From: Escherichia phage slur14
Sequence record: NC_028448.1
Length of the DNA: 64,000 bases
Strand: one strand, 5' to 3'
The notes under the pieces were generated by a model. That model had not been told where the DNA came from. It made no database searches and saw only the letters and a list, made by a program, of their open reading frames with translations. Shown here one piece after another: positions 1 through 64,000 of the stretch (the first letter of the stretch is position 1; each line of letters opens with the position of its first letter). Made by a program: the position numbers and the translations under genes.

Positions 1-393
1 AAGTTCTTTAGAACCTTCAAATAATTTTCCAGCGAAATCAGTCCTTAGTCCATAAGCCATAACAGGAACATTATATGTATCAACAATTCGGCTTAATTGA
101 TGCACTTGTTCAGTTTTTAAAAACTGAGCTTCATCTACAAATACACAATGAATATCTTTTTGTGCTTCAGCCCATTTATAGAACTCAAAAATATCCATAT
201 CATCCGTAATAATATTCGCTTCCTGTTTAATTCCAATGCGAGAAACGACTTCACAGACAGAATCGCGAGTATCAATAGCAGGCTTAAGAACTAATACACT
301 CATTCCACGTTCTTTATAATTATGCGCAGCAGTCAAAAGAGAAGCAGATTTTCCAGCATTCATTGCTGCATAAGTAAAAATTAAACTCGCCAT
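1..393 (-). CDS. tk: thymidine kinase, N-terminal 131 codons (3' end runs off the window start)
   Basis: Minus-strand ATG at 391-393; translation MASLIFTYAAMNAGKSASLL... with P-loop GKS; matches T4 Tk as recalled. Confidence 0.9.
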   Translation of the reverse strand, partial: MASLIFTYAAMNAGKSASLLTAAHNYKERGMSVLVLKPAIDTRDSVCEVVSRIGIKQEANIITDDMDIFEFYKWAEAQKDIHCVFVDEAQFLKTEQVHQLSRIVDTYNVPVMAYGLRTDFAGKLFEGSKEL

Positions 394-402
394 ATCACCT
401 TC

Positions 403-588
403 TTAAAGCGTATTCACATAAGCTATTAATTCATTTTCTTTCTTATCAAACCGATCAGCAAATTCTTCCTGCTGTTCAGGAGATAGCGGGCCGTATTCAT
501 CATAAAAGGTGTTTGCTTCTGTATGCTCATCTAGAAGTTCATGGATAAGCTCAAACAATTTATCTTTTTGTTCTTTGCTTAGGCTCAC
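403..588 (-). CDS. small acidic hypothetical protein (T4 tk.1 position)
   Basis: 61-codon ORF; first codon is GTG; stop 9 nt upstream of tk start. Confidence 0.5.
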   Translation of the reverse strand: MSLSKEQKDKLFELIHELLDEHTEANTFYDEYGPLSPEQQEEFADRFDKKENELIAYVNTL

Positions 589-761
589 AGTATGTCAATC
601 CCCAAAAGTTTTAAAATGACTCGTTTCTGATTCATAACTGCTACGATTGAATGACCGTTGGGGTCTTTTTGACCTGATCCAATTATAAATCCTTTTTGCG
701 CAGAAAGTTTAATCAAAACATCAAGTTCACGTAATAATTGATATTTTAAATCATCATTCAT
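585..761 (-). CDS. hypothetical small protein (58 aa), below the ORF-track cutoff
   Basis: Own translation MNDDLKYQLLRELDVLIKLSAQKGFIIGSG...; ATG overlaps upstream stop (ATGA) and its TGA overlaps the downstream GTG start. Confidence 0.35.
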   Translation of the reverse strand: MNDDLKYQLLRELDVLIKLSAQKGFIIGSGQKDPNGHSIVAVMNQKRVILKLLGIDIL

Positions 762-970
762 TTTGGTTTACCTTCTTTAACGAAATCAGGATAAGGATAA
801 AATCCTGAATAAAATCCTTCACCTTTATGATTGATGCATCCTTTATTAGAACAATAGCACCAATAATCGAAATCACAAGTCATTTCATCGTTGCATAAAG
901 CAAAAACAACCGGCCACTTACACTTTTCGCAGTGGGCATTTTTAAGAATACTAGTTTGGCTCATAACCAT
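758..970 (-). CDS. small Cys-rich hypothetical protein, probable zinc-binding
   Basis: ORF-track 758..985 begins at TTG; first ATG at 970 with AAAGG upstream; multiple Cys pairs (CEKC, C..C, CYC, C..H). Confidence 0.5.
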   Translation of the reverse strand: MVMSQTSILKNAHCEKCKWPVVFALCNDEMTCDFDYWCYCSNKGCINHKGEGFYSGFYPYPDFVKEGKPK

Positions 971-1173
971 GTAACCTTTAAGCAATATTCTTCTACATGT
1001 TGTTTACGACCTTTCTTATCAATAAAGGTATATTCAACGAATGTTCCAATGTAGTCTTTATCTACATCATGTGGACTATTAATTGGACATTTAGTACGGC
1101 AAATGCGTTCCCATTGACGAATAATTACTGCCTTATTCTTTGGGTCATACGGATGTGGATAATGTATATTCAT
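961..1173 (-). CDS. hypothetical protein
   Basis: ORF-track 961..1188 begins at TTG; first ATG at 1173 (MNIHYPHPYD...); ATGA overlap with upstream gene. Confidence 0.5.
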   Translation of the reverse strand: MNIHYPHPYDPKNKAVIIRQWERICRTKCPINSPHDVDKDYIGTFVEYTFIDKKGRKQHVEEYCLKVTWL

Positions 1174-1637
1174 AATAACGGTTCCCAATCAACAATCACA
1201 ATTTCTAATTTAGAGGAATATGTATCTAAAATCCCCTCAATAATATCCCAGTTCCCTTTACCTATGCCTGCACCAATCCTAGGCATATAGATTGTAGGTT
1301 TAATCAGTTTATTTTCACCAAACTCATTTAATTCTAACATACAATTCATTAAAGCGGAATACTCAAAATTTGGCCCCGGTTGAAATTGAGTATAAAGATT
1401 GAAGCAGTAAGCTTTATGAGTCCTAAAGTATTTTTCATAGACTGAGTAAGAACCGAGTTTAGTTACATCGCCCCATTCTGTCTGTAATTTATCAGCTTCC
1501 AAAATTTTAGGGAAAGCTTTAGTTAATTGACCTGCGACTCCAGCTTTCATCGTGTGAAAACAATTACATCCATGCGCAATATTTTTACCTTCAGCGAAAA
1601 GGGCGACAATATCGCCCTTGATATATTTTACAATCAT
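1170..1637 (-). CDS. macro-domain-like protein (ADP-ribose binding/processing fold), T4 tk.4 position
   Basis: 155 aa; N-terminal GDIV..IAHGCNC..AGVAG and C-terminal YMPRIGAGIGKG align by eye with the macro-domain pattern GDIT..IVNAAN..GGGV / FPAIStGvyG. Confidence 0.55.
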   Translation of the reverse strand: MIVKYIKGDIVALFAEGKNIAHGCNCFHTMKAGVAGQLTKAFPKILEADKLQTEWGDVTKLGSYSVYEKYFRTHKAYCFNLYTQFQPGPNFEYSALMNCMLELNEFGENKLIKPTIYMPRIGAGIGKGNWDIIEGILDTYSSKLEIVIVDWEPLL

Positions 1638-1981
1638 CTAGTACTCAATCCTCGATTATAAGAATCTACCAAACGGTCAACCATTGAATGACAAGCGGCT
1701 TTATCTTTTTCCTCCGCAACTGAACATTCTAAGGTATTCCACTTTTTAGCATATCGTTTTAACAATGTATCATTTTTGTATCTGCTTGATTTATCTCTTT
1801 CTCCGTCTTTATATGCATATATTAATTTCTGCGCAAATTCAGCTTGGCATGCTTTATTTTTCCCGCAATAATCCGCTGCAGTACGGTTTACATACTCTCT
1901 AATTTCAGTATATGATGTATCTGCTAACGCAGAAGCAGAAAATGAAATTAATCCTATACATAAAACCAAAATTTTAGTCAT
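1634..1981 (-). CDS. small exported protein (position and length of T4 vs)
   Basis: 115 aa; N-terminal signal peptide MTKILVLCIGLISFSASALA; ATGA overlap with downstream ORF. Confidence 0.5.
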   Translation of the reverse strand: MTKILVLCIGLISFSASALADTSYTEIREYVNRTAADYCGKNKACQAEFAQKLIYAYKDGERDKSSRYKNDTLLKRYAKKWNTLECSVAEEKDKAACHSMVDRLVDSYNRGLSTR

Positions 1982-2519
1982 TTACTATTTCCAAAAGTTT
2001 ATTATTTTTAAGGTAATTAGCCTTTTCTAGGACTTCAGAAGCATATTTAGAACCAGCTTTAACATTCCATCCCGAATTATAAGAGGATATTGCTTTTCTT
2101 ATATCGCCCTTATGTATATTTAACCAATAAGAAAGTTCAATGTACGCCCAGGAAGCTGAATTGGATCGTTTATTCAACATTCTTTTTATTTCAGCATCGG
2201 TCATATTATAACCAAGTTCCTTAACTCTCGCTCGCATAGTAGGCAAATAATTTTGGAACATTCCGTAGGCGTGATGCTTTGGTTTAGATTTTAAATTAAC
2301 TCCGCCAGAGCTTTCTTGCCATAAAATGGCTGCCATTATATGACCTAATCCGCTCTTGTGGATATTTTTGTGTGTTTTATATTTTCCATCCTTAGAAAAT
2401 TGTTCCCCGAATTGATACGCGTAACGCATGTTATCGAGTTGGACATTACTGAAAGTATGCTCGGAGCTATGCGCCATCATTGAAATGGCCAATAGACCAG
2501 CGAGTAGTGCTTTTCTCAT
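1974..2519 (-). CDS. exported lytic transglycosylase (SLT domain), T4 vs.1 position
   Basis: 181 aa; signal peptide MRKALLAGLLAISMMAHS; SLT family-1 motifs ES (LWQESSGG), GMFQ, SYNSG. Confidence 0.75.
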   Translation of the reverse strand: MRKALLAGLLAISMMAHSSEHTFSNVQLDNMRYAYQFGEQFSKDGKYKTHKNIHKSGLGHIMAAILWQESSGGVNLKSKPKHHAYGMFQNYLPTMRARVKELGYNMTDAEIKRMLNKRSNSASWAYIELSYWLNIHKGDIRKAISSYNSGWNVKAGSKYASEVLEKANYLKNNKLLEIVND

Positions 2520-2526
2520 GCTTACC

Positions 2527-2988
2527 TCATTGAGTTTTAATTACTGCTTTAGAAGCCTTTCCTGGTAAACGACGACTGTTAATAATTGCCATCCTACATT
2601 GAAGTGACGGGTCTTTGAACTTCGCGTTAGGTTTACAAACTGTAAATCCAAGCCAAAGATTTCCATCTGTGATTTCTAAACGTCCAGGACGATATTCAAC
2701 CCCATCAATAAAATCCTCGTCAATGTCAGGGCGCGGAGGCATACTCAGGAATTCATTAACTTCTAAAACATGGTCTTTTATTTTATGGAATAATTCAAAA
2801 ACATATGTCTCGTCAATTTCCCGTTGAATTGCACGATCAAGAAGATGCTGAGAATATTTTAGATGAAACGATGAGACCCCTGCTGCTTTTGATGCCTCAC
2901 GAATCTCATTGTTAATTTGACGAAACTCCGACTCAAAGTGACGACGAAGCTTATTTCGACGGATAAAAACTTCTGTATTGATAGTCAT
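2527..2988 (-). CDS. regB: RegB site-specific endoribonuclease
   Basis: 153 aa, MTINTEVFIRRNKLRRHFESEFRQ...; length and sequence match T4 RegB as recalled; canonical early promoter immediately upstream. Confidence 0.9.
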   Translation of the reverse strand: MTINTEVFIRRNKLRRHFESEFRQINNEIREASKAAGVSSFHLKYSQHLLDRAIQREIDETYVFELFHKIKDHVLEVNEFLSMPPRPDIDEDFIDGVEYRPGRLEITDGNLWLGFTVCKPNAKFKDPSLQCRMAIINSRRLPGKASKAVIKTQ

Positions 2989-3015
2989 GTTATTCTCCTC
3001 TTAACTGATAGAAAA

Positions 3016-3045
3016 ATTATACCACAGTCAAGAGGAAAAGTAAAC
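3016..3045 (-). promoter_or_regulatory. T4-type early promoter (-35 GTTTAC, extended -10 TGgTATAAT) for regB
   Basis: Minus strand reads GTTTAC-18nt-TATAAT ending about 30 nt upstream of the regB ATG. Confidence 0.7.
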
Positions 3046-3047
3046 AG

Positions 3048-3326
3048 TTATTCTTTAAATCTAATCAATTTATTCATAGACTTTGAAACTTCTGCACGAA
3101 CCTCATGTAGATTTTTGAGCTGTTCAAGACGCTGCTCATAGTAAGCAATTTCATCTTCTTCGAGACAGTCCTGTGAATCTTCTTTAAGATAACGTGCATA
3201 GTCCTGGAAAGCGTTACGAACTACTTCCTGGAAGTCATCAAGACTTTGAATTTTCTTAGGAGCAACAGATACACGACGAGGGGCAGTATAATACTCATAA
3301 CCAAACCCTGCGCTTAATTGAGCCAT
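3048..3326 (-). CDS. hypothetical protein (T4 vs.3 position)
   Basis: ORF-track 3048..3368 starts at GTG; ATG at 3326 preceded by GAGGAAA RBS ([13 protein letters not shown]...). Confidence 0.5.
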
Positions 3327-3592
3327 TAATATTTTTCCTCTGGTTGGAACACAGCACGACAAGCCCACATACTGGCTTCTTTGAGTTTCGTTTTAGCAAT
3401 AGTTAACTGATCGAGGCTTTCGGCGTAATTCTTCGCGAGTTCATCATCTTCACAGCTATCAAATGCTTCCCAAAATTCATCGTATAAAGCATCAAAGATA
3501 AGTCCTAAACGAACTTCAGCGTCTTTAATAGCATTTACTTTACCGATTTTTTCGTCGGTATGTGGCTTATAACCTTTAATATCTTCAATCAT
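3326..3592 (-). CDS. hypothetical acidic protein (T4 vs.4 position)
   Basis: ORF-track 3326..3628 starts at TTG; ATG at 3592 preceded by GAGGAAG RBS. Confidence 0.5.
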
Positions 3593-3806
3593 ATTTGACT
3601 TCCTCACCAGTACATAAATCGTATTCAACTAAACGAATAGGTTCATGAATGCCATATCCTTGAACAGAAATTTCTGTAGTAGGATAAATTCCATTAATAT
3701 CACCCATGTTCCATGCTTCGTTAAATTGCTGTTCGCCTGAATTACTAAACCATTCGGCGAAAGCATTTAGCACATCTTTAGAACCTTCAATAATTATCTT
3801 TGCCAT
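3585..3806 (-). CDS. hypothetical protein (T4 vs.5 position)
   Basis: 73-aa ORF with ATG start; 1-nt overlap with the upstream stop. Confidence 0.5.
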   Translation of the reverse strand: MAKIIIEGSKDVLNAFAEWFSNSGEQQFNEAWNMGDINGIYPTTEISVQGYGIHEPIRLVEYDLCTGEEVKYD

Positions 3807-4168
3807 TACAAACTCTCAGTAAAGGTACGAGCGATAACGTCGCGCTGCTGTTCCGGAGTCAGAGAGTTAAAGCGAACTGCATAACCGGATACACGGATGG
3901 TCAGCTGCGGATATTTTTCCGGATGCTTAACTGCATCTTCCAGAGTTTCACGACGCAGAACGTTAACGTTCAGGTGTTGACCACCTTCAATTTTAACTGT
4001 AGGCTGTTGCTCAATTTCAATTTCACGGGCATGCAAACCGTAGAAAATTTCTGGGTCTACAAAAGAGTCCTCTTTAAAGGTTTTAGAGACAATAATTCGT
4101 GCTTGAATACCATCTTCAAAATAAATAGTACCTTTATGTGTGCCTTCAAGAATTTGATATGCTTTCAT
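3806..4168 (-). CDS. autonomous glycyl-radical cofactor, GrcA/YfiD-like (T4 vs.6 position)
   Basis: 120 aa; C-terminal half ...[60 protein letters not shown] matches the glycyl-radical domain of E. coli GrcA / PFL C-terminus as recalled. Confidence 0.85.
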
Positions 4169-4175
4169 ATAAACC

Positions 4176-4556
4176 TCAATTAGAAAATAAATTTATCCAA
4201 GATTGTTCTTTGATTAAAAATGGCTCAGAATCATATGCCATTAAACTCTGTGTGATTAGTCCTTTAAAAGGCCCATCAATAAATTCCATGGTAAAATATG
4301 GAATTTTATTCATTAGCCGTGCATTAGGAGCAGTACACAAAACTCTGCATCCTTTGAATACGCCTTTTTGTAATTTGTATTGCTTAGGATAAAATTCGCT
4401 CAAGACGTTGTTATTTGCCAAAATTTCAAAATGATTCACCAATTTATTTTTAATAGTTTTTGGCGAAAAATAAAGATATTCGAAAAGCTGAGTGTCTGTC
4501 ATCATTGCATTCCGATTACGAAAAACTGTGGACGAGTAATACCACCAATGCAACAT
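4176..4556 (-). CDS. hypothetical protein (T4 vs.7 position)
   Basis: 126-aa ORF with ATG start; collinear position. Confidence 0.45.
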
Positions 4557-5089
4557 TTAATATTACAGCAGCAGTGTACAGTGTCAATATGGACACTATA
4601 AATCTTATCCATATCAGGAGATTTGACAGGCTCATCAATTATATACAAAATTCGCGAAAGCGATAAACCTCTGAACTTGCTTCCTTTATTACCAATAAAA
4701 CTGCGCACAGAATCAGTAAATAAACGAAAACGTATATCATCATTAGAATAACGCGAAAATTCCTTTTTAATGTTATTTGCAGAAATTTTAGCGTAAGCTG
4801 AAGTATTAGAAAGAACAATAACTGTTCCGCCATCATACAACCAATTAGCAGCAAAGTTAGTCACAGCAATTGATTTACCAGATTGACGTCCACCATCTAG
4901 TCGAAGTGTGCAGTACTGTTTAAGTAATTCTTCAAATGGCGGGATATAATCGTTTTTACAAATTTCTTCTACTCTAGCATCAGAATGGTGTGTAAAAGCA
5001 TTCATCAGGGATAGATAAGGACCAGTTAAAAATGTTCTCATTTTATTCTCTCTAAATTTGGGCCATTCCATGGCGCATGAATTGTCCAT
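4502..5089 (-). CDS. hypothetical P-loop protein (T4 vs.8 position)
   Basis: 195-aa ORF; Walker-A-like GGRQSGKS; start codon uncertain (ATGs at 5089, 5071, 5041). Confidence 0.5.
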   Translation of the reverse strand: MDNSCAMEWPKFRENKMRTFLTGPYLSLMNAFTHHSDARVEEICKNDYIPPFEELLKQYCTLRLDGGRQSGKSIAVTNFAANWLYDGGTVIVLSNTSAYAKISANNIKKEFSRYSNDDIRFRLFTDSVRSFIGNKGSKFRGLSLSRILYIIDEPVKSPDMDKIYSVHIDTVHCCCNIKCCIGGITRPQFFVIGMQ

Positions 5090-5194
5090 TTCTGTATTTA
5101 CCCATTACCGCACTTGGGCTCGACCTTATTACAGGTTGGCGGGAATCCCTCATAGAATCATGAGGTCCAGCTTGTTCCCATATTTCTTATTTGC

Positions 5195-5668
5195 TTATTT
5201 GAATGATTTGACGTACTGAATAGAACCTTTACTATTCACGAAAGCGATTTTACCATTTTTATTATACATGGTAGCAGTACGCTGATAGCCATAAGTTTGT
5301 TTACCAGATTGATAACCAACTAATGCGAAATTATCTTCACCCATTTTATTCTGTTTAGCGCGAATACGTTCATGACCGTGTGCCATAAGAACCTTAGCAT
5401 CACCAGTTGAAATTGATCTACGAGTTTTTTCATCTTCAACTGTATTAACAAAGTCGTCAAATGAATCAAATTTAGCATGGGATTTATTATACAGTTTTCC
5501 ATCTACTGCATAATTATATCCCTGTACATCCATCTCAACTTCTGTACCATCATCCAATACAGCAGTAATTTTTTGACCTTTTTTAAATTTCAAAAGATCA
5601 GTAAAAGATTCAGCAATAATTTGAGAATTAATAGCTGCTTCAGTGATAAATTCTTGATATGTTTTCAT
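5195..5668 (-). CDS. internal-protein-like protein with capsid targeting sequence
   Basis: 157 aa; N-terminus MKTYQEFITEA... with ITE|A and IAE|S motifs typical of gp21-processed T4 internal proteins. Confidence 0.6.
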   Translation of the reverse strand: MKTYQEFITEAAINSQIIAESFTDLLKFKKGQKITAVLDDGTEVEMDVQGYNYAVDGKLYNKSHAKFDSFDDFVNTVEDEKTRRSISTGDAKVLMAHGHERIRAKQNKMGEDNFALVGYQSGKQTYGYQRTATMYNKNGKIAFVNSKGSIQYVKSFK

Positions 5669-5677
5669 ATGTTTCCT

Positions 5678-6094
5678 TTAAATGTAAATATTTTTGCCGT
5701 AATACTTGTACCAGTGTGGCTTCATTAAAATTTTTTCATCGAGTCGTTGTTGACTCAATTTAATAGCTGATTTGCATGGATTATAATCATTTTTCCATTC
5801 TGCTGGAATATCGCTGATGTCAGGAACTTCAGTATCTTTTATACTAAACCCACGTTTTAAGCATTCCGTTATAATGTCTGATTGACGCTTTCGCAAAAAT
5901 TCTAACTTATCGTAAAAGAACTTAACATGACCAGAGCCTAAAATAAACTCGGAAGATATTTTAAAATCTTTAACCCGCTTACCATTTGCCACATGTTTAC
6001 GAACTATACCAAAAACACGCGGCAATTCACGATACTCAGCCATAAGATGTTGGTCGGTCAGTTCAGAAACAAGTGTTAAATTGATACGAGTCAT
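5678..6094 (-). CDS. denV: endonuclease V (pyrimidine-dimer DNA glycosylase)
   Basis: 138 aa from ATG 6094 (GGAGGAAA RBS); [29 protein letters not shown]... matches T4 DenV as recalled. Confidence 0.9.
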
Positions 6095-6121
6095 AATTTC
6101 CTCCAAGTAGTTGATGAATGT

Positions 6122-6151
6122 ATAGTATCAAAGTCCTTGGAGGAAGTAAAC
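6122..6151 (-). promoter_or_regulatory. T4-type early promoter upstream of denV
   Basis: Minus strand GTTTAC-18nt-TACTAT with TG at -14. Confidence 0.6.
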
Positions 6152-6152
6152 A

Positions 6153-7393
<1,241 letters not shown>

Positions 7394-7412
<19 letters not shown>

Positions 7413-7882
7413 TCAGTGATAAAGTTATTTAAATTTTGAGTGTATTTCTTTTCATCAAAAATCTTTTGTTGTCTGCGTAGCCGCCATGGCATTTCAATGA
7501 ACGTGTACCATATCCCAGATAATATTGCTGCTGTAAAAATATTAACAAGTATAATTAAAAGAATCCAATCTTCCGTTCTGCCTACTGGACTTTCTCCAAA
7601 GAAGCAAAATACAAATGATGTCACAGGAAAACTAATAATGTACCACAGAATCATAATTTTATCTGTGAACCAATTAGCGTTCGTTAACTTAGCGCGACCA
7701 TTATGAATACATACGAACTTATCATCTGTTATAGTAGATGGCTTAACTGGTTGATATCCCATTCTAAACTCCCTAATCAACAAATTTTTCATATCTTCGG
7801 AACAACCATTCCAGTCAACTCTATCAACTGAAATGCCATCATCCCCATCATCTAAATCATACCAGCGAGTTTTTAAAATCAT
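7394..7882 (-). CDS. predicted membrane protein, member of a tandem paralogous set
   Basis: 162 aa; two hydrophobic helices; C-terminus ...FITECRKLK shared with the neighbouring ORFs. Confidence 0.55.
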
Positions 7883-8253
7883 TTAATTTTCCTACAATCA
7901 CTCACAAACTCTTCCATTGATTCATTTTCAATATAAGACATGTAGTTATTATATTCTTTTAATTGTATTTTGTAATCCTTTTTTCTTTGCCAATTTATTT
8001 TAAAATTATCATAATGAAAATATAACATGGTACCAAAGAATGAAAATAATGAAATCGCTATAGTATAATGAAGTTCACTCCAAACTTCTATTATATCTAT
8101 TATACCGCTGACGTTACTACGGATGTTTAAAATAAAACAGTCAATTAACAATCCAATAAGACTACCTGCAAGAGCTGCAAATGCTGATACGGCAAGAATT
8201 AATAGTGCCTCTGGAAACGAATATTTAACTTTATTTAGTTTTGGCTTTTGCAT
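7879..8253 (-). CDS. predicted membrane protein, paralog
   Basis: 124 aa; hydrophobic segments; C-terminus EEFVSDCRKIK; ATGA overlap with downstream gene. Confidence 0.55.
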   Translation of the reverse strand: MQKPKLNKVKYSFPEALLILAVSAFAALAGSLIGLLIDCFILNIRSNVSGIIDIIEVWSELHYTIAISLFSFFGTMLYFHYDNFKINWQRKKDYKIQLKEYNNYMSYIENESMEEFVSDCRKIK

Positions 8254-8627
8254 CGTGATTCCTTAACAAATTTCATAATTTCATCAAATTCATACGCAGC
8301 AAGTTTAAGCTGGTGTTCCTTTTTAATCTTTTTACACTGAGCTTTCCATTCACGTACACGTTTACGATAATGTCTTCCTTGATACCAGTATCCTACCCAA
8401 TTTACAGGTACTAATAAAAATGGAACTATCATTGGAAGAATTAATGTTGACGCAAATATTATATTAGATTCAATATCAGTCATAACATCTATAACTATTC
8501 CAACCCCCAGTAGAATTACAAATGATACAGCTATTACAGGACCTATTAATACATCAGTAGAAATTAGCTGGCGCTTTAATTCATACTTCAACGGTTTACT
8601 TGGAAGATACATTGATGGCTTTGACAT
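8235..8627 (-). CDS. predicted membrane protein, paralog
   Basis: ORF-track start is TTG; ATG at 8627 preceded by TAAGGAAT; two TM segments; C-terminus MKFVKESRCK. Confidence 0.5.
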   Translation of the reverse strand: MSKPSMYLPSKPLKYELKRQLISTDVLIGPVIAVSFVILLGVGIVIDVMTDIESNIIFASTLILPMIVPFLLVPVNWVGYWYQGRHYRKRVREWKAQCKKIKKEHQLKLAAYEFDEIMKFVKESRCKSQN

Positions 8628-9204
8628 ATTCTCTACATTCCTTAACAAATTTTTCTAATAATAAATCGCTTTCAAAATTGAGATTTTCTACGAATTTATC
8701 AAAAAGATCATCAACAATATTCAAGATATTCTTTTTACTAAGAATACGTTTATTTTCATGCTTCGTTTCAGAATCAACTATAAGAGTAAAGAAATATTTC
8801 TTGCCCTGAAATTTTACAGTAGTATCAATATAAAATAAATTTGACTTTTGTAAATTACGTTTAAACCGTGCATCACTTAAACTATAAACGCCAAGATAAT
8901 CATAATCGTCGTTTAAATAACAGACCGTCCATTCAGGAGAAACAAAATCAGTAAATTCAACGTCAAAATCGCATGTTAATAAATGAATTGATTCAATACT
9001 GTTAATAAGTATTCCAGGACGTATTAAAGACTTTTTACCTCTAGAAAATCCTCTAGAAAGACTTTCATCAGTTTCATATGAAGAACCCCAATAATAATTA
9101 CGTCCTTCTGCCATACGTTTAAGAGCATTTAATAATTGATCTGGAACATCAACCTGTCTTTGGAACTCTTCAAACATTGAATTGAAATCACTTTGCATTT
9201 TCAT
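8596..9204 (-). CDS. hypothetical protein sharing the C-terminal FVKECR motif
   Basis: 202 aa soluble ORF; C-terminus ...EKFVKECREYVKAINVSSK. Confidence 0.5.
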   Translation of the reverse strand: MKMQSDFNSMFEEFQRQVDVPDQLLNALKRMAEGRNYYWGSSYETDESLSRGFSRGKKSLIRPGILINSIESIHLLTCDFDVEFTDFVSPEWTVCYLNDDYDYLGVYSLSDARFKRNLQKSNLFYIDTTVKFQGKKYFFTLIVDSETKHENKRILSKKNILNIVDDLFDKFVENLNFESDLLLEKFVKECREYVKAINVSSK

Positions 9205-9224
9205 TCCTACTTACTCCAAGTAAT

Positions 9225-9240
9225 AGGGGCCGAAGCCCCT
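9225..9240 (-). terminator. stable UUCG-tetraloop hairpin (minus strand GGGGC-UUCG-GCCCC) downstream of the 9246..9839 gene
   Basis: Perfect 5-6 bp GC stem with UUCG loop on the transcribed strand; weak T tract, so possibly an RNA-stability element rather than a terminator. Confidence 0.4.
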
Positions 9241-9245
9241 TATCA

Positions 9246-9839
9246 TTATTTCAGAGAATTAATATATTCCTGAACATCGGCAGAGGTAGTTTCAACCCCA
9301 GAAATATTACCATTAAAGGTTTCAACTCGGGCGAGAGTATCTTCAATATCAACTTTAGTTAGCGCTGCAATTTCAACTACATCATCAGCAGTACTAATTC
9401 CAAGGGCATTTGCTGCACGAGTTTCACGGATATATTCCAATTTAACTGCAAGTTCTTGGCGAGCATCATCCAATTCAACTACTTTCTTGGCGATTTCAAT
9501 TCGCATTTCAGCATAACCATCAGCTTTAGTAGTCAACTGTTCAGCTGTTCGACGATATAGCAAGCCGAGTTTAGCATGCATTGTTACATCTTGACCTTCA
9601 GAAAGAAGCTTGCGAATTTCACGCTCTTTTGATTCGGCCTGTCGATTCTTTTCGACAATAAGTTCACGAATACGTTTTTCTTCATTAATAGATTTAACAG
9701 AAGCAGTTTTTAGATCTTTAATCTTATCAAGTAGTTTTGCTGCCGCAGCAGTATACTGTTCTTCAACAGATAAATTTTTAGCCATAGCAGAACCAAGTTT
9801 AGTGCGAATAAACTCAACAATTTTCTTCAGCATGTTCAT
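9246..9839 (-). CDS. coiled-coil protein, possibly PspA/IM30-like
   Basis: 197 aa, almost entirely heptad-like charged helices; architecture reminiscent of PspA (tentative); canonical early promoter upstream. Confidence 0.5.
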
Positions 9840-9884
9840 AGCATTTCCTTTAGTTAATTAAGGGTTTTTATAATCCGTGGGAGT

Positions 9885-9914
9885 ATTATACTCTACTCCC
9901 AAGAGTTTGTAAAC
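9885..9914 (-). promoter_or_regulatory. T4-type early promoter
   Basis: Minus strand GTTTAC-18nt-TATAAT between the 9915 stop and the 9839 start. Confidence 0.65.
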
Positions 9915-10250
9915 TTATTCTTCGTCCAATTCATCAATAAATTTATCGATACTACTATTAATAGACTCATCGATGATTAACAAAGCATCATCATCATCCA
10001 TAATATTAATATTTTCTAAAGCATCAATATAAGCTTGATTGACTATAGACCATGCCCTTTGAAAATATGGGGCTTCATCATCAGGACTGAACCAACGTAC
10101 ACCTTCAAAGATACGTTTGGCATAATCTAACACCCATTGTACAGGCATGTTTTGAGAACGTTCGTTAAACTCTTTAAAGTCCTTAGATTCAAAAAGCTCT
10201 TCAGGATAATAATTTCTATTACAAAAAGCTTTACTAAAGTTACGTTTCAT
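9915..10250 (-). CDS. hypothetical acidic protein
   Basis: 111-aa ORF with ATG start; acidic C-terminus DDDDALLIIDES...DELDEE. Confidence 0.5.
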   Translation of the reverse strand: MKRNFSKAFCNRNYYPEELFESKDFKEFNERSQNMPVQWVLDYAKRIFEGVRWFSPDDEAPYFQRAWSIVNQAYIDALENINIMDDDDALLIIDESINSSIDKFIDELDEE

Positions 10251-10276
10251 AATGTTCTCCTCAAAGTTATAGGCTC

Positions 10277-10306
10277 ATAATATCTCAATCATGAGCCTGT
10301 GTAAAC
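10277..10306 (-). promoter_or_regulatory. T4-type early promoter
   Basis: Minus strand GTTTAC-18nt-TATTAT; overlaps inverted repeat aggctcat...atgagcct. Confidence 0.6.
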
Positions 10307-10570
10307 TTATTTCATATTATTGAAATATTCTTCTGCGATTTCATCGTTATCATGGTAAACTTTAGAAGACAGTTTAACATAACCTTCAGCAGTGAACATG
10401 TTAATCACAACCTTTACAGTATACCACTGACCATCTTCATTACCCATTACTGCGTAAGTTTCAAACATCGGATGATCAGGACCGATAACTTTAATATCAT
10501 TCACTGTACGACCAAAATCTTCTGAAACACATTTCATAAAGAAGTTGAACAGTTCGCCGTAATTATCCAT
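10307..10570 (-). CDS. hypothetical protein
   Basis: ORF-track start TTG; ATG at 10570 preceded by GGAGAA RBS; 87 aa. Confidence 0.5.
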   Translation of the reverse strand: MDNYGELFNFFMKCVSEDFGRTVNDIKVIGPDHPMFETYAVMGNEDGQWYTVKVVINMFTAEGYVKLSSKVYHDNDEIAEEYFNNMK

Positions 10571-10613
10571 TTCATTCTCCAAGTTGTTTTCTGTATCAGT
10601 AGTTGATAGTTGT

Positions 10614-10643
10614 ATAGTACCATGGAAGGGTAAGGATGTAAAC
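10614..10643 (-). promoter_or_regulatory. T4-type early promoter with A/T-rich upstream element
   Basis: Minus strand GGTTTAC-18nt-TGgTACTAT preceded by an AAAA/TTTT-rich stretch. Confidence 0.6.
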
Positions 10644-10774
10644 CGTTTTGTGAAAAAATTTTTAAAAAGTTTTGGGGAATTCTAGGGCAGGGAGGGGCAA
10701 TTAAAAGATAGGATAATATATTATAAAGGGTAGAAACTAAATGATGTCTAGAGAGGCCCGGAAAGGCCTAGATA

Positions 10775-10803
10775 CCAAAAAGCCCCAACCTTTTGGTCGG
10801 GGC
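10775..10803 (-). terminator. rho-independent terminator, copy A of a duplicated 31-bp element
   Basis: Minus strand GCCCCGACC-AAAA-GGTTGGGGC followed by TTTTTGG, directly 3' of the 10812..11285 gene. Confidence 0.75.
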
Positions 10804-10811
10804 TAAGAATG

Positions 10812-11285
10812 TTATTTGATTTGTTTAGCAGACCAAATGCGGTCTTTAATAATTTTTTGAATGTCTTCAACATACTCTAGGTCATGAGCATGTGGATTAT
10901 CTTTGAAACTATGAGCTCGCGCAAGTTTCTGGCCTTCGGTCTTAATTATCAAAAGTTCTTTAAGAATTGCTTCATACCTAGAGATAATTCCTTTAGCAAT
11001 ATTTTTTTCTTGTGCTGCTTTAGGGTCAGCCTTAGGAGCAGGTTTACCTGAAGCCTTTGCAAAAGCAGCTCCAGTAGCAACTAAACTTTTCCAAGCCATA
11101 CTAACTGCATTCCCTGTAAATCCTTCGGCTTTCATATCACGAGCAAATTGGAATCGTGATTCATCGGAAGCATCTTTATAGGAATATTTACCCGCGGCAA
11201 TGGCAGCTTTTGCGACAGCTTGAATTTCGGTGCTAGATGCTTCATTTAACACCGCTTCATTTAAAAATTGAGCATATGATTTCAT
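10812..11285 (-). CDS. internal-protein-like protein with capsid targeting sequence (cassette)
   Basis: 157 aa; MKSYAQFLNEAVLNEA... with two LNE|A motifs; own TATAAATA late promoter upstream and terminator downstream. Confidence 0.65.
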   Translation of the reverse strand: MKSYAQFLNEAVLNEASSTEIQAVAKAAIAAGKYSYKDASDESRFQFARDMKAEGFTGNAVSMAWKSLVATGAAFAKASGKPAPKADPKAAQEKNIAKGIISRYEAILKELLIIKTEGQKLARAHSFKDNPHAHDLEYVEDIQKIIKDRIWSAKQIK

Positions 11286-11325
11286 CTTATTTCCTGTTTT
11301 AATTCGTGGATTTAATATACTACTA

Positions 11326-11333
11326 TATTTATA
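11326..11333 (-). promoter_or_regulatory. late promoter TATAAATA for the internal-protein-like cassette
   Basis: Exact TATAAATA on minus strand about 40 nt upstream of ATG 11285. Confidence 0.6.
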
Positions 11334-11362
11334 CTAAAAAGCCCCAACCTTTCGGTCGGGGC
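11334..11362 (-). terminator. rho-independent terminator, copy B of the duplicated 31-bp element
   Basis: Minus strand GCCCCGACC-GAAA-GGTTGGGGC + TTTTTAG; 30/31 nt identical to copy A at 10775..10805. Confidence 0.75.
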
Positions 11363-11672
11363 TAAGCCTTGCGGCAACCTTGTCGGGGTTCCACCTGCTA
11401 AGGCAAGTGTTTGTACGAAACGCCGGGATTCGAACCCGGTTATTAAGCAGTTGACGCTACTCAATATTTTTAAAAGGCCATATCTCGACCATATCCGAAC
11501 GTTCCGTCAAAAACGCTACTCGGCTTACGGCAAAGATATTTCCTCGAATCGATAATTCGGTGCGCCGTTTCTGCTGTGATGTAAGAGGGCATCAATAAAC
11601 GCAAAGATTATTAACGCAATTCCTTACTCAGGGAACATCAGTCCGACGACTTACCGGTAGCGACCCGGTTTC
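11363..11672 (-). ncRNA. candidate small stable RNA region (position of T4 rnaC/rnaD)
   Basis: 310 nt with no ORF, between the 11673 stop and the terminator; minus strand has a tRNA-like T-arm CCGGG-TTCGAAT-CCCGG near 11421-11440. Confidence 0.4.
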
Positions 11673-12023
11673 TTAATATTCTTTTAAAGCATCAATCTGT
11701 TTACGGCGTTCACGCCATAAATCAATTGCTTCATACGCGGATTCAACATTTCGAATTGGACGGCATTTATATAAAGATTTGTGATTTTGATATTGCGTAG
11801 ATAACGGAATTTTATCTAAAAGGTCTTTACGTTCAAAGTATTCGTAACCATCTAAGCCAAATGAACGATTTTTGAGAAATTGCCAATGACCAAATTCGTT
11901 TTGAATATAAATATAATCCGCATGTTGATAAAGTAAATTAATTTCACGAAATGAGATATGTTTTTCATATTCATTGAAGTAAAATGTTAAATCATGAACT
12001 ACTAAATAAACATTACCTTTCAT
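11673..12023 (-). CDS. hypothetical protein
   Basis: 116-aa ORF with ATG start, 19 nt downstream of tRNA-Arg. Confidence 0.5.
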   Translation of the reverse strand: MKGNVYLVVHDLTFYFNEYEKHISFREINLLYQHADYIYIQNEFGHWQFLKNRSFGLDGYEYFERKDLLDKIPLSTQYQNHKSLYKCRPIRNVESAYEAIDLWRERRKQIDALKEY

Positions 12024-12041
12024 ATTTTCCTCACTTATAAT

Positions 12042-12117
12042 TGGTCGAGGCAGTAGGGATCGAACCTACGACCTAGGACTTAGAAGGTCCTTGCTCTTCC
12101 TTCTGAGCTATGCCCCG
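12042..12117 (-). tRNA. tRNA-Arg (anticodon UCU)
   Basis: Hand-folded cloverleaf; anticodon loop CUUCUAA; T-arm GTAGG-TTCGATC-CCTAC; CCA encoded. Confidence 0.85.
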
Positions 12118-12121
12118 TAAT

Positions 12122-12197
12122 TGGGGTGACCGATGGGAGTCGAACCCATGACTACGAGAATCACAATCTCGAGTTCTACCAACTGAACTACGGCCAC
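12122..12197 (-). tRNA. tRNA-His (anticodon GUG)
   Basis: Acceptor GTGGCCG/CGGTCAC, discriminator C73, anticodon loop UUGUGAU, T-loop TTCGACT, CCA encoded; no encoded G-1. Confidence 0.7.
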
Positions 12198-12311
12198 ATT
12201 AATACCTACTCCAACAATCAAGATGTCTTCACACGAAATTAAGAGAAGAGTGATCAGTTCAACCCCTATAATCGCGTCAAGTAGATATTAATGTGACAGT
12301 TGTCACAAATT

Positions 12312-12386
12312 TGGCGGACGTGATAGGATTCGAACCTATAACCAATCGCTTAACAGGCGATCGCTCTGCCATTGAGCTACACATCC
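12312..12386 (-). tRNA. tRNA-Asn (anticodon GUU)
   Basis: Anticodon stem-loop ATCGC-CUGUUAA-GCGAT; T-arm ATAGG-TTCGAAT-CCTAT; CCA encoded. Confidence 0.7.
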
Positions 12387-12390
12387 AAAT

Positions 12391-12477
12391 TGGTGGGGAG
12401 TGGTGGAGTCGAACCACCCGAGTCGCAATGACAATGAATTTACAGTCCACACCGCTACCTCTACGGGATAACTCCCC
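12391..12477 (-). tRNA. tRNA-Tyr (anticodon GUA), long variable arm
   Basis: 87 nt; anticodon loop CUGUAAA; 16-nt variable arm resembling bacterial tRNA-Tyr; anticodon stem has two G-U pairs. Confidence 0.55.
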
Positions 12478-12486
12478 AAATTAATT

Positions 12487-12561
12487 TGGTGGCCCTGGGT
12501 GGAATTGAACCACCATCTGGCGATTATGAGTCGCTTGCTTGAACCTTCCAGCTACAGGGCC
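12487..12561 (-). tRNA. tRNA with anticodon CAU (Ile2-type or Met)
   Basis: Acceptor GGCCCTG/CAGGGCC; anticodon loop CUCAUAA; T-arm GGTGG-TTCAATT-CCACC; one A-C mismatch in the anticodon stem. Confidence 0.65.
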
Positions 12562-12562
12562 T

Positions 12563-12638
12563 TGGTGCTGATTGACGGAATCGAACCGCCGACGTCCTCA
12601 TTACAAGTGAGGTGCTCTACCTACTGAGCTAAATCAGC
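12563..12638 (-). tRNA. tRNA-Thr (anticodon UGU)
   Basis: Anticodon stem-loop CCTCA-CUUGUAA-TGAGG; T-loop TTCGATT; CCA encoded. Confidence 0.8.
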
Positions 12639-12644
12639 AAAAAC

Positions 12645-12734
12645 TGGCGGAGGCGATAGGATTTGAACCTATGAGTCGCCGGAGCGACTGCCGGTTTTCA
12701 AGACCGGTGCATTAAACCACTCTGCCACGCCTCC
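12645..12734 (-). tRNA. tRNA-Ser (anticodon UGA), long variable arm
   Basis: 90 nt; anticodon stem-loop CCGGT-CUUGAAA-ACCGG; long variable arm; T-loop TTCAAAT; CCA encoded. Confidence 0.8.
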
Positions 12735-12736
12735 AG

Positions 12737-12810
12737 TCTCCATACAAGGATTTGAACCTTGGACCTCCTGATCCCAAATCAGGCGCTCTACCAAACTGAG
12801 CTACACGGAG
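12737..12810 (-). tRNA. tRNA-Pro (anticodon UGG), 3' CCA not encoded
   Basis: Anticodon stem-loop CCTGA-UUUGGGA-TCAGG; T-loop TTCAAAT; 2-nt spacer to tRNA-Ser, so CCA must be added after processing. Confidence 0.8.
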
Positions 12811-12820
12811 TAAATTAAAT

Positions 12821-12894
<74 letters not shown>

Positions 12895-12899
12895 AAATT

Positions 12900-12986
12900 T
12901 GGTGCGAGAAGTGGGACTCGAACCCACAAGGAAATCATTCCGCAGCATTTTAAGTGCTGTGCCTTTACCAATTTGACCATTCTCGC
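12900..12986 (-). tRNA. tRNA-Leu (anticodon UAA), long variable arm
   Basis: 87 nt; anticodon stem-loop CAGCA-CUUAAAA-TGCTG; long variable arm; T-arm GTGGG-TTCGAGT-CCCAC; CCA encoded. Confidence 0.8.
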
Positions 12987-12992
12987 TCTATA

Positions 12993-13601
12993 TTATTTAT
13001 TACGTGAAAAAGATTGTTCTATCAATTCTGGACACTTTCGTTCTATCCATTTTCTAGCTTTTTGTGGGCTTATACCTATTATTTTAGCAGCTTTACTAAC
13101 CCATCCAAATTTAGAATAATCGATTTTAACTAATTCTTCGTAAATTTCATCAGTTAAAATCTTTTCATTAATATTTACCAGTAAATGATATAATTTATTA
13201 TCATTAGCAATTTTAATGAATCTTTTATAGTTTCCGCCTTTACTTAAACCTAATGAAGTAATTGCAGATGATATAGTAGCCGAATTTAATAATGCGTTTA
13301 AAATTTCTTCATCACTAACATTATAACGCTTTTTATTATTTTTAATATTTTTACCAGCAAAAGTATCAGTTTGCGAATGGCAATTTGGACATAATAATCT
13401 TAAATTTGATTTAAGATGATTTTTATTATTTCCATCAATATGGTCTAATTGCAGAACAATATGCTTATTTTGCCATTTTGAAATTTTACAAATTGCACAC
13501 TCATATGGAAAAATATTTTCTTTTATTATTTTGTCTTTCAGCTTTCCTGTACTAAAATTTGGATGTTTTCCTTCAAAAATTTCAGCTAATTTAGTATCCA
13601 T
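12993..13601 (-). CDS. free-standing HNH homing endonuclease with C-terminal helix-turn-helix
   Basis: ATG at 13601 (ORF-track TTG at 13625); HNH zinc core CAICK...LDHIDGNNKNH...LLCPNCH; C-terminal HTH-like KAAKIIGISPQKARKWIERK; stop 7 nt from tRNA-Leu 5' end. Confidence 0.8.
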   Translation of the reverse strand: MDTKLAEIFEGKHPNFSTGKLKDKIIKENIFPYECAICKISKWQNKHIVLQLDHIDGNNKNHLKSNLRLLCPNCHSQTDTFAGKNIKNNKKRYNVSDEEILNALLNSATISSAITSLGLSKGGNYKRFIKIANDNKLYHLLVNINEKILTDEIYEELVKIDYSKFGWVSKAAKIIGISPQKARKWIERKCPELIEQSFSRNK

Positions 13602-13711
13602 AATATAATTCCCAATTATTAACAAAGGCTCTCAAACAAGAACCCTTGATGATAGAGGGTATTAATCAGTGCGGTATGAGTTAATAATAACAAATAATTC
13701 TTAAAGCATAT

Positions 13712-13999
13712 TTACCATTTATGATAATACATATTTACGATGCATTCAAGACCCAAAGGATTCTTGAAAATATCATATTCAAGAGGACCTTTTTCTGTTT
13801 CAATAAAGAAATCAAAATTTACTGTATTAAATTTACGGTCTTCCTTCACTAATTTAACTTGAGAAGATGAACGGTCAACATAAACCTTTTCAACTTCAAA
13901 ACATGTTAAAATGCCATAATCATCAATCAAGGCTTTAACTGCTTCTTGATCATATTTATATCCATTTTCAATGGATGATACTTTAGCATAAAGAATCAT
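13712..13999 (-). CDS. hypothetical protein
   Basis: 95 aa from ATG 13999 (ORF-track TTG at 14005). Confidence 0.45.
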   Translation of the reverse strand: MILYAKVSSIENGYKYDQEAVKALIDDYGILTCFEVEKVYVDRSSSQVKLVKEDRKFNTVNFDFFIETEKGPLEYDIFKNPLGLECIVNMYYHKW

Positions 14000-14001
14000 T
14001 A

Positions 14002-14385
14002 TCAACCTTCATCAACAATAGTATGAGTATGGGCATTTACAATTTGCCACCAATCAAAGCGATTAGAACCATACATCGGTTTGTTTTCATTTTCTTTGAT
14101 AATATCACGAAGTTCATCTTCAGTAGCGGCTTTCGCGATTAAATCAGCATATCCACCACGAGGATAATAATTATCACCTGCAAAAAGTAAAAAGTTTGGT
14201 TTAATGTTATTGAACTCTTCAAGAGTAATAACTGTTCCTGATGGTAGTTGAACAATCTCTACATATTTATATCCTAATTTTTGAGCAGCATCTACTGCTT
14301 CAAGCAAAGTATCATGAGCCCATCCAATTTGACAACCTGGCTTTTCAGATGGATTAGCCTGATAATCCGCGTACACTTTATACAT
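14002..14385 (-). CDS. hypothetical protein
   Basis: 127 aa from ATG 14385 with AAAGGTGA RBS (ORF-track TTG start at 14424). Confidence 0.5.
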   Translation of the reverse strand: MYKVYADYQANPSEKPGCQIGWAHDTLLEAVDAAQKLGYKYVEIVQLPSGTVITLEEFNNIKPNFLLFAGDNYYPRGGYADLIAKAATEDELRDIIKENENKPMYGSNRFDWWQIVNAHTHTIVDEG

Positions 14386-14386
14386 T

Positions 14387-14572
14387 CTATTCACCTTTAG
14401 AAATTTTATCCATAACGACAGCAATTAAACCAATTAAAAATGCTACTACAAGTGAAAACACATTTTCTGCTGTAGTTAATAATCCACATATAAATCCAAC
14501 AAACATTGAAAAACTAAAAGCAGAAGCAGAAATTGCAATAGCAACATTTCGAATTAATTCACAGCGTTTCAT
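14387..14572 (-). CDS. small predicted membrane protein
   Basis: 61 aa, two hydrophobic helices; ATG start; early promoter 30 nt upstream. Confidence 0.45.
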   Translation of the reverse strand: MKRCELIRNVAIAISASAFSFSMFVGFICGLLTTAENVFSLVVAFLIGLIAVVMDKISKGE

Positions 14573-14600
14573 TTTATTCTCCTCAGTAGTTGATAGGGTA

Positions 14601-14630
14601 ATAGTATCACAACTAAAACCCTATGTAAAC
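14601..14630 (-). promoter_or_regulatory. T4-type early promoter
   Basis: Minus strand GTTTAC-18nt-TGaTACTAT between the ipI stop and the 14572 start. Confidence 0.65.
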
Positions 14631-14648
14631 AACTTTGTGAAATATTTA

Positions 14649-14936
14649 TTACAAAAGATTTTTAGCAATAATCTTGAGATGTGCCGCAGAAATGTGTTTA
14701 GCTTTAAACAACGCAGTTTCTTCAGCAGGAGAGATAACGATTGTAGCACCATCCTTTTTAGCAGACCACCCATCACCTAGGTAAACAGTACCTTTGATTT
14801 CTTCGCCATCAACCAAACTAATCATTGGTTTACCTTCTCGTCCTTTATTTGCTTTAATAACTTCAGAAGTAAGAGTAGCTTCAGTAATAGTAGAAACCGG
14901 GGTAGTTGTAGAAGTAAATTCTTTGAAAGTTTTCAT
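14649..14936 (-). CDS. ipI: internal protein I (capsid-packaged, injected)
   Basis: 95 aa; MKTFKEFTSTTTPVSTITE|ATLTSEVIKANKGREGKPMISLVDG... matches T4 IPI as recalled. Confidence 0.85.
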   Translation of the reverse strand: MKTFKEFTSTTTPVSTITEATLTSEVIKANKGREGKPMISLVDGEEIKGTVYLGDGWSAKKDGATIVISPAEETALFKAKHISAAHLKIIAKNLL

Positions 14937-14966
14937 TTTATTTTCCTAATTAATTTTGATGAGATA

Positions 14967-14996
14967 ATAGTATCACTACCTCATCAACGTGTAAAC
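14967..14996 (-). promoter_or_regulatory. T4-type early promoter for ipI
   Basis: Minus strand GTTTAC-18nt-TGaTACTAT, 30 nt upstream of the ipI ATG; near-duplicate of the promoter at 14601..14630. Confidence 0.65.
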
Positions 14997-15008
14997 AACT
15001 TTGTGAAA

Positions 15009-15705
<697 letters not shown>

Positions 15706-15706
<1 letters not shown>

Positions 15707-16419
15707 TATAGTACCTTTAGTGTATTTTTAATTTTAGAAAAAAGTTCTTCAAGAGAACCATCGTTTGTAATTACTAAATCGCCATCACGAATTGGCAATC
15801 CAGCTTCTGTAATATGAGTATCATTGGATTTTTGACCAGGACGAACTACATGAATTACTGTAGCACCCATCGCCCTAGCCGCATCCATTTCATGATCTTG
15901 ACGAGTATCAGGAACGATATAATAATCATAACCTGAGTTAAATTTATCAAGATAATCTAAAGCAAATAATTTTACCCAATACATGCGGTCGAAGTTATTA
16001 ACAATCAAATCCGTACCTAGGGCTTGCATCAGACGACGGACTGACCATTGATCTTCAATATTATTTATAACGTCAGCAATCTTGTTAAATGCTACGAAAT
16101 TAACTGCGTCATCAAAAACAAACACACCTTTAATTGGGCTTTTACTATTAAGATAGCAAAATGCTTGTTCCATAATCGTAATTACTTCTAATTTAGTCAG
16201 ATTTAAATTAGTTTCACGATCATAGTCAATTCCTTCAAACTCTTTACGAGTTAAGCAAGGATAGTCAGTGTTTGCTGCAAATACTCCCCATGCATAAGCC
16301 AATGCATCCTTAATAGGACCAGCAAGTTGGTATTTAACTGCAGAATAATTGCTCATGATAAAATCAGCAGTAGTATCTTTTCCACTACGCTTTACACCGC
16401 TTAAAAAGATTAGTTTCAT
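15706..16419 (-). CDS. 1: deoxynucleoside monophosphate kinase
   Basis: ATG at 16419 with AGGAGA RBS (ORF-track start 16458 is upstream); MKLIFLSGVKRSGKDTTADFI... P-loop; matches T4 gp1. Confidence 0.9.
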
Positions 16420-16468
16420 GTGTTTCTCCTCAAATTTAATTAAGATTATAACACACAAAACTGAAGCA

Positions 16469-16999
16469 TTAAACTTCTGCTATAATTTTTCCATCTTTTT
16501 CTACTTGAAAATATGTGTAAGGAATCGTAGCTGTACATACTAAAGCCGGGTCTGAATCTTCTGTGTAGCTAAATTCTACTTCAGATAGGTCAGAAACCCA
16601 AGGCTTATAAAAATTTATTGACATCACGATTTCAGTTTTGCTATTATCTAAGATGTAAAGCGTAATGTATTCAGGACCTGTTTTTTGAGCAGTATTTTCA
16701 CCTGTAAGATAGTTGCTAGTTCCTAGCATCCATTCATACATTCCTATCCACGACTTAAGTTCTTCATCAACTATAAATCTCACAATGAGTGGATCATACT
16801 CAAATGTAACACCTGGACGCTGTGCTCGGCCCAGTCCAAACGGCCCAGTCACGGTATCAGTAACAGGTATTCTAATTCCTGGAATAGGAACTGACTGAGC
16901 ATTTAAAGTAAAAGCAGATGTAGTATTACTATGTGGTATTGATACTACAAAGTTAGTTGTATTTGCTTGGTTAAAAATTTGTTGCAGAGCTTGCGACAT
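16469..16999 (-). CDS. 3: gp3 tail completion / sheath stabiliser
   Basis: 176 aa from ATG 16999 (MSQALQQIFNQ...), length matches T4 gp3; collinear order 1-3-2-4. Confidence 0.8.
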   Translation of the reverse strand: MSQALQQIFNQANTTNFVVSIPHSNTTSAFTLNAQSVPIPGIRIPVTDTVTGPFGLGRAQRPGVTFEYDPLIVRFIVDEELKSWIGMYEWMLGTSNYLTGENTAQKTGPEYITLYILDNSKTEIVMSINFYKPWVSDLSEVEFSYTEDSDPALVCTATIPYTYFQVEKDGKIIAEV

Positions 17000-17105
17000 A
17001 TATTCCTCATAATGCTTTATAACTGTTGGTGGTATAATGGGTCTAAGTCCCTTCCATTCAATTCCATTTAGAACAAACAACAGAAAAGAATGGAAGATAA
17101 TAGAA

Positions 17106-17930
17106 TTAGATATTTGACCAGACTTTGTTTGCAGAGAAACGTTTTCCTTTTGAAACGAACTGCTGAAGTGGCATCAACACAACGTTCGCCCAGTCTTTCG
17201 GGGCGATTTCAACAAGGCTACCCATAATATTACCAGGTATATATGCCTTAATCATTTGGTCTGCACCCCTAAATCCTTTCACTTGACTCCAATCAATTTT
17301 TAATTTCGTTTTATTAGTAATAGTAGGTGTATTTGCATATTGCTTTAAAAGCTCTTCTAGGAATTGCTGACGAGCTTTAGGTGGAATATAGTGCAAGTTC
17401 AATCCGTACATTAAATTATGCTTACCTAAACCAAGGTAAATTATCAAAGGAAATTTATCCCAGTAAGGAAGAGTTTCCTTGTGTTTAGCATCATAAGCAA
17501 AAGCATATATTCGTCCCGGCTGCGGGCGAACAACTTTATGTCCTTTTACTTGCTTAATAGTTTCAGCAAACCACTTTCTGGTTTTATTATTAATTGCTGC
17601 GCCTTCATTACGAATTTTATCACGCAATGTTTGCCTGAATGAATTTATCATAAGCAGTTGTCTTTCTTGCTTATTGAGTTTATTCATTGGTTTTGATTCA
17701 AGCTTTTGAATCTTTTCAGCTGTTTTAATTCCTGAAGCATATTTTGACATTGCCGAAGTAAACGTAGAGTATTTGATTCCTCTTTCTTCAGCAAATTGCT
17801 TTCCTGTCATTCCTTTTGCTTTGGCCTTTTTATATTCAAGACCTATCTGAATCCATTTCTTTTCGTTTAATGATTGCTTAACCTTTGGAACTTGGGGAGT
17901 GCTTTCATTAATTATTTGAAAAATAGCCAT
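17106..17930 (-). CDS. 2: gp2 DNA end protector
   Basis: 274 aa, basic; length and position match T4 gp2. Confidence 0.8.
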
Positions 17931-18382
17931 TATGCCCCCTTAAAGCCAAGAGCTCGTAATCCATCTTCTGTTAGAATTCTAAATTTTATTCCACGCTTTT
18001 CAGCTAAAGCTTGCGCTGCTTTCCATTTGTCGGTATTAACGGAATATGTATAAATTTCATTCATAAATCTTTTCTTCGCTGCGGTTGTTAGATGTGCTGG
18101 TTTAACTGGTGGTTGTGTTTCTTTTTTAGGTTTTATTTCAATAAAAAATTCTTGTCCAGAAGAATCTTTCATCCAAATATCCATGAAGTATCTACGTTTT
18201 TTCCCTTCTGCATTACAAAAATAAGGAATTACTGCTGTTTCACTACCCCATGCAATAATTTCTGGATTTTTATCTAACCATTCAAAAAAGAATTTTTCCC
18301 AATTTGATCTATACGTAATTTTTTTAGGGTCACCTCTATATTTTGATATATTTTTAGGAACCCATTTTCCAGAATATGCCAT
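17930..18382 (-). CDS. 4: gp4 head completion protein
   Basis: 150 aa; length and position match T4 gp4; 1-nt overlap with gene 2. Confidence 0.8.
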
Positions 18383-18393
18383 TGGATTCTCCT

Positions 18394-18401
18394 TATAAAT
18401 A
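18394..18401 (+). promoter_or_regulatory. late promoter TATAAATA for gene 53
   Basis: Exact TATAAATA 29 nt upstream of ATG 18430. Confidence 0.65.
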
Positions 18402-18408
18402 GATAATA

Positions 18409-18416
18409 TATTTATA
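18409..18416 (-). promoter_or_regulatory. late promoter TATAAATA for gene 4 (divergent from the gene 53 promoter)
   Basis: Exact TATAAATA on minus strand 27 nt upstream of ATG 18382. Confidence 0.6.
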
Positions 18417-18429
18417 AACAGGAGGGCCC

Positions 18430-19020
18430 ATGCTCTTTACATTTTTTGATCCGATTGAATATGCGGCCAAAACGGTGAATAAAAACGCGCCGACTATTCC
18501 TATGACAGATATTTTTAGAAACTATAAAGACTATTTTAAACGCGCTCTTGCGGGATACCGCTTACGTACTTATTATATTAAAGGTTCACCACGCCCGGAA
18601 GAATTAGCAAATACTATATATGGAAATCCGCAGTTGTATTGGGTTTTATTGATGTGTAATGATAATTATGATCCGTATTATGGATGGATTACTTCGCAAG
18701 AAGCTGCTTATCAAGCATCTATACAAAAATACAAAAATGTAGGTGGAGACCAAATAGTATATCATGTGAATGAGAATGGTGAAAAATTTTATAATTTAAT
18801 ATCATACGATGATAATCCATATGTTTGGTATGACAAAGGTGATAAAGCTAGAAAATATCCTCAATATGAAGGAGCACTTGCTGCGGTCGATACGTATGAA
18901 GCTGCTGTTCTTGAAAATGAAAAACTTCGTCAAATAAAAATAATAGCAAAATCAGACATTAATTCATTTATGAACGACCTTATACGTATAATGGAGAAAT
19001 CTTATGGAAATGATAAGTAA
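18430..19020 (+). CDS. 53: gp53 baseplate wedge protein
   Basis: 196 aa; length and position match T4 gp53; GGAGGG RBS. Confidence 0.85.
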   Translation: MLFTFFDPIEYAAKTVNKNAPTIPMTDIFRNYKDYFKRALAGYRLRTYYIKGSPRPEELANTIYGNPQLYWVLLMCNDNYDPYYGWITSQEAAYQASIQKYKNVGGDQIVYHVNENGEKFYNLISYDDNPYVWYDKGDKARKYPQYEGALAAVDTYEAAVLENEKLRQIKIIAKSDINSFMNDLIRIMEKSYGNDK

Positions 19021-20731
19021 TAACCTTAATTGGTTTGTTGGTGTTGTTGAAGATAGAATGGACCCATTAAAATTAGGTCGTGTTCGTGTTCGTGTGGTTG
19101 GTCTGCATCCACCACAAAGAGCGCAAGGTGATGTAATGGGTATTCCAACTGAAAAATTACCATGGATGTCAGTTATTCAACCTATAACTTCTGCAGCAAT
19201 GTCTGGAATTGGAGGTTCTGTTACTGGACCGGTAGAAGGAACTAGAGTTTATGGTCATTTTTTAGACAAATGGAAAACTAACGGAATTGTCCTTGGCACG
19301 TATGGTGGAATAGTTCGCGAAAAACCGAATAGACTTGAAGGATTTTCTGACCCAACTGGGCAATATCCTAGACGTTTAGGAAATGATACGAACGTATTAA
19401 ACCAAGGTGGTGATGTAGGATATGATTCCTCTTCTAATGTTATTCAAGATAGTAACTTAGACACCGCAATAAATCCCGATGATAGACCACTATCAGAGAT
19501 TCCAACTGATGATAATCCAAATATGTCAATGGCTGAAATGCTTCGCCGTGATGAAGGATTAAGACTAAAAGTTTATTGGGATACTGAAGGATATCCGACA
19601 ATTGGTATTGGTCATCTTATCATGAAGCAGCCAGTTCGTGATATGGCTCAAATTAATAAAGTTTTATCGAAACAAGTTGGTCGTGAAATTACTGGAAACC
19701 CAGGTTCTATTACAATGGAAGAGGCGACGACTCTATTTGAACGTGATTTGGCTGATATGCAACGCGACATTAAATCACATTCTAAAGTAGGACCAGTCTG
19801 GCAAGCTGTCAACCGTTCTCGCCAAATGGCATTAGAAAATATGGCATTTCAGATGGGTGTTGGCGGTGTAGCTAAATTTAACACAATGTTAACTGCTATG
19901 TTAGCAGGAGATTGGGAAAAAGCATATAAAGCCGGTCGTGATTCATTGTGGTATCAACAAACAAAAGGCCGTGCATCCCGTGTTACCATGATTATTCTTA
20001 CGGGGAATTTGGAATCATATGGTGTTGAAGTGAAAACTCCAGCTAGGTCTTTATCGGCAATGGCTGCGACTGTAGCTAAATCTTCTGACCCTGCTGACCC
20101 TCCTATTCCAAATGACTCGAGAATTTTATTCAAAGAACCAGTTTCTTCATATAAAGGCGAATATCCTTATGTGCATACAATGGAAACTGAAAGTGGACAT
20201 ATTCAGGAATTTGATGATACCCCTGGGCAAGAACGATACAGATTAGTTCATCCAACTGGAACTTATGAAGAAGTATCACCGTCAGGAAGAAGAACAAGAA
20301 AAACTGTTGATAATTTGTATGATATAACCAATGCTGATGGTAATTTTTTGGTAGCCGGTGATAAAAAGACTAACGTCGGTGGATCAGAAATTTATTACAA
20401 CATGGATAATCGTCTTCACCAAATAGATGGAAGCAATACGATATTTGTTAGAGGCGATGAAACTAAGACGGTTGAAGGTAATGGAACTATCCTAGTTAAA
20501 GGTAATGTTACTATTGTAGTTGAAGGTAATGCTGACATTACAGTTAAAGGAGATGCTACCACTTTAGTTGAAGGTAATCAAACTAATACAGTAAATGGAA
20601 ATCTTTCTTGGAAAGTTGCTGGGACAGTTGATTGGGACGTTGGTGGTGATTGGACAGAAAAAATGGCATCTATGAGTTCTATTTCATCTGGTCAATACAC
20701 AATTGATGGATCGAGGATTGACATTGGCTAA
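19004..20731 (+). CDS. 5: gp5 baseplate hub / tail-associated lysozyme with beta-helix spike
   Basis: 575 aa; lysozyme domain MAEMLRRDEGLRLKVYWDTEGYPTIGIGHL; C-terminal VxGxxxxx repeats (VKGNVTIVVEGNADITVKGD...). Confidence 0.95.
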   Translation: MEMISNNLNWFVGVVEDRMDPLKLGRVRVRVVGLHPPQRAQGDVMGIPTEKLPWMSVIQPITSAAMSGIGGSVTGPVEGTRVYGHFLDKWKTNGIVLGTYGGIVREKPNRLEGFSDPTGQYPRRLGNDTNVLNQGGDVGYDSSSNVIQDSNLDTAINPDDRPLSEIPTDDNPNMSMAEMLRRDEGLRLKVYWDTEGYPTIGIGHLIMKQPVRDMAQINKVLSKQVGREITGNPGSITMEEATTLFERDLADMQRDIKSHSKVGPVWQAVNRSRQMALENMAFQMGVGGVAKFNTMLTAMLAGDWEKAYKAGRDSLWYQQTKGRASRVTMIILTGNLESYGVEVKTPARSLSAMAATVAKSSDPADPPIPNDSRILFKEPVSSYKGEYPYVHTMETESGHIQEFDDTPGQERYRLVHPTGTYEEVSPSGRRTRKTVDNLYDITNADGNFLVAGDKKTNVGGSEIYYNMDNRLHQIDGSNTIFVRGDETKTVEGNGTILVKGNVTIVVEGNADITVKGDATTLVEGNQTNTVNGNLSWKVAGTVDWDVGGDWTEKMASMSSISSGQYTIDGSRIDIG

Positions 20732-20765
20732 TATACTTCCAATGAGCGCTGATTTAGGAGAATCC

Positions 20766-21260
20766 ATGGAAGGTTCTTCTATCGACGTCACCTTTACCGC
20801 TCAATTAGAAACAGGTGAAACGTTAGTATCTATAAATATAACTAGTTACGAAGAAACTCCTGGGGTTTTAGTAGAAGAAAATCGCTTATACGGAACATAT
20901 GAATCTGTGTTTGGATTTGGAAATGACGCGTTGAAATATCGTTTAGGTGATGAATTTAAAACTGCTGCTTCATGGGAAGAACTTCCTACTGATTCTGACA
21001 CTCAGTTGTATTTGTGGAAAGCTCCTAAAAACCTCCAGAAGACATTCACTTACGAAGTAACATTAATATATGACTACCAAGAACAAAGTGAATCTGGAGG
21101 TTCTGGCAGTAATTCTAGGTCATCTTCTGATACTACTGAACCAACGGATCCTCCTGCTCCAATAAGAAAAACTCTCGTTAAAAATTATACTAAAACTATA
21201 GTTGGAAATTGGAGTCGTTGGGCTAATAAACTGAGAAGCTATGTGTATGAGAGGCCATAA
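20766..21260 (+). CDS. hypothetical protein (T4 5.1 position)
   Basis: ATG 20766 preceded by TAGGAG RBS; ORF-track 20703 start is TTG overlapping gene 5; start choice uncertain. Confidence 0.5.
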
Positions 21261-21554
21261 ATGTCAGGATTAAGTTATGATAAGTGTGTTACTGCTGGCC
21301 ATGAAGCGTGGCCTCCAACAGTTGTGAATGCTACACAAAGTAAAGTATTCACTGGAGGAATTGCTGTTCTAGTAGCAGGCGATCCAATTACAGAACATAC
21401 AGAAATTAAAAAGCCATATGAAACACATGGCGGAGTGACACAACCTAGAACTTCTAAGGTATATGTCACAGGAAAGAAAGCTGTTCAAATGGCTGATCCA
21501 ATATCATGCGGTGATACTGTGGCTCAGGCATCATCTAAAGTATTCATTAAATAG
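21261..21554 (+). CDS. 5.4: gp5.4 PAAR-repeat spike tip protein
   Basis: 97 aa; length and position match T4 gp5.4. Confidence 0.75.
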
Positions 21555-21562
21555 GATTTAAA

Positions 21563-23545
21563 ATGGCAAATACCCCTGTAAATTATCAATTAACAAGAAC
21601 AGCAAATGCTATTCCCGAGATATTCGTCGGGGGTACGTTTGCTGAAATAAAACAAAACCTCATTGAATGGCTTAATGGCCAAAATGAATTTTTGGATTAT
21701 GATTTTGAAGGCTCAAGATTAAACGTTCTGTGTGACCTTTTGGCTTATAATACGCTGTACATTCAGCAGTTTGGTAATGCTGCTGTGTATGAAAGCTTTA
21801 TGCGTACTGCTAACTTACGAAGTTCAGTTGTTCAAGCTGCGCAAGATAACGGATATTTACCTACTTCAAAATCCGCTGCGCAGACCGAAATTATGTTAAC
21901 ATGCACAGATGCATTGAATAGAAATTACATTACTATTCCTCGCGGAACTCGCTTTTTAGCATATGCAAAAGATACTTCTGTTAATCCATATAACTTCGTT
22001 TCTACCGAAGACGTTATTGCTATTCGTGATAAAAATAACCAATATTTTCCACGTTTAAAATTGGCCCAGGGACGTATAGTAAGAACTGAAATCATTTATG
22101 ATAAATTAACACCTATTATCATTTATGATAAAAATATTGATAGAAACCAGGTTAAATTATATGTTGATGGAGCGGAATGGATTAACTGGACGAGAAAGTC
22201 AATGGTTCATGCTGGTTCAACATCAACGATTTACTATATGCGTGAAACTATTGATGGAAACACTGAATTCTATTTTGGCGAAGGTGAAATTTCTGTTAAT
22301 GCTTCTGAAGGAGCTTTGACCGCTAATTATATCGGAGGTCTTAAACCTACCCAGAACTCTACGATTGTTATTGAGTACATCAGTACTAACGGTGCAGATG
22401 CGAATGGCGCAGTCGGATTTTCATATGCAGATACATTAACAAATATAACTGTCATCAATATTAATGAAAATCCAAACGACGACCCAGATTTTGTCGGAGC
22501 AGATGGCGGCGGTGATCCAGAAGATATTGAGCGTATTCGCGAATTGGGTACTATTAAACGCGAAACCCAGCAACGCTGCGTAACTGCGACTGATTATGAT
22601 ACATTCGTTTCAGAGAGATTTGGTTCTATTATTCAAGCTGTTCAGACTTTCACTGATTCTACTAAACCTGGGTATGCATTTATTGCTGCTAAACCTAAAT
22701 CAGGATTGTATTTAACTACTGTGCAACGTGAAGATATTAAAAATTATCTCAAAGACTATAATTTAGCTCCTATTACGCCATCAATTATTTCTCCTAATTA
22801 TCTTTTTATTAAGACTAATTTAAAAGTCACATACGCTTTAAATAAGCTGCAAGAATCCGAACAGTGGCTCGAAGGTCAAATAATTGATAAAATTGATCGT
22901 TATTATACTGAAGATGTAGAAATTTTTAACTCGTCTTTTGCCAAGTCTAAGATGTTGACGTATGTAGATGATGCAGATCATTCTATCATTGGTTCATCAG
23001 CGACAATTCAAATTGTTCGTGAAGTACAAAACTTCTATAAAACGCCTGAAGCAGGTATTAAATACAATAATCAAATAAAAGATCGTTCTATGGAATCTAA
23101 TACGTTTTCATTTAATTCTGGACGAAAGGTTGTAAATCCTGATACTGGTTTAGAAGAAGATGTATTATATGACGTTCGTATAGTATCAACAGACCGAGAT
23201 TCTAAAGGAATTGGTAAAGTTATTATTGGTCCATTTGCTTCTGGCGATGTTACAGAAAATGAAAACATTCAGCCGTATACAGGCAACGATTTTAACAAAT
23301 TAGCAAATTCTGATGGACGCGACAAATACTATGTTATCGGTGAAATAAATTATCCAGCTGACATGATTTATTGGAATATCGCTAAAATTAATTTAACATC
23401 TGAAAAATTTGAAGTTCAGACTATTGAATTATATTCTGACCCAACCGATGATGTTATCTTTACTCGCGATGGTTCACTGATTGTATTTGAAAATGACTTA
23501 CGTCCACAATACTTAACTATCGATTTGGAGCCTATATCACAATGA
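21563..23545 (+). CDS. 6: gp6 baseplate wedge protein
   Basis: 660 aa; length and order match T4 gp6. Confidence 0.85.
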   Translation: MANTPVNYQLTRTANAIPEIFVGGTFAEIKQNLIEWLNGQNEFLDYDFEGSRLNVLCDLLAYNTLYIQQFGNAAVYESFMRTANLRSSVVQAAQDNGYLPTSKSAAQTEIMLTCTDALNRNYITIPRGTRFLAYAKDTSVNPYNFVSTEDVIAIRDKNNQYFPRLKLAQGRIVRTEIIYDKLTPIIIYDKNIDRNQVKLYVDGAEWINWTRKSMVHAGSTSTIYYMRETIDGNTEFYFGEGEISVNASEGALTANYIGGLKPTQNSTIVIEYISTNGADANGAVGFSYADTLTNITVININENPNDDPDFVGADGGGDPEDIERIRELGTIKRETQQRCVTATDYDTFVSERFGSIIQAVQTFTDSTKPGYAFIAAKPKSGLYLTTVQREDIKNYLKDYNLAPITPSIISPNYLFIKTNLKVTYALNKLQESEQWLEGQIIDKIDRYYTEDVEIFNSSFAKSKMLTYVDDADHSIIGSSATIQIVREVQNFYKTPEAGIKYNNQIKDRSMESNTFSFNSGRKVVNPDTGLEEDVLYDVRIVSTDRDSKGIGKVIIGPFASGDVTENENIQPYTGNDFNKLANSDGRDKYYVIGEINYPADMIYWNIAKINLTSEKFEVQTIELYSDPTDDVIFTRDGSLIVFENDLRPQYLTIDLEPISQ

Positions 23546-26500
23546 CAGTAAAAGCACCTTCAGTCACTAGTCTCAGAATTTCCAAGTTATCCGCAAATCA
23601 GGTGCAAGTACGCTGGGATGACGTTGGTGCTAATTTCTACTATTTTGTAGAAATCGCTGAGACAAAAACAAACTCGGGGGAAAAACTCCCGAGTAATCAA
23701 TATCGTTGGATTAATTTAGGATATACTGCAAATAACAGCTTCTTTTTTGATGATGCTGATCCATTGACATCATACATTATTAGAGTAGCCACAGCTGCGC
23801 AAGATTTTGAGCAGTCTGATTGGATTTATACTGAAGAGTTTGAAACTTTTGCTACGAATGCTTACACATTTCAAAACATGATTGAAATGCAATTAGCTAA
23901 TAAATTCATTCAGGAAAAGTTCACTCTTAATAATTCTGATTATGTTAATTTTAATAATGACACCATAATGGCTGCATTGATGAATGAATCATTTCAATTC
24001 AGCCCATCGTATGTTGATGTTTCATCAATAAGTAATTTTATTATTGGTGAAAATGAGTATCATGAAATACAAGGTTCTATTCAGCAAGTATGTAAGGATA
24101 TTAACCGAGTTTATTTGATGGAATCAGAAGGAATTCTATATCTTTTTGAGCGCTATCAACCTGTAGTTAAAGTATCCAATGATAAAGGACAAACCTGGAA
24201 AGCTGTAAAGCTCTTCAATGACCGTGTAGGATATCCTTTATCTAAGACAGTATATTACCAATCTGCGAACACAACATACGTTCTAGGATACGACAAGATT
24301 TTCTATGGCCGCAAATCTACTGATGTTAGATGGTCAGCAGATGATGTCAGATTCAGTTCACAGGATATAACATTTGCTAAATTAGGAGACCAACTTCATT
24401 TAGGATTTGATGTAGAAATTTTTGCCACTTACGCGACTTTGCCAGCTAATGTATACCGCATTGCAGAAGCTATTACTTGCACCGATGATTACATTTACGT
24501 TGTCGCCAGAGACAAAGTTAGATACATAAAAACGAGTAATGCACCTATAGATTCTGATCCATTATCTCCAACATATTCGGAAAGACTTTTTGAACCTGAT
24601 ACCATGACTATAACCGGAAATCCTAAAGCAGTATGTTATAAAATGGATTCTATCGGTGATAAAGTTTTTGCTCTTATTATTGGTGAAGTTGAAACATTAA
24701 ATGCTAATCCTAGAACATCAAAAATAATTGATTCCGCTGATAAAGGAATATATGTTTTAAATCATGATGAAAAAACATGGAAAAGAGTTTTTGGTAATAC
24801 CGAAGAAGAAAGAAGACGTATTCAACCCGGATATGCGAATATGTCAACTGATGGTAAATTAGTTTCTCTGTCTTCGAGTAATTTTAAATTTTTAAGTGAT
24901 AACGTTGTTAATGACCCTGAAACTGCTGTAAAATACCAGTTAATCGGTGCTGTTAAATATGAATTTCCTCGTGAATGGTTAGCTGATAAACATTATCATA
25001 TGATGGCGTTTATAGCGGATGAAAAATCTGATTGGGAGACTTTTACTCCTCAACCGATGAAATACTACGCAGAACCGTTCTTTAATTGGTCTAAAAAATC
25101 TAACACACGTTGTTGGATAAACAACTCTGATAGAGCTGTAGTAGTTTATGCCGATTTAAAATACACTAAAGTTATAGAAAATATTCCGGAAACATCACCA
25201 GATAGATTAGTTCATGAATACTGGGATGATGGTGATTGCACTATAGTAATGCCAAATGTCAAATTCACTGGATTTAAAAAATACGCATCAGGAATGCTTT
25301 TCTACAAAGCCTCCGGTGAAATAATTTCTTACTATGATTTTAACTATCGTGTGAGAGATACAGTAGAAATTATTTGGAAGCCAACTGAAGTATTTTTAAA
25401 AGCATTTTTACAAAACCAAGAGCATGAGACTCCTTGGTCACCAGAAGAAGAGCGTGGATTAGCTGACCCTGATTTAAGACCATTAATTGGCACAATGATG
25501 CCTGATTCTTATTTGTTACAGGATTCGAATTTTGAAGCATTTTGCGAAGCATATATTCAATATCTTTCTGATGGATATGGAACTCAGTATAACAATTTAC
25601 GAAATTTAATTCGTAACCAATATCCACGAGAAGAGCATGCATGGGAATATTTGTGGTCAGAGATATATAAAAGAAACATTTATTTAAATGCTGACAAACG
25701 CGATGCTGTTGCGAGATTCTTTGAATCACGTAGCTATGATTTTTATTCTACTAAAGGAATTGAAGCATCATACAAATTTCTTTTTAAAGTTCTTTATAAT
25801 GAAGAAGTTGAAATTGAAATTGAATCTGGGGCTGGTACTGAATATGACATAATCGTTCAATCTGATTCTTTGACTGAAGATTTAGTAGGACAAACGATTT
25901 ATACGGCAACAGGAAGATGTAATGTTACTTATATAGAAAGAAGCTATTCTAATGGTAAATTGCAATGGACCGTAACTATTCATAATCTTTTAGGACGATT
26001 AATTGCTGGTCAAGAAGTTAAAGCAGAAAGACTCCCTAGTTTTGAAGGCGAAATTATTCGTGGGGTTAAAGGAAAGGATTTGCTTCAAAACAATATAGAC
26101 TATATTAATAGAAGTAGATCATACTATGTAATGAAAATTAAATCCAATTTACCTTCTTCCCGCTGGAAATCTGACGTTATTCGTTTTGTTCATCCAGTAG
26201 GATTTGGATTTATAGCAATTACCCTTTTAACAATGTTTATTAATGTTGGTTTAACTCTTAAACATACAGAGACTATAATTAATAAATACAAAAACTATAA
26301 ATGGGATTCTGGATTGCCTACTGAATATGCTGATAGAGTAGCTAAATTGACTCCAACTGGTGAAATTGAGCATGATTCGGTAACAGGCGAAGCAATTTAT
26401 GAGCCTGGCCCAATGGCTGGTGTAGAATATCCTCTTCCTGATGACTATAATGCTGAAAATAACAATTCAATATTTCAAGGTCAATTGCCGTCTGAACGAC

Positions 26501-26640
26501 GTAAATTAATGAGTCCTTTATTTGATGCATCTGGAACAACATTTGCGCAATTTAGAGATTTAGTTAATAAACGTCTAAAAGATAATATAGGAAATCCAAG
26601 AGACCCTGAAAATCCAACACAGGTTAAAATAGATGAATGA
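23542..26640 (+). CDS. 7: gp7 baseplate wedge protein
   Basis: 1032 aa; length and order match T4 gp7; ATGA overlap with gene 6. Confidence 0.85.
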   Translation: MTVKAPSVTSLRISKLSANQVQVRWDDVGANFYYFVEIAETKTNSGEKLPSNQYRWINLGYTANNSFFFDDADPLTSYIIRVATAAQDFEQSDWIYTEEFETFATNAYTFQNMIEMQLANKFIQEKFTLNNSDYVNFNNDTIMAALMNESFQFSPSYVDVSSISNFIIGENEYHEIQGSIQQVCKDINRVYLMESEGILYLFERYQPVVKVSNDKGQTWKAVKLFNDRVGYPLSKTVYYQSANTTYVLGYDKIFYGRKSTDVRWSADDVRFSSQDITFAKLGDQLHLGFDVEIFATYATLPANVYRIAEAITCTDDYIYVVARDKVRYIKTSNAPIDSDPLSPTYSERLFEPDTMTITGNPKAVCYKMDSIGDKVFALIIGEVETLNANPRTSKIIDSADKGIYVLNHDEKTWKRVFGNTEEERRRIQPGYANMSTDGKLVSLSSSNFKFLSDNVVNDPETAVKYQLIGAVKYEFPREWLADKHYHMMAFIADEKSDWETFTPQPMKYYAEPFFNWSKKSNTRCWINNSDRAVVVYADLKYTKVIENIPETSPDRLVHEYWDDGDCTIVMPNVKFTGFKKYASGMLFYKASGEIISYYDFNYRVRDTVEIIWKPTEVFLKAFLQNQEHETPWSPEEERGLADPDLRPLIGTMMPDSYLLQDSNFEAFCEAYIQYLSDGYGTQYNNLRNLIRNQYPREEHAWEYLWSEIYKRNIYLNADKRDAVARFFESRSYDFYSTKGIEASYKFLFKVLYNEEVEIEIESGAGTEYDIIVQSDSLTEDLVGQTIYTATGRCNVTYIERSYSNGKLQWTVTIHNLLGRLIAGQEVKAERLPSFEGEIIRGVKGKDLLQNNIDYINRSRSYYVMKIKSNLPSSRWKSDVIRFVHPVGFGFIAITLLTMFINVGLTLKHTETIINKYKNYKWDSGLPTEYADRVAKLTPTGEIEHDSVTGEAIYEPGPMAGVEYPLPDDYNAENNNSIFQGQLPSERRKLMSPLFDASGTTFAQFRDLVNKRLKDNIGNPRDPENPTQVKIDE

Positions 26641-27637
26641 TTCAAGTGTTATCTATCGTGCGATAGTTACTTCAAAATTTAGAACAGAAAAAATGTTGAA
26701 TTTTTATAATTCAATTGGAAGTGGTCCGGATAAAAACACTATCTTTATCACATTTGGAAGATCAGAACCATGGTCATCAAATGAAAATGAGGTGGGCTTT
26801 GCCCCACCTTATCCTACCGATTCTGTATTAGGCGTAACTGACATGTGGACGCATATGATGGGAACAGTAAAGGTTCTTCCATCAATGCTTGATGCTGTTA
26901 TTCCTCGTAGAGATTGGGGAGATACTAGATATCCGGATCCATACACATTTAGAATTAACGATATTGTAGTGTGTAACTCAGCTCCTTACAACGCTACTGA
27001 ATCAGGCGCAGGCTGGTTAGTATATCGTTGTTTAGATGTTCCTGATACCGGAATGTGTTCAATCGCATCTTTAACTGATAAGGATGAATGCCTTAAGTTA
27101 GGTGGAAAATGGACTCCTTCTGCTAGGTCAATGACTCCTCCTGAAGGTCGAGGAGATGCTGAAGGAACAATTGAACCTGGGGACGGATATGTTTGGGAAT
27201 ATCTTTTTGAGATTCCGCCTGATGTATCTATAAATAGATGTACGAATGAATATATCGTGGTTCCTTGGCCTGAGGAATTAAAAGAAGACCCGACTAGATG
27301 GGGGTATGAAGATAATCTCACTTGGCAACAAGATGATTTTGGATTAATTTACCGTGTTAAGGCAAATACTATCCGTTTTAAAGCATATTTAGATTCAGTT
27401 TATTTTCCTGAGGCTGCATTGCCGGGAAATAAAGGATTTAGACAAATATCAATAATCACGAATCCTCTTGAAGCTAAAGCTCATCCAAATGACCCAAACG
27501 TTAAAGCTGAAAAGGATTATTATGACCCGGAAGATTTAATGAGGCATTCGGGCGAAATGATTTATATGGAAAATAGGCCACCTATTATTATGGCAATGGA
27601 TCAAACAGAAGAAATCAATATTCTGTTTACATTTTAA
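26633..27637 (+). CDS. 8: gp8 baseplate wedge protein
   Basis: 334 aa; length and order match T4 gp8. Confidence 0.85.
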   Translation: MNDSSVIYRAIVTSKFRTEKMLNFYNSIGSGPDKNTIFITFGRSEPWSSNENEVGFAPPYPTDSVLGVTDMWTHMMGTVKVLPSMLDAVIPRRDWGDTRYPDPYTFRINDIVVCNSAPYNATESGAGWLVYRCLDVPDTGMCSIASLTDKDECLKLGGKWTPSARSMTPPEGRGDAEGTIEPGDGYVWEYLFEIPPDVSINRCTNEYIVVPWPEELKEDPTRWGYEDNLTWQQDDFGLIYRVKANTIRFKAYLDSVYFPEAALPGNKGFRQISIITNPLEAKAHPNDPNVKAEKDYYDPEDLMRHSGEMIYMENRPPIIMAMDQTEEINILFTF

Positions 27638-27642
27638 ATTAA

Positions 27643-27666
27643 GGGAGCCCATGGGCTCCCTTTTTC
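27643..27666 (+). terminator. rho-independent terminator after gene 8
   Basis: GGGAGC-CCATGG-GCTCCC hairpin followed by TTTTTCTTT. Confidence 0.7.
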
Positions 27667-27668
27667 TT

Positions 27669-27676
27669 TATAAATA
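27669..27676 (+). promoter_or_regulatory. late promoter TATAAATA for gene 9
   Basis: Exact TATAAATA 25 nt upstream of ATG 27701. Confidence 0.65.
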
Positions 27677-27700
27677 CTATAAACTCATAAGGAAACCGCT

Positions 27701-28567
27701 ATGTTCATTCAAGAACCAAAGAAATTGATTGATACCGGCGAAATTGGTAACGCTTCTACTGGTGATATCTTATTCGACGGTGGTAATAAAATTAATAGTG
27801 ATTTTAACGCAATTTATAATGCGTTTGGCGATCAGCGTAAAATGGCAGTAGCAAACGGCACTGGAGCAGATGGTCAAATTATTCATGCTACTGGATATTA
27901 TCAAAAACACTCTATTGCAGAGTACGCAACTCCAGTGAAAGTTGGCACTAGACATGATATTGATACCTCTACTGTAGGTGTTAAAGTTATCATTGAAAGA
28001 GGCGAACTCGGCGATTGTGTTGAATTCATTAACTCAAATGGATCAATATCAGTTACTAATCCTTTAACAATTCAAGCTATTGATTCAATTAAAGGTGTTT
28101 CGGGTAATTTAGTAGTAACTAGTCCATATAGTAAAGTAACTTTACGCTGTATTTCATCTGATAATTCTACGTCGGTTTGGAATTATTCTATTGAAAGTAT
28201 GTTTGGACAAAAGGAATCACCAGCTGAAGGTACATGGAATATTTCTACATCTGGATCAGTTGACATTCCATTATTTCATCGCACTGAATACAATATGGCT
28301 AAATTGCTAGTTACGTGCCAATCAGTAGATGGAAGAAAAATTAAAACGGCAGAAATAAATATTCTTGTGGATACTGTTAATTCAGAGGTCATTTCTTCTG
28401 AATATGCTGTCATGCGAGTTGGGAATGAAACCGAAGAAGACGAAATCGCTAATATTGCATTTAGTATTAAAGAAAATTATGTAACGGCGACTATAAGTTC
28501 TCCAACTGTCGGTATGAGAGCAGCAGTTAAAGTTATCGCTACGCAGAAAATCGGGGTGGCTCAATAA
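27701..28567 (+). CDS. 9: gp9 baseplate socket for long tail fibres
   Basis: 288 aa; MFIQEPKKLIDTGEIGNASTGDILFDGGNKINSDFNAIYN...; length matches T4 gp9. Confidence 0.9.
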   Translation: MFIQEPKKLIDTGEIGNASTGDILFDGGNKINSDFNAIYNAFGDQRKMAVANGTGADGQIIHATGYYQKHSIAEYATPVKVGTRHDIDTSTVGVKVIIERGELGDCVEFINSNGSISVTNPLTIQAIDSIKGVSGNLVVTSPYSKVTLRCISSDNSTSVWNYSIESMFGQKESPAEGTWNISTSGSVDIPLFHRTEYNMAKLLVTCQSVDGRKIKTAEINILVDTVNSEVISSEYAVMRVGNETEEDEIANIAFSIKENYVTATISSPTVGMRAAVKVIATQKIGVAQ

Positions 28568-30375
28568 TGAAACAAAATATTAATATCGGTAATGTTGTAG
28601 ATGATGGTACCGGTGACTACCTGCGTAAAGGTGGTATAAAAATAAATGAAAACTTTGATGAGCTTTATTATGAACTCGGTGATGGTGATGTTCCATATTC
28701 AGCTGGTGCCTGGAAAACTTATAATGCTTCATCAGGACAAACATTAACAGCAGAATGGGGAAAATCATACGCTATTAATACATCTTCTGGAAGAGTGACT
28801 ATAAATCTTCCAAAGGGTACAGTTAATGATTACAACAAGGTAATTAGAGCTAGAGACGTATTTGCTACATGGAACGTCAACCCAGTTACACTAGTAGCTG
28901 CTTCCGGCGATACGATTAAAGGGTCTGCAGTACCAGTTGAAATTAATGTTCAATTCAGCGATTTAGAACTAGTGTATTGTGCCCCAGGACGTTGGGAATA
29001 TGTCAAAAATAAACAAATTGACAAAATTACCAGTTCAGACATTAGTAATGTAGCTCGTAAAGAATTTTTAGTCGAAGTCCAAGGACAAACAGACTTTTTA
29101 GATGTTTTCCGTGGAACCAGTTATAATGTAAATAACATCAGAGTAAAACATCGTGGTAACGAATTGTATTACGGCGATGTGTTTAGCGAAAACAGCGATT
29201 TTGGCTCTCCGGGCGAAAATGAAGGAGAACTAGTTCCTCTTGATGGATTTAATATTCGATTAAGACAGCCTTGTAATATTGGTGACACTGTTCAAATTGA
29301 AACATTTATGGATGGTGTATCGCAGTGGAGAAGTTCATATACAAGACGTCAAATTAGATTGTTAGATTCAAAATTAACGTCAAAAACTTCTTTAGAAGGA
29401 AGTATTTACGTTACTGATTTATCAACAATGAAATCAATTCCATTTTCTGCTTTTGGATTAATTCCAGGAGAACCTATTAATCCTAATTCTCTTGAGGTTC
29501 GTTTTAACGGGATTTTGCAGGAATTGGCTGGAACAGTTGGAATGCCATTATTTCATTGTGTTGGTGCCGATTCAGACGATGAAGTAGAATGCTCTGTTTT
29601 AGGTGGAACTTGGGAACAATCTCATACCGATTATTCAGTTGAAACTGATGAAAACGGCATACCGGAAATTTTACATTTCGATAGAGTATTTGAGCATGGT
29701 GACATTATCAATATCACCTGGTTTAATAATGATTTGGGTACATTATTAACAAAAGATGAGATTATTGATGAAACTGATAATCTTTATGTATCGCAAGGAC
29801 CGGGAGTAGATATTTCTGGTGATGTAAATTTAACAGACTTCGATAAAATTGGTTGGCCAAATGTAGAAGCAGTTCAATCTTACCAACGCGAATTTAATGC
29901 TGTTTCAAATATCTTTGATACGATTTATCCTATTGGAACTATATATGAAAACGCTGTTAATCCAAATAACCCTGTTACATATATGGGATTCGGCTCATGG
30001 AAATTATTTGGGCAAGGAAAAGTTTTAGTTGGATGGAATGAAGATATTTCGGACCCTAACTTTGCTCTAAATAACAACGATTTAGATTCGGGTGGAAATC
30101 CTTCACATACTGCAGGTGGAACAGGTGGTTCTACTTCTGTTACATTGGAAAATGCTAATCTTCCTGCAACTGAAACAGATGAAGAAGTTCTAATAGTTGA
30201 TGAAAATGGATCAGTCATTGTTGGTGGGTGTCAATACGATCCAGATGAATCCGGTCCAATCTACACTAAATACCGTGAAGCTAAAGCATCTACTAACTCT
30301 ACTCACACTCCGCCAACATCAATAACTAACATTCAACCATATATTACAGTTTATCGTTGGATAAGGATTGCATAA
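28567..30375 (+). CDS. 10: gp10 baseplate wedge protein
   Basis: 602 aa; length and order match T4 gp10. Confidence 0.85.
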
Positions 30376-31034
30376 TGAGTTTACTTAATAATAAAGCGGG
30401 AGTTATTTCCCGCTTAGCCGATTTTCTTGGTTTTAGACCTAAAGCTGGTAATATAGATGTAATGAATCGTCAATCAGTTGGGTCAGTGACAATTTCTCAA
30501 TTAGCGAAAGGATTTTATGAACCAAACGTAGAATCAGCTATTAATGACGTTCATAATTTTTCTATAAAAGACGTTGGTACAATTATTACTAATAAAACTG
30601 GTGTTTCTCCTGAGGGCGTTTCTCAAACTGATTATTGGGCATTTTCAGGAACTGTGACAGATGATTCGCTTCCTCCTGGTTCTCCTGTTACTGTATTAGT
30701 ATTTGGTCTTCCAGTTTCAGCAACAACCGGAATGACAGCTATCGAGTTTGTTGCCAAAGTTCGTGTTGCACTACAAGAAGCTATTGCGTCATTTACTGCT
30801 ATCAATTCATATAAAGACCATCCAACAGATGGTAGTAAATTAGAAGTTACTTATTTAGACAATCAAAAACATGTATTAAGCACATATTCTACATATGGAA
30901 TAACTATTTCGCAGGAAATTATTTCTGAGTCTAAACCTGGCTATGGTACATGGAATTTATTAGGCGCACAAACTGTAACTTTAGATAATCAGCAGACTCC
31001 TACAGTACTTTATCATTTTGAGAGAACAGCATGA
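30375..31034 (+). CDS. 11: gp11 baseplate wedge / short-fibre attachment protein
   Basis: 219 aa from ATG 30375 (TAATG overlap with gene 10); ORF-track start 30357 is upstream non-ATG. Confidence 0.85.
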
Positions 31035-32614
31035 GTAATAATACATATCAACACGTTTCTAATGAATCTCGTTATGTAAAATTTGATCCAACTGGTACAA
31101 ATTTTCCGGAAGAGATTACTGATGTTCAAGCTGCTATAGCAGCCATTTCTCCTGCTGGCGTAAATGGAGTTCCTGATGCATCGTCAACAACAAAGGGAAT
31201 TTTATTTCTTGCCACTGAACAGGAAGTTATAGATGGAACTAATAATACCAAAGCAGTTACACCGGCAACGTTGGCAACAAGATTATCATATCCAAATGCT
31301 ACCGAAGAAGTTTATGGACTTACACGTTATTCAACAGACGATGAAGCTGTAGCTGGTGTTAATAATGAATCATCTATAACTCCGGCTAAATTTACTACAG
31401 CAATTAATCACATTTTTGATACACGAATTTCTTCTGAAAGTTCACTTGGCGTTATTAAGTTATCATCTCTACCGCAAGCATTAGCTGGTGCAGATGATAC
31501 TACTGCAATGACTCCATTAAAAACGCAGCAGTTAGCTATTAAATTAATTGCGCAAATTGCTCCTTCTGAAACCACAGCTACCGAATCGGACCAAGGTGTT
31601 GTTCAATTAGCAACAGTAGCGCAGGTTCGTCAGGGAACTTTAAGAGAAGGCTATGCAATTTCTCCTTATACGTTTATGAATTCATCTGCTACTGAAGAAT
31701 ATAAAGGCGTAATTAAATTAGGAACACAGTCAGAAGTTAACTCGAATAATGCTTCTGTTGCTGTTACTGGTGCAACTCTTAATGGTCGTGGTTCTACAAC
31801 GTCAATGAGAGGCGTAGTTAAATTAACTACAACTGCCGGCTCACAGAGTGGAGGTGATGCTTCATCAGCACTAGCTTGGAATGCTGACGTTATCCATCAA
31901 AGAGGCGGTCAAACTATTAATGGAACACTCCGCATTAATAACACGCTTACAATAGCTTCAGGTGGAGCAAATATTACCGGAACAGTTAACATGACCGGTG
32001 GTTATATTCAAGGTAAGCGTGTCGTAACACAAAATGAAATTGATAGAACTATTCCTGTCGGAGCTATTATGATGTGGGCCGCTGATAGTCTTCCTAGTGA
32101 TGCTTGGCGTTTTTGCCACGGTGGAACTGTTTCAGCATCAGATTGTCCATTATATGCTTCTAGAATTGGAACAAGATACGGCGGAAGTTCATCAAATCCT
32201 GGATTACCTGATATGCGTGGTCTTTTTGTTCGCGGCTCTGGTCGTGGCTCTCACTTAACAAATCCAAATGTTAATGGTAATGACCAGTTTGGTAAGCCTA
32301 GATTAGGTGTAGGTTGTACTGGTGGATATGTTGGTGAAGTACAGAAACAACAGATGTCTTATCATAAACATGCTGGCGGATTTGGTGAGCATGATGATTC
32401 TGGAGCATTCGGTAATACCCGTAGATCAAATTTTGTTGGTACACGTAAAGGACTTGACTGGGATAACCGTTCATACTTCACCAATGACGGATATGAAATT
32501 GACCCGGCATCACAACGAAATTCCAAATATACATTAAATCGTCCTGAATTAATTGGAAATGAAACACGTCCATGGAACATTTCTTTAAACTACATAATTA
32601 AGGTAAAAGAATGA
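31031..32614 (+). CDS. 12: gp12 short tail fibre
   Basis: 527 aa; length and order match T4 gp12. Confidence 0.85.
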
Positions 32615-34074
32615 CAGATATTGTACTGAATGACTTACCATTCGTTGACGGCCCTCCTGCAGAGGGCCAGAGCCGCATTTCCTGGATTAAAAACGGCGAA
32701 GAAATATTAGGAGCTGACACACAATATGGAAGTGAAGGTTCAATGAATAGACCTACAGTTTCTGTACTAAGAAATGTTGAAGTTCTTGATAAAAACATTG
32801 GAATACTTAAAACATCTTTAGAAACCGCAAATAGTGATATTAAAACCATCCAGGGCATCTTAGATGTATCTGGTGATATAGAAGCTTTAGCACAAATAAG
32901 TATCAATAAAAAGGATATTTCTGACCTCAAAACGCTAACCAGTGAACATACAGAAATATTAAATGGAACTAATAATACGGTTGACAGTATTCTTGCAGAT
33001 ATTGGTCCATTTAACTCCGAGGCCAACTCTGTATACAGAACGATCAGAAATGATTTACTGTGGATAAAGCGTGAACTTGGACAATACACAGGTCAAGATA
33101 TTAATGGTCTTCCTGTTGTAGGAAATCCTAGCACAGGAATGAAGCATCGCATCATTAATAATACTGATGTCATCACTTCACAGGGAATACGTTTAAGCGA
33201 ATTAGAAACAAAATTCATTGAATCTGATGTAGGTTCTTTAACTATTGAAGTTGGTAATCTTCGCGAAGAGCTTGGACCGAAACCACCGTCATTTTCACAA
33301 AACATCTACAGTCGTTTAAATGAAATTGACACTAAACAGACAACATTCGAATCTGACATTAGTGCTATTAAGACCTCAATAGGATATCCAGGAAATAATT
33401 CGATTATCACGAGTGTTAATACAAACACTGATAATATTGCATCTATTAATTTAGAGCTAAATCAAAGTGGAGGTATTAAACAGCGTTTAACAGTTATTGA
33501 AACTTCCATTGGTTCAGATGATATTCCTTCGAGTATTAAAGGACAAATTAAAGATAATACAACTTCAATCGAATCTCTGAATGGAATCGTCGGTGAAAAC
33601 ACTTCATCTGGTTTAAGAGCGAATGTTTCATGGTTAAACCAAATTGTTGGAACTGATTCTAGCGGTGGACAACCGTCTCCTCCTGGGTCTCTTTTAAACC
33701 GAGTTTCTACAATTGAAACTTCTGTTTCAGGCTTGAATAACGATGTTCAAAACCTACAGGTAGAAATTGGTAATAACAGCACAGGAATTAAAGGGCAAGT
33801 TGTAGCGTTAAATACTTTAGTAAATGGAACTAACCCAAACGGTTCAACTGTCGAAGAACGCGGATTAACCAATTCAATAAAAGCTAACGAAACCAACATT
33901 GCATCAGTTACACAAGAAGTGAATACAGCCAAAGGTAGTATATCTTCTCTGCAAGGTGATGTTCAAGCTCTACAAGAAGCAGGTTATATTCCTGAAGCTC
34001 CAAAAGATGGTCAAGCTTACGTTCGTAAAGACGGCGAATGGGTATTACTTTCTACCTTTTTATCACCAGCATAA
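32611..34074 (+). CDS. wac: fibritin (whisker antigen control)
   Basis: 487 aa; long coiled-coil heptad region; length matches T4 Wac. Confidence 0.85.
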
Positions 34075-34077
34075 CAT

Positions 34078-34105
34078 GGGGCCGCAAGGCCCCAAAGGAT
34101 TTTTA
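34078..34105 (+). terminator. hairpin after wac, possible terminator
   Basis: GGGGCC-GCAA-GGCCCC GNRA-loop hairpin; T tract (ATTTTT) begins 6 nt after the stem. Confidence 0.45.
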
Positions 34106-34106
34106 A

Positions 34107-35808
<1,702 letters not shown>

Positions 35809-35849
35809 TAAATATTATAAACTAATTAAAGCCCAGATTAGGAGAAATC

Positions 35850-38990
<3,141 letters not shown>

Positions 38991-39018
38991 TATTAAAGCA
39001 TATTAAAGAGGATTAAAA

Positions 39019-40998
39019 ATGACTTTATTATCTCCGGGCATTGAGCTCAAAGAAACTACGGTTCAAAGCACCGTGGTTAATAACTCTACTGGTACAGCAG
39101 CTTTGGCCGGTAAATTCCAGTGGGGTCCTGCTTTTCAAATTAAACAGGTTACAAATGAAGTAGATTTAGTTAATACTTTTGGTCAACCAACCGCTGAAAC
39201 TGCTGACTATTTTATGTCTGCGATGAATTTCTTGCAGTATGGAAATGACTTACGAGTTGTTCGTGCTGTTGATAGAGATACCGCTAAAAACTCATCGCCA
39301 ATTGCTGGTAATATTGAATACACAATTTCTACCCCAGGTAGTAACTATGCAGTTGGAGATAAAATCACGGTCAAATATGTTTCAGATGATATTGAAACTG
39401 AAGGTAAAATTACCGAAGTAGACGCAGATGGAAAAATTAAGAAAATTAATATTCCTACTGCAAAAATTATCGCTAAAGCGAAAGAAGTCGGTGAATATCC
39501 AGCACTAGGTTCTAACTGGACTGCAGAAATTTCTTCGTCTTCCTCTGGTTTAGCTGCAGTAATAACTCTTGGAAAAATTATTACTGATTCTGGTATTTTA
39601 TTAGCTGAAATTGAAAATGCTGAAGCTGCTATGACAGCGGTTGACTTTCAAACAAATCTTAAAAAATACGGAATTCCAGGAGTAGTAGCTCTTTATCCAG
39701 GCGAATTAGGCGATAAAATTGAAATTGAAATCGTATCTAAAGCTGACTACGCAAAAGGAGCTTCTGCATTACTCCCAATTTATCCAGGTGGTGGTACTCG
39801 TGCATCTACTGCTAAAGCAGTGTTTGGATATGGACCACAAACTGATTCACAGTATGCTATTATAGTTCGTCGTAATGATGCTATTGTTCAAAGCGTTGTT
39901 CTTTCAACGAAGCGTGGTGAAAAAGATATTTACGATAGTAACATCTATATTGATGACTTTTTCGCAAAAGGTGGTTCAGAATATATTTTCGCAACTGCAC
40001 AAAACTGGCCAGAAGGCTTCTCTGGAATTTTAACTCTGTCTGGTGGTTTATCATCAAATGCTGAAGTAACAGCAGGAGATTTGATGGAAGCTTGGGACTT
40101 CTTTGCTGACCGCGAATCTGTTGATGTTCAGTTGTTTATTGCGGGTTCTTGTGCCGGTGAATCTTTAGAAACAGCATCTACTGTCCAAAAACACGTCGTT
40201 TCAATTGGGGATGCTCGCCAGGATTGCTTAGTACTGTGCTCACCACCGCGTGAAACTGTAGTTGGAATTCCTGTAACTCGTGCAGTAGATAATTTAGTTA
40301 ACTGGAGAACTGCGGCAGGTTCATACACTGATAATAACTTTAATATCAGTTCAACCTACGCAGCAATTGATGGTAACTACAAGTATCAGTATGACAAATA
40401 TAATGATGTGAATCGTTGGGTTCCATTAGCAGCTGATATTGCTGGTTTATGCGCAAGAACCGATAACGTATCTCAGACTTGGATGTCTCCAGCTGGTTAT
40501 AATCGTGGCCAGATTCTTAACGTTATTAAACTGGCTATTGAAACTCGCCAGGCTCAGCGCGACCGTTTATACCAAGAAGCTATCAACCCGGTAACTGGTA
40601 CAGGTGGTGATGGTTACGTATTGTATGGTGATAAAACAGCTACTTCTGTTCCTTCTCCATTTGATCGTATTAACGTTCGTCGTCTGTTTAATATGTTGAA
40701 AACGAACATCGGACGTAGTTCAAAATATCGTTTGTTCGAATTAAACAACGCGTTTACTCGTTCATCATTCCGCACAGAAACTGCCCAGTACTTACAGGGA
40801 ATTAAAGCTCTCGGTGGAATTTATGAATATCGTGTAGTTTGCGATACAACAAATAACACTCCGTCAGTAATTGATAGAAATGAGTTTGTTGCAACATTCT
40901 ACATCCAACCGGCTAGAAGCATTAACTACATTACCTTAAACTTCGTAGCAACTGCTACTGGTGCAGATTTCGATGAGTTAACTGGTCTTGCAGGTTAA
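39019..40998 (+). CDS. 18: gp18 contractile tail sheath protein
   Basis: 659 aa; length and order match T4 gp18. Confidence 0.9.
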   Translation: MTLLSPGIELKETTVQSTVVNNSTGTAALAGKFQWGPAFQIKQVTNEVDLVNTFGQPTAETADYFMSAMNFLQYGNDLRVVRAVDRDTAKNSSPIAGNIEYTISTPGSNYAVGDKITVKYVSDDIETEGKITEVDADGKIKKINIPTAKIIAKAKEVGEYPALGSNWTAEISSSSSGLAAVITLGKIITDSGILLAEIENAEAAMTAVDFQTNLKKYGIPGVVALYPGELGDKIEIEIVSKADYAKGASALLPIYPGGGTRASTAKAVFGYGPQTDSQYAIIVRRNDAIVQSVVLSTKRGEKDIYDSNIYIDDFFAKGGSEYIFATAQNWPEGFSGILTLSGGLSSNAEVTAGDLMEAWDFFADRESVDVQLFIAGSCAGESLETASTVQKHVVSIGDARQDCLVLCSPPRETVVGIPVTRAVDNLVNWRTAAGSYTDNNFNISSTYAAIDGNYKYQYDKYNDVNRWVPLAADIAGLCARTDNVSQTWMSPAGYNRGQILNVIKLAIETRQAQRDRLYQEAINPVTGTGGDGYVLYGDKTATSVPSPFDRINVRRLFNMLKTNIGRSSKYRLFELNNAFTRSSFRTETAQYLQGIKALGGIYEYRVVCDTTNNTPSVIDRNEFVATFYIQPARSINYITLNFVATATGADFDELTGLAG

Positions 40999-41033
40999 TA
41001 CGGTGCATTCTAAAGGCCTGTTTCGGCAGGCCA

Positions 41034-41041
41034 TATAAATA
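41034..41041 (+). promoter_or_regulatory. late promoter TATAAATA (distal) for gene 19
   Basis: Exact TATAAATA directly after a GGCCTG-N6-CAGGCC hairpin. Confidence 0.55.
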
Positions 41042-41092
41042 CACTATATCCTTAATTCTTTAATTCTATATGCCCTAGGTTAAACATAGGGA

Positions 41093-41100
41093 TATAAATA
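41093..41100 (+). promoter_or_regulatory. late promoter TATAAATA (proximal) for gene 19
   Basis: Exact TATAAATA 15 nt upstream of ATG 41115. Confidence 0.6.
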
Positions 41101-41114
41101 CTACAGAGGCTAAT

Positions 41115-41606
41115 ATGTTTGTAGATGATGTAACACGCGCGTTTGAATCGGGTGATTTTGCGCGACCTAACTTATTCCAAGTAGAAATTTCTTATCTTGG
41201 ACAAAATTTTACGTTTCAATGTAAAGCCACTGCTTTACCAGCTGGTATTGTAGAAAAAATTCCAGTCGGATTTATGAACCGTAAAATTAACGTAGCAGGC
41301 GATCGTACATTCGATGACTGGACTGTTACAGTAATGAACGATGAAGCTCATGATGCTCGCCAGAAGTTCGTTGATTGGCAAAGCATTGCTGCGGGACAAG
41401 GAAACGAAATTACTGGTGGAAAACCTGCAGAGTATAAAAAGAGCGCTATCGTTCGTCAATATGCTCGTGACGCTAAAACAGTAACAAAAGAAATTGAAAT
41501 TAAAGGTCTGTGGCCTACTAACGTGGGTGAACTTCAATTAGATTGGGATTCAAACAATGAAATCCAAACCTTTGAAGTAACTCTTGCTCTCGATTATTGG
41601 GAATAA
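41115..41606 (+). CDS. 19: gp19 tail tube protein
   Basis: 163 aa; length and order match T4 gp19. Confidence 0.9.
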   Translation: MFVDDVTRAFESGDFARPNLFQVEISYLGQNFTFQCKATALPAGIVEKIPVGFMNRKINVAGDRTFDDWTVTVMNDEAHDARQKFVDWQSIAAGQGNEITGGKPAEYKKSAIVRQYARDAKTVTKEIEIKGLWPTNVGELQLDWDSNNEIQTFEVTLALDYWE

Positions 41607-41638
41607 AATGAATGGGGAGAAATCCCCATCCTGCTTAA

Positions 41639-43263
<1,625 letters not shown>

Positions 43264-43264
<1 letters not shown>

Positions 43265-43512
43265 TGGAAGGTTTAATTGAAGCTATTAAATCAAACGACC
43301 TCGTAGCCGCTCGTAAATTATTTGCTGAAGCCATGGCTGCAAGAACGATTGATTTAATTAAAGAAGAAAAAATTGCTATCGCTCGTAATTTCTTAATTGA
43401 AGGTGAAGAACCTGATGACGAGGATGATGACGAAGACGAAGATAGTGATGATAAAGACGACAAAAAAGACAAAGACTCTGATGAAGATGACGAAGACGAG
43501 GATGATGAATAA
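43264..43512 (+). CDS. 67: gp67 prohead core protein with acidic C-terminal tail
   Basis: 82 aa ending in a D/E-rich tract; position after portal as T4 gene 67. Confidence 0.8.
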
Positions 43513-43937
43513 TGCTTCTGATCCCTGAAACTCATGAATTAGTTCTCGAGAATGTCGAAGCACTTATTCCTGAAGCACAGGGTCGCTTCGACGAATTGTC
43601 TTCTGCTTTAAATAAAGACGATATAAATACAATTGTCGAGAATATGCTTGATGATGAAACTGATTTAGCGGTTGCATTAGCTTCTATTAATGAAAATATG
43701 CCGTTAAATGAATTTATCGTTAAACATGTTTCCGCCCGTGGTGAAATTACTCGCACTAAAGACCGCAAAACGCGTGAACGTAATGCATTTCAAACCACTG
43801 GGCTGTCTAAAGCAAAACGTAGACAAATTGCTCGTAAAGCTACCAAAACGAAGATTGCCAATCCAGCAGGTCAATCTCTTGCTCAGCGTAAGCGTAAAAA
43901 AGCTCTTAAACGCCGTAAAGCATTAGGATTAAGCTAA
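43512..43937 (+). CDS. 68: gp68 prohead core protein
   Basis: 141 aa; length and order match T4 gp68. Confidence 0.8.
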
Positions 43938-44575
43938 TGAATGAACCCCAATTACTAATTGAAACTTGGGGTCAACCTGGCGAAATTATTGATGGCGTGC
44001 CAATGCTTGAATCTCATGATGGAAAAGACCTAGGTTTAAAACCTGGTTTATACATCGAAGGAATATTCATGCAAGCGGAAGTCGTCAATAGAAATAAACG
44101 TCTTTATCCAAAACGCATATTAGAAAAAGCGGTAAAAGACTATATCAATGAGCAAGTTTTAACTAAACAAGCTCTCGGAGAATTAAATCATCCTCCACGC
44201 GCTAATGTTGACCCGATGCAAGCCGCTATCATTATAGAAGATATGTGGTGGAAAGGAAATGACGTATACGGACGAGCTCGTGTTATTGAAGGTGACCATG
44301 GTCCTGGAGATAAATTAGCAGCTAATATTCGTGCCGGATGGATTCCAGGAGTTTCTTCTCGTGGATTAGGTTCATTGACTGACACAAATAAAGGTTATCG
44401 TATCGTAAACGAAGGATTCAAATTAACTGTAGGTGTTGATGCAGTATGGGGTCCAAGTGCTCCAGATGCATGGGTAACTCCTAAGGAAATTACCGAATCA
44501 CAGACGGCGGAAGCCGATACAAGTGCCGATGACGCCTATATGGCTCTCGCAGAGGCCATGAAAAAAGCGTTATAA
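43937..44575 (+). CDS. 21: gp21 prohead core protease
   Basis: 212 aa; length and order match T4 gp21. Confidence 0.85.
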   Translation: MNEPQLLIETWGQPGEIIDGVPMLESHDGKDLGLKPGLYIEGIFMQAEVVNRNKRLYPKRILEKAVKDYINEQVLTKQALGELNHPPRANVDPMQAAIIIEDMWWKGNDVYGRARVIEGDHGPGDKLAANIRAGWIPGVSSRGLGSLTDTNKGYRIVNEGFKLTVGVDAVWGPSAPDAWVTPKEITESQTAEADTSADDAYMALAEAMKKAL

Positions 44576-44578
44576 ATA
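44571..44578 (+). promoter_or_regulatory. late promoter TATAAATA for gene 22
   Basis: Exact TATAAATA overlapping the gene 21 stop, 28 nt upstream of ATG 44606. Confidence 0.6.
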
Positions 44579-44605
44579 TTATTATCTAAACAACAGGACT
44601 ACAAA

Positions 44606-45415
44606 ATGCTTAAAGAACAACTGATTGCCGAAGCGCAGAAAATTGATGCTTCCGTTGCTCTTGATAGTATTTTCGAATCAGTTAATATTTCTCCGGAAGC
44701 AAAAGAAACTTTCGGCACTGTATTCGAAGCTACCGTCAAGCAGCACGCCGTTAAATTAGCTGAATCTCATATCGCTAAAATTGCTGAAAAAGCAGAAGAA
44801 GAAGTAGAAAAAAATAAAGAAGAAGCCGAAGAAAAAGCTGAGAAGAAAATCGCTGAGCAAGCTTCTAAATTCATTGACCATCTTGCGAAAGAATGGCTCG
44901 CTGAAAATAAATTAGCAGTTGATAAAGGCATCAAAGCCGAACTGTTTGAATCCATGCTTGGTGGATTAAAAGAGCTCTTTGTTGAACACAACGTTGTTGT
45001 TCCAGAAGAATCAGTTGATGTTGTAGCTGAAATGGAAGAAGAGCTGCAAGAACATAAAGAAGAATCAGCTCGTCTGTTCGAAGAACTCAATAAGCGTGAC
45101 GCATATATCAATTATGTGCAGCGTGAAGTGGCATTGAGCGAAAGTACTAAAGATCTGACTGAGTCTCAAAAAGAAAAAGTCTCTGCTCTGGTCGAAGGTA
45201 TGGATTATTCAGATGCATTCTCAAGTAAATTGAGTGCAATCGTAGAAATGGTGAAGAAATCTAATAAAGATGAAAGCACTATTACTGAGAGTATAAATAC
45301 TCCTGATACTGAAGCAGCCGGACTGAATTTCGTCACTGAAGCTGTAGAAGATAAAGCTGCACAGGGTGCAGAAGATATTGTAAGTGTATATGCGAAAGTC
45401 GCATCTCGTTTCTAA
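44606..45415 (+). CDS. 22: gp22 prohead core scaffold protein
   Basis: 269 aa, highly helical and E/K-rich; length matches T4 gp22. Confidence 0.85.
   Translation: MLKEQLIAEAQKIDASVALDSIFESVNISPEAKETFGTVFEATVKQHAVKLAESHIAKIAEKAEEEVEKNKEEAEEKAEKKIAEQASKFIDHLAKEWLAENKLAVDKGIKAELFESMLGGLKELFVEHNVVVPEESVDVVAEMEEELQEHKEESARLFEELNKRDAYINYVQREVALSESTKDLTESQKEKVSALVEGMDYSDAFSSKLSAIVEMVKKSNKDESTITESINTPDTEAAGLNFVTEAVEDKAAQGAEDIVSVYAKVASRF
45292..45299 (+). promoter_or_regulatory. candidate late promoter TATAAATA inside gene 22, upstream of gene 23
   Basis: Exact TATAAATA about 135 nt upstream of ATG 45434. Confidence 0.4.
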
Positions 45416-45433
45416 TTTTAAAGGTTAACACAA

Positions 45434-46999
45434 ATGACTATCAAAACTAAAGCTGAACTTTTGAACAAATGGAAGCCATTACTGGAAGGTGAAGGTTTAC
45501 CGGAAATTGCTAATAGCAAACAAGCGATTATCGCTAAAATCTTTGAAAACCAGGAAAAAGATTTCCAGACAGCTCCGGAATATAAAGACGAAAAAATTGC
45601 TCAGGCATTTGGTTCTTTCTTAACAGAAGCTGAAATCGGCGGTGACCATGGTTACAATGCTACTAACATCGCTGCAGGTCAGACTTCTGGCGCAGTAACT
45701 CAGATTGGCCCAGCTGTTATGGGTATGGTACGTCGTGCTATTCCTAACCTGATTGCTTTCGATATTTGTGGTGTTCAGCCGATGAACAGCCCGACTGGCC
45801 AGGTATTCGCACTGCGCGCAGTATATGGTAAAGACCCGGTCGCTTCCGGTGCTAAAGAAGCATTCCACCCAATGTATGGTCCAGATGCAATGTTCTCTGG
45901 TCAGGGTGCTGCTAAGAAATTCGCTGCTTTGAAAGCAAGTGATACTCTTGAAGTTGGAACTATTTACACCCACTTCTTCCAGGACACTGGTACTGTATAT
46001 CTGCAAGCTACAGAAGTTAAGCAAATTGATACTAGTGCATCTGACGCAGCTAAATTAGATGCTGAAATTAAGAAACAAATGGAAGCTGGTGTACTGGTAG
46101 AAATCGCTGAAGGTATGGCTACTTCTATCGCTGAACTCCAGGAAGGTTTCAATGGTTCTACCGATAACCCATGGAATGAAATGGGCTTCCGTATCGATAA
46201 GCAAGTTATCGAAGCTAAATCTCGCCAGCTGAAAGCTGCTTACTCTATCGAATTAGCACAAGACCTCCGCGCTGTTCACGGTATGGATGCTGATGCTGAA
46301 CTGTCTGGTATTCTGGCTACAGAAATTATGCTGGAAATCAACCGTGAAGTTGTTGATTGGATTAACTACTCAGCTCAGGTTGGTAAATCTGGTATGACCC
46401 TGACTCCGGGTTCTAAAGCTGGTGTATTTGACTTCCAGGATCCGATTGATATTCGTGGTGCTCGCTGGGCGGGTGAATCCTTTAAAGCTCTGTTGTTCCA
46501 GATTGACAAAGAAGCAGTTGAAATTGCTCGTCAGACCGGTCGTGGTGAAGGTAACTTCATTATCGCTTCCCGTAACGTAGTTAACGTTCTGGCTTCAGTT
46601 GATACCGGCATTTCTTATGCTGCACAAGGTCTGGCTACCGGCTTTAACACTGATACTACCAAGTCAGTATTTGCTGGTGTTCTGGGTGGTAAATACCGCG
46701 TATATATTGACCAGTATGCTAAACAAGATTATTTCACTGTAGGTTATAAAGGTCCGAACGAAATGGATGCTGGTATTTACTATGCTCCATATGTAGCTCT
46801 GACTCCGCTGCGTGGTTCCGATCCGAAGAACTTCCAACCGGTAATGGGATTCAAAACTCGTTACGGTATCGGTATCAACCCATTTGCAGAATCCGCTGCT
46901 CAGGCTCCGGCTTCTCGCATCCAGAGCGGTATGCCTTCTATTCTGAATAGCCTTGGTAAAAACGCTTACTTCCGCCGTGTATATGTTAAAGGTATCTAA
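45434..46999 (+). CDS. 23: gp23 major capsid protein
   Basis: 521 aa; length and order match T4 gp23; high-expression codon usage; strong terminator downstream. Confidence 0.93.
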   Translation: MTIKTKAELLNKWKPLLEGEGLPEIANSKQAIIAKIFENQEKDFQTAPEYKDEKIAQAFGSFLTEAEIGGDHGYNATNIAAGQTSGAVTQIGPAVMGMVRRAIPNLIAFDICGVQPMNSPTGQVFALRAVYGKDPVASGAKEAFHPMYGPDAMFSGQGAAKKFAALKASDTLEVGTIYTHFFQDTGTVYLQATEVKQIDTSASDAAKLDAEIKKQMEAGVLVEIAEGMATSIAELQEGFNGSTDNPWNEMGFRIDKQVIEAKSRQLKAAYSIELAQDLRAVHGMDADAELSGILATEIMLEINREVVDWINYSAQVGKSGMTLTPGSKAGVFDFQDPIDIRGARWAGESFKALLFQIDKEAVEIARQTGRGEGNFIIASRNVVNVLASVDTGISYAAQGLATGFNTDTTKSVFAGVLGGKYRVYIDQYAKQDYFTVGYKGPNEMDAGIYYAPYVALTPLRGSDPKNFQPVMGFKTRYGIGINPFAESAAQAPASRIQSGMPSILNSLGKNAYFRRVYVKGI

Positions 47000-47013
47000 T
47001 CTTTGACGATTTA

Positions 47014-47043
47014 AGGGACCTTCGGGTCCCTTTAGTTGTTTTT
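47014..47043 (+). terminator. rho-independent terminator after gene 23
   Basis: GGGACC-TTCG-GGTCCC hairpin followed by TTTAGTTGTTTTT. Confidence 0.75.
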
Positions 47044-47047
47044 ATGG

Positions 47048-47055
47048 TATAAATA
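47048..47055 (+). promoter_or_regulatory. late promoter TATAAATA for gene 24
   Basis: Exact TATAAATA 28 nt upstream of ATG 47083. Confidence 0.65.
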
Positions 47056-47082
47056 AATCATATAAACCAAAAGGAAAGCGCA

Positions 47083-48366
47083 ATGGCTAAAATCAACGAA
47101 CTTCTGCGCGAATCAACCACAACGAATAGCAACTCAATCGGTCGCCCAAATCTCGTTGCTTTGACTCGCGCTACCACTAAATTAATATATTCTGACATTG
47201 TAGCAACGCAAAGAACTAATCAACCTGTTGCTGCTTTTTATGGTATCAAATACCTTAACCCAGACAATGAATTTACATTTAAAACTGGTGCTACTTATGC
47301 TGGCGAAGCTGGATATGTAGACCGAGAACAAATCACAGAATTAACAGAAGAGTCTAAATTAACTCTCAATAAAGGCGATTTATTCAAATATAATAATATC
47401 GTTTATAAAGTATTAGAAGATACACCATTTGCTGATATTGAAGAAAGCGACTTAGAGTTAGCTCTTCAGATTGCAATTGTTCTTTTAAAGGTTCGTCTAT
47501 TTTCTGATGCAGCGTCAACAAGCAAATTTGAAAGCTCTGATAGTGAAATTGCGGATGCTAGATTCCAGATTAATAAATGGCAAACCGCAGTTAAATCTCG
47601 TAAACTTAAAACTGGCATCACAGTTGAATTAGCACAAGATTTAGAAGCAAATGGATTCGATGCTCCTAATTTCTTGGAAGATTTGCTTGCAACTGAAATG
47701 GCAGATGAAATCAATAAAGACATTCTGCAGTCTTTGATTACAGTGTCAAAACGCTATAAAGTTACAGGAATTACTGATACTGGATTCATCGATTTGAGTT
47801 ATGCATCTGCTCCTGAAGCTGGTCGTTCATTATACCGAATGGTATGTGAAATGGTTTCGCATATCCAAAAAGAATCAACTTATACGGCAACGTTCTGTGT
47901 TGCTTCAGCTCGTGCCGCTGCGATTCTTGCTGCATCAGGTTGGTTAAAACATAAACCAGAAGATGACAAATATCTTTCACAAAATGCCTACGGGTTCTTA
48001 GCTAATGGTTTACCGCTTTATTGCGATACTAACAGCCCATTAGATTATGTAATCGTTGGCGTAGTAGAAAATATCGGTGAAAAAGAAATTGTTGGATCAA
48101 TTTTCTATGCTCCGTATACAGAAGGTCTTGACTTAGATGACCCTGAACATGTAGGTGCATTTAAAGTTGTAGTTGACCCAGAAAGTTTGCAGCCATCTAT
48201 CGGTTTATTAGTTAGATATGCTTTATCAGCAAATCCTTACACCGTAGCAAAAGATGAAAAAGAAGCAAGAGTAATTGATGGTGGAGACATGGATAAAATG
48301 GCGGGTCGTTCAGATTTGTCTGTTTTATTAGGTGTTAAGCTACCAAAAATTATCATTGATGAATAA
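47083..48366 (+). CDS. 24: gp24 capsid vertex protein
   Basis: 427 aa; length and order match T4 gp24. Confidence 0.9.
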   Translation: MAKINELLRESTTTNSNSIGRPNLVALTRATTKLIYSDIVATQRTNQPVAAFYGIKYLNPDNEFTFKTGATYAGEAGYVDREQITELTEESKLTLNKGDLFKYNNIVYKVLEDTPFADIEESDLELALQIAIVLLKVRLFSDAASTSKFESSDSEIADARFQINKWQTAVKSRKLKTGITVELAQDLEANGFDAPNFLEDLLATEMADEINKDILQSLITVSKRYKVTGITDTGFIDLSYASAPEAGRSLYRMVCEMVSHIQKESTYTATFCVASARAAAILAASGWLKHKPEDDKYLSQNAYGFLANGLPLYCDTNSPLDYVIVGVVENIGEKEIVGSIFYAPYTEGLDLDDPEHVGAFKVVVDPESLQPSIGLLVRYALSANPYTVAKDEKEARVIDGGDMDKMAGRSDLSVLLGVKLPKIIIDE

Positions 48367-48371
48367 AACAA

Positions 48372-48397
48372 AGGGACCTTTCGGTCCCTTTTTATTT
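48372..48397 (+). terminator. bidirectional rho-independent terminator between gene 24 and rnlB
   Basis: GGGACC-TTTC-GGTCCC followed by TTTTTATTT on plus; T-rich on minus as well; overlaps the rnlB stop. Confidence 0.75.
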
Positions 48398-49400
48398 AAC
48401 TTACCAATTCAATCCAAGCCGGACGAAGTACATCTTGTACCATTTTAACTAATTCCTTTTTAATCAAAGAAGGATTATCCGCTTGAGTTAGAGTAATACC
48501 TTCACGAGAAGTTTCTTCCAAAATATCTTGAACAGTTAGTCCCATCACCTTTCCAAAATCTTTTGGACCAATTTCGCCAATTTTAGAAATAACGTTATTT
48601 ACTCGGTTTAGTGTAACGTAACAAGCTAAAATCCCCACCAATTTGTTATCAGCTTCTGACAGTTCAACTTTAGCTTTAATAGGCTTATCAGACTTTTTCT
48701 TTTCACTAAATTTAGAATTCTTGCATTTGATGGCTACACGATTGCGATTAGGCAGCCAAGAAGGATAACAAGGTTTCAATACATATCCTTCAGCGGTAAA
48801 TACTTCGCCTTTGGCTTCAGCTTTCCAAACACATTTGTTAGCGTCAATTAAACCTGCATTATCTACGGTAAAATTATAAGACGGAACAACAGAATCCAAA
48901 TCATTTGGAAGTTTAATAAGATCTTCAAATTTACCACGACCCAAAAGTGGAGCGATTTTAAACCCAAATGAATTACAAAACGATTCCATCATGTAATCAT
49001 CAACATAAGTTACATCACCACTTTCGGTAGTAACAATAATGTCAAATACATAAAAATCTTTATCGCCATAATCGACATTCTTCTGAATGCCAGGTCCAGC
49101 GAATTCGCCAAAAACTTGATAAGTCACAACAGCTGAAGTTTCCATAATTTCTTGGACAGCTTTAATAGAATCTTCGTAATTCTTTAAAATAATTTCATAA
49201 CCGAAGAAATCTTCAGCAGGAAGAATTGGTCCAGTACGTTTAGCGCAAGTTACTTTATCACGCTCAATAATCAATGAGAAATTTGTGCCGTGAATCTTTT
49301 CACGAGCTACCCATTCGCCGCCAGTCAATCCCAAGCTATAAAGTTTTTCAATAAATTTAGAGTTGTAATGATTTTCAAGACTGCTATACTTTTTAAACAT
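48396..49400 (-). CDS. rnlB: RNA ligase 2
   Basis: 334 aa; [42 protein letters not shown]... nucleotidyltransferase KxHG motif; matches T4 Rnl2. Confidence 0.9.
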
Positions 49401-49409
49401 AATTAATCC

Positions 49410-49688
49410 TCAAAATGTAATTTCTAACCAATCACCATCACGCTGATCACTATTAACTTTAAAGCTGAATCCTTCTTTTCTCAGCCAATCACCAATTTCT
49501 TCAGTAATCAATTTATCGCGAGCAGTACAATAATAATTAAAATGTGTTTTACCTTGTTCAGCTGCTTTATTAGCAAGTTCCGAAAAATCTTTAATAAAAC
49601 ACTCTAGCTTAAACTGTTTACTTTTGAATGCTTTTTCGCGTAATTGATTAGCAAAAGATTCATTTTCATAAAGATCATACTGTTCCAT
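49410..49688 (-). CDS. hypothetical protein (T4 24.2 position)
   Basis: 92-aa ORF with ATG start. Confidence 0.5.
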   Translation of the reverse strand: MEQYDLYENESFANQLREKAFKSKQFKLECFIKDFSELANKAAEQGKTHFNYYCTARDKLITEEIGDWLRKEGFSFKVNSDQRDGDWLEITF

Positions 49689-49890
49689 TTTTCACCTTTT
49701 TATTAATATGTCTTTTTCTATAGACAACTTTTTCTCGAGTTTCAAATTTATTCTTAGCAGTCATAGCTCGAGCCCATAATACAGCCACTTCTTTTGCCTG
49801 TAAGTTCAATTCACGAGCAATTTCAATGAATGACTTTCCAGACTCATGGAGAGTAAACACCACAACCTCAGTTCTCATAATCAATCTCAT
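49675..49890 (-). CDS. hypothetical basic protein (T4 24.3 position)
   Basis: 71-aa ORF with ATG start. Confidence 0.5.
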   Translation of the reverse strand: MRLIMRTEVVVFTLHESGKSFIEIARELNLQAKEVAVLWARAMTAKNKFETREKVVYRKRHINKKVKNGTV

Positions 49891-49949
49891 GTTATCGAGT
49901 TGGTGCCATTATATACATCATTTTCTGAGTGTGTTTTGTGTGCTTTCAA

Positions 49950-49974
49950 AATGAAGAAAGGGGCCGAAGCCCCT
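49950..49974 (-). terminator. terminator hairpin after hoc
   Basis: Minus strand GGGGC-UUCG-GCCCC then TTTCTTCATTTT; same 14-nt hairpin as at 9226..9239. Confidence 0.6.
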
Positions 49975-49979
49975 TATGA

Positions 49980-51974
49980 TTATGGATAGGTATAGATGAT
50001 ACCAGTTTCTAAAGCAGTTTTATGAATGATGTATCCATTACGCGATTCTTGGACATCAACTTCTGGATAGTCTTTCATCATCTTCTGAAGAGTGTAACGA
50101 TGCAGGTAGTATTTACTATCTGGATCTTCAGTTTTCCAATCTTTACCTTCTTCGGTCATTTTTTGGATTTCATCCATAACCCACCAACCGCACCAGATGT
50201 AAGCTGAAGTGCGATGTGGAAGAGGATGAACATAAGGCAATTCACCTTCTGGTTCTGGAGCAACTTTATCAGTTACCTGAACTTGACCTTCTGCTGTGAT
50301 AGTTTTGCTATCATAATCAGTAGCAGTAACAGTTGCAGTAACTTCAATAGTTTGACTTCCAATAGATGATGTATCAACAGTGTATACATTAGTTGACCCT
50401 TCTACTGGAGAAGAATCTTTCTTCCATGAATATTCGATTTGTGCTTCTTCTGGAGCATCCGTAACATTAGCAGTAAATGTAGCCGAAGCATCTTGCTGAA
50501 CGTTAATAGAAGGAGGAGTCAATGTAACCCGTGGATTCATTGTTTTCTTATTAACAGTCAATGATACTTCATTAGAAGTAACTTCCTTTTCATTGTAATT
50601 TTCTGCAGTTACTTGCGCTACACACTTAACTGTTTTAGCTCCAACTGTGGTAGGAGTATAGTTAAATGTAGTAGTAGTTTCTCCATCGACCAGAGAACCG
50701 TCAACATACCACTGATACGTAGCAGACGCTCCTGGTGGCTGTGAAGCCAAGGCAGCAGTAAATTGAACTGGGGTTCCAATTACTGCTGCAGCAGGATTAG
50801 CAGGAGTTACGGCTAACGTAGTTGTCTGTGTTTTCTTATTAACTGTTAATGATACTTCATTAGAAGTAACTGTTTTTGCGTCATAATCTGTTGCTGTTAC
50901 TTGCGCTACGCATTTAATTCTTTTTACTCCACTTGTAGTTGGAGTATAGCTAAATGTAGCAGAAGTCGCTTCACCAATTTGAGAATCATCTACATACCAC
51001 TGATACGTAGCAGATGCCCCATCAGGTTGAGAAGCTAAGGCAGCAGTAAATTCAACAGCTGTTCCGATTACTCCGGCAGCAGGATTAGCAGGAGTTACAG
51101 ATAGGGTAGTCGTTTGTGTTTTCTTGTTAACAGTCAAAGATACTTCATTCGAAGTAACTTCCTTTTCATTGTAATTTTCAGCAGTTACTTGGGCTACGCA
51201 TTTAATTCTTTTAACCCCACTTGTAGTTGGAGTGTAATTGAACGTAGCATTAGTTTCTCCACCAACTTGTGAATCATCTACATACCACTGATACGTAGCA
51301 GATGCTCCTAGCGGCTGCGAAGCTAAGGCAGCAGTAAATTGAACTGGGGTTCCAATTACTCCTGCTGGAGGACTATCAGGAGTTACTGCCAAAGTAGTTG
51401 TCTGCTCCTTTTTATTAACAGTCAGTGATACTTCATTAGAAGTAACGCTTAGTGCATCATAATCTGTCGCAGTTACTTGAGCCACACACTTAATTCTTTT
51501 TACCCCGCTTTCGGCAGGAGTGTAATTGAACGTAGCGTTAGTTGCTTCGTCTACAGGAGAACCGTCAACGTGCCATTGATACGTAGCGTTTGCACCTGAT
51601 GGCTGTGAAGCTAAGGCAGCGGTAAATTCAATTGGAGTTCCAATCACTCCAGCATCAGGGCTATCAGGAGTTACTGCCAACGTAGTTGACTGAGTTTTAT
51701 TTTTAACCGTGATAGTCGTAGTAATTTCTGCTGTTTCGGGACTACTATCGGCAACTTGATTTGTTGCAACAACTTTAATTGTTTTTGTTCCAGCAGGTCC
51801 TTTTAATACATAATTAAAAGTTGCTTCAGCTCCATCTTGTGGAACATCATCTACGCTCCAAGCATATGTAATAGGTCCATCTCCAGTTTGACCACTGGGT
51901 GTAGCAGTAAACTGCTGAGTCTGATCTATAACTCCAGTGGTGTTTTTAGGAGTTATATCAACTGTAAAAGTCAT
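49980..51974 (-). CDS. hoc: Hoc highly immunogenic outer capsid protein, expanded (six Ig-like domains)
   Basis: 664 aa; C-terminal capsid-binding region ...GELPYVHPLPHRTSAYIWCGWWVMDEI...; four tandem 96-aa repeats TTTLAVTP...SLTVNKK; 288 aa longer than T4 Hoc (376 aa). Confidence 0.85.
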   Translation of the reverse strand: MTFTVDITPKNTTGVIDQTQQFTATPSGQTGDGPITYAWSVDDVPQDGAEATFNYVLKGPAGTKTIKVVATNQVADSSPETAEITTTITVKNKTQSTTLAVTPDSPDAGVIGTPIEFTAALASQPSGANATYQWHVDGSPVDEATNATFNYTPAESGVKRIKCVAQVTATDYDALSVTSNEVSLTVNKKEQTTTLAVTPDSPPAGVIGTPVQFTAALASQPLGASATYQWYVDDSQVGGETNATFNYTPTTSGVKRIKCVAQVTAENYNEKEVTSNEVSLTVNKKTQTTTLSVTPANPAAGVIGTAVEFTAALASQPDGASATYQWYVDDSQIGEATSATFSYTPTTSGVKRIKCVAQVTATDYDAKTVTSNEVSLTVNKKTQTTTLAVTPANPAAAVIGTPVQFTAALASQPPGASATYQWYVDGSLVDGETTTTFNYTPTTVGAKTVKCVAQVTAENYNEKEVTSNEVSLTVNKKTMNPRVTLTPPSINVQQDASATFTANVTDAPEEAQIEYSWKKDSSPVEGSTNVYTVDTSSIGSQTIEVTATVTATDYDSKTITAEGQVQVTDKVAPEPEGELPYVHPLPHRTSAYIWCGWWVMDEIQKMTEEGKDWKTEDPDSKYYLHRYTLQKMMKDYPEVDVQESRNGYIIHKTALETGIIYTYP
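50544..51695 (-). repeat. four tandem ~288-bp coding repeats (Ig-like domain units) within hoc
   Basis: Recurring nucleotide block ttcttattaacagtcaatgatacttcattagaagtaac at about 50546, 50832, 51117, 51405; protein repeats 94-189, 190-285, 286-381, 382-477. Confidence 0.8.
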
Positions 51975-51983
51975 AAGTTATCC

Positions 51984-52664
51984 TTATTTTAATGTTACGA
52001 AAGAAGAATTGCGTGTTTCACGAATTAAAACTGATCCGTCACGGTTAATGTAATAAATTAAGCTAAATAAAGTTTGGTGTGCTGACGCATGCTCAAAACT
52101 TGTTGGGTGAGATTTCCAATCCGGAGTTTCAGCTATCCATTGATAAATCCACCAAGGAACAGTGCAGAATCCTGGATTTTTTCCAATCAGCTGAAGATTC
52201 GGACTAAAGTTTTCCGGAAGAGTAAATACAGACGGCTTTTCAGATTCAATAATCTCAGCTACAGCCTGCTCGAATTTTTCTTCAACAAAAGGAGTATCTT
52301 CAATCAAAACATCGGTATTTTCAGGAATTTTATCCGTTTCTACTACTTCAATTTTAATGTCAGATTTAACCGGAGAATCAATCAGAAGTGCTGCTTCTGG
52401 ATTGACTTCTTCATCGTCATATTTTAACCCCTCTGCAGCATCAGCAGCATCAATTAAGTCTTTAATAGATAACCCATCAGTCTCTGGCATAGGTTCACTA
52501 GCGAGCTTCTGGAGGGCTTCTTCAATATCATTAACGATATTATCAAAAGATTTATTCTTTTTGACCTTTATACCAAACTGTTCAGCATATTCAGCTAATT
52601 TAGCTTTAGCTTCTTTATTATCATCAAGAGCCTTCAGCTCTGCAATATAATCTTTATCTATCAT
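51984..52664 (-). CDS. inh: Inh inhibitor of prohead protease
   Basis: 226 aa; length and position (between hoc and uvsW) match T4 Inh. Confidence 0.75.
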   Translation of the reverse strand: MIDKDYIAELKALDDNKEAKAKLAEYAEQFGIKVKKNKSFDNIVNDIEEALQKLASEPMPETDGLSIKDLIDAADAAEGLKYDDEEVNPEAALLIDSPVKSDIKIEVVETDKIPENTDVLIEDTPFVEEKFEQAVAEIIESEKPSVFTLPENFSPNLQLIGKNPGFCTVPWWIYQWIAETPDWKSHPTSFEHASAHQTLFSLIYYINRDGSVLIRETRNSSFVTLK

Positions 52665-52677
52665 AATATTTCCTCAG

Positions 52678-52685
52678 TATAAATA
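52678..52685 (+). promoter_or_regulatory. late promoter TATAAATA for uvsW
   Basis: Exact TATAAATA 30 nt upstream of ATG 52715. Confidence 0.6.
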
Positions 52686-52714
52686 TAGATATATTTATTA
52701 CATGGTATTTAGAC

Positions 52715-54226
52715 ATGACTGACATTAAAGTACATTTTTATGATTTTAGTCACGTGAGAATTGATTGTGAAGAAAGTACATTTCATGAACTCCGTGATTT
52801 CTTTAGCTTTGAAGCTGATGGGTATCGTTTTAATCCGAAGTACAGATATGGCCACTGGGATGGACGAATCCGTCTTTTAGATTATAATCGTCTTCTTCCA
52901 TTCGGCTTAGTCGGGCAAATTAAAAAGTTCTGTGATAACTTTGGCTATAAAGCCTGGATTGACCCACAAATTAATGAAAAAGAAGAATTATCAAGAAAAG
53001 ATTTTGATGAATGGCTTTCTAAATTAGAAATCTATTCAGGAAATAAAAGAATTGAACCACACTGGTATCAAAAAGATGCAGTGTTCGAAGGATTAGTTAA
53101 TCGTCGTAGAATTCTTAATCTTCCAACATCCGCTGGTAAATCGTTAATTCAAGCTTTGCTTGCGCGATATTATTTGGAAAATTATGAAGGTAAAATTCTT
53201 ATCATTGTTCCAACAACTGCTCTGACAACTCAGATGGCTGATGACTTCGTCGACTATCGTCTATTCAGTCATGCAATGATAAAGAAAATTGGTGGCGGAG
53301 CATCAAAAGATGATAAATATAAAAATGATGCACCAGTCGTTGTTGGTACATGGCAAACTGTAGTAAAACAACCGAAAGAATGGTTCTCACAGTTTGGAAT
53401 GATGATGAATGATGAATGCCATCTTGCTACAGGAAAAAGTATTTCATCTATCATATCAGGTTTAAATAACTGTATGTTTAAATTTGGTTTGTCTGGTTCA
53501 TTACGTGACGGCAAAGCCAATATCATGCAGTATGTTGGAATGTTTGGTGAAATATTTAAGCCAGTAACGACCTCTAAATTAATGGAAGATGGACAAGTAA
53601 CTGAGTTAAAAATTAATAGTATTTTTCTTCGCTATCCCGATGAGTTCACTACTAAATTAAAGGGAAAAACTTACCAAGAAGAAATAAAAATTATTACTGG
53701 GCTCAGTAAAAGAAATAAATGGATCGCTAAATTAGCTATTAAGCTTGCACAAAAAGATGAAAACGCTTTTGTCATGTTTAAACATGTATCGCATGGTAAA
53801 GCTATTTTCGATTTAATTAAAAATGAATACGATAAAGTTTATTACGTATCAGGGGAAGTTGATACCGAAACCCGCAATATAATGAAAACCTTAGCTGAAA
53901 ATGGTAAAGGAATAATTATAGTAGCTAGTTATGGTGTATTTTCTACTGGTATTTCAGTTAAAAATCTACATCACGTTGTTTTAGCGCACGGTGTTAAATC
54001 AAAAATCATTGTATTACAAACAATCGGTCGTGTATTACGTAAGCATGGTTCTAAGACAATAGCAACAGTCTGGGATCTTATAGATGACGCGGGCGTTAAG
54101 CCAAAATCTGCTAATACGAAAAAGAAATATGTTCATTTGAACTATCTTTTAAAACACGGCATTGATCGTATTCAGCGCTACGCAGATGAAAAATTTAATT
54201 ACGTAATGAAAACAGTTAATTTATAA
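52715..54226 (+). CDS. uvsW: UvsW DNA/RNA helicase (SF2)
   Basis: 503 aa; MTDIKVHFYDFSHVRIDCEESTFHELRDFF...; Walker A PTSAGKS, DECH box; matches T4 UvsW. Confidence 0.92.
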   Translation: MTDIKVHFYDFSHVRIDCEESTFHELRDFFSFEADGYRFNPKYRYGHWDGRIRLLDYNRLLPFGLVGQIKKFCDNFGYKAWIDPQINEKEELSRKDFDEWLSKLEIYSGNKRIEPHWYQKDAVFEGLVNRRRILNLPTSAGKSLIQALLARYYLENYEGKILIIVPTTALTTQMADDFVDYRLFSHAMIKKIGGGASKDDKYKNDAPVVVGTWQTVVKQPKEWFSQFGMMMNDECHLATGKSISSIISGLNNCMFKFGLSGSLRDGKANIMQYVGMFGEIFKPVTTSKLMEDGQVTELKINSIFLRYPDEFTTKLKGKTYQEEIKIITGLSKRNKWIAKLAIKLAQKDENAFVMFKHVSHGKAIFDLIKNEYDKVYYVSGEVDTETRNIMKTLAENGKGIIIVASYGVFSTGISVKNLHHVVLAHGVKSKIIVLQTIGRVLRKHGSKTIATVWDLIDDAGVKPKSANTKKKYVHLNYLLKHGIDRIQRYADEKFNYVMKTVNL

Positions 54227-54240
54227 GGGCTTCGGCCCTT
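54225..54240 (+). terminator. UUCG-tetraloop hairpin after uvsW, overlapping the uvsW.1 RBS
   Basis: AAGGGC-TTCG-GCCCTT then TGGAG; short T tract, so more likely an RNA-stability/processing hairpin. Confidence 0.35.
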
Positions 54241-54251
54241 TGGAGAAAAAG

Positions 54252-54482
54252 ATGTTACTAGGATTTAAACAATTTCTTTATGAAGCTTCTATTGATGAAT
54301 TTATGGGTAAAATTGCCTCTTGTCAAACATTAGAAGGTTTAGAAGAACTTGAAGCTTATTATAAGAAAAGAGTCAAAGAAACTGAATTAAAAGATACTGA
54401 TGACATCTCTGTAAGAGATGCTTTGGCAGGAAAAAGAGCTGAATTAGAAGATTCAGACGATGAAGTAGAAGAAAGCTTTTAA
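54252..54482 (+). CDS. uvsW.1: UvsW.1
   Basis: 76 aa from ATG 54252 (GGAGAAAAAG RBS); ORF-track 54240 start is TTG; acidic C-terminus. Confidence 0.7.
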   Translation: MLLGFKQFLYEASIDEFMGKIASCQTLEGLEELEAYYKKRVKETELKDTDDISVRDALAGKRAELEDSDDEVEESF

Positions 54483-54733
54483 ATTAAAAAAGGCCCAACC
54501 AAAAAGGAAGGGCCAAAACTATAGACTAAAGGTCACACTATAGCAAAAGTTGTGTTTCATTTAATTGTTCTTCCGAACTTTCTGAAACTGGTAGTTCTTT
54601 AATGTAATTATAGCAAGGCCCAGGATGTACAGGACCTTTGTCTGTTTCAACAACCAATGCAGAATCGATTGGAGTTTTACAGACAACACAAATCTTATCT
54701 GACATGATTGTCTCCTCTGAATTATATATCTAT

Positions 54734-54958
54734 TTATACAACTCTCATATGCATATCAATGCCCATATCTTTAGAATAAAAATATTCATCAAGATATCCG
54801 GCAAATTTTCCTTTAATATAAAGGACATCTTCACCACACGGGTGGTCGGCCAGGATACGAATATCCTGACGCTTAAGATTATGCTTTTTCATTAAGAATT
54901 GAATTTCCGTTTCAAATTCTTCTTCATAATTAAAAGCATCATCAATGCTATATCTCAT
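54734..54958 (-). CDS. hypothetical protein (T4 uvsY.-2 position)
   Basis: 74-aa ORF; start overlaps the uvsY stop. Confidence 0.55.
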   Translation of the reverse strand: MRYSIDDAFNYEEEFETEIQFLMKKHNLKRQDIRILADHPCGEDVLYIKGKFAGYLDEYFYSKDMGIDMHMRVV

Positions 54959-55371
54959 TATTTTCCAGCCTCAAATGCTCGCATGTCTTGAATATGCTTA
55001 ATAGCAAATCCGCGTGATTTAATAGCATCAAGAGCTCCGCTACAGAAATCCAATAAAATTCCCCAATATTGCAATGAAGTATCAACCTTTAAAACATCCT
55101 TATCAGCTGATAGAACTGTCTTCATTTCTGATTTCTCGTAACGATCCATACTAAATTCATCACCATCTCCTCGTCCCGAGTAGTAGTCTAATCTAGCTTT
55201 AAGAGCAACTTTTTTCTGTGCGTCAATTCTAAGCATTTCCTTTTTAATACTTGAATGCTTATTAAGCCATTTACTATATAACATCACATTATTAGCTGCT
55301 TCATACTGTAATTTAGTCGAATCTATAAACACATCTTTCTTCAATTCTTCTTGAAGATCTTCTAATCTCAT
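54958..55371 (-). CDS. uvsY: UvsY recombination mediator
   Basis: 137 aa; MRLEDLQEELKKDVFIDSTKLQYEAANNVMLYSKWLNKH...; matches T4 UvsY. Confidence 0.92.
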   Translation of the reverse strand: MRLEDLQEELKKDVFIDSTKLQYEAANNVMLYSKWLNKHSSIKKEMLRIDAQKKVALKARLDYYSGRGDGDEFSMDRYEKSEMKTVLSADKDVLKVDTSLQYWGILLDFCSGALDAIKSRGFAIKHIQDMRAFEAGK

Positions 55372-55437
55372 ATTGTTCTCTATTCAATTGTTATTGGATG
55401 GACTTAGATTCATTATACCACGTTTTAACGTGAAGCA

Positions 55438-55836
55438 TTATACCCTATTACTCGAAGCCAGTTGCAGTTTTATCTGCTCAATATCATCAGGGTTATCGAT
55501 GACCGAAAAGCGTATTTCTACTATCAGAGTATAATCATCATAAACTGGTATCACATTAACTGATAATTTATCAATACGTGGCTCATAGTTTCTTACTGCG
55601 CTTTCAATATTGCGCTCAACTGTGTCAGCAGTAAGAGGAGTCATATTTTCAAAAAGCTGGTCTGATAAATCACATCCAAATTCAGGGTCAAACGGTCTTG
55701 AACCTTTTCTTGTTGTAATAATTCCCAAAAGACTGTTTTTAATTGACCTTAATCCAAGTGATCTGGAAACATCTTTGTTCCAATCCATTTTCATTTCCGG
55801 GTCAATATCAGAATAAAGCTTATTAATATTTGCCAT
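55438..55836 (-). CDS. 25: gp25 baseplate wedge (sheath initiator)
   Basis: 132 aa; length and order match T4 gp25. Confidence 0.85.
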   Translation of the reverse strand: MANINKLYSDIDPEMKMDWNKDVSRSLGLRSIKNSLLGIITTRKGSRPFDPEFGCDLSDQLFENMTPLTADTVERNIESAVRNYEPRIDKLSVNVIPVYDDYTLIVEIRFSVIDNPDDIEQIKLQLASSNRV

Positions 55837-56462
55837 TATAGTAACTCAAAGAACTCTTTGAGGCCTCTTATTACGTGAGCATGGGTTTTTCCACACTCTG
55901 GACACTTAATTGGAACAGCCAAATAAACGGTAGGTTTTAAAAGCATATCTTTTATAGCTACAATATCTGACTCTGTGATGATAGAATATAAATCTTCTAG
56001 TTCCTTTTCATTTAAGTCTTCAACTGGAATGCTTTCCCCGTTAGCATGAATCGTTTCTATGCATGATACTATCATATGGGCTATATTTTTATCATCAAAA
56101 ATTTTAGGGTATCGGAATTTAATTTTAATGTCACCCAGTGTATACCAGAGGTCTTCTGGTGCATCTATTTGTGTATGTAATAAATTTATATGGGTTGGTA
56201 TTTCAGTTCCACAGGTGCACTTCCAGGAGTTTTCGTGATTAACTTCACCGAGAGAATGCGCCCATAAATGAATCAACAATAGTTCTGATTCTTGGCGGTT
56301 TAAATCTTTTGCATTTGTGCAGTCTTTGATTAGCTTTTTAACAATTACTTCTACAGAACCATTATTTTTGGCAGTAATAAGTTCTAGATATTCTTTAAGC
56401 GTGAATGCGCGACAATTGATTATTTTAGAACCAACTCTCACATCAAATTTGTATTCATACAT
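55836..56462 (-). CDS. 26: gp26 baseplate hub protein
   Basis: 208 aa; length and order match T4 gp26; 1-nt overlap with gene 25. Confidence 0.8.
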
Positions 56463-56483
56463 ATTTAGCTCCTTTATTTATCA

Positions 56484-56491
56484 TATTTATA
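56484..56491 (-). promoter_or_regulatory. late promoter TATAAATA for gene 26, overlapping the gene 51 promoter
   Basis: Minus-strand TATAAATA 22 nt upstream of ATG 56462. Confidence 0.55.
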
Positions 56492-56495
56492 AATA
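56488..56495 (+). promoter_or_regulatory. late promoter TATAAATA for gene 51
   Basis: Exact TATAAATA 18 nt upstream of ATG 56513; shares 4 bp with the minus-strand promoter. Confidence 0.6.
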
Positions 56496-56512
56496 GAATA
56501 AAAGGAGCATCT

Positions 56513-57262
56513 ATGGCAAACATTATTCGTTGTAAATTACCAGATGGTGTTCATCGTTTTAAACCATTTACGGTAGAAGATTATCGAGATTTTTTGTTAG
56601 TTCGAAACGATATAGAACATCGGTCACCACAAGAACAAAAAGAAATAATTGCTGATTTAATTGCTGATTATTTTGGAGACTATCCGAAGACTTGGCAACC
56701 ATTTATATTTTTGCAGGTATTTGTAGGGTCGATAGGTAAAACTAAAGTACCGGTCACATTTGTATGTCCAAAATGTAAAAAAGAAAAGACAGTTCCATTT
56801 GAAATATACCAAAAAGAATTAAAGGAACCTGTTTTTGATGTAGCTAATGTTAAAATTAAATTAAAGTTTCCTTCTGAGTTTTATGAAAATAAAGCAAAGA
56901 TGATTACTGAAAATATTCATTCTGTTCAAGTAGATGAAATGTGGTATGATTGGAATGAAATTAGCGAATCAAGTCAAATAGAATTTGTTGATGCCATCGA
57001 GATAGAAACATTAGAAAAAATTCTCGATGCAATGAATCCTATTAATTTAACATTGCATATGTCATGCTGTAATAAATATGTAAAAAAATACACTGATATA
57101 GTAGATGTGTTTAAGCTATTAGTTAACCCAGATGAAATATTTACTTTTTATCAAATCAATCACACGCTCGTAAAAAGTAATTATAGCTTAAATTCAATAA
57201 TGAAAATGATTCCTGCTGAGCGCGGATTCGTATTAAAACTGATTGAGAAGGATAAACAATAA
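56513..57262 (+). CDS. 51: gp51 baseplate hub assembly catalyst
   Basis: 249 aa; AAAGGAG RBS; length and order match T4 gp51. Confidence 0.8.
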
Positions 57263-58437
57263 TGAGTATGTTGCAACGCCCCGGATATCCAAATCTCAGC
57301 GTTAAATTATTTGATAGCTACGACGCTTGGAGTAATAATAGATTTGTTGAATTAGCTGCTACTATTACCACATTAACTATGCGGGATTCTCTTTATGGCC
57401 GAAATGAAGGAATGCTGCAGTTTTATGATTCTAAAAATATCCATACAAAAATGGATGGAAATGAAATAATTCAGATTTCTGTAGCTAATGCAAACGATAT
57501 TAATAATGTTAAAACACGAATTTATGGATGTAAGCATTTTTCCGTGTCAGTAGATTCAAAAGGTGATAACATCATTGCTATTGAATTGGGAACTATTCAT
57601 TCTATAGAAAATCTTAAATTTGGTAGACCATTTTTCCCTGATGCAGGCGAATCTATAAAAGAAATGCTTGGTGTCATTTATCAGGACCGCACATTATTAA
57701 CTCCAGCAATAAATGCTATAAATGCTTATGTTCCTGATATTCCATGGACTAGCACATTTGAAAACTATTTGTCGTATGTTAGAGAAGTTGCTCTAGCTGT
57801 AGGAAGTGACAAATTTGTATTTGTGTGGCAAGACATCATGGGAGTTAACATGATGGACTATGATATGATGATAAATCAAGAACCGTATCCAATGATTGTC
57901 GGTGAGCCATCTTTAATAGGTCAATTCATCCAAGAATTAAAATATCCATTAGCATATGATTTCGTTTGGTTGACTAAATCGAATCCTCATAAACGCGACC
58001 CAATGAAAAACGCTACTATCTATGCTCATTCATTTTTAGATTCTTCATTGCCAATGATTACTACAGGAAAGGGAGAAAACTCTATTGTAGTGTCAAGGTC
58101 AGGTGCTTATTCTGAAATGACTTATAGGAATGGATATGAAGAAGCTATTCGTCTTCAAACTATGGCGCAATATGATGGCTATGCTAAATGTTCTACTGTC
58201 GGTAATTTTAACTTGACTCCTGGTGTTAAAATTATTTTTAATGATAGTAAAAACCAATTTAAAACAGAATTTTACGTTGATGAAGTTATCCATGAATTAT
58301 CCAATAATAATTCAGTAACTCATCTATATATGTTCACTAATGCAACGAAACTGGAAACAATAGACCCAGTTAAGGTTAAAAATGAATTTAAATCTGATAC
58401 TACCACTGAAGAAAGTAGTTCTTCCAATAAGCAATAA
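57262..58437 (+). CDS. 27: gp27 baseplate hub protein
   Basis: 391 aa; length and order match T4 gp27. Confidence 0.85.
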
Positions 58438-58915
58438 AGAAGTTTCTATTCCTAAAATGGGTCTTAAACATTATAATATTTTAAAAGATGTTAAAGGTCC
58501 TGATGAAAATTTAAAACTTCTTATTGATTCTATTTGTCCGAATTTATCACCGGCAGAAGTTGATTTCGTTTCTATTCATTTATTGGAATTTAATGGAAAG
58601 ATTAAATCTCGTAAAGAAATAGATGGCTATACTTATGACATAAATGATGTTTATGTATGCCAAAGATTAGAGTTTCAATACCAAGGAAATACATTTTATT
58701 TTAGACCTCCTGGAAAATTTGAACAATTTTTAACGGTGAGCGATATGTTATCCAAATGCTTGCTTAAGGTCAATGATGAAGTTAAAGAAATTAATTTTCT
58801 TGAGATGCCAGCATTCGTTTTAAAATGGGCAAATGATATTTTTACAACTTTAGCAATTCCTGGCCCTAATGGTCCAATAACTGGAATTGGCAATATTATT
58901 GGATTATTTGAATGA
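58382..58915 (+). CDS. 28: gp28 baseplate hub distal subunit
   Basis: 177 aa; starts inside the 3' end of gene 27 in another frame; length matches T4 gp28. Confidence 0.75.
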
Positions 58916-60684
58916 AAAAGCCACAAGAAATGCAAACGATGCGTAGAAAAGTTATTTCAGATAATAAACCAACACAGGAAGCGGCTAAATCCGCTTCTAA
59001 TACTTTATCTGGGCTTAATGACATTTCTACGAAATTGGATGATGCTCAAGCTGCTTCTGAATTAATAGCTCAAACTGTCGAAGAAAAATCGAATGAAATA
59101 ATTGGAGCAATTGATAACGTAGAAAGCGCAGTGAGTGATACTACTGCTGGTTCTGAGTTAATTGCTGAAACTGTCGAAATTGGCAACAATATTAATAAAG
59201 AAATCGGTGAATCACTCGGAAGCAAATTAGATAAATTAACAAGTTTACTAGAGCAAAAAATTCAGACAGCTGGAATTCAACAGACGGGAACTAGTTTAGC
59301 CACGGTTGAAAGCGCTATTCCTGTTAAAGTCGTTGAGGATGATACTGCCGAATCTGTGGGTCCTTTATTACCAGCTCCCGAAGCAGTTAATAATGATCCT
59401 GACGCTGATTTTTTCCCTACCCCTCAACCAGTTGAACCCAAACAAGAATCACCAGAAGAAAAACAGAAAAAAGAAGCATTTAACTTAAAATTATCTCAAG
59501 CTTTAGATAAATTAACAAAGACAGTTGATTTTGGATTTAAGAAATCTATTTCAATTACTGATAAAATATCAAGCATGCTATTTAAGTATACCGTTAGTGC
59601 TGCTATTGAAGCTGCTAAAATGACTGCAATGATATTGGCTGTTGTTGTTGGAATAGACCTGTTGATGGTTCATTTTAAATACTGGTCAGATAAATTTTCA
59701 AAAGCCTGGGATTTATATAGTACTGATTTTACTAAATTCTCTAGCGAAACCGGAACATGGGGTCCTTTATTACAGAGCATCTTTGATTCTATTGATAAAA
59801 TTAAACAACTTTGGGAAGCGGGAGATTGGGGTGGATTGACAACAGCTATCATAGAAGGACTTGGAAGTGTTCTTTTTAATTTAGGAGAGCTTATTCAATT
59901 AGGTATGGCTAAATTATCTGCAGCAATTCTTCGAGTCATTCCTGGTATGAAGGATACTGCTGATGAAGTAGAAGGAAGAGCATTGGAAAATTTCCAAAAT
60001 TCTACTGGAGCATCTCTCAATAAAGAAGACCAAGAAAAAGTTGCAAATTATCAATATAAAAGAATGAATGACGATCTTGGTCCAATAGCAAAAGGGCTAG
60101 ACAAAATTGCGAACTGGAAAACTCGTGCATCTAATTGGATTCGTGGGGTTGATAATAAAGAAGCACTAACTACCGACGAAGAACGCGCAGCAGAAGAAGA
60201 AAAATTAAAGCAACTTTCACCTGAAGAAAGAAAAAATGCTTTAATGAAGGCTAATGAAGCCCGTGCCGCAATGATTCGCTTTGAAAAATATGCTGATTCA
60301 GCTGATATGAGTAAAGACTCAACGGTTAAATCTGTTGAATCTGCCTATGAAGACCTTAAAAAACGAATGGATGACCCGGATTTAAACAATTCACCGGCAG
60401 TTAAAAAAGAACTTGCTGCTAGATTTTCTAAAATTGATGCTACTTATCAAGAGCTCAAGAAAAATCAGCCTAATGCCAAACCTGAAACTTCTGCTAAATC
60501 GCCAGAAGCGAAACAGGTCCAGGTTATTGAAAAGAACAAAGCACAGCAAGCTCCTGTTCAGCAAGCATCTCCTTCAATCAATAATACTAATAATGTTATT
60601 AAGAAAAATACTGTCGTTCATAATATGACACCCGTAACGAGCACGACTGCTCCTGGTGTATTTGATGCGACTGGAGTTAATTAA
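58912..60684 (+). CDS. 29: gp29 tail tube tape-measure protein
   Basis: 590 aa, extended helical, low complexity; length and order match T4 gp29. Confidence 0.85.
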   Translation: MKKPQEMQTMRRKVISDNKPTQEAAKSASNTLSGLNDISTKLDDAQAASELIAQTVEEKSNEIIGAIDNVESAVSDTTAGSELIAETVEIGNNINKEIGESLGSKLDKLTSLLEQKIQTAGIQQTGTSLATVESAIPVKVVEDDTAESVGPLLPAPEAVNNDPDADFFPTPQPVEPKQESPEEKQKKEAFNLKLSQALDKLTKTVDFGFKKSISITDKISSMLFKYTVSAAIEAAKMTAMILAVVVGIDLLMVHFKYWSDKFSKAWDLYSTDFTKFSSETGTWGPLLQSIFDSIDKIKQLWEAGDWGGLTTAIIEGLGSVLFNLGELIQLGMAKLSAAILRVIPGMKDTADEVEGRALENFQNSTGASLNKEDQEKVANYQYKRMNDDLGPIAKGLDKIANWKTRASNWIRGVDNKEALTTDEERAAEEEKLKQLSPEERKNALMKANEARAAMIRFEKYADSADMSKDSTVKSVESAYEDLKKRMDDPDLNNSPAVKKELAARFSKIDATYQELKKNQPNAKPETSAKSPEAKQVQVIEKNKAQQAPVQQASPSINNTNNVIKKNTVVHNMTPVTSTTAPGVFDATGVN

Positions 60685-60692
60685 GGAATAAT

Positions 60693-61787
60693 ATGGCAAT
60701 TGTTAAAGAAATAACTACTGATTTAATTAAAAAGTCCGGTGAGAAAATTTCAGCCGGACAGAGCACTAAATCAGAAGTAGTAACTAAAACATACACTGCC
60801 CAGTTTCCAACTGGGCGTGCTAGTGGTAATGACACTACAGGGGACTTCCAGGTAACAGATCTATATAAGAATGGATTATTATTTACTGCATACAATATGT
60901 CATCTAGGGATTCTGGAAGTCTTAGATCGATGAGATCTAACTACTCTTCTTCATCTTCGAGTATTTTAAGTACAGCTAGAAACACTATTAGTAGTACAGT
61001 ATCAAAACTATCAAATGGATTAATATCAAATAATAATTCAGGAACAATAAGTAAAGCTCCTGTCGCAAACATTCTTTTACCGAGATCTAAATCTGATGTT
61101 GACACATCATCACATAGATTTAATGATGTTCAAGAAAGCCTTATCAGTAGAGGCGGAGGTACTGCTACTGGTGTGCTAAGTAATGTTGCTTCAACTGCAG
61201 TATTTGGGGCACTGGAAAGTATAACACAAGGTATAATGGCTGATAATAATGAACAGATTTATACGACAGCCAGAAGTATGTATGGTGGTGCTGAAAATAG
61301 AACTAAAGTGTTTACATGGGATTTGACTCCACGTTCAACAGAAGATTTAATGGCTATTATTAATATCTATCAATATTTTAACTATTTTTCTTATGGTGAA
61401 ACAGGTAAATCTCAATACGCTGCTGAAATAAAGGGGTATTTAGATGATTGGTATCGTTCTACGTTAATTGAACCTTTATCTCCGGAAGACGCAGCTAAAA
61501 ATAAAACACTATTTGAGAAAATGACAGCAAGTTTAACGAACGTTCTTGTAGTTTCAAACCCGACAGTTTGGATGGTGAAAAACTTTGGTGCAACATCTAA
61601 GTTTGATGGAAAAACGGAAATATTTGGTCCATGCCAAATACAGAGCATTAGATTTGATAAAACACCTAATGGTAACTTTAACGGATTAGCTATTGCTCCA
61701 AACCTCCCTAGTACATTTACTCTCGAGATTACTATGAGAGAAATTATCACGTTAAACCGTGCTTCTTTATATGCGGGGACTTTTTAA
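60693..61787 (+). CDS. 48: gp48 baseplate tail-tube junction protein
   Basis: 364 aa; length and order match T4 gp48. Confidence 0.85.
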   Translation: MAIVKEITTDLIKKSGEKISAGQSTKSEVVTKTYTAQFPTGRASGNDTTGDFQVTDLYKNGLLFTAYNMSSRDSGSLRSMRSNYSSSSSSILSTARNTISSTVSKLSNGLISNNNSGTISKAPVANILLPRSKSDVDTSSHRFNDVQESLISRGGGTATGVLSNVASTAVFGALESITQGIMADNNEQIYTTARSMYGGAENRTKVFTWDLTPRSTEDLMAIINIYQYFNYFSYGETGKSQYAAEIKGYLDDWYRSTLIEPLSPEDAAKNKTLFEKMTASLTNVLVVSNPTVWMVKNFGATSKFDGKTEIFGPCQIQSIRFDKTPNGNFNGLAIAPNLPSTFTLEITMREIITLNRASLYAGTF

Positions 61788-62752
61788 TGTATTCTTTAGA
61801 GGAATTTAATAATCAAGCAATAAACGCAGATTTCCAACGTAATAATATGTTTAGCTGCGTTTTTGCAACAACTCCATCAACTAAAAGCTCTTCGTTGATA
61901 AGTTCAATTAGCAACTTTTCTTATAATAACTTGGGCCTAAATTCAAATTGGTTAGGATTAACTCAAGGTGATATTAATCAGGGAATTACCACGCTAATTA
62001 CAGCTGGCACACAAAAACTGATAAGAAAATCAGGGATTAGTAAATATCTTATTGGTGCCATGAGTCAACGTACAGTTCAAAGTTTATTAGGCTCATTTAC
62101 AGTTGGTACATATTTAATTGACTTCTTTAACATGGCATATAACTCATCTGGATTGATGATATACTCTGTAAAAATGCCAGAGAATAGATTATCCTATGAA
62201 ACTGACTGGAACTATAATTCTCCTAATATTCGTATAACTGGGAGAGAATTAGACCCTTTGGTTATTTCATTTAGAATGGATTCAGAAGCTTGTAACTATC
62301 GTGCAATGCAAGACTGGGTTAACTCTGTTCAAGACCCAGTAACTGGACTACGTGCTTTGCCGCAAGATGTCGAGGCAGATATTCAGGTTAATCTTCATTC
62401 TCGCAATGGATTGCCTCATACTGCGGTGATGTTCACCGGATGCATTCCAATATCAGTGAGCGCTCCTGAGCTATCATATGATGGAGATAACCAAATAACT
62501 ACATTTGATGTTACTTTTGCGTATAGAGTGATGCAGGCTGGAGCAGTTGATAGGCAAGCTGCGCTTGAATGGCTTGAATCTGCTGCTATAAATGGTATTC
62601 AAAGCGTTCTCGGAAATAGTGGAGGTGTTACTGGACTATCTAATTCGCTTTCACGACTCAGTAGATTAGGTGGAACTGCAGGAAGCATTTCAAACATTAA
62701 TACTATGACAGGAATTGTCAATTCGCAAAGTAAAATATTAGGAGCAATATAA
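61787..62752 (+). CDS. 54: gp54 baseplate tail-tube initiator
   Basis: 321 aa; length and order match T4 gp54. Confidence 0.85.
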   Translation: MYSLEEFNNQAINADFQRNNMFSCVFATTPSTKSSSLISSISNFSYNNLGLNSNWLGLTQGDINQGITTLITAGTQKLIRKSGISKYLIGAMSQRTVQSLLGSFTVGTYLIDFFNMAYNSSGLMIYSVKMPENRLSYETDWNYNSPNIRITGRELDPLVISFRMDSEACNYRAMQDWVNSVQDPVTGLRALPQDVEADIQVNLHSRNGLPHTAVMFTGCIPISVSAPELSYDGDNQITTFDVTFAYRVMQAGAVDRQAALEWLESAAINGIQSVLGNSGGVTGLSNSLSRLSRLGGTAGSISNINTMTGIVNSQSKILGAI

Positions 62753-62756
62753 CAAT

Positions 62757-62786
62757 GGGGACCGAAAGGTCCCCATATTTTTATTT
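62757..62786 (+). terminator. bidirectional rho-independent terminator after gene 54
   Basis: GGGGACC-GAAA-GGTCCCC followed by ATATTTTTATTT; overlaps the stop of the minus-strand 62781..63071 ORF. Confidence 0.75.
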
Positions 62787-63071
62787 ACGGAATGAAATGA
62801 AAGCAGCAACTGAAGCAACTAAACCGTCTTCAATATAAACTTCAATTTTTACAGGAGCTTCTGACTCAAATTTACCTGTTACTACACCCTGAAAAATACT
62901 TTCAGTCTGTTCTGGCTTTGAAAAATTTTCAGAAGGAAAAATTCCAAACTTTTTATCTGTTCCGAAAATTTTGATAAATTCATCGTAAACCGCTTCGTTA
63001 AAAGCATTATCAGCAGGAATAACGCCTTCAACTACAAGTTCTTGACCTAAAAAGCGTAAAGAAGATTTCAT
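62781..63071 (-). CDS. hypothetical protein (T4 alt-region position)
   Basis: 96-aa ORF with ATG start. Confidence 0.5.
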   Translation of the reverse strand: MKSSLRFLGQELVVEGVIPADNAFNEAVYDEFIKIFGTDKKFGIFPSENFSKPEQTESIFQGVVTGKFESEAPVKIEVYIEDGLVASVAAFISFRK

Positions 63072-63103
63072 TTTGTGTTCCTCATGTTATGTCAGTAAGA
63101 CTA

Positions 63104-63307
63104 CTATAACACAACACGAGGGACTTGTAAACTACATTTTGAACTTTTTAGTACGCGGAATAGGCATGCGTCGATTTTATACTGTTTCATTGTTTGAAGA
63201 GCAGTATCAAAAACAGCATTAATGACACCAATTGGATTTCCACTCAAGTTTTTAAGCTTAACTAATGATAGTTTCTCATTAACACCTATCATTACGATAT
63301 GCATCAT
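63104..63307 (-). CDS. hypothetical protein
   Basis: 67-aa ORF with ATG start. Confidence 0.45.
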   Translation of the reverse strand: MMHIVMIGVNEKLSLVKLKNLSGNPIGVINAVFDTALQTMKQYKIDACLFRVLKSSKCSLQVPRVVL

Positions 63308-63492
63308 TTTGTCGCCTGGTTTAACGTTTTATCTGTATCACCGCCAGAGGTGTATGTACAAAATCTAAATCCAGGAAGCACGCTTTCTTCGCCGGCTTGA
63401 ATAGCAAAAATTTGTGGTATTTTATGCTTAGGATTTAAGTTAACAACCGGCGCCGAAGCGCCGTCAAATAATTATGTAATAAGTTCCATGAT

Positions 63493-64000
63493 TTATCCTT
63501 GAACGAACTTGTAAGGCATGTTTGCAATATCTATGCAAGACGCAATAATTCCAAGAGATGATTCTACTTTCTGTTTAACATTTGATGAAACAAATGATGC
63601 AAAGTCAACTCTGTCTTCTATTTCAATATCACCTGTCATTGCAACCAATTCACCAGTTTCCATTAAATGGTCTCCATCATAGATTACCGATTCGGTGAGC
63701 TCTTCCGTGGTCATAACTTCAGCTTGAATGAGTTTTGTATTATTAGATGTTGTTCCGTCATTATTAGAAGCATCAGTTATTTTATTAACTTTGACCATCA
63801 ATCCACGCGGTAGAATAACTTCAGCTTCTGTTGCTATTCCGAGACTTCCTGGATATACAACATTAACTTTATGAGCTCCATCAATTGCCCATCCTATTTG
63901 AACTTTAACGTATTCAGGATTTTCTTTATACGCTCTTATTTCGTTTGGATTAATAGTTATTCCTTCTTCATTTTTATCAACTGTTAATTCATTGCGAGCT
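63493..64000 (-). CDS. hypothetical protein, 3' portion (frame stays open to the window end)
   Basis: ORF-track 63493..63801 begins at TTG; the same frame continues without a stop to 64000, so the gene probably starts beyond the window; ATG at 63798 is an alternative internal start. Confidence 0.5.
   Translation of the reverse strand, partial: ARNELTVDKNEEGITINPNEIRAYKENPEYVKVQIGWAIDGAHKVNVVYPGSLGIATEAEVILPRGLMVKVNKITDASNNDGTTSNNTKLIQAEVMTTEELTESVIYDGDHLMETGELVAMTGDIEIEDRVDFASFVSSNVKQKVESSLGIIASCIDIANMPYKFVQG

What the first reader, a model, noticed from the sequence alone, without database searches (positions are those of the whole stretch)
10775..11362. Self-contained promoter-gene-terminator cassette encoding a capsid-targeted protein, bracketed by a duplicated 31-bp terminator
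The 157-aa ORF 10812..11285 starts MKSYAQFLNEAVLNEA, the signature of T4 internal proteins: a short N-terminal capsid targeting sequence ending in L/I-x-E cleaved by the prohead protease. It has its own late promoter (11326..11333) and terminator (10775..10803). A second, 30/31-identical copy of that terminator (aaaaagccccaacctttYggtcggggctaag) lies just upstream at 11334..11362. Direct repeats flanking a single gene are what recombinational gain of a cassette would leave. Internal proteins are injected with the DNA, and T4 IPI is known to neutralise a host restriction system, so this is a candidate injected anti-defence effector of unknown target. An unusually long 230-bp non-coding stretch (10583..10811) follows.
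Basis: partly seen in the sequence, partly recalled or inferred. Interest (0 to 1): 0.72.

Follow-up and report, generated by a model that had tools for sequence, protein, structure and literature searches.

The report
Unnamed injected-protein gene cassette in T4-like phage
A T4-like phage carries a small, self-contained late gene whose protein has the address tag that loads proteins into the phage head for injection with the DNA; it belongs to a known class of probable anti-restriction proteins, but this family and its genomic site have not been labelled as such.

Summary
The window is Escherichia phage slur03 (Tequatrovirus). ORF 10812..11285(-) encodes 157 aa starting MKSYAQFLNE/AVLNE/A. 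This is a close match to the T4 capsid targeting sequence, with two L-x-E prohead-protease sites. TATAAATA lies 41 nt upstream. Two near-identical terminators (34/36 nt) bracket the gene.

T4 and PST have the same site empty, with a single terminator copy. RB69 carries a different tag-bearing cassette there, and CrRp10, PhAPEC2 and Bas37 carry both. The rnaC–e.8 gap is therefore a stackable internal-protein locus, in addition to the two the literature names.

The family is small and confined to T4-like phages, and every full-length member keeps the leader. A 94%-identical orthologue was detected in purified Yersinia phage fD1 virions. The Bas37 orthologue is non-essential.

The mature protein is basic and all-helical: a confidently modelled 3-helix N-domain, a Pro/Lys linker and a helical hairpin. 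It has no informative homologues.

Most likely it is a packaged, injected internal protein, probably an inhibitor of a modification-dependent restriction enzyme like Ip1–3 and Bas37_0260. The target is unknown.

Synteny in other genera favours ancient residence with loss in T4 over recent gain. The "unusually long" spacer is the ordinary T4 intergenic region. Verdict: new member of a known kind.

The parts
11414..11552 (-). rnaC (species 1 stable RNA), last gene of the tRNA operon; forms the upstream boundary of the site
   Evidence: 98.6% identical to the annotated T4 rnaC (T4 annotation)
11331..11366 (-). Upstream copy of the 36-nt repeat. It is the rnaC/tRNA-operon intrinsic terminator (stem 11340-11363, CGAAAG loop, U5 tail)
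   Evidence: identical to the single T4 copy
11326..11333 (-). T4-type late promoter box TATAAATA, abutting the terminator T-run. In fD1 and CrRp10 the repeat end GGTAT supplies its first bases
   Evidence: annotated as a late promoter in SA20RB; retained in Klebsiella phage KpV477
11292..11295 (-). Shine-Dalgarno AGGA, 7 nt before the ATG
   Evidence: read directly from the sequence
11241..11285 (-). Codons 1-15, MKSYAQFLNE|AVLNE|A: capsid targeting sequence with two L-x-E gp21 cleavage motifs
   Evidence: CTS and cleavage rule from PMC9026906; leader conserved in all distant homologues
11052..11240 (-). Residues 16-78: three-helix N-domain. It is the variable, allele-swapped module, with the invariant motif AGKYSYKD..E.R..F..D....GF
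11025..11051 (-). Residues 79-87: Pro/Lys-rich flexible linker. The recombination breakpoint between the domains falls in or just after it
   Evidence: pLDDT 55; dS discontinuity between the domains
10815..11024 (-). Residues 88-157: conserved helical-hairpin C-domain. An A7 run near its start is a frameshift hotspot
   Evidence: truncated variants break at this point; only generic coiled-coil fold matches
10812..11285 (-). Whole ORF, 157 aa (RB32ORF133c / phrog_2280), under purifying selection
10772..10807 (-). Downstream copy of the 36-nt repeat. It is the cassette's own terminator (stem 10781-10804, CAAAAG loop)
10571..10771 (-). Conserved T4 intergenic region: second hairpin (about 10737-10770) and the early promoter TTTACA-17-TACTAT (10614-10642) for e.8. 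Not part of the cassette
   Evidence: 93% identical to T4; early-promoter block resembles the one after ipI
10307..10570 (-). e.8, downstream boundary gene

Best explanation
The 559-bp unit is a transcriptionally insulated cassette made of a late promoter, a ribosome-binding site, the ORF and an intrinsic terminator. It encodes a member of an unnamed family of T-even internal proteins.

Inferred course of events:
1. The gene is transcribed late from TATAAATA.
2. The precursor is recruited to the prohead scaffolding core through its 10-15-residue N-terminal capsid targeting sequence.
3. The prohead protease gp21 removes the leader after E10 and/or E15.
4. A basic (pI about 9.5), roughly 15.5-kDa two-domain helical protein stays in the head with the DNA and is injected with it.
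5. There it most likely neutralises an early-acting host defence. By analogy with Ip1, Ip2, Ip3 and Bas37_0260, the target is most probably a modification-dependent (type IV) restriction nuclease. The swappable N-domain would be the specificity module.

The cassette sits in the rnaC-e.8 gap. This gap behaves as a third internal-protein locus where cassettes are added, lost or stacked by recombination between the near-identical terminators at their boundaries.

What is shown: the anatomy, the empty and alternative site states, conservation of the leader, virion association of an orthologue, and dispensability.

What is inferred, with my estimates: packaging of this exact protein (about 0.8), an anti-defence role (about 0.55), and a type IV restriction enzyme as target (about 0.35).
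For: **Leader.**
- It matches IPII/IPIII MKTYQEFIAE at M, K, Y, F and E, with conservative changes elsewhere, and ends in L-N-E twice.
- Only three ORFs of 50 aa or more in the window's six frames match the pattern. The other two are at the ipII/ipIII locus.
- The first 10 residues of IPIII suffice for packaging, and gp21 cuts after L/I-x-E (PMC9026906).
- All distant family members found among 1.84 billion representatives keep an F-x-x-F-L-x-E leader while the rest diverges below 30% identity.

**Expression signals.** The late promoter and terminator are confirmed and conserved in orthologous loci, including a Jiaodavirus.

**Packaging and dispensability.**
- fD1 Gp140, 94% identical, is a particle-associated protein at the strict threshold.
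- The Bas37 orthologue bas37_0244 is non-essential, with 29/34 TA sites disrupted.
- The gene is naturally absent from T4 and PST.

**Coding status.** Purifying selection, omega 0.04-0.2. The mature protein is basic, like IPI*.

**Functional precedent.** All four characterised CTS proteins inhibit type IV restriction enzymes (PMC12373910; bioRxiv 10.1101/2025.11.20.689424).

**Site states**.
- Empty: T4, PST.
- A only: slur03, fD1.
- A+B: CrRp10, PhAPEC2, Bas37.
- B only: RB69.
- Junctions always fall at a terminator.
Against: - There is no direct evidence of packaging, processing or injection for this protein.
- The fD1 proteome called 113-137 of 277 phage proteins, plus 672 host proteins, particle-associated, so its specificity is low.
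- bas37_0244 is not reported among the conditionally essential genes on the hosts tested. In the one comparison row I read, log2FC was -0.11 and q = 1. If it has a target, that target was absent from those strains or is covered redundantly.
- There is no sequence or fold similarity to any known inhibitor.
- In some lineages (L015, L016, L018) the downstream terminator is a different sequence, so the direct repeat is not universal.
Confidence: 0.65

Rival explanations
1. The protein is packaged but is not an anti-defence effector. It would be a DNA-associated internal protein that helps charge neutralisation, DNA condensation or ejection, or that protects or positions the incoming genome, with no specific host target.
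For: - It is basic, pI 9.5.
- The N-domain resembles generic three-helix DNA-binding or RecX-like modules.
- The C-domain is strongly conserved and there is no positive selection, omega below 0.3 everywhere.
- No conditional phenotype is reported for bas37_0244.
Against: - The gene is freely lost (T4, PST, RB69) without replacement by a homologue.
- Its N-domain exists as three deeply diverged alleles exchanged by recombination. That pattern suggests specificity switching.
- All four tested proteins of this class turned out to be specific inhibitors.
Confidence: 0.2
2. The protein is made late but is not packaged. The CTS-like N-terminus would be a by-product of recombination with ip genes at the conserved 5' coding segment, and the protein would act in the cytoplasm of the producing cell.
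For: - The 5' ends of cassettes A and B share 76% identity over 42 nt, covering the RBS and CTS codons. Such shared 5' segments could be recombination substrates.
- The virion proteomics has low specificity.
Against: - The leader is kept across homologues below 30% identity, where nucleotide homology for recombination is long gone.
- The orthologue passed the strict virion threshold.
- Ten IPIII residues are sufficient to package foreign proteins, so a protein carrying this leader would be expected to be packaged.
Confidence: 0.1
3. The cassette was recently gained by the slur03 lineage through insertion at the rnaC terminator, rather than being ancestral and lost from T4.
For: - T4 and PST have a clean empty site with one repeat copy.
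- PeSL-type mini-circle integration is documented in T4-type phages (PMC2839356).
- Cassette B is 95-100% identical across two genera, showing recent horizontal movement at this site.
Against: - Gene A is present in about 510 records, against about 669 records that carry the rnaC end, and it spans several genera.
- Tequatrovirus and Mosigvirus copies differ by 27% in protein with saturated dS, consistent with vertical divergence.
- Homologues lie just downstream of the tRNA genes in Jiaodavirus and in a Yersinia phage.
Confidence: 0.3

Closest known systems
[quoted passage not shown]
   Same: - N-terminal capsid targeting sequence ending in L/I-x-E.
- Small, basic, dispensable and variably present between T-even phages.
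- Ip1-3 each inhibit one GmrSD type IV restriction enzyme.
   Different: - The mature regions show no detectable sequence similarity.
- The fold differs: all-helical, two domains.
- The gene lies in the rnaC-e.8 gap, not at either recognised Ip locus.
- The target is unknown.
Bas37_0260 (IpVI-like), McrBC inhibitor at the ipI locus
   Same: A previously 'hypothetical' CTS-bearing protein, recognised by its leader only and shown to be an anti-type-IV-restriction factor.
   Different: - Unrelated sequence and a different locus.
- Its phenotype was visible on K-12. The orthologue of the present gene in the same phage (bas37_0244) showed none in the data I read.
IpIV (Pfam DUF7412) and the 93-aa CTS protein of this same phage
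   Same: - They share the leader. The 93-aa protein even has the same double motif, [10 protein letters not shown].
- fD1 g129 (the IpIV family) is also virion-associated.
   Different: Unrelated mature regions, and they are located at the denV/e locus.
PeSL regulatory cassettes of T4-type phages (Arbiol 2010; Comeau 2014)
   Same: - GGGG...CCCC stem-loop terminators flank dispensable ORFs.
- Indels between close relatives have their junctions in the repeated element.
- Transcriptional insulation makes insertion and loss harmless.
   Different: - Here only the stem-loop is duplicated.
- The promoter fused to the upstream copy is a late TATAAATA box, not a sigma-70-like early promoter.
- The cargo is a late, virion-destined protein.
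Repoila et al. 1994 polymorphic ipI locus
   Same: Alternative CTS-bearing ORFs replace each other at one site. As I recall it, the paper proposes shuffling via conserved flanks.
   Different: - A different site.
- The paper is not held in the library, so I could not check whether this family was among the Ips it lists.

Membership tests
T-even internal proteins (CTS-targeted, gp21-processed, injected) | N-terminal 10-19-residue leader resembling the IPIII CTS (MKTYQEFIAE) | tested here: met
   MKSYAQFLNE compared with MKTYQEFIAE. The leader is retained in all full-length homologues.
T-even internal proteins (CTS-targeted, gp21-processed, injected) | gp21 cleavage motif L/I-x-E at the end of the leader | tested here: met
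   L8-N9-E10 and L13-N14-E15. The rule is taken from PMC9026906. Actual cleavage was not observed.
T-even internal proteins (CTS-targeted, gp21-processed, injected) | Late expression, so that the protein is present during prohead assembly | tested here: met
   Motif level only. TATAAATA lies 41 nt upstream of the ATG, is intergenic and is conserved across genera. No transcript data.
T-even internal proteins (CTS-targeted, gp21-processed, injected) | Physical presence in purified virions | tested here: inconclusive
   The 94%-identical fD1 Gp140 is listed as particle-associated at the strict threshold. That dataset flags about 40-49% of all phage proteins.
T-even internal proteins (CTS-targeted, gp21-processed, injected) | Injection into the host with the DNA | not testable with these tools
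   Requires labelled-virion or immunoblot experiments.
T-even internal proteins (CTS-targeted, gp21-processed, injected) | Dispensable and variably present among close relatives | tested here: met
   bas37_0244 is non-essential. The gene is absent from T4, PST and RB69.
T-even internal proteins (CTS-targeted, gp21-processed, injected) | Encoded at one of the two recognised Ip loci (descriptive, not strictly defining) | tested here: not met
   The gene lies between rnaC and e.8. The literature speaks of 'the two Ip loci'.
Known Ip sequence families (IPI_T4 PF11634, IPII, IPIII, IpIV/DUF7412) | Sequence homology of the mature region | tested here: not met
   No Pfam hit. BLASTP similarity is confined to the leader. 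IPI and IpIV hit their own families.
PeSL cassettes | Stem-loop terminators (GGGG..CCCC) flanking a dispensable ORF on both sides, with indel junctions in the repeat | tested here: met
PeSL cassettes | Strong sigma-70-like early promoter fused to the stem-loop | tested here: not met
   The upstream copy abuts a late TATAAATA box. The early promoter lies about 135 nt beyond the downstream copy.
PeSL cassettes | Excision as a mini-circle during infection | not testable with these tools
   Needs inverse PCR on infected cells (method in PMC2839356).
Type IV restriction (GmrSD/McrBC) inhibitors | Restores plating on a strain carrying a defined type IV enzyme | not testable with these tools
   Analogy only. 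No PADLOC or PDB relatives.

The most novel reading that the evidence does not exclude
The rnaC-e.8 gap is a third, so far unrecognised internal-protein locus of the Tevenvirinae. Terminator-bounded late cassettes stack combinatorially there. Family A would be a two-module injected effector whose conserved helical hairpin provides a common function, such as oligomerisation or DNA association. Its recombinationally swapped three-helix N-domain alleles would each disarm a different host defence, possibly one outside the type IV restriction class, given the RecX/winged-helix-like fold.
Probability: 0.25. Interest if true: 0.6.

Novelty: new member of a known kind. Interest (0 to 1): 0.4.

Why it matters
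Injected internal proteins are the first phage factors to meet host immunity. Every one characterised so far has revealed a specific restriction system and its inhibitor.

This family is present in about 500 sequenced therapeutic-type coliphages and is annotated only as 'hypothetical'. Recognising it adds:
- a concrete, testable candidate anti-defence gene, together with its neighbour, cassette B;
- natural null controls (T4, PST);
- three natural N-domain alleles for mapping specificity.

It also extends the Ip 'hotspot' concept from two loci to three. Finally, it gives a clean natural example of terminator-mediated cassette shuffling with all four occupancy states.

Tried and rejected
- **Family and fold searches gave no functional assignment.** Pfam, PADLOC and a PDB sequence profile found nothing significant. 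PHROGs places the protein only in an unknown-function family.
- **Whole-protein AF2 model.** Searched against BFVD and PDB, it returned only self-family hits and generic coiled-coil matches. I reject any functional inference from these.
- **Rfam.** It has no model hitting rnaC, rnaD or the spacer.
- **Counting empty and filled sites.** I tried a 171-nt T4 junction query. The tool joined split matches inconsistently, so the count of 231 records at 80% coverage or more mixes both states. I use only individually verified genomes and the rough ratio of 510 protein-positive records to 669 records with the rnaC end.
- **Literature.** Repoila 1994 is not in the library. Searches for locus names found nothing relevant.
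- **Positive selection.** I looked for omega above 1 and found none. The diversity is allelic and recombinational.
- **Aplg8 gene coordinates.** They were mis-set in my codon analysis, so that row was ignored.

Full report
**Identity of the window.** Region 10300-11700 is 100% identical to Escherichia phage slur03, a Tequatrovirus. On the minus strand the gene order is: a tRNA cluster of ten tRNAs, a 116-aa ORF, rnaD (11559-11673), rnaC (11414-11552, 98.6% identical to T4), the feature under study, e.8 (10307-10570), then e.7 and onwards.

**Check of the observation.**
- ORF 10812..11285(-) encodes 157 aa beginning MKSYAQFLNEAVLNEA.
- TATAAATA lies at 11326-11333(-), 41 nt before the ATG. AGGA lies 7 nt before the ATG.
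- The direct repeat is 36 nt (10772-10807 and 11331-11366), 34/36 identical. These are the only two copies in 64 kb, against none in 100 shuffles.
- Each copy folds into a 10-bp G+C-rich stem with a tetraloop and a U5 tail (-19.5 and -20.3 kcal/mol, z about -4.2).
Everything else is exact.

**The empty site.**
- Alignment with T4 shows that T4 goes straight from rnaC through one terminator copy (CGAAAG loop) into GGTATCTAAGCC and the e.8 promoter region. The window therefore equals T4 plus 559 bp.
- Yersinia phage PST is also empty. RB3, SHFML-11 and BF15 gave single-piece junction matches, which suggests the same.
- In fD1 and CrRp10 the repeat extends to ...GGGGCTTTTTGGTAT. The junction is GGTAT|AAATA on one side and GGTAT|CTAGG on the other, so the late-promoter box straddles the end of the repeat.

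**The site is a cassette array.**
- CrRp10, Mosigvirus PhAPEC2, fPS-90 and Bas37/KarlGJung carry a second unit between gene A and e.8. It is a 187-aa ORF starting MKTYAEFLTE|AAKL, with its own TATAAATA-like box and its own, different terminator.
- RB69 has rnaC, a terminator and cassette B only.
- All four states therefore exist: empty, A, A+B and B. Every junction falls at a terminator.
- In PhAPEC2 the two terminators flanking A are 27/27 identical to each other but are a different variant (GCCCCTTCC...) from the slur03 pair. This points to ongoing recombination or conversion between flanking copies.
- In three other lineages (L015, L016, L018) the downstream terminator is unrelated, so the repeat is common but not universal.
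- Cassette B is 95-100% identical across Tequatrovirus and Mosigvirus, which indicates recent exchange. Gene A is about 73% identical between those genera.

**Gain or loss.**
- Gene A occurs in 510 phage records, against about 669 that carry the rnaC end.
- Homologues lie just downstream of the tRNA genes in Mosigvirus and in several metagenomic T4-like contigs.
- In Klebsiella Jiaodavirus KpV477 the homologue follows a terminator and then TTTTTAGTATAAATA.
- A Yersinia phage of the fHe-Yen9-01 type has three CTS ORFs in tandem, including a B-like and an A-like one.
- This synteny favours an old resident that T4 lost by recombination between the flanking repeats. The process is reversible in principle (PeSL mini-circles, PMC2839356), so direction cannot be proved from one pair of genomes.

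**The protein.**
- There is no Pfam, PADLOC or PDB-sequence relative. It belongs to phrog_2280, of unknown function.
- The family is tiny: 14 clusters in 5.8 billion proteins and 13 representatives in 1.84 billion.
- Every full-length member starts with a leader of the form M-x-x-[FY]-x-[EDQS]-F-[LV]-x-E, even at below 30% identity.
- Within the window only three ORFs match this pattern, and the other two sit at the ipII/ipIII locus. IPI, with its longer leader, is identical to that of T4.
- The leader matches IPII/IPIII MKTYQEFIAE. The 93-aa neighbour shares the same double motif, [10 protein letters not shown].
- According to PMC9026906, the first ten IPIII residues suffice for encapsidation and gp21 cuts after L/I-x-E.
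- The mature protein would be about 15.5 kDa with pI 9.5.
- AlphaFold gives a disordered leader, a three-helix N-domain (alone: pLDDT 94, pTM 0.80), a Pro/Lys linker and a helical hairpin.

**Evolutionary pattern.**
- The gene is under purifying selection (omega 0.04-0.2).
- It is mosaic. The N-domain exists as three deeply diverged alleles (dS above 1.9, saturated), while the linker and C-domain can be almost identical between the same pair of genomes (dS about 0.1).
- The A7 run at the start of the C-domain coincides with frameshifted, truncated versions in three allele lineages. A Klebsiella-phage homologue is also truncated, at its own linker.

**Experimental data found in the literature.**
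- Yersinia phage fD1 g140 is 94% identical. Table S3 of PMC8309999 lists it as a phage-particle-associated protein at the strict threshold. That study flagged 113-137 of 277 phage proteins, so its specificity is low.
- Bas37 is MZ501089 (KarlGJung), and bas37_0244 is the orthologue. HIDEN-SEQ classes it non-essential (29/34 TA sites hit). In the one comparison row I read there was no conditional effect (log2FC -0.11, q = 1). It is not mentioned among the hits in the text.
- Ip1, Ip2 and Ip3 each inhibit one GmrSD variant (PMC12373910). Bas37_0260, another protein recognised only by its leader, inhibits McrBC.
- The same literature refers to 'the two Ip loci'. None of the record annotations listed in the two searches names gene A or B as an internal protein.

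**The spacer.** Region 10571-10776 is 93% identical to the T4 terminator-to-e.8 spacer. It contains a second hairpin and the early promoter TTTACA-17-TACTAT with an A/T-rich upstream element. The promoter block resembles the one downstream of ipI. It is ordinary and is not part of the cassette.

**Conclusion.** It is a late, insulated cassette for a capsid-targeted, probably injected protein, bounded by duplicated terminators that mediate its presence/absence polymorphism. It is a new, unnamed member of the known class of T-even internal proteins, at a locus not so far counted among the Ip loci. Its role as an anti-defence effector, most likely against a modification-dependent nuclease, is a reasoned inference and not a result.

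Noticed in passing
window 5195..5668 (-): A second 157-aa CTS-bearing ORF (MKTYQEFITE...). It matches Pfam DUF7412 (E 1e-95), is annotated IpIV in Yersinia phage PST, and its fD1 orthologue g129 is a virion 'head protein'. It lies on the far side of denV from e, unlike T4 ipII/ipIII, which slur03 lacks.
   Followed up: partly
window 6153..6434 (-): A 93-aa CTS ORF ([10 protein letters not shown]|SILNE|A) overlapping the stop of the lysozyme gene e. It has no Pfam family and shows the same double cleavage motif as the gene under study.
   Followed up: partly
window ~10990-11004 (A7 run 'caagaaaaaaatatt' inside the ORF): Frameshifted, truncated versions of the protein break exactly here in three different allele lineages (P0006, P0008, P0009). 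KpV477 is truncated at its own linker. This could be a homopolymer sequencing error or a real frameshift hotspot yielding an N-domain-only product.
   Followed up: no
L006 811-1374; L007 2089-2652; Bas37 bas37_0243 (not in this window): Cassette B, a 187-aa CTS protein, is classed 'Essential' by HIDEN-SEQ (1 of 48 TA sites hit). Yet it is absent from T4 and slur03 and frameshifted in the RB69 record. The same screen also calls hoc, wac and inh essential, so this may be an artefact of insertions in certain late genes, or a toxic truncation.
   Followed up: partly
window 11673..12023 (-): A 116-aa ORF (phrog_3355, unknown function) is inserted between tRNA-Arg and rnaD, which are adjacent in T4.
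   Followed up: no
window 12993..13625 (-): A 210-aa HNH-type homing-endonuclease-like ORF abuts tRNA-Leu where T4 has tRNA-Gln. slur03 has tRNA-His, Asn, Tyr and Met, which T4 lacks, and has no segB at the T4 position.
   Followed up: no
window 14583..14662 vs 10600..10680 (-): The early-promoter block downstream of ipI and the one downstream of gene A share about 76% identity over 80 nt (TTTCACAAA..GTTTACAT..TACTAT..CTATCAACTACTGA). Both Ip sites are therefore closed by similar terminator-plus-early-promoter modules.
   Followed up: partly
L019 200-358, 922-1491, 1501-2037: A Yersinia phage of the fHe-Yen9-01 type has three CTS-like ORFs in tandem right after its tRNA genes: 52 aa, a 189-aa B-like ORF and a 178-aa A-like ORF. 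The last two have no terminator between them.
   Followed up: partly

What the first reader, a model, noticed from the sequence alone, without database searches (positions are those of the whole stretch)
11363..11672. 310-nt ORF-free stretch downstream of tRNA-Arg with a tRNA-like T-arm: candidate small stable RNAs
In a genome with almost no intergenic space, this segment has no ORF and is followed by a strong terminator. On the transcribed strand it contains a perfect T-arm-like element (CCGGG-TTCGAAT-CCCGG) but no complete cloverleaf. T4 is known to make two small stable RNAs (species C/D) from its tRNA region with unknown function; this is the likely equivalent.
Basis: partly seen in the sequence, partly recalled or inferred. 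Interest (0 to 1): 0.45.

Follow-up and report, generated by a model that had tools for sequence, protein, structure and literature searches.

The report
T4 small stable RNAs rnaC/rnaD
This ORF-free stretch holds the two small stable RNA genes (rnaD and rnaC, "species 2 and 1") that phage T4 and its relatives are long known to carry at the end of their tRNA cluster, so the find is real but not new, and what the RNAs do is still unknown.

Summary
Window 11363-11672 (minus strand) has no credible ORF. It carries an exact T-arm (CCGGG-TTCGAAT-CCCGG, 11439-11423) with no full cloverleaf, and it ends at a strong intrinsic terminator (11363-11336).

The stretch is the orthologue of T4 rnaD (about 11677-11559) plus rnaC (about 11552-11414). 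rnaC matches T4 at 137 of 139 bases and rnaD at 117 of 119. The layout is the same as in phage T2L: tRNA-Arg, ORF trna.2, rnaD, rnaC. These RNAs are annotated in T4, T2L, several RB phages and Aplg8, so the finding is already known. Papers from 2010, 2022 and 2025 still call their function unknown.

Comparison across several T4-like phage genera added structure:
- rnaC has a tRNA-like acceptor stem stacked on a T-arm.
- Two hairpins replace the D and anticodon arms. Their 6-nt loops (UUGACG and CGUCAA) are complementary in all 34 variants, with one compensatory change (UUGGCG and CGCCAA) in the Marfavirus group.
- In other genera rnaC sits directly between tRNA genes.
- rnaD is confined to T4-like relatives and has a conserved base with a swappable tip.

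My best guess for function, weakly supported, is a tRNA mimic that binds protein.

The parts
11559..11677 (-). rnaD (species 2 RNA) orthologue, about 119 nt. The conserved core starts at GAAACCGGG (11672). The first bases overlap the TAA stop (11675-11673) of the upstream ORF.
   Evidence: Coordinates transferred from the Aplg8 and T4 annotations. 117 of 119 bases are identical to T4. 14 variants share one fold.
11653..11669 (-). rnaD 5' hairpin: ACCGG / GUCGCUA / CCGGU. The 7-nt loop is invariant.
   Evidence: The outer pair changes from A-U to G-C in 3 of 14 variants. The other 4 pairs are invariant.
11560..11650 (-). rnaD long hairpin. The base stem GUCGUCG / CGGCG(C)AC is invariant. The apical part is hypervariable and comes as at least four unrelated cassettes in close relatives.
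   Evidence: Eight pairs of the whole rnaD consensus show compensatory changes, seven of them in this hairpin (mostly toward the apex). G29, T2L and L012 carry entirely different apical sequence.
11553..11558 (-). A/U-rich spacer (GAAUUA) between rnaD and rnaC. It is the likely endonuclease cut region.
   Evidence: In other genera the same 5-6 nt spacer separates an upstream tRNA 3' end from rnaC. That cleavage happens here is inferred.
11414..11552 (-). rnaC (species 1 RNA) orthologue. It is 139 nt by the T4 annotation. The T2L annotation corresponds to 11551-11412 (140 nt, starting CGAUUCG and ending CGU-ACA).
   Evidence: 137 of 139 bases identical to T4. Covariance model R1 scores 158.7 bits. 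MFE -50.2 kcal/mol, z = -4.55.
11545..11551 (-). rnaC acceptor-like stem, 5' strand CGAUUCG. It pairs with 11422-11416 (CGUUUCG) to give 7 positions with a conserved tandem U.U in the middle.
   Evidence: helix 1: four pairs are invariant, the third pair is A-U in 8 sequences and G-C in 15, and the U.U/U.U is present in all 23.
11475..11544 (-). rnaC P2: AGG/CCU base plus a long bent hairpin, standing where a tRNA has its D arm. Its apical loop is UUGACG (11510-11505).
   Evidence: helices 2 and 3: 16 pairs with compensatory change. Two unrelated sequence types keep a length of 64-66 nt, with the loop 30-31 nt from the junction.
11467..11474 (-). A-rich single-stranded linker (UUUAAAAA) between P2 and P3. 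It is a conserved unpaired stretch outside the hairpin loops and the 3' tail.
   Evidence: AAAAAT is nearly invariant in alignment A3.
11441..11466 (-). rnaC P3: a 10-bp hairpin with the 6-nt loop CGUCAA (11456-11451), which is complementary to the P2 loop.
   Evidence: helix 5: 8 of 10 pairs show compensatory change. Helix 4 (loop-loop) is paired in 23 of 23 sequences and is UUGGCG/CGCCAA in the Marfavirus group.
11423..11439 (-). rnaC T-arm: CCGGG / UUCGAAU / CCCGG. It runs straight into the 3' strand of the acceptor stem, as in a tRNA.
   Evidence: helix 6: the middle pair is U-A in 11 sequences and G-C in 10. The loop is UGCAUGC or UGCAUCC in Kanagawavirus and Winklervirus.
11411..11415 (-). 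Conserved 3' tail U-ACAA after the acceptor stem. It is U-CCAA in the Marfavirus group.
   Evidence: Alignment A3.
11364..11410 (-). 3' trailer with three small predicted hairpins. It is conserved only among Tequatrovirus-like phages and is probably removed during processing.
   Evidence: More distant genera have a tRNA or unrelated sequence at this position.
11336..11363 (-). Intrinsic terminator that closes the tRNA / trna.2 / rnaD / rnaC transcription unit.
   Evidence: Annotated as a terminator in Aplg8.
11673..12023 (-). Context: a 116-aa ORF, the orthologue of T2L trna.2, inserted between tRNA-Arg and rnaD. It is absent from T4 and RB3.
   Evidence: phrog_3355, unknown function, E = 6.7e-52.

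Best explanation
The stretch encodes two structured non-coding RNAs, the orthologues of T4 rnaD (species 2, about 119 nt) and rnaC (species 1, about 140 nt).

Shown here:
- Near-identity to the annotated T4, T2L and Aplg8 genes, in the same gene order.
- Both lie on the tRNA strand, after the tRNA cluster and ORF trna.2 and before one strong terminator.
- rnaC has a covariation-supported fold. A 7-position acceptor-like stem stacks directly on a 5-bp T-arm. Two hairpins (P2 and P3) stand where the D and anticodon arms would be, and their 6-nt loops are complementary.
- rnaD has a small invariant-loop hairpin plus a long hairpin with a conserved base and an exchangeable tip.

Inferred:
- Both RNAs are cut out of the long tRNA-operon transcript by host RNases. 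For rnaC the tRNA-like acceptor/T-arm helix would let RNase P set the 5' end. An RNase E-type cut in the AAUUA spacer and 3' trimming would do the rest.
- The compact fold makes them stable.

Function is not shown. rnaC cannot decode, because it has no anticodon arm and no encoded CCA in most lineages. I think it most likely acts late in infection as a protein-binding tRNA mimic or decoy, for a tRNA-processing enzyme or a tRNA-targeting host factor (about 30%). rnaD may be a host-specific accessory RNA. The confidence given is for identity and architecture, not for function.
For: Identity:
- 804 phage records match and 678 cover at least 80% of the query.
- 100% identity to Aplg8, where the bases are annotated rnaD and rnaC.
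- T4 annotation and alignment and the T2L layout.

Structure of rnaC:
- 53 modelled pairs are 89.4% paired, against 37-49% when the 3' partners are slid by 1-3 columns.
- 27 pairs show compensatory changes, and 0 of 500 shuffles reach the observed value on four of the five measures.
- MFE z-score is -4.55.

Kissing loops:
- Complementary in all 34 unique homologues.
- A-U changes to G-C in the Marfavirus group.
- P2 keeps 64-66 nt although its sequence is of two unrelated types.

tRNA-pathway context:
- In Karamvirus, Gelderlandvirus, Winklervirus, Moonvirus and Kanagawavirus, rnaC starts 5 nt after an upstream tRNA.
- In Karamvirus, Gelderlandvirus, Winklervirus and Moonvirus it ends 2-9 nt before the next tRNA.

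Selection and expression:
- Only the rnaC part of the query is still found by BLAST at 85-87% identity in other genera (H36 and H37).
- rnaC persists in VR7 and Kosakonia phage 305 without adjacent tRNAs.
- Northern blots show RNAC and RNAD as late RNAs in T4 (PMC9697503).
- A convergent SNP arose in rnaD when a T4-like phage adapted to a new host (PMC12685909).
Against: - No experiment on this particular phage. The RNA ends are transferred from annotations, and those disagree: T4 gives 139 nt from U1 to ...CGUA, T2L gives 140 nt from C2 to ...CGUACA.
- In this phage the rnaD 5' end cannot come from tRNA-Arg 3' processing as it can in T4, because an ORF intervenes.
- The kissing-loop support rests on a single evolutionary event plus invariance.
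- Whether the loops pair within one molecule or between molecules is open.
- The T-loop consensus is lost in Kanagawavirus and Winklervirus (UGCAUGC), which weakens a strict tRNA-elbow mimic.
- From my own memory of the older T4 genetics literature, not checked here, tRNA-region deletions are viable on laboratory strains. Any function would then be conditional.
- Nothing here identifies a binding partner.
Confidence: 0.9

Rival explanations
1. The RNAs are decayed tRNA genes or processing by-products. They would be stable only because they are structured, with no function of their own.
For: They lie in or at the end of tRNA clusters. rnaC keeps an acceptor/T-arm helix. One genome annotation even calls the 3' 94 nt a tRNA-Lys. 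From my own memory of the T4 genetics literature, the region is dispensable in laboratory strains.
Against: rnaC is conserved across at least eight genera, including one outside Straboviridae, with 27 compensated pairs, invariant loops and a fixed length. It persists where no tRNA is adjacent (VR7 and Kosakonia phage 305). The flanking intergenic DNA is not alignable between genera. The 94-nt tRNA-like fold is contradicted by a G.U to A.C change.
Confidence: 0.12
2. They are trans-acting base-pairing regulatory sRNAs that control phage or host mRNAs late in infection.
For: They are small, abundant late RNAs (PMC9697503). rnaD has a hypervariable apex that could act as a specificity region. An A-rich linker in rnaC could bind Hfq. 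A convergent SNP in rnaD arose during host adaptation (PMC12685909).
Against: No complementarity above chance to the rest of the 64-kb window: all hits are 14 nt or shorter apart from one 17-nt match with a mismatch, and all have E >= 0.1. No match to 5,426 E. coli genomes at E <= 10, although short seed matches would be missed. The conserved loops of rnaC pair with each other. The mature RNAs do not include the terminator U-tail typical of Hfq sRNAs.
Confidence: 0.13
3. rnaC self-assembles through its two complementary loops, loop 1 of one molecule pairing with loop 2 of the next. This would build dimers or larger RNA assemblies that act as a scaffold.
For: Two fully complementary 6-nt hairpin loops are conserved and once co-varied. 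P2 (about 25 bp) and P3 (10 bp) are unequal in length, so pairing within one molecule requires a sharp bend in P2.
Against: There is no direct evidence. An intramolecular triangle is geometrically possible with the 8-10 nt linker. The constant P2 length fits an intramolecular constraint at least as well.
Confidence: 0.1
4. The stretch encodes small proteins: the 44-aa ORF (11470-11604) or the 50-aa ORF (11312-11464), both on the minus strand.
For: The ORFs exist mechanically. Many GenBank records place 'hypothetical protein' CDS over this DNA.
Against: Both have TTG starts. I saw no Shine-Dalgarno motif upstream when reading the sequence, but ran no scan for one. Homologues differ by 1-4 nt indels (141-145 nt) and by paired compensatory substitutions. 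The RNAs are documented as stable non-coding species in T4.
Confidence: 0.02

Closest known systems
Bacteriophage T4 rnaC (species 1 RNA) and rnaD (species 2 RNA), also annotated in T2L, RB3, RB68, RB27, RB5, Kha5h and Aplg8
   Same: Same genes. 137 of 139 and 117 of 119 bases are identical to T4. Same order and strand at the distal end of the tRNA cluster, with the same terminator module downstream.
   Different: In this phage, as in T2L and RB68, the 116-aa ORF trna.2 lies between tRNA-Arg and rnaD. rnaD therefore does not abut a tRNA 3' end as it does in T4. The rnaD 3' end reads CACCG rather than CACCA.
tRNA-like domain of tmRNA (SsrA)
   Same: An acceptor stem stacked on a T-arm, with a large insertion where the D and anticodon arms would be. 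It is made by the tRNA-processing route.
   Different: ARAGORN makes no tmRNA call and there is no Rfam hit. There is no G3.U70, most lineages encode no CCA, and there is no tag reading frame or pseudoknot series.
Bacterial and phage Y-RNA-like YrlA RNAs (tRNA mimics that bind Rsr/Ro60)
   Same: A non-coding RNA with a tRNA-like acceptor/T-arm module joined to other helices. Some are phage-encoded. This comparison is from my own knowledge.
   Different: No Rfam match at E <= 10. No Ro-binding helix is recognisable. E. coli hosts of T4-like phages generally lack Rsr (from my own knowledge).
tRNA-like processing handles such as mascRNA/MALAT1 and the murine gammaherpesvirus 68 tRNA-miRNA RNAs
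   Same: A tRNA-like module recruits RNase P or RNase Z to cut a non-tRNA product out of a longer transcript. This comparison is from my own knowledge.
   Different: Those are eukaryotic systems. In rnaC the tRNA-like module stays part of the mature RNA.

Membership tests
T4-type rnaC (species 1 RNA) | Sequence homology to the T4 rnaC gene | tested here: met
   137 of 139 bases identical. 158.7 bits with a covariance model built from 23 homologues.
T4-type rnaC (species 1 RNA) | Position on the tRNA strand at the distal end of the tRNA cluster, downstream of rnaD | tested here: met
T4-type rnaC (species 1 RNA) | Accumulates as a discrete stable RNA of about 140 nt in infected cells | not testable with these tools
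   Shown for T4 by Northern blot (PMC9697503). No expression data exist for this phage.
T4-type rnaD (species 2 RNA) | Sequence homology to T4 rnaD and position immediately 5' of rnaC | tested here: met
   117 of 119 bases identical. A 6-nt spacer to rnaC, as in T4.
T4-type rnaD (species 2 RNA) | 5' end directly follows the tRNA-Arg 3' end, as in T4 | tested here: not met
   A 351-bp ORF intervenes, as in T2L and RB68. This is a feature of the T4 layout, not a defining feature of the gene.
Canonical tRNA | Cloverleaf with D arm, anticodon arm and T arm, recognised by tRNA detectors | tested here: not met
   No ARAGORN call. No Rfam tRNA hit at the gathering score. The best hit is tRNA-Sec at 16.6 bits against 47. 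The 94-nt alternative cloverleaf is contradicted by a G.U to A.C change.
Canonical tRNA | 7-bp acceptor stem contiguous with a 5-bp T stem and a 7-nt T loop | tested here: met
   helices 1 and 6. The acceptor stem has a conserved tandem U.U.
tmRNA | tRNA-like domain with G3.U70 and CCA, plus a tag ORF and pseudoknots | tested here: not met
   No ARAGORN tmRNA call and no Rfam hit. Pair 3-70 is A-U or G-C.
Hfq-dependent base-pairing sRNA | Conserved single-stranded seed complementary to target mRNAs, with the terminator hairpin and U-tail kept in the mature RNA | tested here: inconclusive
   No target above chance in the window or in E. coli genomes, but short seeds escape these searches. The annotated mature ends exclude the terminator.

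The most novel reading that the evidence does not exclude
rnaC is the founding member of an uncatalogued family of structured phage RNAs with no Rfam model. Its architecture is fixed: a tRNA-like acceptor/T-arm helix with a conserved tandem U.U, plus two hairpins locked by, or oligomerising through, a 6-bp kissing interaction. The family is conserved in at least eight genera of T4-like phages. It would act as a decoy or inhibitor of a host factor that recognises tRNA acceptor ends, for example a tRNA-targeting anti-phage toxin triggered late in infection. rnaD, with its swappable apex, would be a second host-specific module.
Probability: 0.15. Interest if true: 0.7.

Novelty: already known. 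Interest (0 to 1): 0.2.

Why it matters
As a finding it adds little. It is a correct rediscovery of two genes annotated in T4 for decades.

It has some practical value. Most of the roughly 800 related GenBank records leave these genes unannotated or cover them with spurious 'hypothetical protein' or 'tRNA-Lys' calls. No Rfam model matches them.

The function of species 1 and species 2 RNA has been unknown since they were described. From memory, that was in the 1970s. The comparative model built here gives concrete handles for deletion, mutation and pull-down experiments:
- the tRNA-like helix;
- the covarying kissing loops;
- the constant arm length;
- the placement of rnaC between tRNA genes in other genera;
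- the modular rnaD apex.

Tried and rejected
1. Rfam at gathering score and at E <= 10 found no family for either RNA.
2. tmRNA or tRNA identity is rejected.
3. The 94-nt class-II tRNA-like fold of the rnaC 3' part was suggested by a 'tRNA-Lys(ttt)' annotation in phage G29 and a weak tRNA-Sec hit. I rejected it because its third acceptor pair changes from G.U to A.C, while the terminal-stem model changes from A-U to G-C.
4. A search for antisense targets found nothing above chance in the 64-kb window. There was no match in 5,426 E. coli genomes.
In the 119 pattern matches screened, none had the kissing-loop motifs and one had only the short 3' motif, so I treat them as chance hits.
6. IMG/VR and metagenome scans for more divergent rnaC variants gave only the two known loop pairs.
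7. Complementarity between the rnaD loop (CGCUAC) and rnaC (GUAGCG) is 6 nt and not conserved in L083 or LC53, so I dismissed it.
8. Literature searches for a reported function or for the processing intermediate p2Sp1 found nothing in the held library. The T4 genome review (PMC150520) is not held.

Full report
**What is in the sequence**

On the minus strand the window carries a cluster of ten tRNA genes, from 12986 down to 12042 and ending with tRNA-Arg. After it come:
- a 116-aa ORF at 12023-11673;
- the flagged stretch;
- an intrinsic terminator at 11363-11340 followed by a T run.

The flagged stretch contains only mechanical ORFs of 24-50 aa, all with TTG starts. The T-arm-like element CCGGG-TTCGAAT-CCCGG is exactly at 11439-11423. 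It is unique in the window and none is expected by chance. ARAGORN calls no tRNA or tmRNA there. No Rfam family matches at the gathering score. At E <= 10 the only tRNA-like match is tRNA-Sec at 16.6 bits against a threshold of 47.

The stretch follows an ORF, not tRNA-Arg directly.

**What it is**

BLAST of 11340-11680 against 50,697 phage records gives 804 matching records, almost all T4-like phages of enterobacteria. Of these, 678 cover at least 80% of the query.

- Phage Aplg8 is 100% identical over the query. It annotates the same bases as ncRNA rnaD ('small stable RNA; species 2 RNA') and rnaC ('species 1 RNA'), followed by a terminator.
- The T4 reference has rnaC at 70908-71046 and rnaD at 71053-71171, next to tRNA-Arg.
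- The window aligns with T4 through both genes and about 60 nt beyond. rnaC matches at 137 of 139 bases and rnaD at 117 of 119.
- Transferred to the window, rnaD is about 11677-11559 and rnaC about 11552-11414.
- The ORF between tRNA-Arg and rnaD is the orthologue of T2L trna.2. T2L and RB68 have the same order as this window; T4 and RB3 lack the ORF. It belongs to phrog_3355, of unknown function.

**What the literature says**

- A 2022 time-resolved omics study classes both as late RNAs 'of yet unknown functions' and confirms this by Northern blot (PMC9697503).
- A 2025 evolution experiment found one convergent SNP inside rnaD in all lines of a T4-like phage adapted to strain ECOR34 (PMC12685909).
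- I found no paper in the held library that reports a function.

**Anatomy of rnaC**

Homologues exist well outside Tequatrovirus:
- Kanagawavirus, Karamvirus, Gelderlandvirus, Winklervirus, Gaprivervirus and Moonvirus;
- Marfavirus, which in the record's taxonomy sits outside Straboviridae;
- further IMG/VR and metagenome contigs.

This gives 34 unique sequences of 141-145 nt.

On a 23-sequence alignment (A3) I tested one explicit structure. It has four parts:
- a 7-position terminal stem, CGRUUCG/CGUUYCG;
- a long hairpin P2 that starts with AGG/CCU;
- a 10-bp hairpin P3;
- the T-arm.

Of the cells, 89.4% are paired, against 37-49% when the 3' partners are slid by 1-3 columns. Of the 53 pairs, 27 carry compensatory changes. 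No shuffle out of 500 reaches the observed value on four of the five measures (13 of 500 do for the count of further pair types).

The terminal stem and T-arm are arranged as in a tRNA, 7 + 5 bp and contiguous on the 3' side. The third acceptor pair switches from A-U to G-C. Positions 4 and 5 are an invariant tandem U.U. After the stem comes U-ACAA, or U-CCAA in the Marfavirus group.

A different fold is called a tRNA-Lys in one GenBank record. It uses CGGAACG as the 5' acceptor strand. It is contradicted because the same two substitutions turn its G.U pair into A.C.

**The kissing loops**

The apical loop of P2 is UUGACG and the loop of P3 is CGUCAA. They are perfect complements in every sequence. 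In the Marfavirus group they are UUGGCG and CGCCAA, which is a compensatory double change.

That is one evolutionary event, so it is suggestive rather than proof. Three further points support it:
- By my own estimate, not a tool result, perfect 6-nt complementarity between two hairpin loops has a prior chance of roughly 1 in 4,000.
- Both loops are otherwise invariant.
- P2 exists in two unrelated sequence types yet keeps a length of 64-66 nt, with the loop 30-31 nt from the junction.

All of this points to a constrained three-dimensional architecture. Whether the loops pair within one molecule, which needs a bend in P2, or between molecules cannot be decided here.

The T-loop consensus UUCGAAU is replaced by UGCAUGC or UGCAUCC in Kanagawavirus and Winklervirus. 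The hairpin is conserved more strictly than the T-loop motif.

**Genomic placement of rnaC**

In Karamvirus, Gelderlandvirus, Winklervirus and Moonvirus, rnaC lies directly between tRNA genes. It starts 5 nt after the upstream tRNA and ends 2-9 nt before the next one. In Kanagawavirus Q7622 it likewise starts 5 nt after tRNA-Met, but no tRNA follows it. No rnaD is present in any of these.

In the T4-type arrangement the 3' end of rnaD occupies the place of that upstream tRNA end, with the same AAUUA-type spacer.

In VR7 and Kosakonia phage 305, rnaC stands without adjacent tRNAs. That argues it is kept for its own sake.

**Anatomy of rnaD**

I saw rnaD only in Tequatrovirus-like phages, including the Gaprivervirus VR7. 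The 14 variants share three features:
- a 5-bp hairpin with the invariant loop GUCGCUA, one pair of which is compensated;
- an invariant base stem GUCGUCG/CGGCG(C)AC;
- an apical region that is replaced wholesale between close relatives, in at least four cassettes, while remaining a hairpin.

The 3' end is CACCA, CACCG, CACCU or CACAG, so CCA is not conserved. The fold of the window copy alone is not exceptional (z = -1.66).

**How it most likely works**

Shown:
- gene identity;
- co-orientation with the tRNA operon under one terminator;
- the conserved folds.

Inferred: both RNAs are excised from the operon transcript by host RNases, with the tRNA-like helix of rnaC serving as an RNase P substrate. 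From my memory of the older T4 literature, not checked here, a species 2 - species 1 precursor accumulates in RNase E mutants.

Late-promoter motifs (TATAAATA) on the minus strand lie upstream of the tRNA cluster at 13960-13953 and 14271-14264. None lies directly before rnaD.

Function remains unknown. rnaC has no anticodon arm, and its conserved loops are occupied with each other. No antisense target appears in the window or in E. coli genomes. For these reasons I favour a protein-binding tRNA mimic or decoy (about 30%) over the alternatives:
- a base-pairing sRNA (about 13%);
- a functionless relic (about 12%);
- a self-assembling scaffold (about 10%).

**Verdict**

The finding is already known. 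Interest is low as a discovery. It has some value as a re-annotation point and as a set of testable structural hypotheses for an old open question.

Noticed in passing
window 11363-11336 and 10807-10777 (minus strand): The same 31-nt terminator module (AGCCCCGACC-RAAA-GGTTGGGGCTTTTT) occurs twice, 97% identical, bracketing the 157-aa ORF 10812-11285 (phrog_2280, unknown function). The first copy is followed within 10 nt by a late-promoter motif TATAAATA (11333-11326). T4 and RB3 lack this ORF, so it looks like an inserted cassette that duplicated or brought its own terminator.
   Followed up: partly
window 11673-12023 (minus strand): A 116-aa ORF, the orthologue of T2L trna.2 (phrog_3355, unknown function), is inserted between tRNA-Arg and rnaD. 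Its TAA stop overlaps the annotated first bases of rnaD, so the rnaD 5' end must be made differently here than in T4.
   Followed up: partly
window 12198-12311 (minus strand): A 114-nt gap with no gene lies between tRNA-Asn and tRNA-His inside the otherwise tightly packed tRNA cluster. It contains the palindrome TGTGACAACTGTCACA. Aplg8 and G29 have the same gap.
   Followed up: no
window 12391-12477 (minus strand): ARAGORN calls a tRNA-Tyr here, but the Rfam tRNA model lists only 9 of the 10 tRNAs at its gathering score and misses this one.
   Followed up: no
GenBank records matched (for example slur03, CrRp10, G29 = L008:972-1065): Most related phage records leave rnaC and rnaD unannotated or place 'hypothetical protein' CDS over them. 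G29 annotates the 3' 94 nt of rnaC as tRNA-Lys(ttt). These look like annotation errors.
   Followed up: partly
L004 (T4) 2909-3047 versus L023 (T2L) 1812-1951: The T4 and T2L records place the rnaC ends differently. T4 gives 139 nt from U1 to ...CGUA. T2L gives 140 nt from C2 to ...CGUACA. The T2L version corresponds to a clean 7-bp acceptor stem, a discriminator U and ACA in place of CCA.
   Followed up: partly
L005 (Q7622) versus L244 (Kosakonia phage 305), both Kanagawavirus: Two phages of one genus carry the two unrelated sequence types of the rnaC P2 arm. The arm appears to be exchanged by recombination while its length and apical loop are kept.
   Followed up: no
L078:1073-1188 (minus strand): There is a weak second hit of the rnaC model (25.9 bits) in Citrobacter phage Moon-like contig L078. 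It spans the 3' end of one tRNA-like sequence and a following tRNA-like sequence and is probably just tRNA similarity.
   Followed up: no

What the first reader, a model, noticed from the sequence alone, without database searches (positions are those of the whole stretch)
12967..13640. HNH homing endonuclease wedged against the 5' end of the tRNA cluster, where T4 has tRNA-Gln and segB
The ORF 12993..13601 has a complete HNH zinc core (CAICK...DHIDGNNKNH...LLCPNCH) and a C-terminal helix-turn-helix, and its stop lies 7 nt from the 5' end of tRNA-Leu. In T4 as I recall it, tRNA-Leu is preceded by tRNA-Gln and the nearby homing endonuclease is the GIY-YIG SegB. Here no tRNA-Gln is detectable and the endonuclease is of a different family, suggesting an independent invasion of the same hotspot that may have displaced tRNA-Gln. 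Because tRNA transcripts must originate upstream, the endonuclease is probably co-transcribed with the tRNA precursor.
Basis: partly seen in the sequence, partly recalled or inferred. Interest (0 to 1): 0.65.

Follow-up and report, generated by a model that had tools for sequence, protein, structure and literature searches.

The report
HNH endonuclease gene overwriting phage tRNA-Gln
A T4-like coliphage carries a selfish-looking HNH nuclease gene that has overwritten the tRNA-Gln gene at the head of its tRNA operon; databases already annotate the gene as an HNH endonuclease, but it has no name and nobody appears to have studied it.

Summary
The window is Escherichia phage slur03 (Tequatrovirus). 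On the minus strand, 12993..13601 encodes a 202-aa HNH nuclease followed by two helix-turn-helix-like modules. Its stop codon lies 6 nt before tRNA-Leu. The whole genome has 10 tRNAs and no tRNA-Gln.

Alignment with T4 and five other HNH-less relatives shows a 616-bp cassette replacing nt 10-71 of tRNA-Gln. Nine nt of the tRNA's 5' end (13606..13614) and up to 3 nt of its 3' end remain. The same two junctions occur in 62 GenBank/RefSeq records; 448 records keep tRNA-Gln.

In ten HNH+ phages the gene is under strong purifying selection (pN/pS 0.03). It is 3-5 times less diverse at synonymous sites than its flanking genes, and those flanks are not differentiated from HNH-less phages. This fits an active element that moved across backgrounds.

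Homologues (41-68% identity) lie in tRNA clusters of other phages, twice directly after tRNA-Gln and several times behind a truncated tRNA. The closest named relative is T5 HegA/F-TflIV.

Homing, target site and co-transcription are inferred, not shown. Verdict: a new, unnamed member of a known kind, of moderate interest.

The parts
12993..13601 (-). HNH endonuclease ORF (202 aa plus stop), starting at ATG 13601..13599
   Evidence: ORF list. RefSeq CDS YP_009625111.1 'HNH endonuclease'. The N-terminus is conserved in orthologues, with M1 nearly invariant. pN/pS is 0.03 among 10 alleles.
13362..13514 (-). HNH (beta-beta-alpha-metal) catalytic core, residues about 30-80: C35/C38/C71/C74 zinc ligands and H54, N66, H75
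13017..13313 (-). C-terminal half with two helix-turn-helix-like modules (residues 97-134 and 151-195); presumed DNA-binding domain
   Evidence: AF2 helices. Weak HTH_29/P22_Cro/HTH_17 hits at 164-192. The last HTH is shared with T5 HegA and with the GIY-YIG ORF of phage CM8 (50% over 24 aa). phrog_16521 hits residues 76-188.
13606..13614 (-). Remnant of tRNA-Gln: its first 9 nt, TGGGAATTA (TGGGAATCA in most other HNH+ phages). It also supplies a GGGA Shine-Dalgarno-like element 9 nt before the ATG (inferred).
   Evidence: Alignments with T4, RB32, RB51, AR1, ZN18 and NiC89.
12990..13605 (-). The inserted cassette (616 bp: TATT + ORF + TAT), which replaces nt 10-71 of tRNA-Gln
   Evidence: Homology with HNH-less genomes stops and resumes at these points. 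Both junctions are present in exactly 62 phage records.
12987..12989 (-). AGA (AGC in most HNH+ alleles): probably the last 2 nt of tRNA-Gln plus the 1-nt spacer
   Evidence: HNH-less genomes read ...CCCAGC|GCGAGAA. Too short to be certain.
12900..12986 (-). tRNA-Leu(UAA), the first intact tRNA of the operon. RNase P cleavage at its 5' end would cut the HNH mRNA 6 nt after the stop codon (inferred).
   Evidence: ARAGORN and Rfam. The processing idea follows the analogy made for segB/tRNA-Arg in PMC2330249.
13615..13711 (-). Conserved operon leader shared with T4: MotA-box-like ATATGCTTTA (13711..13702), -10-like TATTAT (13689..13684), 11-bp hairpin (13648..13623)
   Evidence: 97-nt leader almost identical to T4 (one mismatch in the aligned stretch). 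Hairpin in the MFE fold, with two changes in NiC89 that keep the pairing. Promoter function is inferred from the consensus only.
14601..14629 (-). Sigma-70-like early-promoter match (TTTACA-17-TACTAT, with TG) upstream of trna.4, about 1 kb upstream of the HNH gene
   Evidence: No terminator-like site lies between it and the tRNAs. Late-promoter motifs TATAAATA are at 13953..13960 and 14264..14271 (-).

Best explanation
This is a free-standing HNH homing-endonuclease gene that has overwritten the tRNA-Gln(UUG) gene at the head of the T-even tRNA operon.

Shown here:
- The 616-bp cassette replaces nt 10-71 of tRNA-Gln.
- All 62 public carriers share the same two junctions, which indicates one insertion event.
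- The protein has an intact HNH/zinc core plus helical HTH-like modules and is under strong purifying selection.
- The gene is younger than, and uncoupled from, its flanking genes.

Inferred:
- The gene is transcribed with the tRNA operon from the conserved upstream early, middle and late promoters.
- It is translated using the GGGA of the tRNA-Gln remnant.
- Its mRNA is cut 6 nt after the stop codon when RNase P matures tRNA-Leu, which would keep expression low.
- In a mixed infection the enzyme nicks or cuts HNH-less relatives in or next to their tRNA-Gln gene. Repair from the HNH+ genome, using the conserved leader and tRNA-Leu as homology arms, then swaps tRNA-Gln for the cassette.
- The carrier is immune because its own copy of the site is deleted.
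For: Precise replacement and tRNA remnants.

No tRNA-Gln anywhere in the genome.

Sporadic distribution at one locus: 62 records span each junction and 62 have at least 95% aa identity, against 448 records with intact leader, tRNA-Gln and tRNA-Leu.

Carriers have at least four different tRNA-cluster architectures and two upstream contexts.

Diversity: HNH pS is 0.035 against 0.10-0.20 for flanking genes in the same 10 genomes. Flank pS within HNH+, within HNH- and between the groups is alike. pN/pS is 0.03 (12 synonymous-only variable codons and 2 amino-acid-changing ones; 2 further codons carry ambiguous bases).

Catalytic and zinc residues are invariant; the fold agrees.

The family lives in tRNA clusters:
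- The 68% orthologue starts 14 nt after tRNA-Gln in a Marfavirus-like contig and replaces the next tRNA.
- A 41% homologue starts 39 nt after tRNA-Gln and ends 6 nt before tRNA-Asp.
- 43-45% homologues follow truncated tRNA 5' halves and abut tRNA-Lys.
- T5 HegA/F-TflIV (35% over 170 aa) sits 23 nt after tRNA-Ile2.

The tRNA-Gln next to the Marfavirus-like copy differs from that of the HNH-less relative PWKp18 in its anticodon and T stems, as expected if the target lies there.

Precedent: SegB cleaves inside tRNA genes and homes in this same cluster (PMC2330249).
Against: No enzymatic or genetic data exist for this protein, so cleavage, target site, nick versus double-strand break and homing are all inferred.

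Polymorphisms only about 30 nt upstream of the junction (the hairpin loop) are already shuffled relative to HNH presence. No co-conversion tract is therefore visible, and ordinary recombination could explain the spread.

Synonymous diversity of 3.5% means the gene is not a very recent invader.

The ten loci were chosen to be architecturally diverse, which inflates flank diversity.

The Pfam HNH score is sub-threshold for this sequence.

The predicted pairing that would sequester the ribosome-binding site is not better than shuffled controls (z -1.17).

Some homologues are not next to tRNA-Gln, so the target assignment is only suggestive.
Confidence: 0.7

Rival explanations
1. The nuclease is domesticated or multi-purpose. 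It is kept because it benefits the phage rather than because it homes. Possible benefits are excluding co-infecting relatives, degrading competitor or host DNA, or promoting rearrangement or amplification of the tRNA and anti-defence region, as reported for SegB.
For: Strong purifying selection (pN/pS 0.03) and persistence long enough to accumulate 3.5% synonymous divergence. Orthologues sit at the syntenic head of the tRNA cluster in other T4-like genera. SegB in the same cluster promotes amplification of anti-defence loci (PMC13096335). CM8 carries a tandem duplication nearby.
Against: Only about 12% of Tequatrovirus records carry it. It costs a tRNA gene. Its patchy distribution across unrelated backgrounds is what is expected of a selfish element. 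No data link it to any defence or amplification phenotype.
Confidence: 0.17
2. The gene is a passive passenger. The endonuclease no longer homes, or never did in this lineage. The cassette spread among T-even phages only through their very frequent homologous recombination and drift, or by hitch-hiking.
For: No detectable co-conversion tract next to the junctions. Flanks are fully shuffled. Several T4 mob and seg genes have never been shown to be active (Table 1 of PMC2988022).
Against: An ORF without function should decay. Instead all ten alleles examined are intact with pN/pS 0.03, 57 of the 62 records are at least 99% identical in protein, and the catalytic residues are invariant out to 40% identity. 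The lower coalescence age than the flanks needs a spreading advantage or a sweep.
Confidence: 0.1
3. The HNH arrangement is ancestral, and tRNA-Gln was inserted later in the other T-even phages.
For: None beyond the presence of HNH orthologues at the syntenic position in other genera.
Against: The HNH+ allele contains the first 9 nt and the last 2-3 nt of tRNA-Gln flanking the cassette, which only makes sense if the tRNA was there first. tRNA-Gln alleles are more numerous and more diverse. tRNA-Gln also heads the cluster in Marfavirus.
Confidence: 0.02

Closest known systems
T5 HegA = F-TflIV (HNH endonuclease of the T5 tRNA gene region; Akulenko et al. 2004, PMID 15456135, which I could not read here)
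   Same: It is the closest named relative: 35% identity over 170 aa, E 2e-22, covering the HNH/zinc core and the C-terminal HTH. It lies in a phage tRNA cluster, co-oriented, 23 nt after tRNA-Ile2. Some records of this very gene are annotated 'H-N-H endonuclease F-TflIV'.
   Different: HegA is 227 aa with an extra N-terminal LuxR/GerE-type HTH, and it lacks the middle helical module. It belongs to a different phage family and a different tRNA slot. Its cleavage site is unknown to me, so nothing can be transferred about the target.
T4 SegB (GIY-YIG free-standing homing endonuclease in the same tRNA cluster)
   Same: It occupies the same operon and the same kind of niche, replacing tRNAs (Tyr-Asn(-His)) between tRNA-Ile and tRNA-Arg. 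It is experimentally shown to cleave inside tRNA genes and to home in T4 x T2L crosses, and its expression is thought to be restrained by tRNA maturation (PMC2330249).
   Different: It has an unrelated catalytic domain (GIY-YIG) and shows no BLASTP similarity to this protein. It occupies a different slot. JEP6 carries both.
T4 MobA-E, I-TevIII and Hef (HNH endonucleases of T-even phages)
   Same: They belong to the same superfamily group (PF01844-type HNH with zinc; classification in PMC5714182). They are free-standing, sporadically distributed and inserted between or within conserved genes (PMC2988022).
   Different: This gene is not a detectable paralogue. Only 78 Escherichia-phage records matched the protein by tblastn at 1e-5, although more than 600 matched the tRNA region. 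This is an inference, since I did not compare it directly with each Mob protein. It has a different DNA-binding half (HTH modules rather than a Mob-type zinc finger) and a different locus.
GIY-YIG 'SegB-like' ORF in the tRNA-Pro slot (RB51ORF142, AR1 'segD', CM8, NiC89) and the 160-aa phrog_16521 ORF in the tRNA-Thr slot (Lutter)
   Same: They have the same layout: a short 5' remnant of the overwritten tRNA, then the ORF, which ends a few nt before the next intact tRNA. The GIY-YIG ORF shares the C-terminal HTH motif with the HNH protein (50% over 24 aa; phrog_16521 hits all three).
   Different: The catalytic domains differ (GIY-YIG in one, none recognised in the other), and so do the tRNA slots.

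Membership tests
HNH / His-Me finger nucleases (Pfam PF01844 type) | Catalytic His in a D-H motif, Asn, and second His/Asn on a beta-beta-alpha-metal fold | tested here: met
HNH / His-Me finger nucleases (Pfam PF01844 type) | CxxC...CxxC zinc site bracketing the motif | tested here: met
   C35, C38, C71 and C74 are invariant.
HNH / His-Me finger nucleases (Pfam PF01844 type) | Score at or above Pfam's gathering threshold | tested here: inconclusive
   17.3 bits against a cut-off of 21.4 for this protein. Orthologues score 21.3 (P0002) and 26.5 (P0003, passes). PHROG HNH families hit at 5e-124 and 2.5e-29.
Free-standing homing endonuclease gene | Presence/absence polymorphism at one locus among close relatives, with otherwise homologous flanks | tested here: met
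   62 records carry the cassette at identical junctions. 448 records have tRNA-Gln instead.
Free-standing homing endonuclease gene | Modular nuclease domain plus separate DNA-binding domain; not inside an intron or intein | tested here: met
   N-terminal HNH plus two HTH-like modules. No group I intron or other RNA family is detected across the ORF, and there is no 3' tRNA exon.
Free-standing homing endonuclease gene | Evolutionary history uncoupled from the flanks (horizontal spread) | tested here: met
   pS is 0.035 against 0.10-0.20 in flanking genes. Flanks are undifferentiated between HNH+ and HNH-. Carriers have different cluster architectures. Caveat: only ten chosen loci were compared.
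Free-standing homing endonuclease gene | Site-specific cleavage or nicking of the endonuclease-less allele | not testable with these tools
   Needs protein and DNA substrates.
Free-standing homing endonuclease gene | Endonuclease-dependent over-transmission in mixed infection | not testable with these tools
   Needs phage crosses.
T5 HegA/F-TflIV-like HNH endonucleases | Significant full-length sequence homology | tested here: met
   BLASTP 35% over 170 aa, E 2e-22. tblastn hit to T5 hegA.
T5 HegA/F-TflIV-like HNH endonucleases | Same domain architecture | tested here: not met
   HegA has an N-terminal GerE/LuxR HTH (residues 8-42) that is absent here, and it lacks residues about 107-134 of this protein.
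T5 HegA/F-TflIV-like HNH endonucleases | Residence in a phage tRNA gene cluster next to a tRNA | tested here: met
   This also holds for 7 of 8 other full-length homologue contexts examined.
T4 Mob-type HNH endonucleases (MobA-E) | Detectable sequence relationship beyond the HNH motif | tested here: inconclusive
   Most Tequatrovirus records did not match at E 1e-5. I made no direct pairwise comparison with the Mob proteins.

The most novel reading that the evidence does not exclude
The window gene belongs to a lineage of HegA/F-TflIV-like HNH endonucleases that specialises in phage tRNA clusters. These enzymes would recognise a tRNA gene as their homing site and spread by overwriting one tRNA gene at a time, with immunity coming from deletion or mutation of that tRNA.

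In Tequatrovirus the target would be tRNA-Gln(UUG). Together with the GIY-YIG and phrog_16521 cassettes in the Pro, Thr and Tyr-Asn-His slots, some of which share a C-terminal HTH module, this would make selfish endonucleases a main determinant of which tRNAs a T-even phage carries. It would therefore also affect how the phage fares against codon bias and tRNA-cleaving host defences.
Probability: 0.35. Interest if true: 0.6.

Novelty: new member of a known kind. Interest (0 to 1): 0.4.

Why it matters
If the inference holds, this is a clean natural case of a selfish nuclease spreading at the direct cost of a useful phage gene, a tRNA. It lies in the same operon where SegB is already known to home and to drive amplification of anti-defence tRNAs.

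It offers a ready test system. HNH+ and HNH- alleles differ only by the cassette and the tRNA, and many isolates of both kinds exist.

It may also help explain why tRNA repertoires differ among otherwise near-identical T-even phages. That is relevant to phage-therapy cocktails and to defences that cleave tRNAs.

On its own, however, the gene is an uncharacterised member of a well-known class and is already annotated as such.

Tried and rejected
IMG/VR scans with the protein and with an exact 32-mer found nothing. The one metagenome hit had the same junction, so no intermediate 'tRNA-Gln + HNH + tRNA-Leu' allele was found.

BLASTP against T4 SegB and the Lutter 160-aa ORF showed no similarity.

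The predicted helix pairing the GGG of the ribosome-binding site with the upstream CCC is not better than shuffles (z -1.17), so I do not claim hairpin control of translation.

I looked for a hidden or degenerate tRNA-Gln within or upstream of the ORF and across the genome (ARAGORN, Rfam at E up to 1, 11-mer scan). None was found.

I first read the low total diversity of the HNH gene (pi 0.008) as recent origin. Splitting synonymous from non-synonymous sites showed that part of it is purifying selection, and the age difference is 3-5 fold, not larger.

The AATAAATA just before tRNA-Leu resembles the T4 late promoter TATAAATA in 7 of 8 positions. I do not rely on it, because stop-codon-rich AT sequence gives such matches easily.

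Literature searches found no description of this gene. The Akulenko 2004 paper on F-TflIV is not held.

Full report
**What the window is.** The 2.5 kb around the finding is 100% identical to Escherichia phage slur03, a Tequatrovirus (T4-like) phage. All genes in this stretch are on the minus strand. Their transcriptional order is the T4 order: 3, 1, 57A, 57B, ipI, trna.4, trna.3, trna.2, then the ORF in question, then the tRNAs.

**Checking the observation.**
- ORF 12993..13601 (-) encodes 202 aa.
- ARAGORN finds ten tRNAs, in order Leu, Gly, Pro, Ser, Thr, Met/Ile(CAU), Tyr, Asn, His, Arg. There is no tRNA-Gln.
- tRNA-Leu starts at 12986, so 6 nt separate it from the stop codon.
- The rest of the slur03 genome has no tRNA at all.
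- An 11-mer scan with both natural tRNA-Gln alleles finds only chance words and the common T-loop.
- Rfam at E up to 1 finds no tRNA-like match in or upstream of the ORF.

**The protein is an HNH nuclease.**
- Pfam HNH is below threshold for this sequence (17.3 against 21.4 bits). PHROG HNH families match strongly, and the 58%-identical orthologue passes Pfam.
- C35, C38, H54, N66, C71, C74 and H75 are invariant across 56 homologues.
- The C-terminal half is helical, with two HTH-like modules.

**What happened at the locus.** The window was aligned with T4 and with RB32, RB51, AR1, ZN18 and NiC89. It is almost identical to them through the trna.2-tRNA spacer and through the first 9 nt of tRNA-Gln, TGGGAATTA (13614..13606). 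Homology then stops. It resumes exactly at tRNA-Leu +1, or 3 nt earlier in most HNH+ alleles, which read AGC like the end of tRNA-Gln plus its spacer. A 616-bp cassette (TATT, the ORF, TAT) therefore replaces nt 10-71 of tRNA-Gln.

Phage ZN18 has the window's exact tRNA order plus tRNA-Gln, so it shows the pre-insertion state. The remnants rule out the reverse history.

**Distribution.**
- Junction-spanning 91-mers are each found in exactly 62 phage records. These are the same number as have the protein at 95% identity or more.
- 448 records have the intact leader, tRNA-Gln and tRNA-Leu.
- All ten HNH+ loci I fetched, plus one metagenome contig, have the same junctions. This points to one insertion event.
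- The carriers nevertheless have different cluster architectures: with segB (JEP6), with a GIY-YIG ORF in place of tRNA-Pro (CM8, Ec_O157kw), with a 160-aa ORF in place of tRNA-Thr (Lutter), with or without tRNA-His, and with or without an extra 516-nt ORF upstream.

**Population signal.** Among the ten HNH+ genomes:
- Flanking genes have synonymous diversity of 0.10-0.20. This is the same as among HNH-less genomes and as between the two groups. The HNH gene has 0.035.
- Of 14 informative variable codons, 12 are synonymous, giving pN/pS of 0.03.

The protein is therefore functional, and the gene coalesces 3-5 times more recently than its surroundings. It has moved across pre-existing backgrounds.

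Two caveats apply. The ten loci were picked for diversity. Polymorphisms only about 30 nt from the left junction are already shuffled, so no co-conversion tract is visible.

**Relatives elsewhere.** The big protein search returns over 5000 homologues.
- The 68% orthologue lies in a Klebsiella Marfavirus-like contig at the syntenic position. It starts 14 nt after an intact tRNA-Gln and exactly replaces the next tRNA of the HNH-less relative PWKp18. That adjacent tRNA-Gln differs from the PWKp18 one in its anticodon and T stems.
- The 58% orthologues head the tRNA cluster of Erwinia Cronus-like contigs.
- A 41% homologue starts 39 nt after tRNA-Gln and ends 6 nt before tRNA-Asp.
- Two others (43-45%) follow truncated tRNA 5' halves and overlap a tRNA-Lys at their 3' end.
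- T5 HegA/F-TflIV, the closest named relative (35% over 170 aa), lies 23 nt after tRNA-Ile2.

Seven of eight further full-length contexts are within 100 nt of a tRNA. One partial homologue is not.

**A general pattern in this cluster.** In Tequatrovirus the GIY-YIG ORF in the tRNA-Pro slot and the 160-aa ORF in the tRNA-Thr slot have the same layout. Each has a short 5' remnant of the lost tRNA, then the ORF, and ends just before the next intact tRNA. The GIY-YIG protein shares the HNH protein's last HTH (50% over 24 aa). phrog_16521 touches all three proteins.

**Expression (inferred).**
- The leader upstream of the remnant is the T4 leader. It has a MotA-box-like ATATGCTTTA right after the trna.2 stop, a TATTAT 12 bp downstream, and a conserved 11-bp hairpin.
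- An early-type sigma-70 match lies upstream of trna.4.
- Two exact late-promoter motifs lie inside trna.2 and trna.3.
- No terminator-like site lies anywhere between these and the tRNAs.

Co-transcription with the tRNA precursor is thus the simplest reading. RNase P maturation of tRNA-Leu would leave the mRNA with a 6-nt 3' tail. This is analogous to the restraint proposed for segB and for the T5 tRNA-region endonucleases (PMC2330249).

**Mechanism and rivals.** My best explanation, at about 0.7, is an active free-standing homing endonuclease. It would be expressed from operon read-through and would nick or cut HNH-less relatives in or beside tRNA-Gln. Repair using the leader and tRNA-Leu as homology arms would then copy it in. 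The carrier is immune because the site is gone.

The tRNA-Gln target is only suggestive. The supporting points are three associations with the Gln slot, variant tRNA-Gln next to the Marfavirus-like copy, and two Tequatrovirus tRNA-Gln alleles whose whole anticodon stem differs.

The rivals are a domesticated nuclease with another benefit (about 0.17), a passive passenger (about 0.1, disfavoured by pN/pS of 0.03) and an ancestral HNH (refuted by the remnants).

**Novelty.** The arrangement and the 'HNH endonuclease' label are already in 62 public records, including RefSeq. No paper I could search describes the gene or the tRNA-Gln replacement. It is a new, unnamed member of a known kind. The wider 'tRNA-slot replacement' pattern is the more interesting lead.

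Noticed in passing
L006 (CM8) 3976-4584; L013 (Ec_O157kw) 4013-4621; L015 (RB51) 5356-5964; L016 (AR1) 5314-5964; L018 (NiC89) 5356-5964: A 202-aa GIY-YIG + NUMOD3 ORF occupies the tRNA-Pro slot. A degenerate 5' part of tRNA-Pro lies upstream of its start. It ends 4 nt before tRNA-Ser with an exact TATAAATA just ahead of the tRNA. It occurs with or without the HNH cassette.
   Followed up: partly
L011 (Lutter) 3883-4365: A 160-aa ORF (phrog_16521, no Pfam hit) replaces tRNA-Thr, keeping the first 12 nt of the tRNA and ending just before tRNA-Ile. phrog_16521 also weakly hits the C-terminal halves of the HNH protein and of the GIY-YIG ORF.
   Followed up: partly
T4/RB32 versus RB51/AR1/ZN18/NiC89 tRNA-Gln (L002 3459-3531; L014-L018 about 5070-5143): Tequatrovirus tRNA-Gln exists as two alleles. 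Their entire 5-bp anticodon stem differs (TAGCA/TGCTA versus CTGGA/TCCAG), as do loop positions 32 and 38, while the rest of the tRNA is nearly identical. This could be escape from a nuclease acting on the gene or on the tRNA.
   Followed up: no
window 12198-12311 (-): A 114-nt spacer lies between tRNA-Asn and tRNA-His with no tRNA or Rfam match. It contains a short hairpin (GTGACAactGTCAC). The spacer and tRNA-His are absent together in JoYop, Lutter and Ec_O157kw.
   Followed up: partly
window 13623-13648 (-): An 11-bp hairpin in the operon leader is conserved in all 16 Tequatrovirus loci. The loop is variable, and two changes in NiC89 keep the pairing (U.G to C-G, G-C to G.U). Its function is unknown.
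   Followed up: partly
L026 2420-2500 and L028 2417-2500: Upstream of distant HNH homologues lie truncated tRNA 5' halves (acceptor, D arm and part of the anticodon arm). The ORF ends overlap by 10 nt an unusually long (85-87 nt) tRNA-Lys(UUU).
   Followed up: no
L019 4911-5603 versus L022 (PWKp18) 2305-2467: In a Marfavirus-like Klebsiella phage contig the 68% orthologue exactly replaces an 83-nt 'tRNA-Asn' that follows tRNA-Gln in HNH-less relatives. The GenBank relatives lack the gene.
   Followed up: yes
L006 (CM8) 7257-9379: There is a tandem duplication of about 1.0 kb covering ipI, ip5 and part of 57B (the gene annotated elsewhere as anti-CBASS Acb1), close to the HEG-rich tRNA region. 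It recalls the SegB-driven segmental amplification reported in PMC13096335.
   Followed up: no
window 11673-12023 (-): Directly after tRNA-Arg, where T4 has the stable RNAs rnaD and rnaC, the window has a 116-aa ORF (phrog_3355, unknown function). I did not test whether rnaC/rnaD-like RNAs are present elsewhere.
   Followed up: no
slur03 record outside the window (L023, L024): By annotation slur03 looks poor in homing elements. td, nrdB and nrdD are single uninterrupted CDSs, and nrdA is followed directly by nrdB with no mobE. The HNH cassette may be one of few such elements in this genome.
   Followed up: no

What the first reader, a model, noticed from the sequence alone, without database searches (positions are those of the whole stretch)
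49980..51974. Hoc capsid decoration gene enlarged by exactly three extra tandem Ig-like repeat units
The product is 664 aa against 376 aa for T4 Hoc, a difference of 288 aa, which is exactly three copies of the 96-aa unit seen four times in tandem (TTTLAVTP..AGVIGTP..FTAALASQP..ATYQWYVD..VKRIKCVAQVTA..SNEVSLTVNKK). Nucleotide copies are about 85-90% identical with a 288-bp period, implying recent unequal crossing-over. This would roughly double the length of the fibre projecting from each capsid hexamer. Hoc Ig-like domains are implicated in adherence to mucus and surfaces, so repeat number may tune an adhesion phenotype and could vary within a population.
Basis: partly seen in the sequence, partly recalled or inferred. 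Interest (0 to 1): 0.6.

Follow-up and report, generated by a model that had tools for sequence, protein, structure and literature searches.

The report
Four-repeat Hoc capsid fibre gene
This T4-like phage (slur03) carries a natural long allele of the capsid fibre gene hoc with four old, diverged copies of one Ig-like domain, and relatives hold one to four copies because the copies recombine with each other; it is a tidy but unsurprising case, since Hoc is already known to vary in domain number.

Summary
The ORF is real: 49980..51974 (-) encodes a 664-aa Hoc. It matches T4 Hoc (376 aa) at both ends and has exactly three extra 96-aa copies of Ig-like domain 2 (period 288 nt, in frame).

The claim of 85-90% identical copies from recent crossing-over is wrong. 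The four units (A-D) are 74-84% identical in DNA, with synonymous divergence of 0.55-1.7 and dN/dS of 0.08-0.26. Each unit is 95-100% identical to the same-position unit in other phages, so the duplicates are old and conserved.

Hoc lengths in T-even relatives step through 376, 472, 568 and 664 aa. Architectures are mostly ordered subsets of ABCD.

Three relatives carry chimeric units that are 98.6-100% identical to slur03 segments: T4_ev151 (B|C), Lutter (A|B|D) and fPS-90 (B|D). These look like recent in-register deletions of a slur03-like array. Unequal recombination therefore does change copy number, and every event seen here is a contraction.

An assembly artefact is unlikely. The expected result is a longer, more acidic fibre with six Ig-like domains, which is inferred and not shown. 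Variable Ig-domain number in Hoc is already published. Interest is modest.

The parts
49980..51974 (-). hoc coding sequence, 664 aa plus stop codon
   Evidence: ORF list. 100% identical to Escherichia phage slur03/slur08 hoc, annotated 'Hoc-like head decoration'. phmmer against T4 Hoc 5vf3_Z gives E = 4.7e-209.
51696..51974 (-). Ig-like domain 1 (aa 1-93), the N-terminal end, taken to be the outer tip of the fibre
   Evidence: Aligns to T4 Hoc 1-93. AF2 gives a beta-sandwich with pLDDT 82-92. This domain has its own ancestry: 98.6% nt identity to fPS-90 and Lutter, but only 84-86% to FJ1, Sfk20 and T4.
51408..51695 (-). repeat unit A (aa 94-189), Ig-like domain 2 copy 1
   Evidence: Unit coordinates. 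Best matches are the first units of other phages: fPS-90 96.2%, FJ1 94.4%.
51120..51407 (-). repeat unit B (aa 190-285), Ig-like domain 2 copy 2
   Evidence: 99.0% identical to FJ1 unit 2. T4_ev151 unit 2 nt 1-216 is 216/216 identical to it.
50832..51119 (-). repeat unit C (aa 286-381), Ig-like domain 2 copy 3
   Evidence: 97.2% identical to FJ1 unit 3 and 94.8% to ESh36 and UGKSEcP2 unit 2. Of the four units it is the closest to T4's single unit (88.5%).
50544..50831 (-). repeat unit D (aa 382-477), Ig-like domain 2 copy 4
   Evidence: 100% identical to the last units of FJ1 and T4_ev151 and 99% to ESh36.
50271..50543 (-). Ig-like domain equivalent to T4 Hoc domain 3 (aa 478-568)
   Evidence: Aligns to T4 Hoc 190-280. 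Pfam Ig_3 and I-set hits at 481-565. T4 D246, the site of the adherence-altering D246N change in PMC9271167, is conserved here as D534 in TNVYTVDTSS.
49980..50270 (-). C-terminal capsid-binding domain (aa 569-664) plus stop codon
   Evidence: Nearly identical to T4 Hoc 281-376, the domain that binds the gp23 hexamer (PMC10385173). Almost every column is invariant across 38 homologues. AF2 confidence is low here, pLDDT 37-62.
51981..51985 (-). Shine-Dalgarno-like AAGGA, 6 nt upstream of the hoc ATG and overlapping the inh stop codon
   Evidence: Read from the sequence. inh ends at 51984 and hoc starts at 51974, so the two genes are probably co-transcribed (inference).
49958..49975 (-). intrinsic-terminator-like hairpin (AAGGGGC-TTCG-GCCCCTT, then a T-rich tail) just after the hoc stop codon
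   Evidence: Consensus scan and sequence. fPS-90 has a terminator annotated at the same place.

Best explanation
The window is from Escherichia phage slur03 (Tequatrovirus). Its hoc gene is an intact, natural long allele. [quoted passage not shown] The same A-D unit types are shared across T-even phages (Tequatrovirus, and at least one Mosigvirus).

Copy number in this group (1, 2, 3 or 4 units, giving 376, 472, 568 or 664 aa) changes by in-register homologous recombination between units. The units share identical runs of 15-36 nt. The events visible today are deletions of one to three units from a slur03-like ABCD array, plus short conversion tracts.

Inferred, not shown: each of the roughly 155 Hoc fibres per capsid would have six Ig-like domains instead of three. 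It would be about 1.75 times as long (about 31 nm against 18 nm) and about twice as negatively charged. It would carry four copies of the domain-2 NEVSLT motif, which one study implicates in binding fucose on MUC2. These changes could alter the reach and valency of weak binding to glycans and surfaces.
For: Identity and intactness:
- 100% match to slur03 and slur08.
- Gene order is gene 24, rnlB, 24.2, 24.3, hoc, inh, uvsW, as in T4.
- Both ends align to T4 Hoc, and the excess is exactly 288 aa.

Ig-like nature of the units:
- Pfam PKD scores 65 bits against a cut-off of 23.5, in 4 stretches. BiPBP_C, PKD_4 and Ig_2 also pass their cut-offs.
- AF2 shows six beta-sandwich domains with pLDDT about 85-94.
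- Foldseek's top hits are multi-Ig ectodomains.

The duplicates are old:
- Units are 74-84% identical in DNA.
- dS is 0.55-1.70 and dN/dS is 0.08-0.26.
- In a neighbour-joining tree the units cluster by type across phages, not within a phage. Same-position units are 95-100% identical.

Copy number is quantal:
- hoc spans of about 1131, 1419, 1707-1713 and 1995 nt.
- Protein lengths of 376 (74 proteins), 472 (30), 568-570 (16) and 664 (3).
- Architectures found are ABCD; ABC, ABD, ACD; AB, AC, AD, BD.

Recent recombination:
- T4_ev151 unit 2 is B nt 1-216 (216/216 identical) followed by C nt 225-288 (64/64 identical). Informative sites run 42 B then 17 C.
- Lutter's single unit is A 15/15, then B 70/70, then D 160/160.
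- fPS-90 unit 2 is B 213/216, then D 61/61.
- FJ1 unit C contains a B-like patch.

Recombination substrate: identical runs of 15-36 nt between units. T4 makes tandem amplifications and deletions at homologies of only 2-10 bp (PMC9391042).

Not an artefact:
- The reads were 2 x 250 bp MiSeq (PMC4698387), far longer than the longest identical run between units, 36 nt.
- The same ABCD array is present in independent isolates from the UK (slur03, slur08, slur14), Portugal (FJ1) and India (Sfk20).

Functional leads:
- The T4 fibre is 180 A long, and Hoc homologues carry strings of up to 10 Ig-like domains (PMC10385173).
- Mutating S183, L184 or T185 in domain 2 abolishes MUC2 co-IP of PhiPNJ-9 Hoc (PMC11853027). 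NEVSLT occurs 4 times in slur03 Hoc and once in T4 Hoc.
- Net charge is -30 against -14 for T4 Hoc.
Against: - No experiment here shows that the 664-aa protein is made, binds the capsid or forms a longer fibre.
- The C-terminal domain modelled poorly.
- The role of domain 2 in adhesion is inconsistent in the literature. [quoted passage not shown] In T4 the adherence-altering mutation lies in domain 3 (PMC9271167). The extra units may therefore act only as spacers, or be nearly neutral.
- How the array was first built (stepwise growth to ABCD, or an ABCD ancestor) is not resolved.
- A 'CB' order in 8 two-unit protein clusters does not fit simple deletion from ABCD. That assignment is only a nearest-unit call at protein level on diverged alleles.
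- The copy-number census rests on the best-ranked and evenly sampled rows, not on all 655 records.
Confidence: 0.85

Rival explanations
1. slur03 expanded its hoc recently, from a T4-like single domain 2, by three rounds of unequal crossing-over. The four units would then be young, nearly identical copies private to this lineage.
For: Exact 288-nt period, in frame, exactly three extra units. T4-type phages readily make tandem amplifications (PMC9391042).
Against: Units are only 74-84% identical, with dS 0.55-1.70. Each unit has a 95-100% identical counterpart at the same position in FJ1, Sfk20, ESh36, ime09 and fPS-90. No multi-unit Hoc among 52 has two units more than 85.4% identical. T4's own unit is a mosaic, closest to C (88.5%), and is not a plausible parent of all four.
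Confidence: 0.03
2. Assembly artefact. The short-read assembler over-expanded a repeat, and the real gene has fewer units.
For: slur03 is a draft genome from 2 x 250 bp MiSeq reads assembled with SPAdes, with no long reads (PMC4698387). Several deposited T-even hoc genes are split or frameshifted.
Against: The longest identical run between units is 36 nt, far below the read length, so every unit is uniquely placeable. The ORF is intact. The same four-unit array was assembled independently for FJ1 (96.8% nt identity) and Sfk20 (92.5%), from other labs and countries. The identical protein is deposited for slur03, slur08 and slur14.
Confidence: 0.02
3. The array is real, but copy number is selectively near-neutral. 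Domain-2 units would be interchangeable spacers that drift in number through recombination, with no tuned adhesion phenotype.
For: Hoc is non-essential (PMC13248984, PMC10385173). All copy numbers from 1 to 4 coexist in closely related phages from similar sources such as sewage, slurry and faeces. In PhiPNJ-6, isolated domain 2 did not co-precipitate MUC2 (PMC11150434).
Against: Every unit is under purifying selection (dN/dS 0.08-0.26), and old paralogues have been kept intact in several lineages. Hoc homologues with many Ig-like domains persist widely (PMC10385173). Domain-2 residues are required for MUC2 binding in PhiPNJ-9 (PMC11853027).
Confidence: 0.3

Closest known systems
T4 Hoc (highly immunogenic outer capsid protein, 376 aa; PDB 5vf3, 8t1x, 8t9r)
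   Same: Same gene at the same locus. [quoted passage not shown] Acidic fibre.
   Different: Four paralogous copies of domain 2 instead of one: 664 aa against 376 aa, net charge -30 against -14, and the NEVSLT motif four times against once.
Other length classes of T-even Hoc: 472 aa (ime09, fPS-90, pSs-1, moskry) and 568 aa (ESh36, UGKSEcP2, YUEEL01, T4_ev151)
   Same: The same A-D unit types in the same order. Some carry chimeric units that are 98.6-100% identical to slur03 segments.
   Different: They hold 2 or 3 units. slur03, FJ1 and Sfk20 hold the full ABCD set, the longest class I found among close relatives.
Long Hoc homologues of other Straboviridae, such as Serratia phage Muldoon Hoc (1174 aa, 10 Ig-like domains; PMC10385173)
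   Same: A string of Ig-like domains ending in the Hoc capsid-binding domain. Representatives in which the query's C-terminal region aligns at the protein's own C-terminus range from 185 to about 1195 aa.
   Different: Distant sequences, about 30-35% identical. Their Ig-like domains are not copies of T4 domain 2.
PhiPNJ-9 'variant Hoc' lacking domain 3 (PMC11853027)
   Same: Shows that natural T4-like phages change Hoc domain content, and that domain 2 (S183, L184, T185) can be the MUC2-binding part.
   Different: It has lost a domain, whereas slur03 has a multiplied one.
BACON-domain tandem repeats in crAss-like phage proteins (de Jonge et al. 2019, cited in PMC9271167)
   Same: Variable numbers of tandem carbohydrate-binding-type domains on phage structural proteins.
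   Different: Unrelated fold, protein and phage group. I did not examine these here.

Membership tests
Hoc (T4-type head outer capsid decoration protein) | C-terminal capsid-binding domain homologous to T4 Hoc residues 281-376 | tested here: met
   Query 465-664 aligns to T4 Hoc 177-376 with near identity, 402.8 bits. The domain is almost invariant across 38 homologues.
Hoc (T4-type head outer capsid decoration protein) | N-terminal linear string of Ig-like domains | tested here: met
   Pfam PKD, PKD_4, Ig_2 and Ig_3 are above their cut-offs. The AF2 model has six all-beta domains over residues 1-568 with pLDDT about 85-94. Foldseek's best hits are multi-Ig ectodomains.
Hoc (T4-type head outer capsid decoration protein) | Conserved genomic position between inh and 24.3/24.2/rnlB, next to gene 24 and uvsW | tested here: met
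   ORFs in the window match the annotated T4, ime09 and RB33 loci.
Hoc (T4-type head outer capsid decoration protein) | One molecule bound at the centre of each gp23 hexamer (155 per capsid), dispensable for growth | not testable with these tools
   Needs virion proteomics, cryo-EM or a knockout. Known for T4 only (PMC10385173).
Hoc as a mucus-adherence (BAM) adhesin | Binding of mucin glycans or fucose by the Ig-like domains | not testable with these tools
   Only motif conservation could be checked: NEVSLT occurs 4 times, and the equivalent of T4 D246 is conserved. The literature disagrees on which domain binds (PMC11150434, PMC11853027, PMC9271167).
Recently amplified tandem gene segment (young unequal-crossover duplication) | Near-identical repeat units with little synonymous divergence, private to one lineage | tested here: not met
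   74-84% nt identity and dS 0.55-1.70. Units are shared with other phages at 95-100% identity.
Copy-number-polymorphic tandem domain array maintained by in-register homologous recombination | Discrete length classes differing by whole units, and chimeric units with clean breakpoints | tested here: met
   Length classes of 376, 472, 568 and 664 aa. Chimeras in T4_ev151 (B|C, 42 then 17 informative sites, uncorrected Fisher p = 3.6e-15), Lutter and fPS-90, with 98.6-100% identity to slur03 segments.

The most novel reading that the evidence does not exclude
The domain-2 array of hoc could act as a recombination-driven length and valency dial. In-register crossovers between the A-D units would change unit number (1 to 4) often enough to create standing heterogeneity inside single phage populations. 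Selection in different mucosal or particulate environments would then pick the fibre length and number of glycan-binding motifs that give the best adherence or dispersal. That would be a phase-variation-like contingency locus for a phage's interaction with the animal host rather than with the bacterium.
Probability: 0.15. Interest if true: 0.55.

Novelty: new member of a known kind. Interest (0 to 1): 0.3.

Why it matters
Hoc is the model protein for phage adherence to mucus, and it is the main display scaffold on T4 nanoparticle vaccines. It is useful to know that natural T-even phages offer an allelic series with 3, 4, 5 or 6 Ig-like domains (1 to 4 copies of domain 2), built from the same four conserved units. 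It is also useful that the array contracts cleanly by in-register recombination. Together these give a ready-made, near-isogenic series for testing how fibre length and valency affect mucin binding, pH-dependent clustering, immunogenicity and display geometry. The result also warns that hoc length may be unstable in therapeutic or engineered stocks. It does not change the current picture of what Hoc is.

Tried and rejected
- Recent duplication: rejected on pairwise identity, dS and unit orthology.
- Assembly artefact: rejected on the longest identical run (36 nt) against 250-nt reads, and on independent isolates (PMC4698387).
- A second gene hidden in the repeat on the plus strand: only mechanical ORFs of 51-61 aa, so not pursued.
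- Whole-chain Foldseek against the PDB: returned only generic multi-Ig proteins with low TM-scores, as expected for a flexible beads-on-a-string model. It adds nothing beyond 'Ig-like string'.
- The 50%-identity representative library: it did not list any close (over 56% identical) Hoc, so it could not say whether forms with five or more units exist among close relatives. It did show the wide length range of distant Hoc-like proteins.
- The IMG/VR scan: 21 loci and no four-unit array.
- Sathaliyawala 2010 and Fokine 2011 are not held in the paper library, so I could not check what they say about domain numbers.
- T4_ev151: I could not find a paper describing its origin. I therefore cannot say whether its B|C contraction arose in the laboratory.
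- Late promoter: the exact TATAAATA motif between inh and uvsW (52678-52685) is on the plus strand, facing uvsW. I did not establish the late promoter that drives inh-hoc.
Full report
**What is there.** The window matches Escherichia phage slur03 and slur08 at 100% identity over the region. These are Tequatrovirus isolates from UK cattle slurry (PMC4698387). An intact ORF at 49980..51974 on the minus strand encodes 664 aa. It sits in the T4 gene order: gene 24, rnlB, 24.2, 24.3, hoc, inh, uvsW. An AAGGA ribosome-binding site overlaps the inh stop codon. A GC-rich hairpin followed by a T-rich tail lies just past the hoc stop codon.

phmmer against PDB sequences finds T4 Hoc (376 aa) at E = 4.7e-209, in two blocks. 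Query 1-189 aligns to T4 1-189, and query 465-664 aligns to T4 177-376. The excess is therefore exactly 288 aa, three extra copies of the 96-aa Ig-like domain 2. Tandem Repeats Finder reports one array at 50541-51707, with period 288, 4.1 copies, 78% matches and score 1264. The repeat finder gives four copies spaced 288 nt apart. It is the only large tandem repeat in the 64-kb window.

I cut the array at aa 94-189, 190-285, 286-381 and 382-477 and called the units A, B, C and D. Their window coordinates are 51408-51695, 51120-51407, 50832-51119 and 50544-50831.

- Pairwise identity is 74.0-84.4% in DNA and 71.9-84.4% in protein, not 85-90%.
- Nei-Gojobori estimates between units give dS of 0.55-1.70 and dN/dS of 0.08-0.26.
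- That dS is larger than between slur03 and T4 in the flanking hoc domains, where it is 0.26-0.45.

The units are therefore old duplicates under purifying selection.

**Comparison with relatives.** Megablast finds 655 phage records with a match. The span of the match takes discrete values. In an evenly spaced sample of the ranking, I counted 49 rows that cover the whole gene. About 29 span roughly 1131 nt, about 18 span roughly 1419 nt, one spans 1713 nt and one spans 1995 nt. Proteins from the large collection fall into the same classes: 376 aa (74 proteins), 472 aa (30), 568-570 aa (16) and 664 aa (3). The 664-aa form occurs in these isolates:

| Isolate | Source | Evidence |
|---|---|---|
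| slur03, slur08, slur14 | UK cattle slurry | identical protein |
| vB_EcoM_FJ1 | Portugal, poultry sewage | 96.8% nt identity |
| Sfk20 | India, lake water | 92.5% nt identity |

I fetched 12 loci covering one to four units and split them into 288-nt units. In a neighbour-joining tree the units cluster by type across phages, not within a phage. slur03 unit D is 100% identical to the last unit of FJ1 and T4_ev151. Unit B is 99.0% identical to FJ1 unit 2, unit C is 97.2% identical to FJ1 unit 3, and unit A is 96.2% identical to fPS-90 unit 1.

A nearest-unit classification of 130 proteins gives these architectures: ABCD; ABC, ABD, ACD; AB, AC, AD, BD; and single units. A less clear 'CB' class appears in 8 clusters. 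Among 52 multi-unit proteins, no two units in the same protein are more than 85.4% identical. I therefore see no recent duplication anywhere in this sample.

**Recombination is visible directly.** The table shows three relatives whose units are chimeras of slur03 units.

| Phage, unit | Composition relative to slur03 units | Evidence |
|---|---|---|
| T4_ev151, unit 2 | B nt 1-216 (216/216 identical), then C nt 225-288 (64/64 identical); informative sites run 42 B then 17 C | |
| Lutter, single unit | A 15/15, then B 70/70, then D 160/160 | |
| fPS-90, unit 2 | B 213/216, then D 61/61 | |

These are the junctions expected from in-register crossovers that remove one, three and two units from a slur03-like ABCD array. 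The 98.6-100% identity means they happened recently. FJ1 unit C carries a short B-like tract, which is conversion-like. T4's own single unit is a mosaic of A-, B- and C-like segments.

The units share identical runs of 15-36 nt. T4 is known to make tandem amplifications and deletions at homologies of only 2-10 bp (PMC9391042). The events I can document are contractions of an old array, not its recent creation.

hoc is also mosaic on a larger scale. slur03 domain 1 is 98.6% identical to fPS-90 and Lutter but only 84-86% identical to FJ1, Sfk20 and T4. Its domain 3 plus C-terminal part is 98-99.8% identical to FJ1, Sfk20 and fPS-90.

**Artefact check.** slur03 was assembled from 2 x 250 bp MiSeq reads with SPAdes (PMC4698387). 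With at most 36 identical bases between units, the reads place uniquely. Three independent laboratories assembled the same four-unit ORF. Misassembly is very unlikely.

**What the protein should look like.** Pfam PKD, PKD_4, BiPBP_C, Ig_2 and Ig_3 all pass their curated cut-offs. An AlphaFold2 model built with a 38-sequence alignment has mean pLDDT 83. It shows six all-beta domains over residues 1-568 with pLDDT about 85-94, followed by a poorly modelled C-terminal domain. Foldseek returns multi-Ig ectodomains.

The T4 fibre is 180 A long for four domains (PMC10385173). Three more domains would add roughly 135 A, giving about 1.75 times the length. This is an inference.

The protein is 70.9 kDa with pI 4.55 and net charge -30, against -14 for T4 Hoc. 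This is relevant to the proposed pH-dependent clustering role of Hoc (PMC10385173).

The motif NEVSLT occurs four times in slur03 Hoc and once in T4 Hoc. Its S-L-T residues are required for MUC2 co-IP of the PhiPNJ-9 Hoc (PMC11853027). [quoted passage not shown] In T4 the adherence-altering D246N change lies in domain 3 (PMC9271167), and that residue is conserved here. Whether the extra units add binding sites, act as spacers that push domain 1 outward, or are nearly neutral remains open.

**What is already known.** Fokine et al. 2023 report about 650 Hoc homologues with strings of Ig-like domains, up to 10 in the 1174-aa Hoc of phage Muldoon (PMC10385173). Wu et al. 2024 state that T4-like phages differ in the number and arrangement of Hoc domains (PMC11150434). 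Fu et al. 2024 characterise a natural Hoc lacking domain 3 (PMC11853027). My profile-free search of representatives agrees: proteins in which the query's C-terminal region aligns at their own C-terminus range from 185 to about 1195 aa.

The slur03 protein is in RefSeq as 'Hoc-like head decoration'. In the papers I could search I did not find the specific picture for T-even phages: a four-type (A-D) domain-2 array, length classes of 376, 472, 568 and 664 aa, and identifiable contraction chimeras. It is a refinement of a known theme, not a new kind of system.

**Verdict.** It is wrong on recency. I rate novelty as a new member of a known kind, and interest as modest at 0.3.

Noticed in passing
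window 52665-52714 (between inh, 51984..52664 minus strand, and uvsW, 52715..54226 plus strand): slur03 has only a 50-nt gap here. T4, FJ1, T4_ev151 and ESh36 carry a 618-nt GIY-YIG homing endonuclease ORF (segD-like) at this spot. This fits the genome announcement's remark that the slur phages have fewer seg and mob genes (PMC4698387).
   Followed up: partly
window 12042-12986 (minus strand): A cluster of 10 tRNA genes: Arg-TCT, His, Asn, Tyr, Met/Ile-CAT, Thr, Ser, Pro, Gly, Leu. From memory, T4 has 8 tRNAs including Gln and lacks His, Asn and Tyr, so the set differs. I did not check this against a T4 record.
   Followed up: no
window 20471-20602 (inside the 575-aa ORF at 19004..20731, plus strand): A 24/48-nt tandem repeat encoding V-x-G-x-x-x-x-x-type octapeptides. 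It looks like the C-terminal beta-helix needle of the gp5 baseplate hub, which is a known feature. That assignment is from memory and was not tested.
   Followed up: no
window 51696-51974 against 49980-50543; loci L001, L002, L008, L011: hoc is mosaic beyond the repeats. Domain 1 of slur03 is 98.6% identical to fPS-90 and Lutter but only 84-86% identical to FJ1, Sfk20 and T4. Domain 3 plus the C-terminal domain is 98-99.8% identical to FJ1, Sfk20 and fPS-90. There seem to be two allele classes of domain 1, exchanged by recombination near the domain 1/unit A boundary.
   Followed up: partly
GenBank records MZ501066 (FriedrichMiescher), MZ234042 (PM107), MZ234018 (101117BS1), OR757454 (BYEP02), MK327940 (G29): Several deposited T-even hoc genes are annotated as two or three CDSs, or have spans that are off by 1-2 nt. 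These could be sequencing errors or genuine hoc pseudogenes, since hoc is non-essential.
   Followed up: no
GenBank records NC_027979 (RB68), MZ560701 (TU01), PV660450 (LF82-7), OL960576 (SA79RD): Matches of only about 867 nt to the first about 1425 nt of the query. This may be the short Hoc class lacking domain 3 that was described for PhiPNJ-9 (PMC11853027), or a diverged 3' part of the gene.
   Followed up: no
locus L009 (Escherichia phage moskry, a Mosigvirus): A two-unit (472-aa) hoc with A-like and B/C-like units occurs outside Tequatrovirus, with a 'repeat_region' annotated by the depositors. The polymorphism therefore spans at least two genera of Tevenvirinae.
   Followed up: partly
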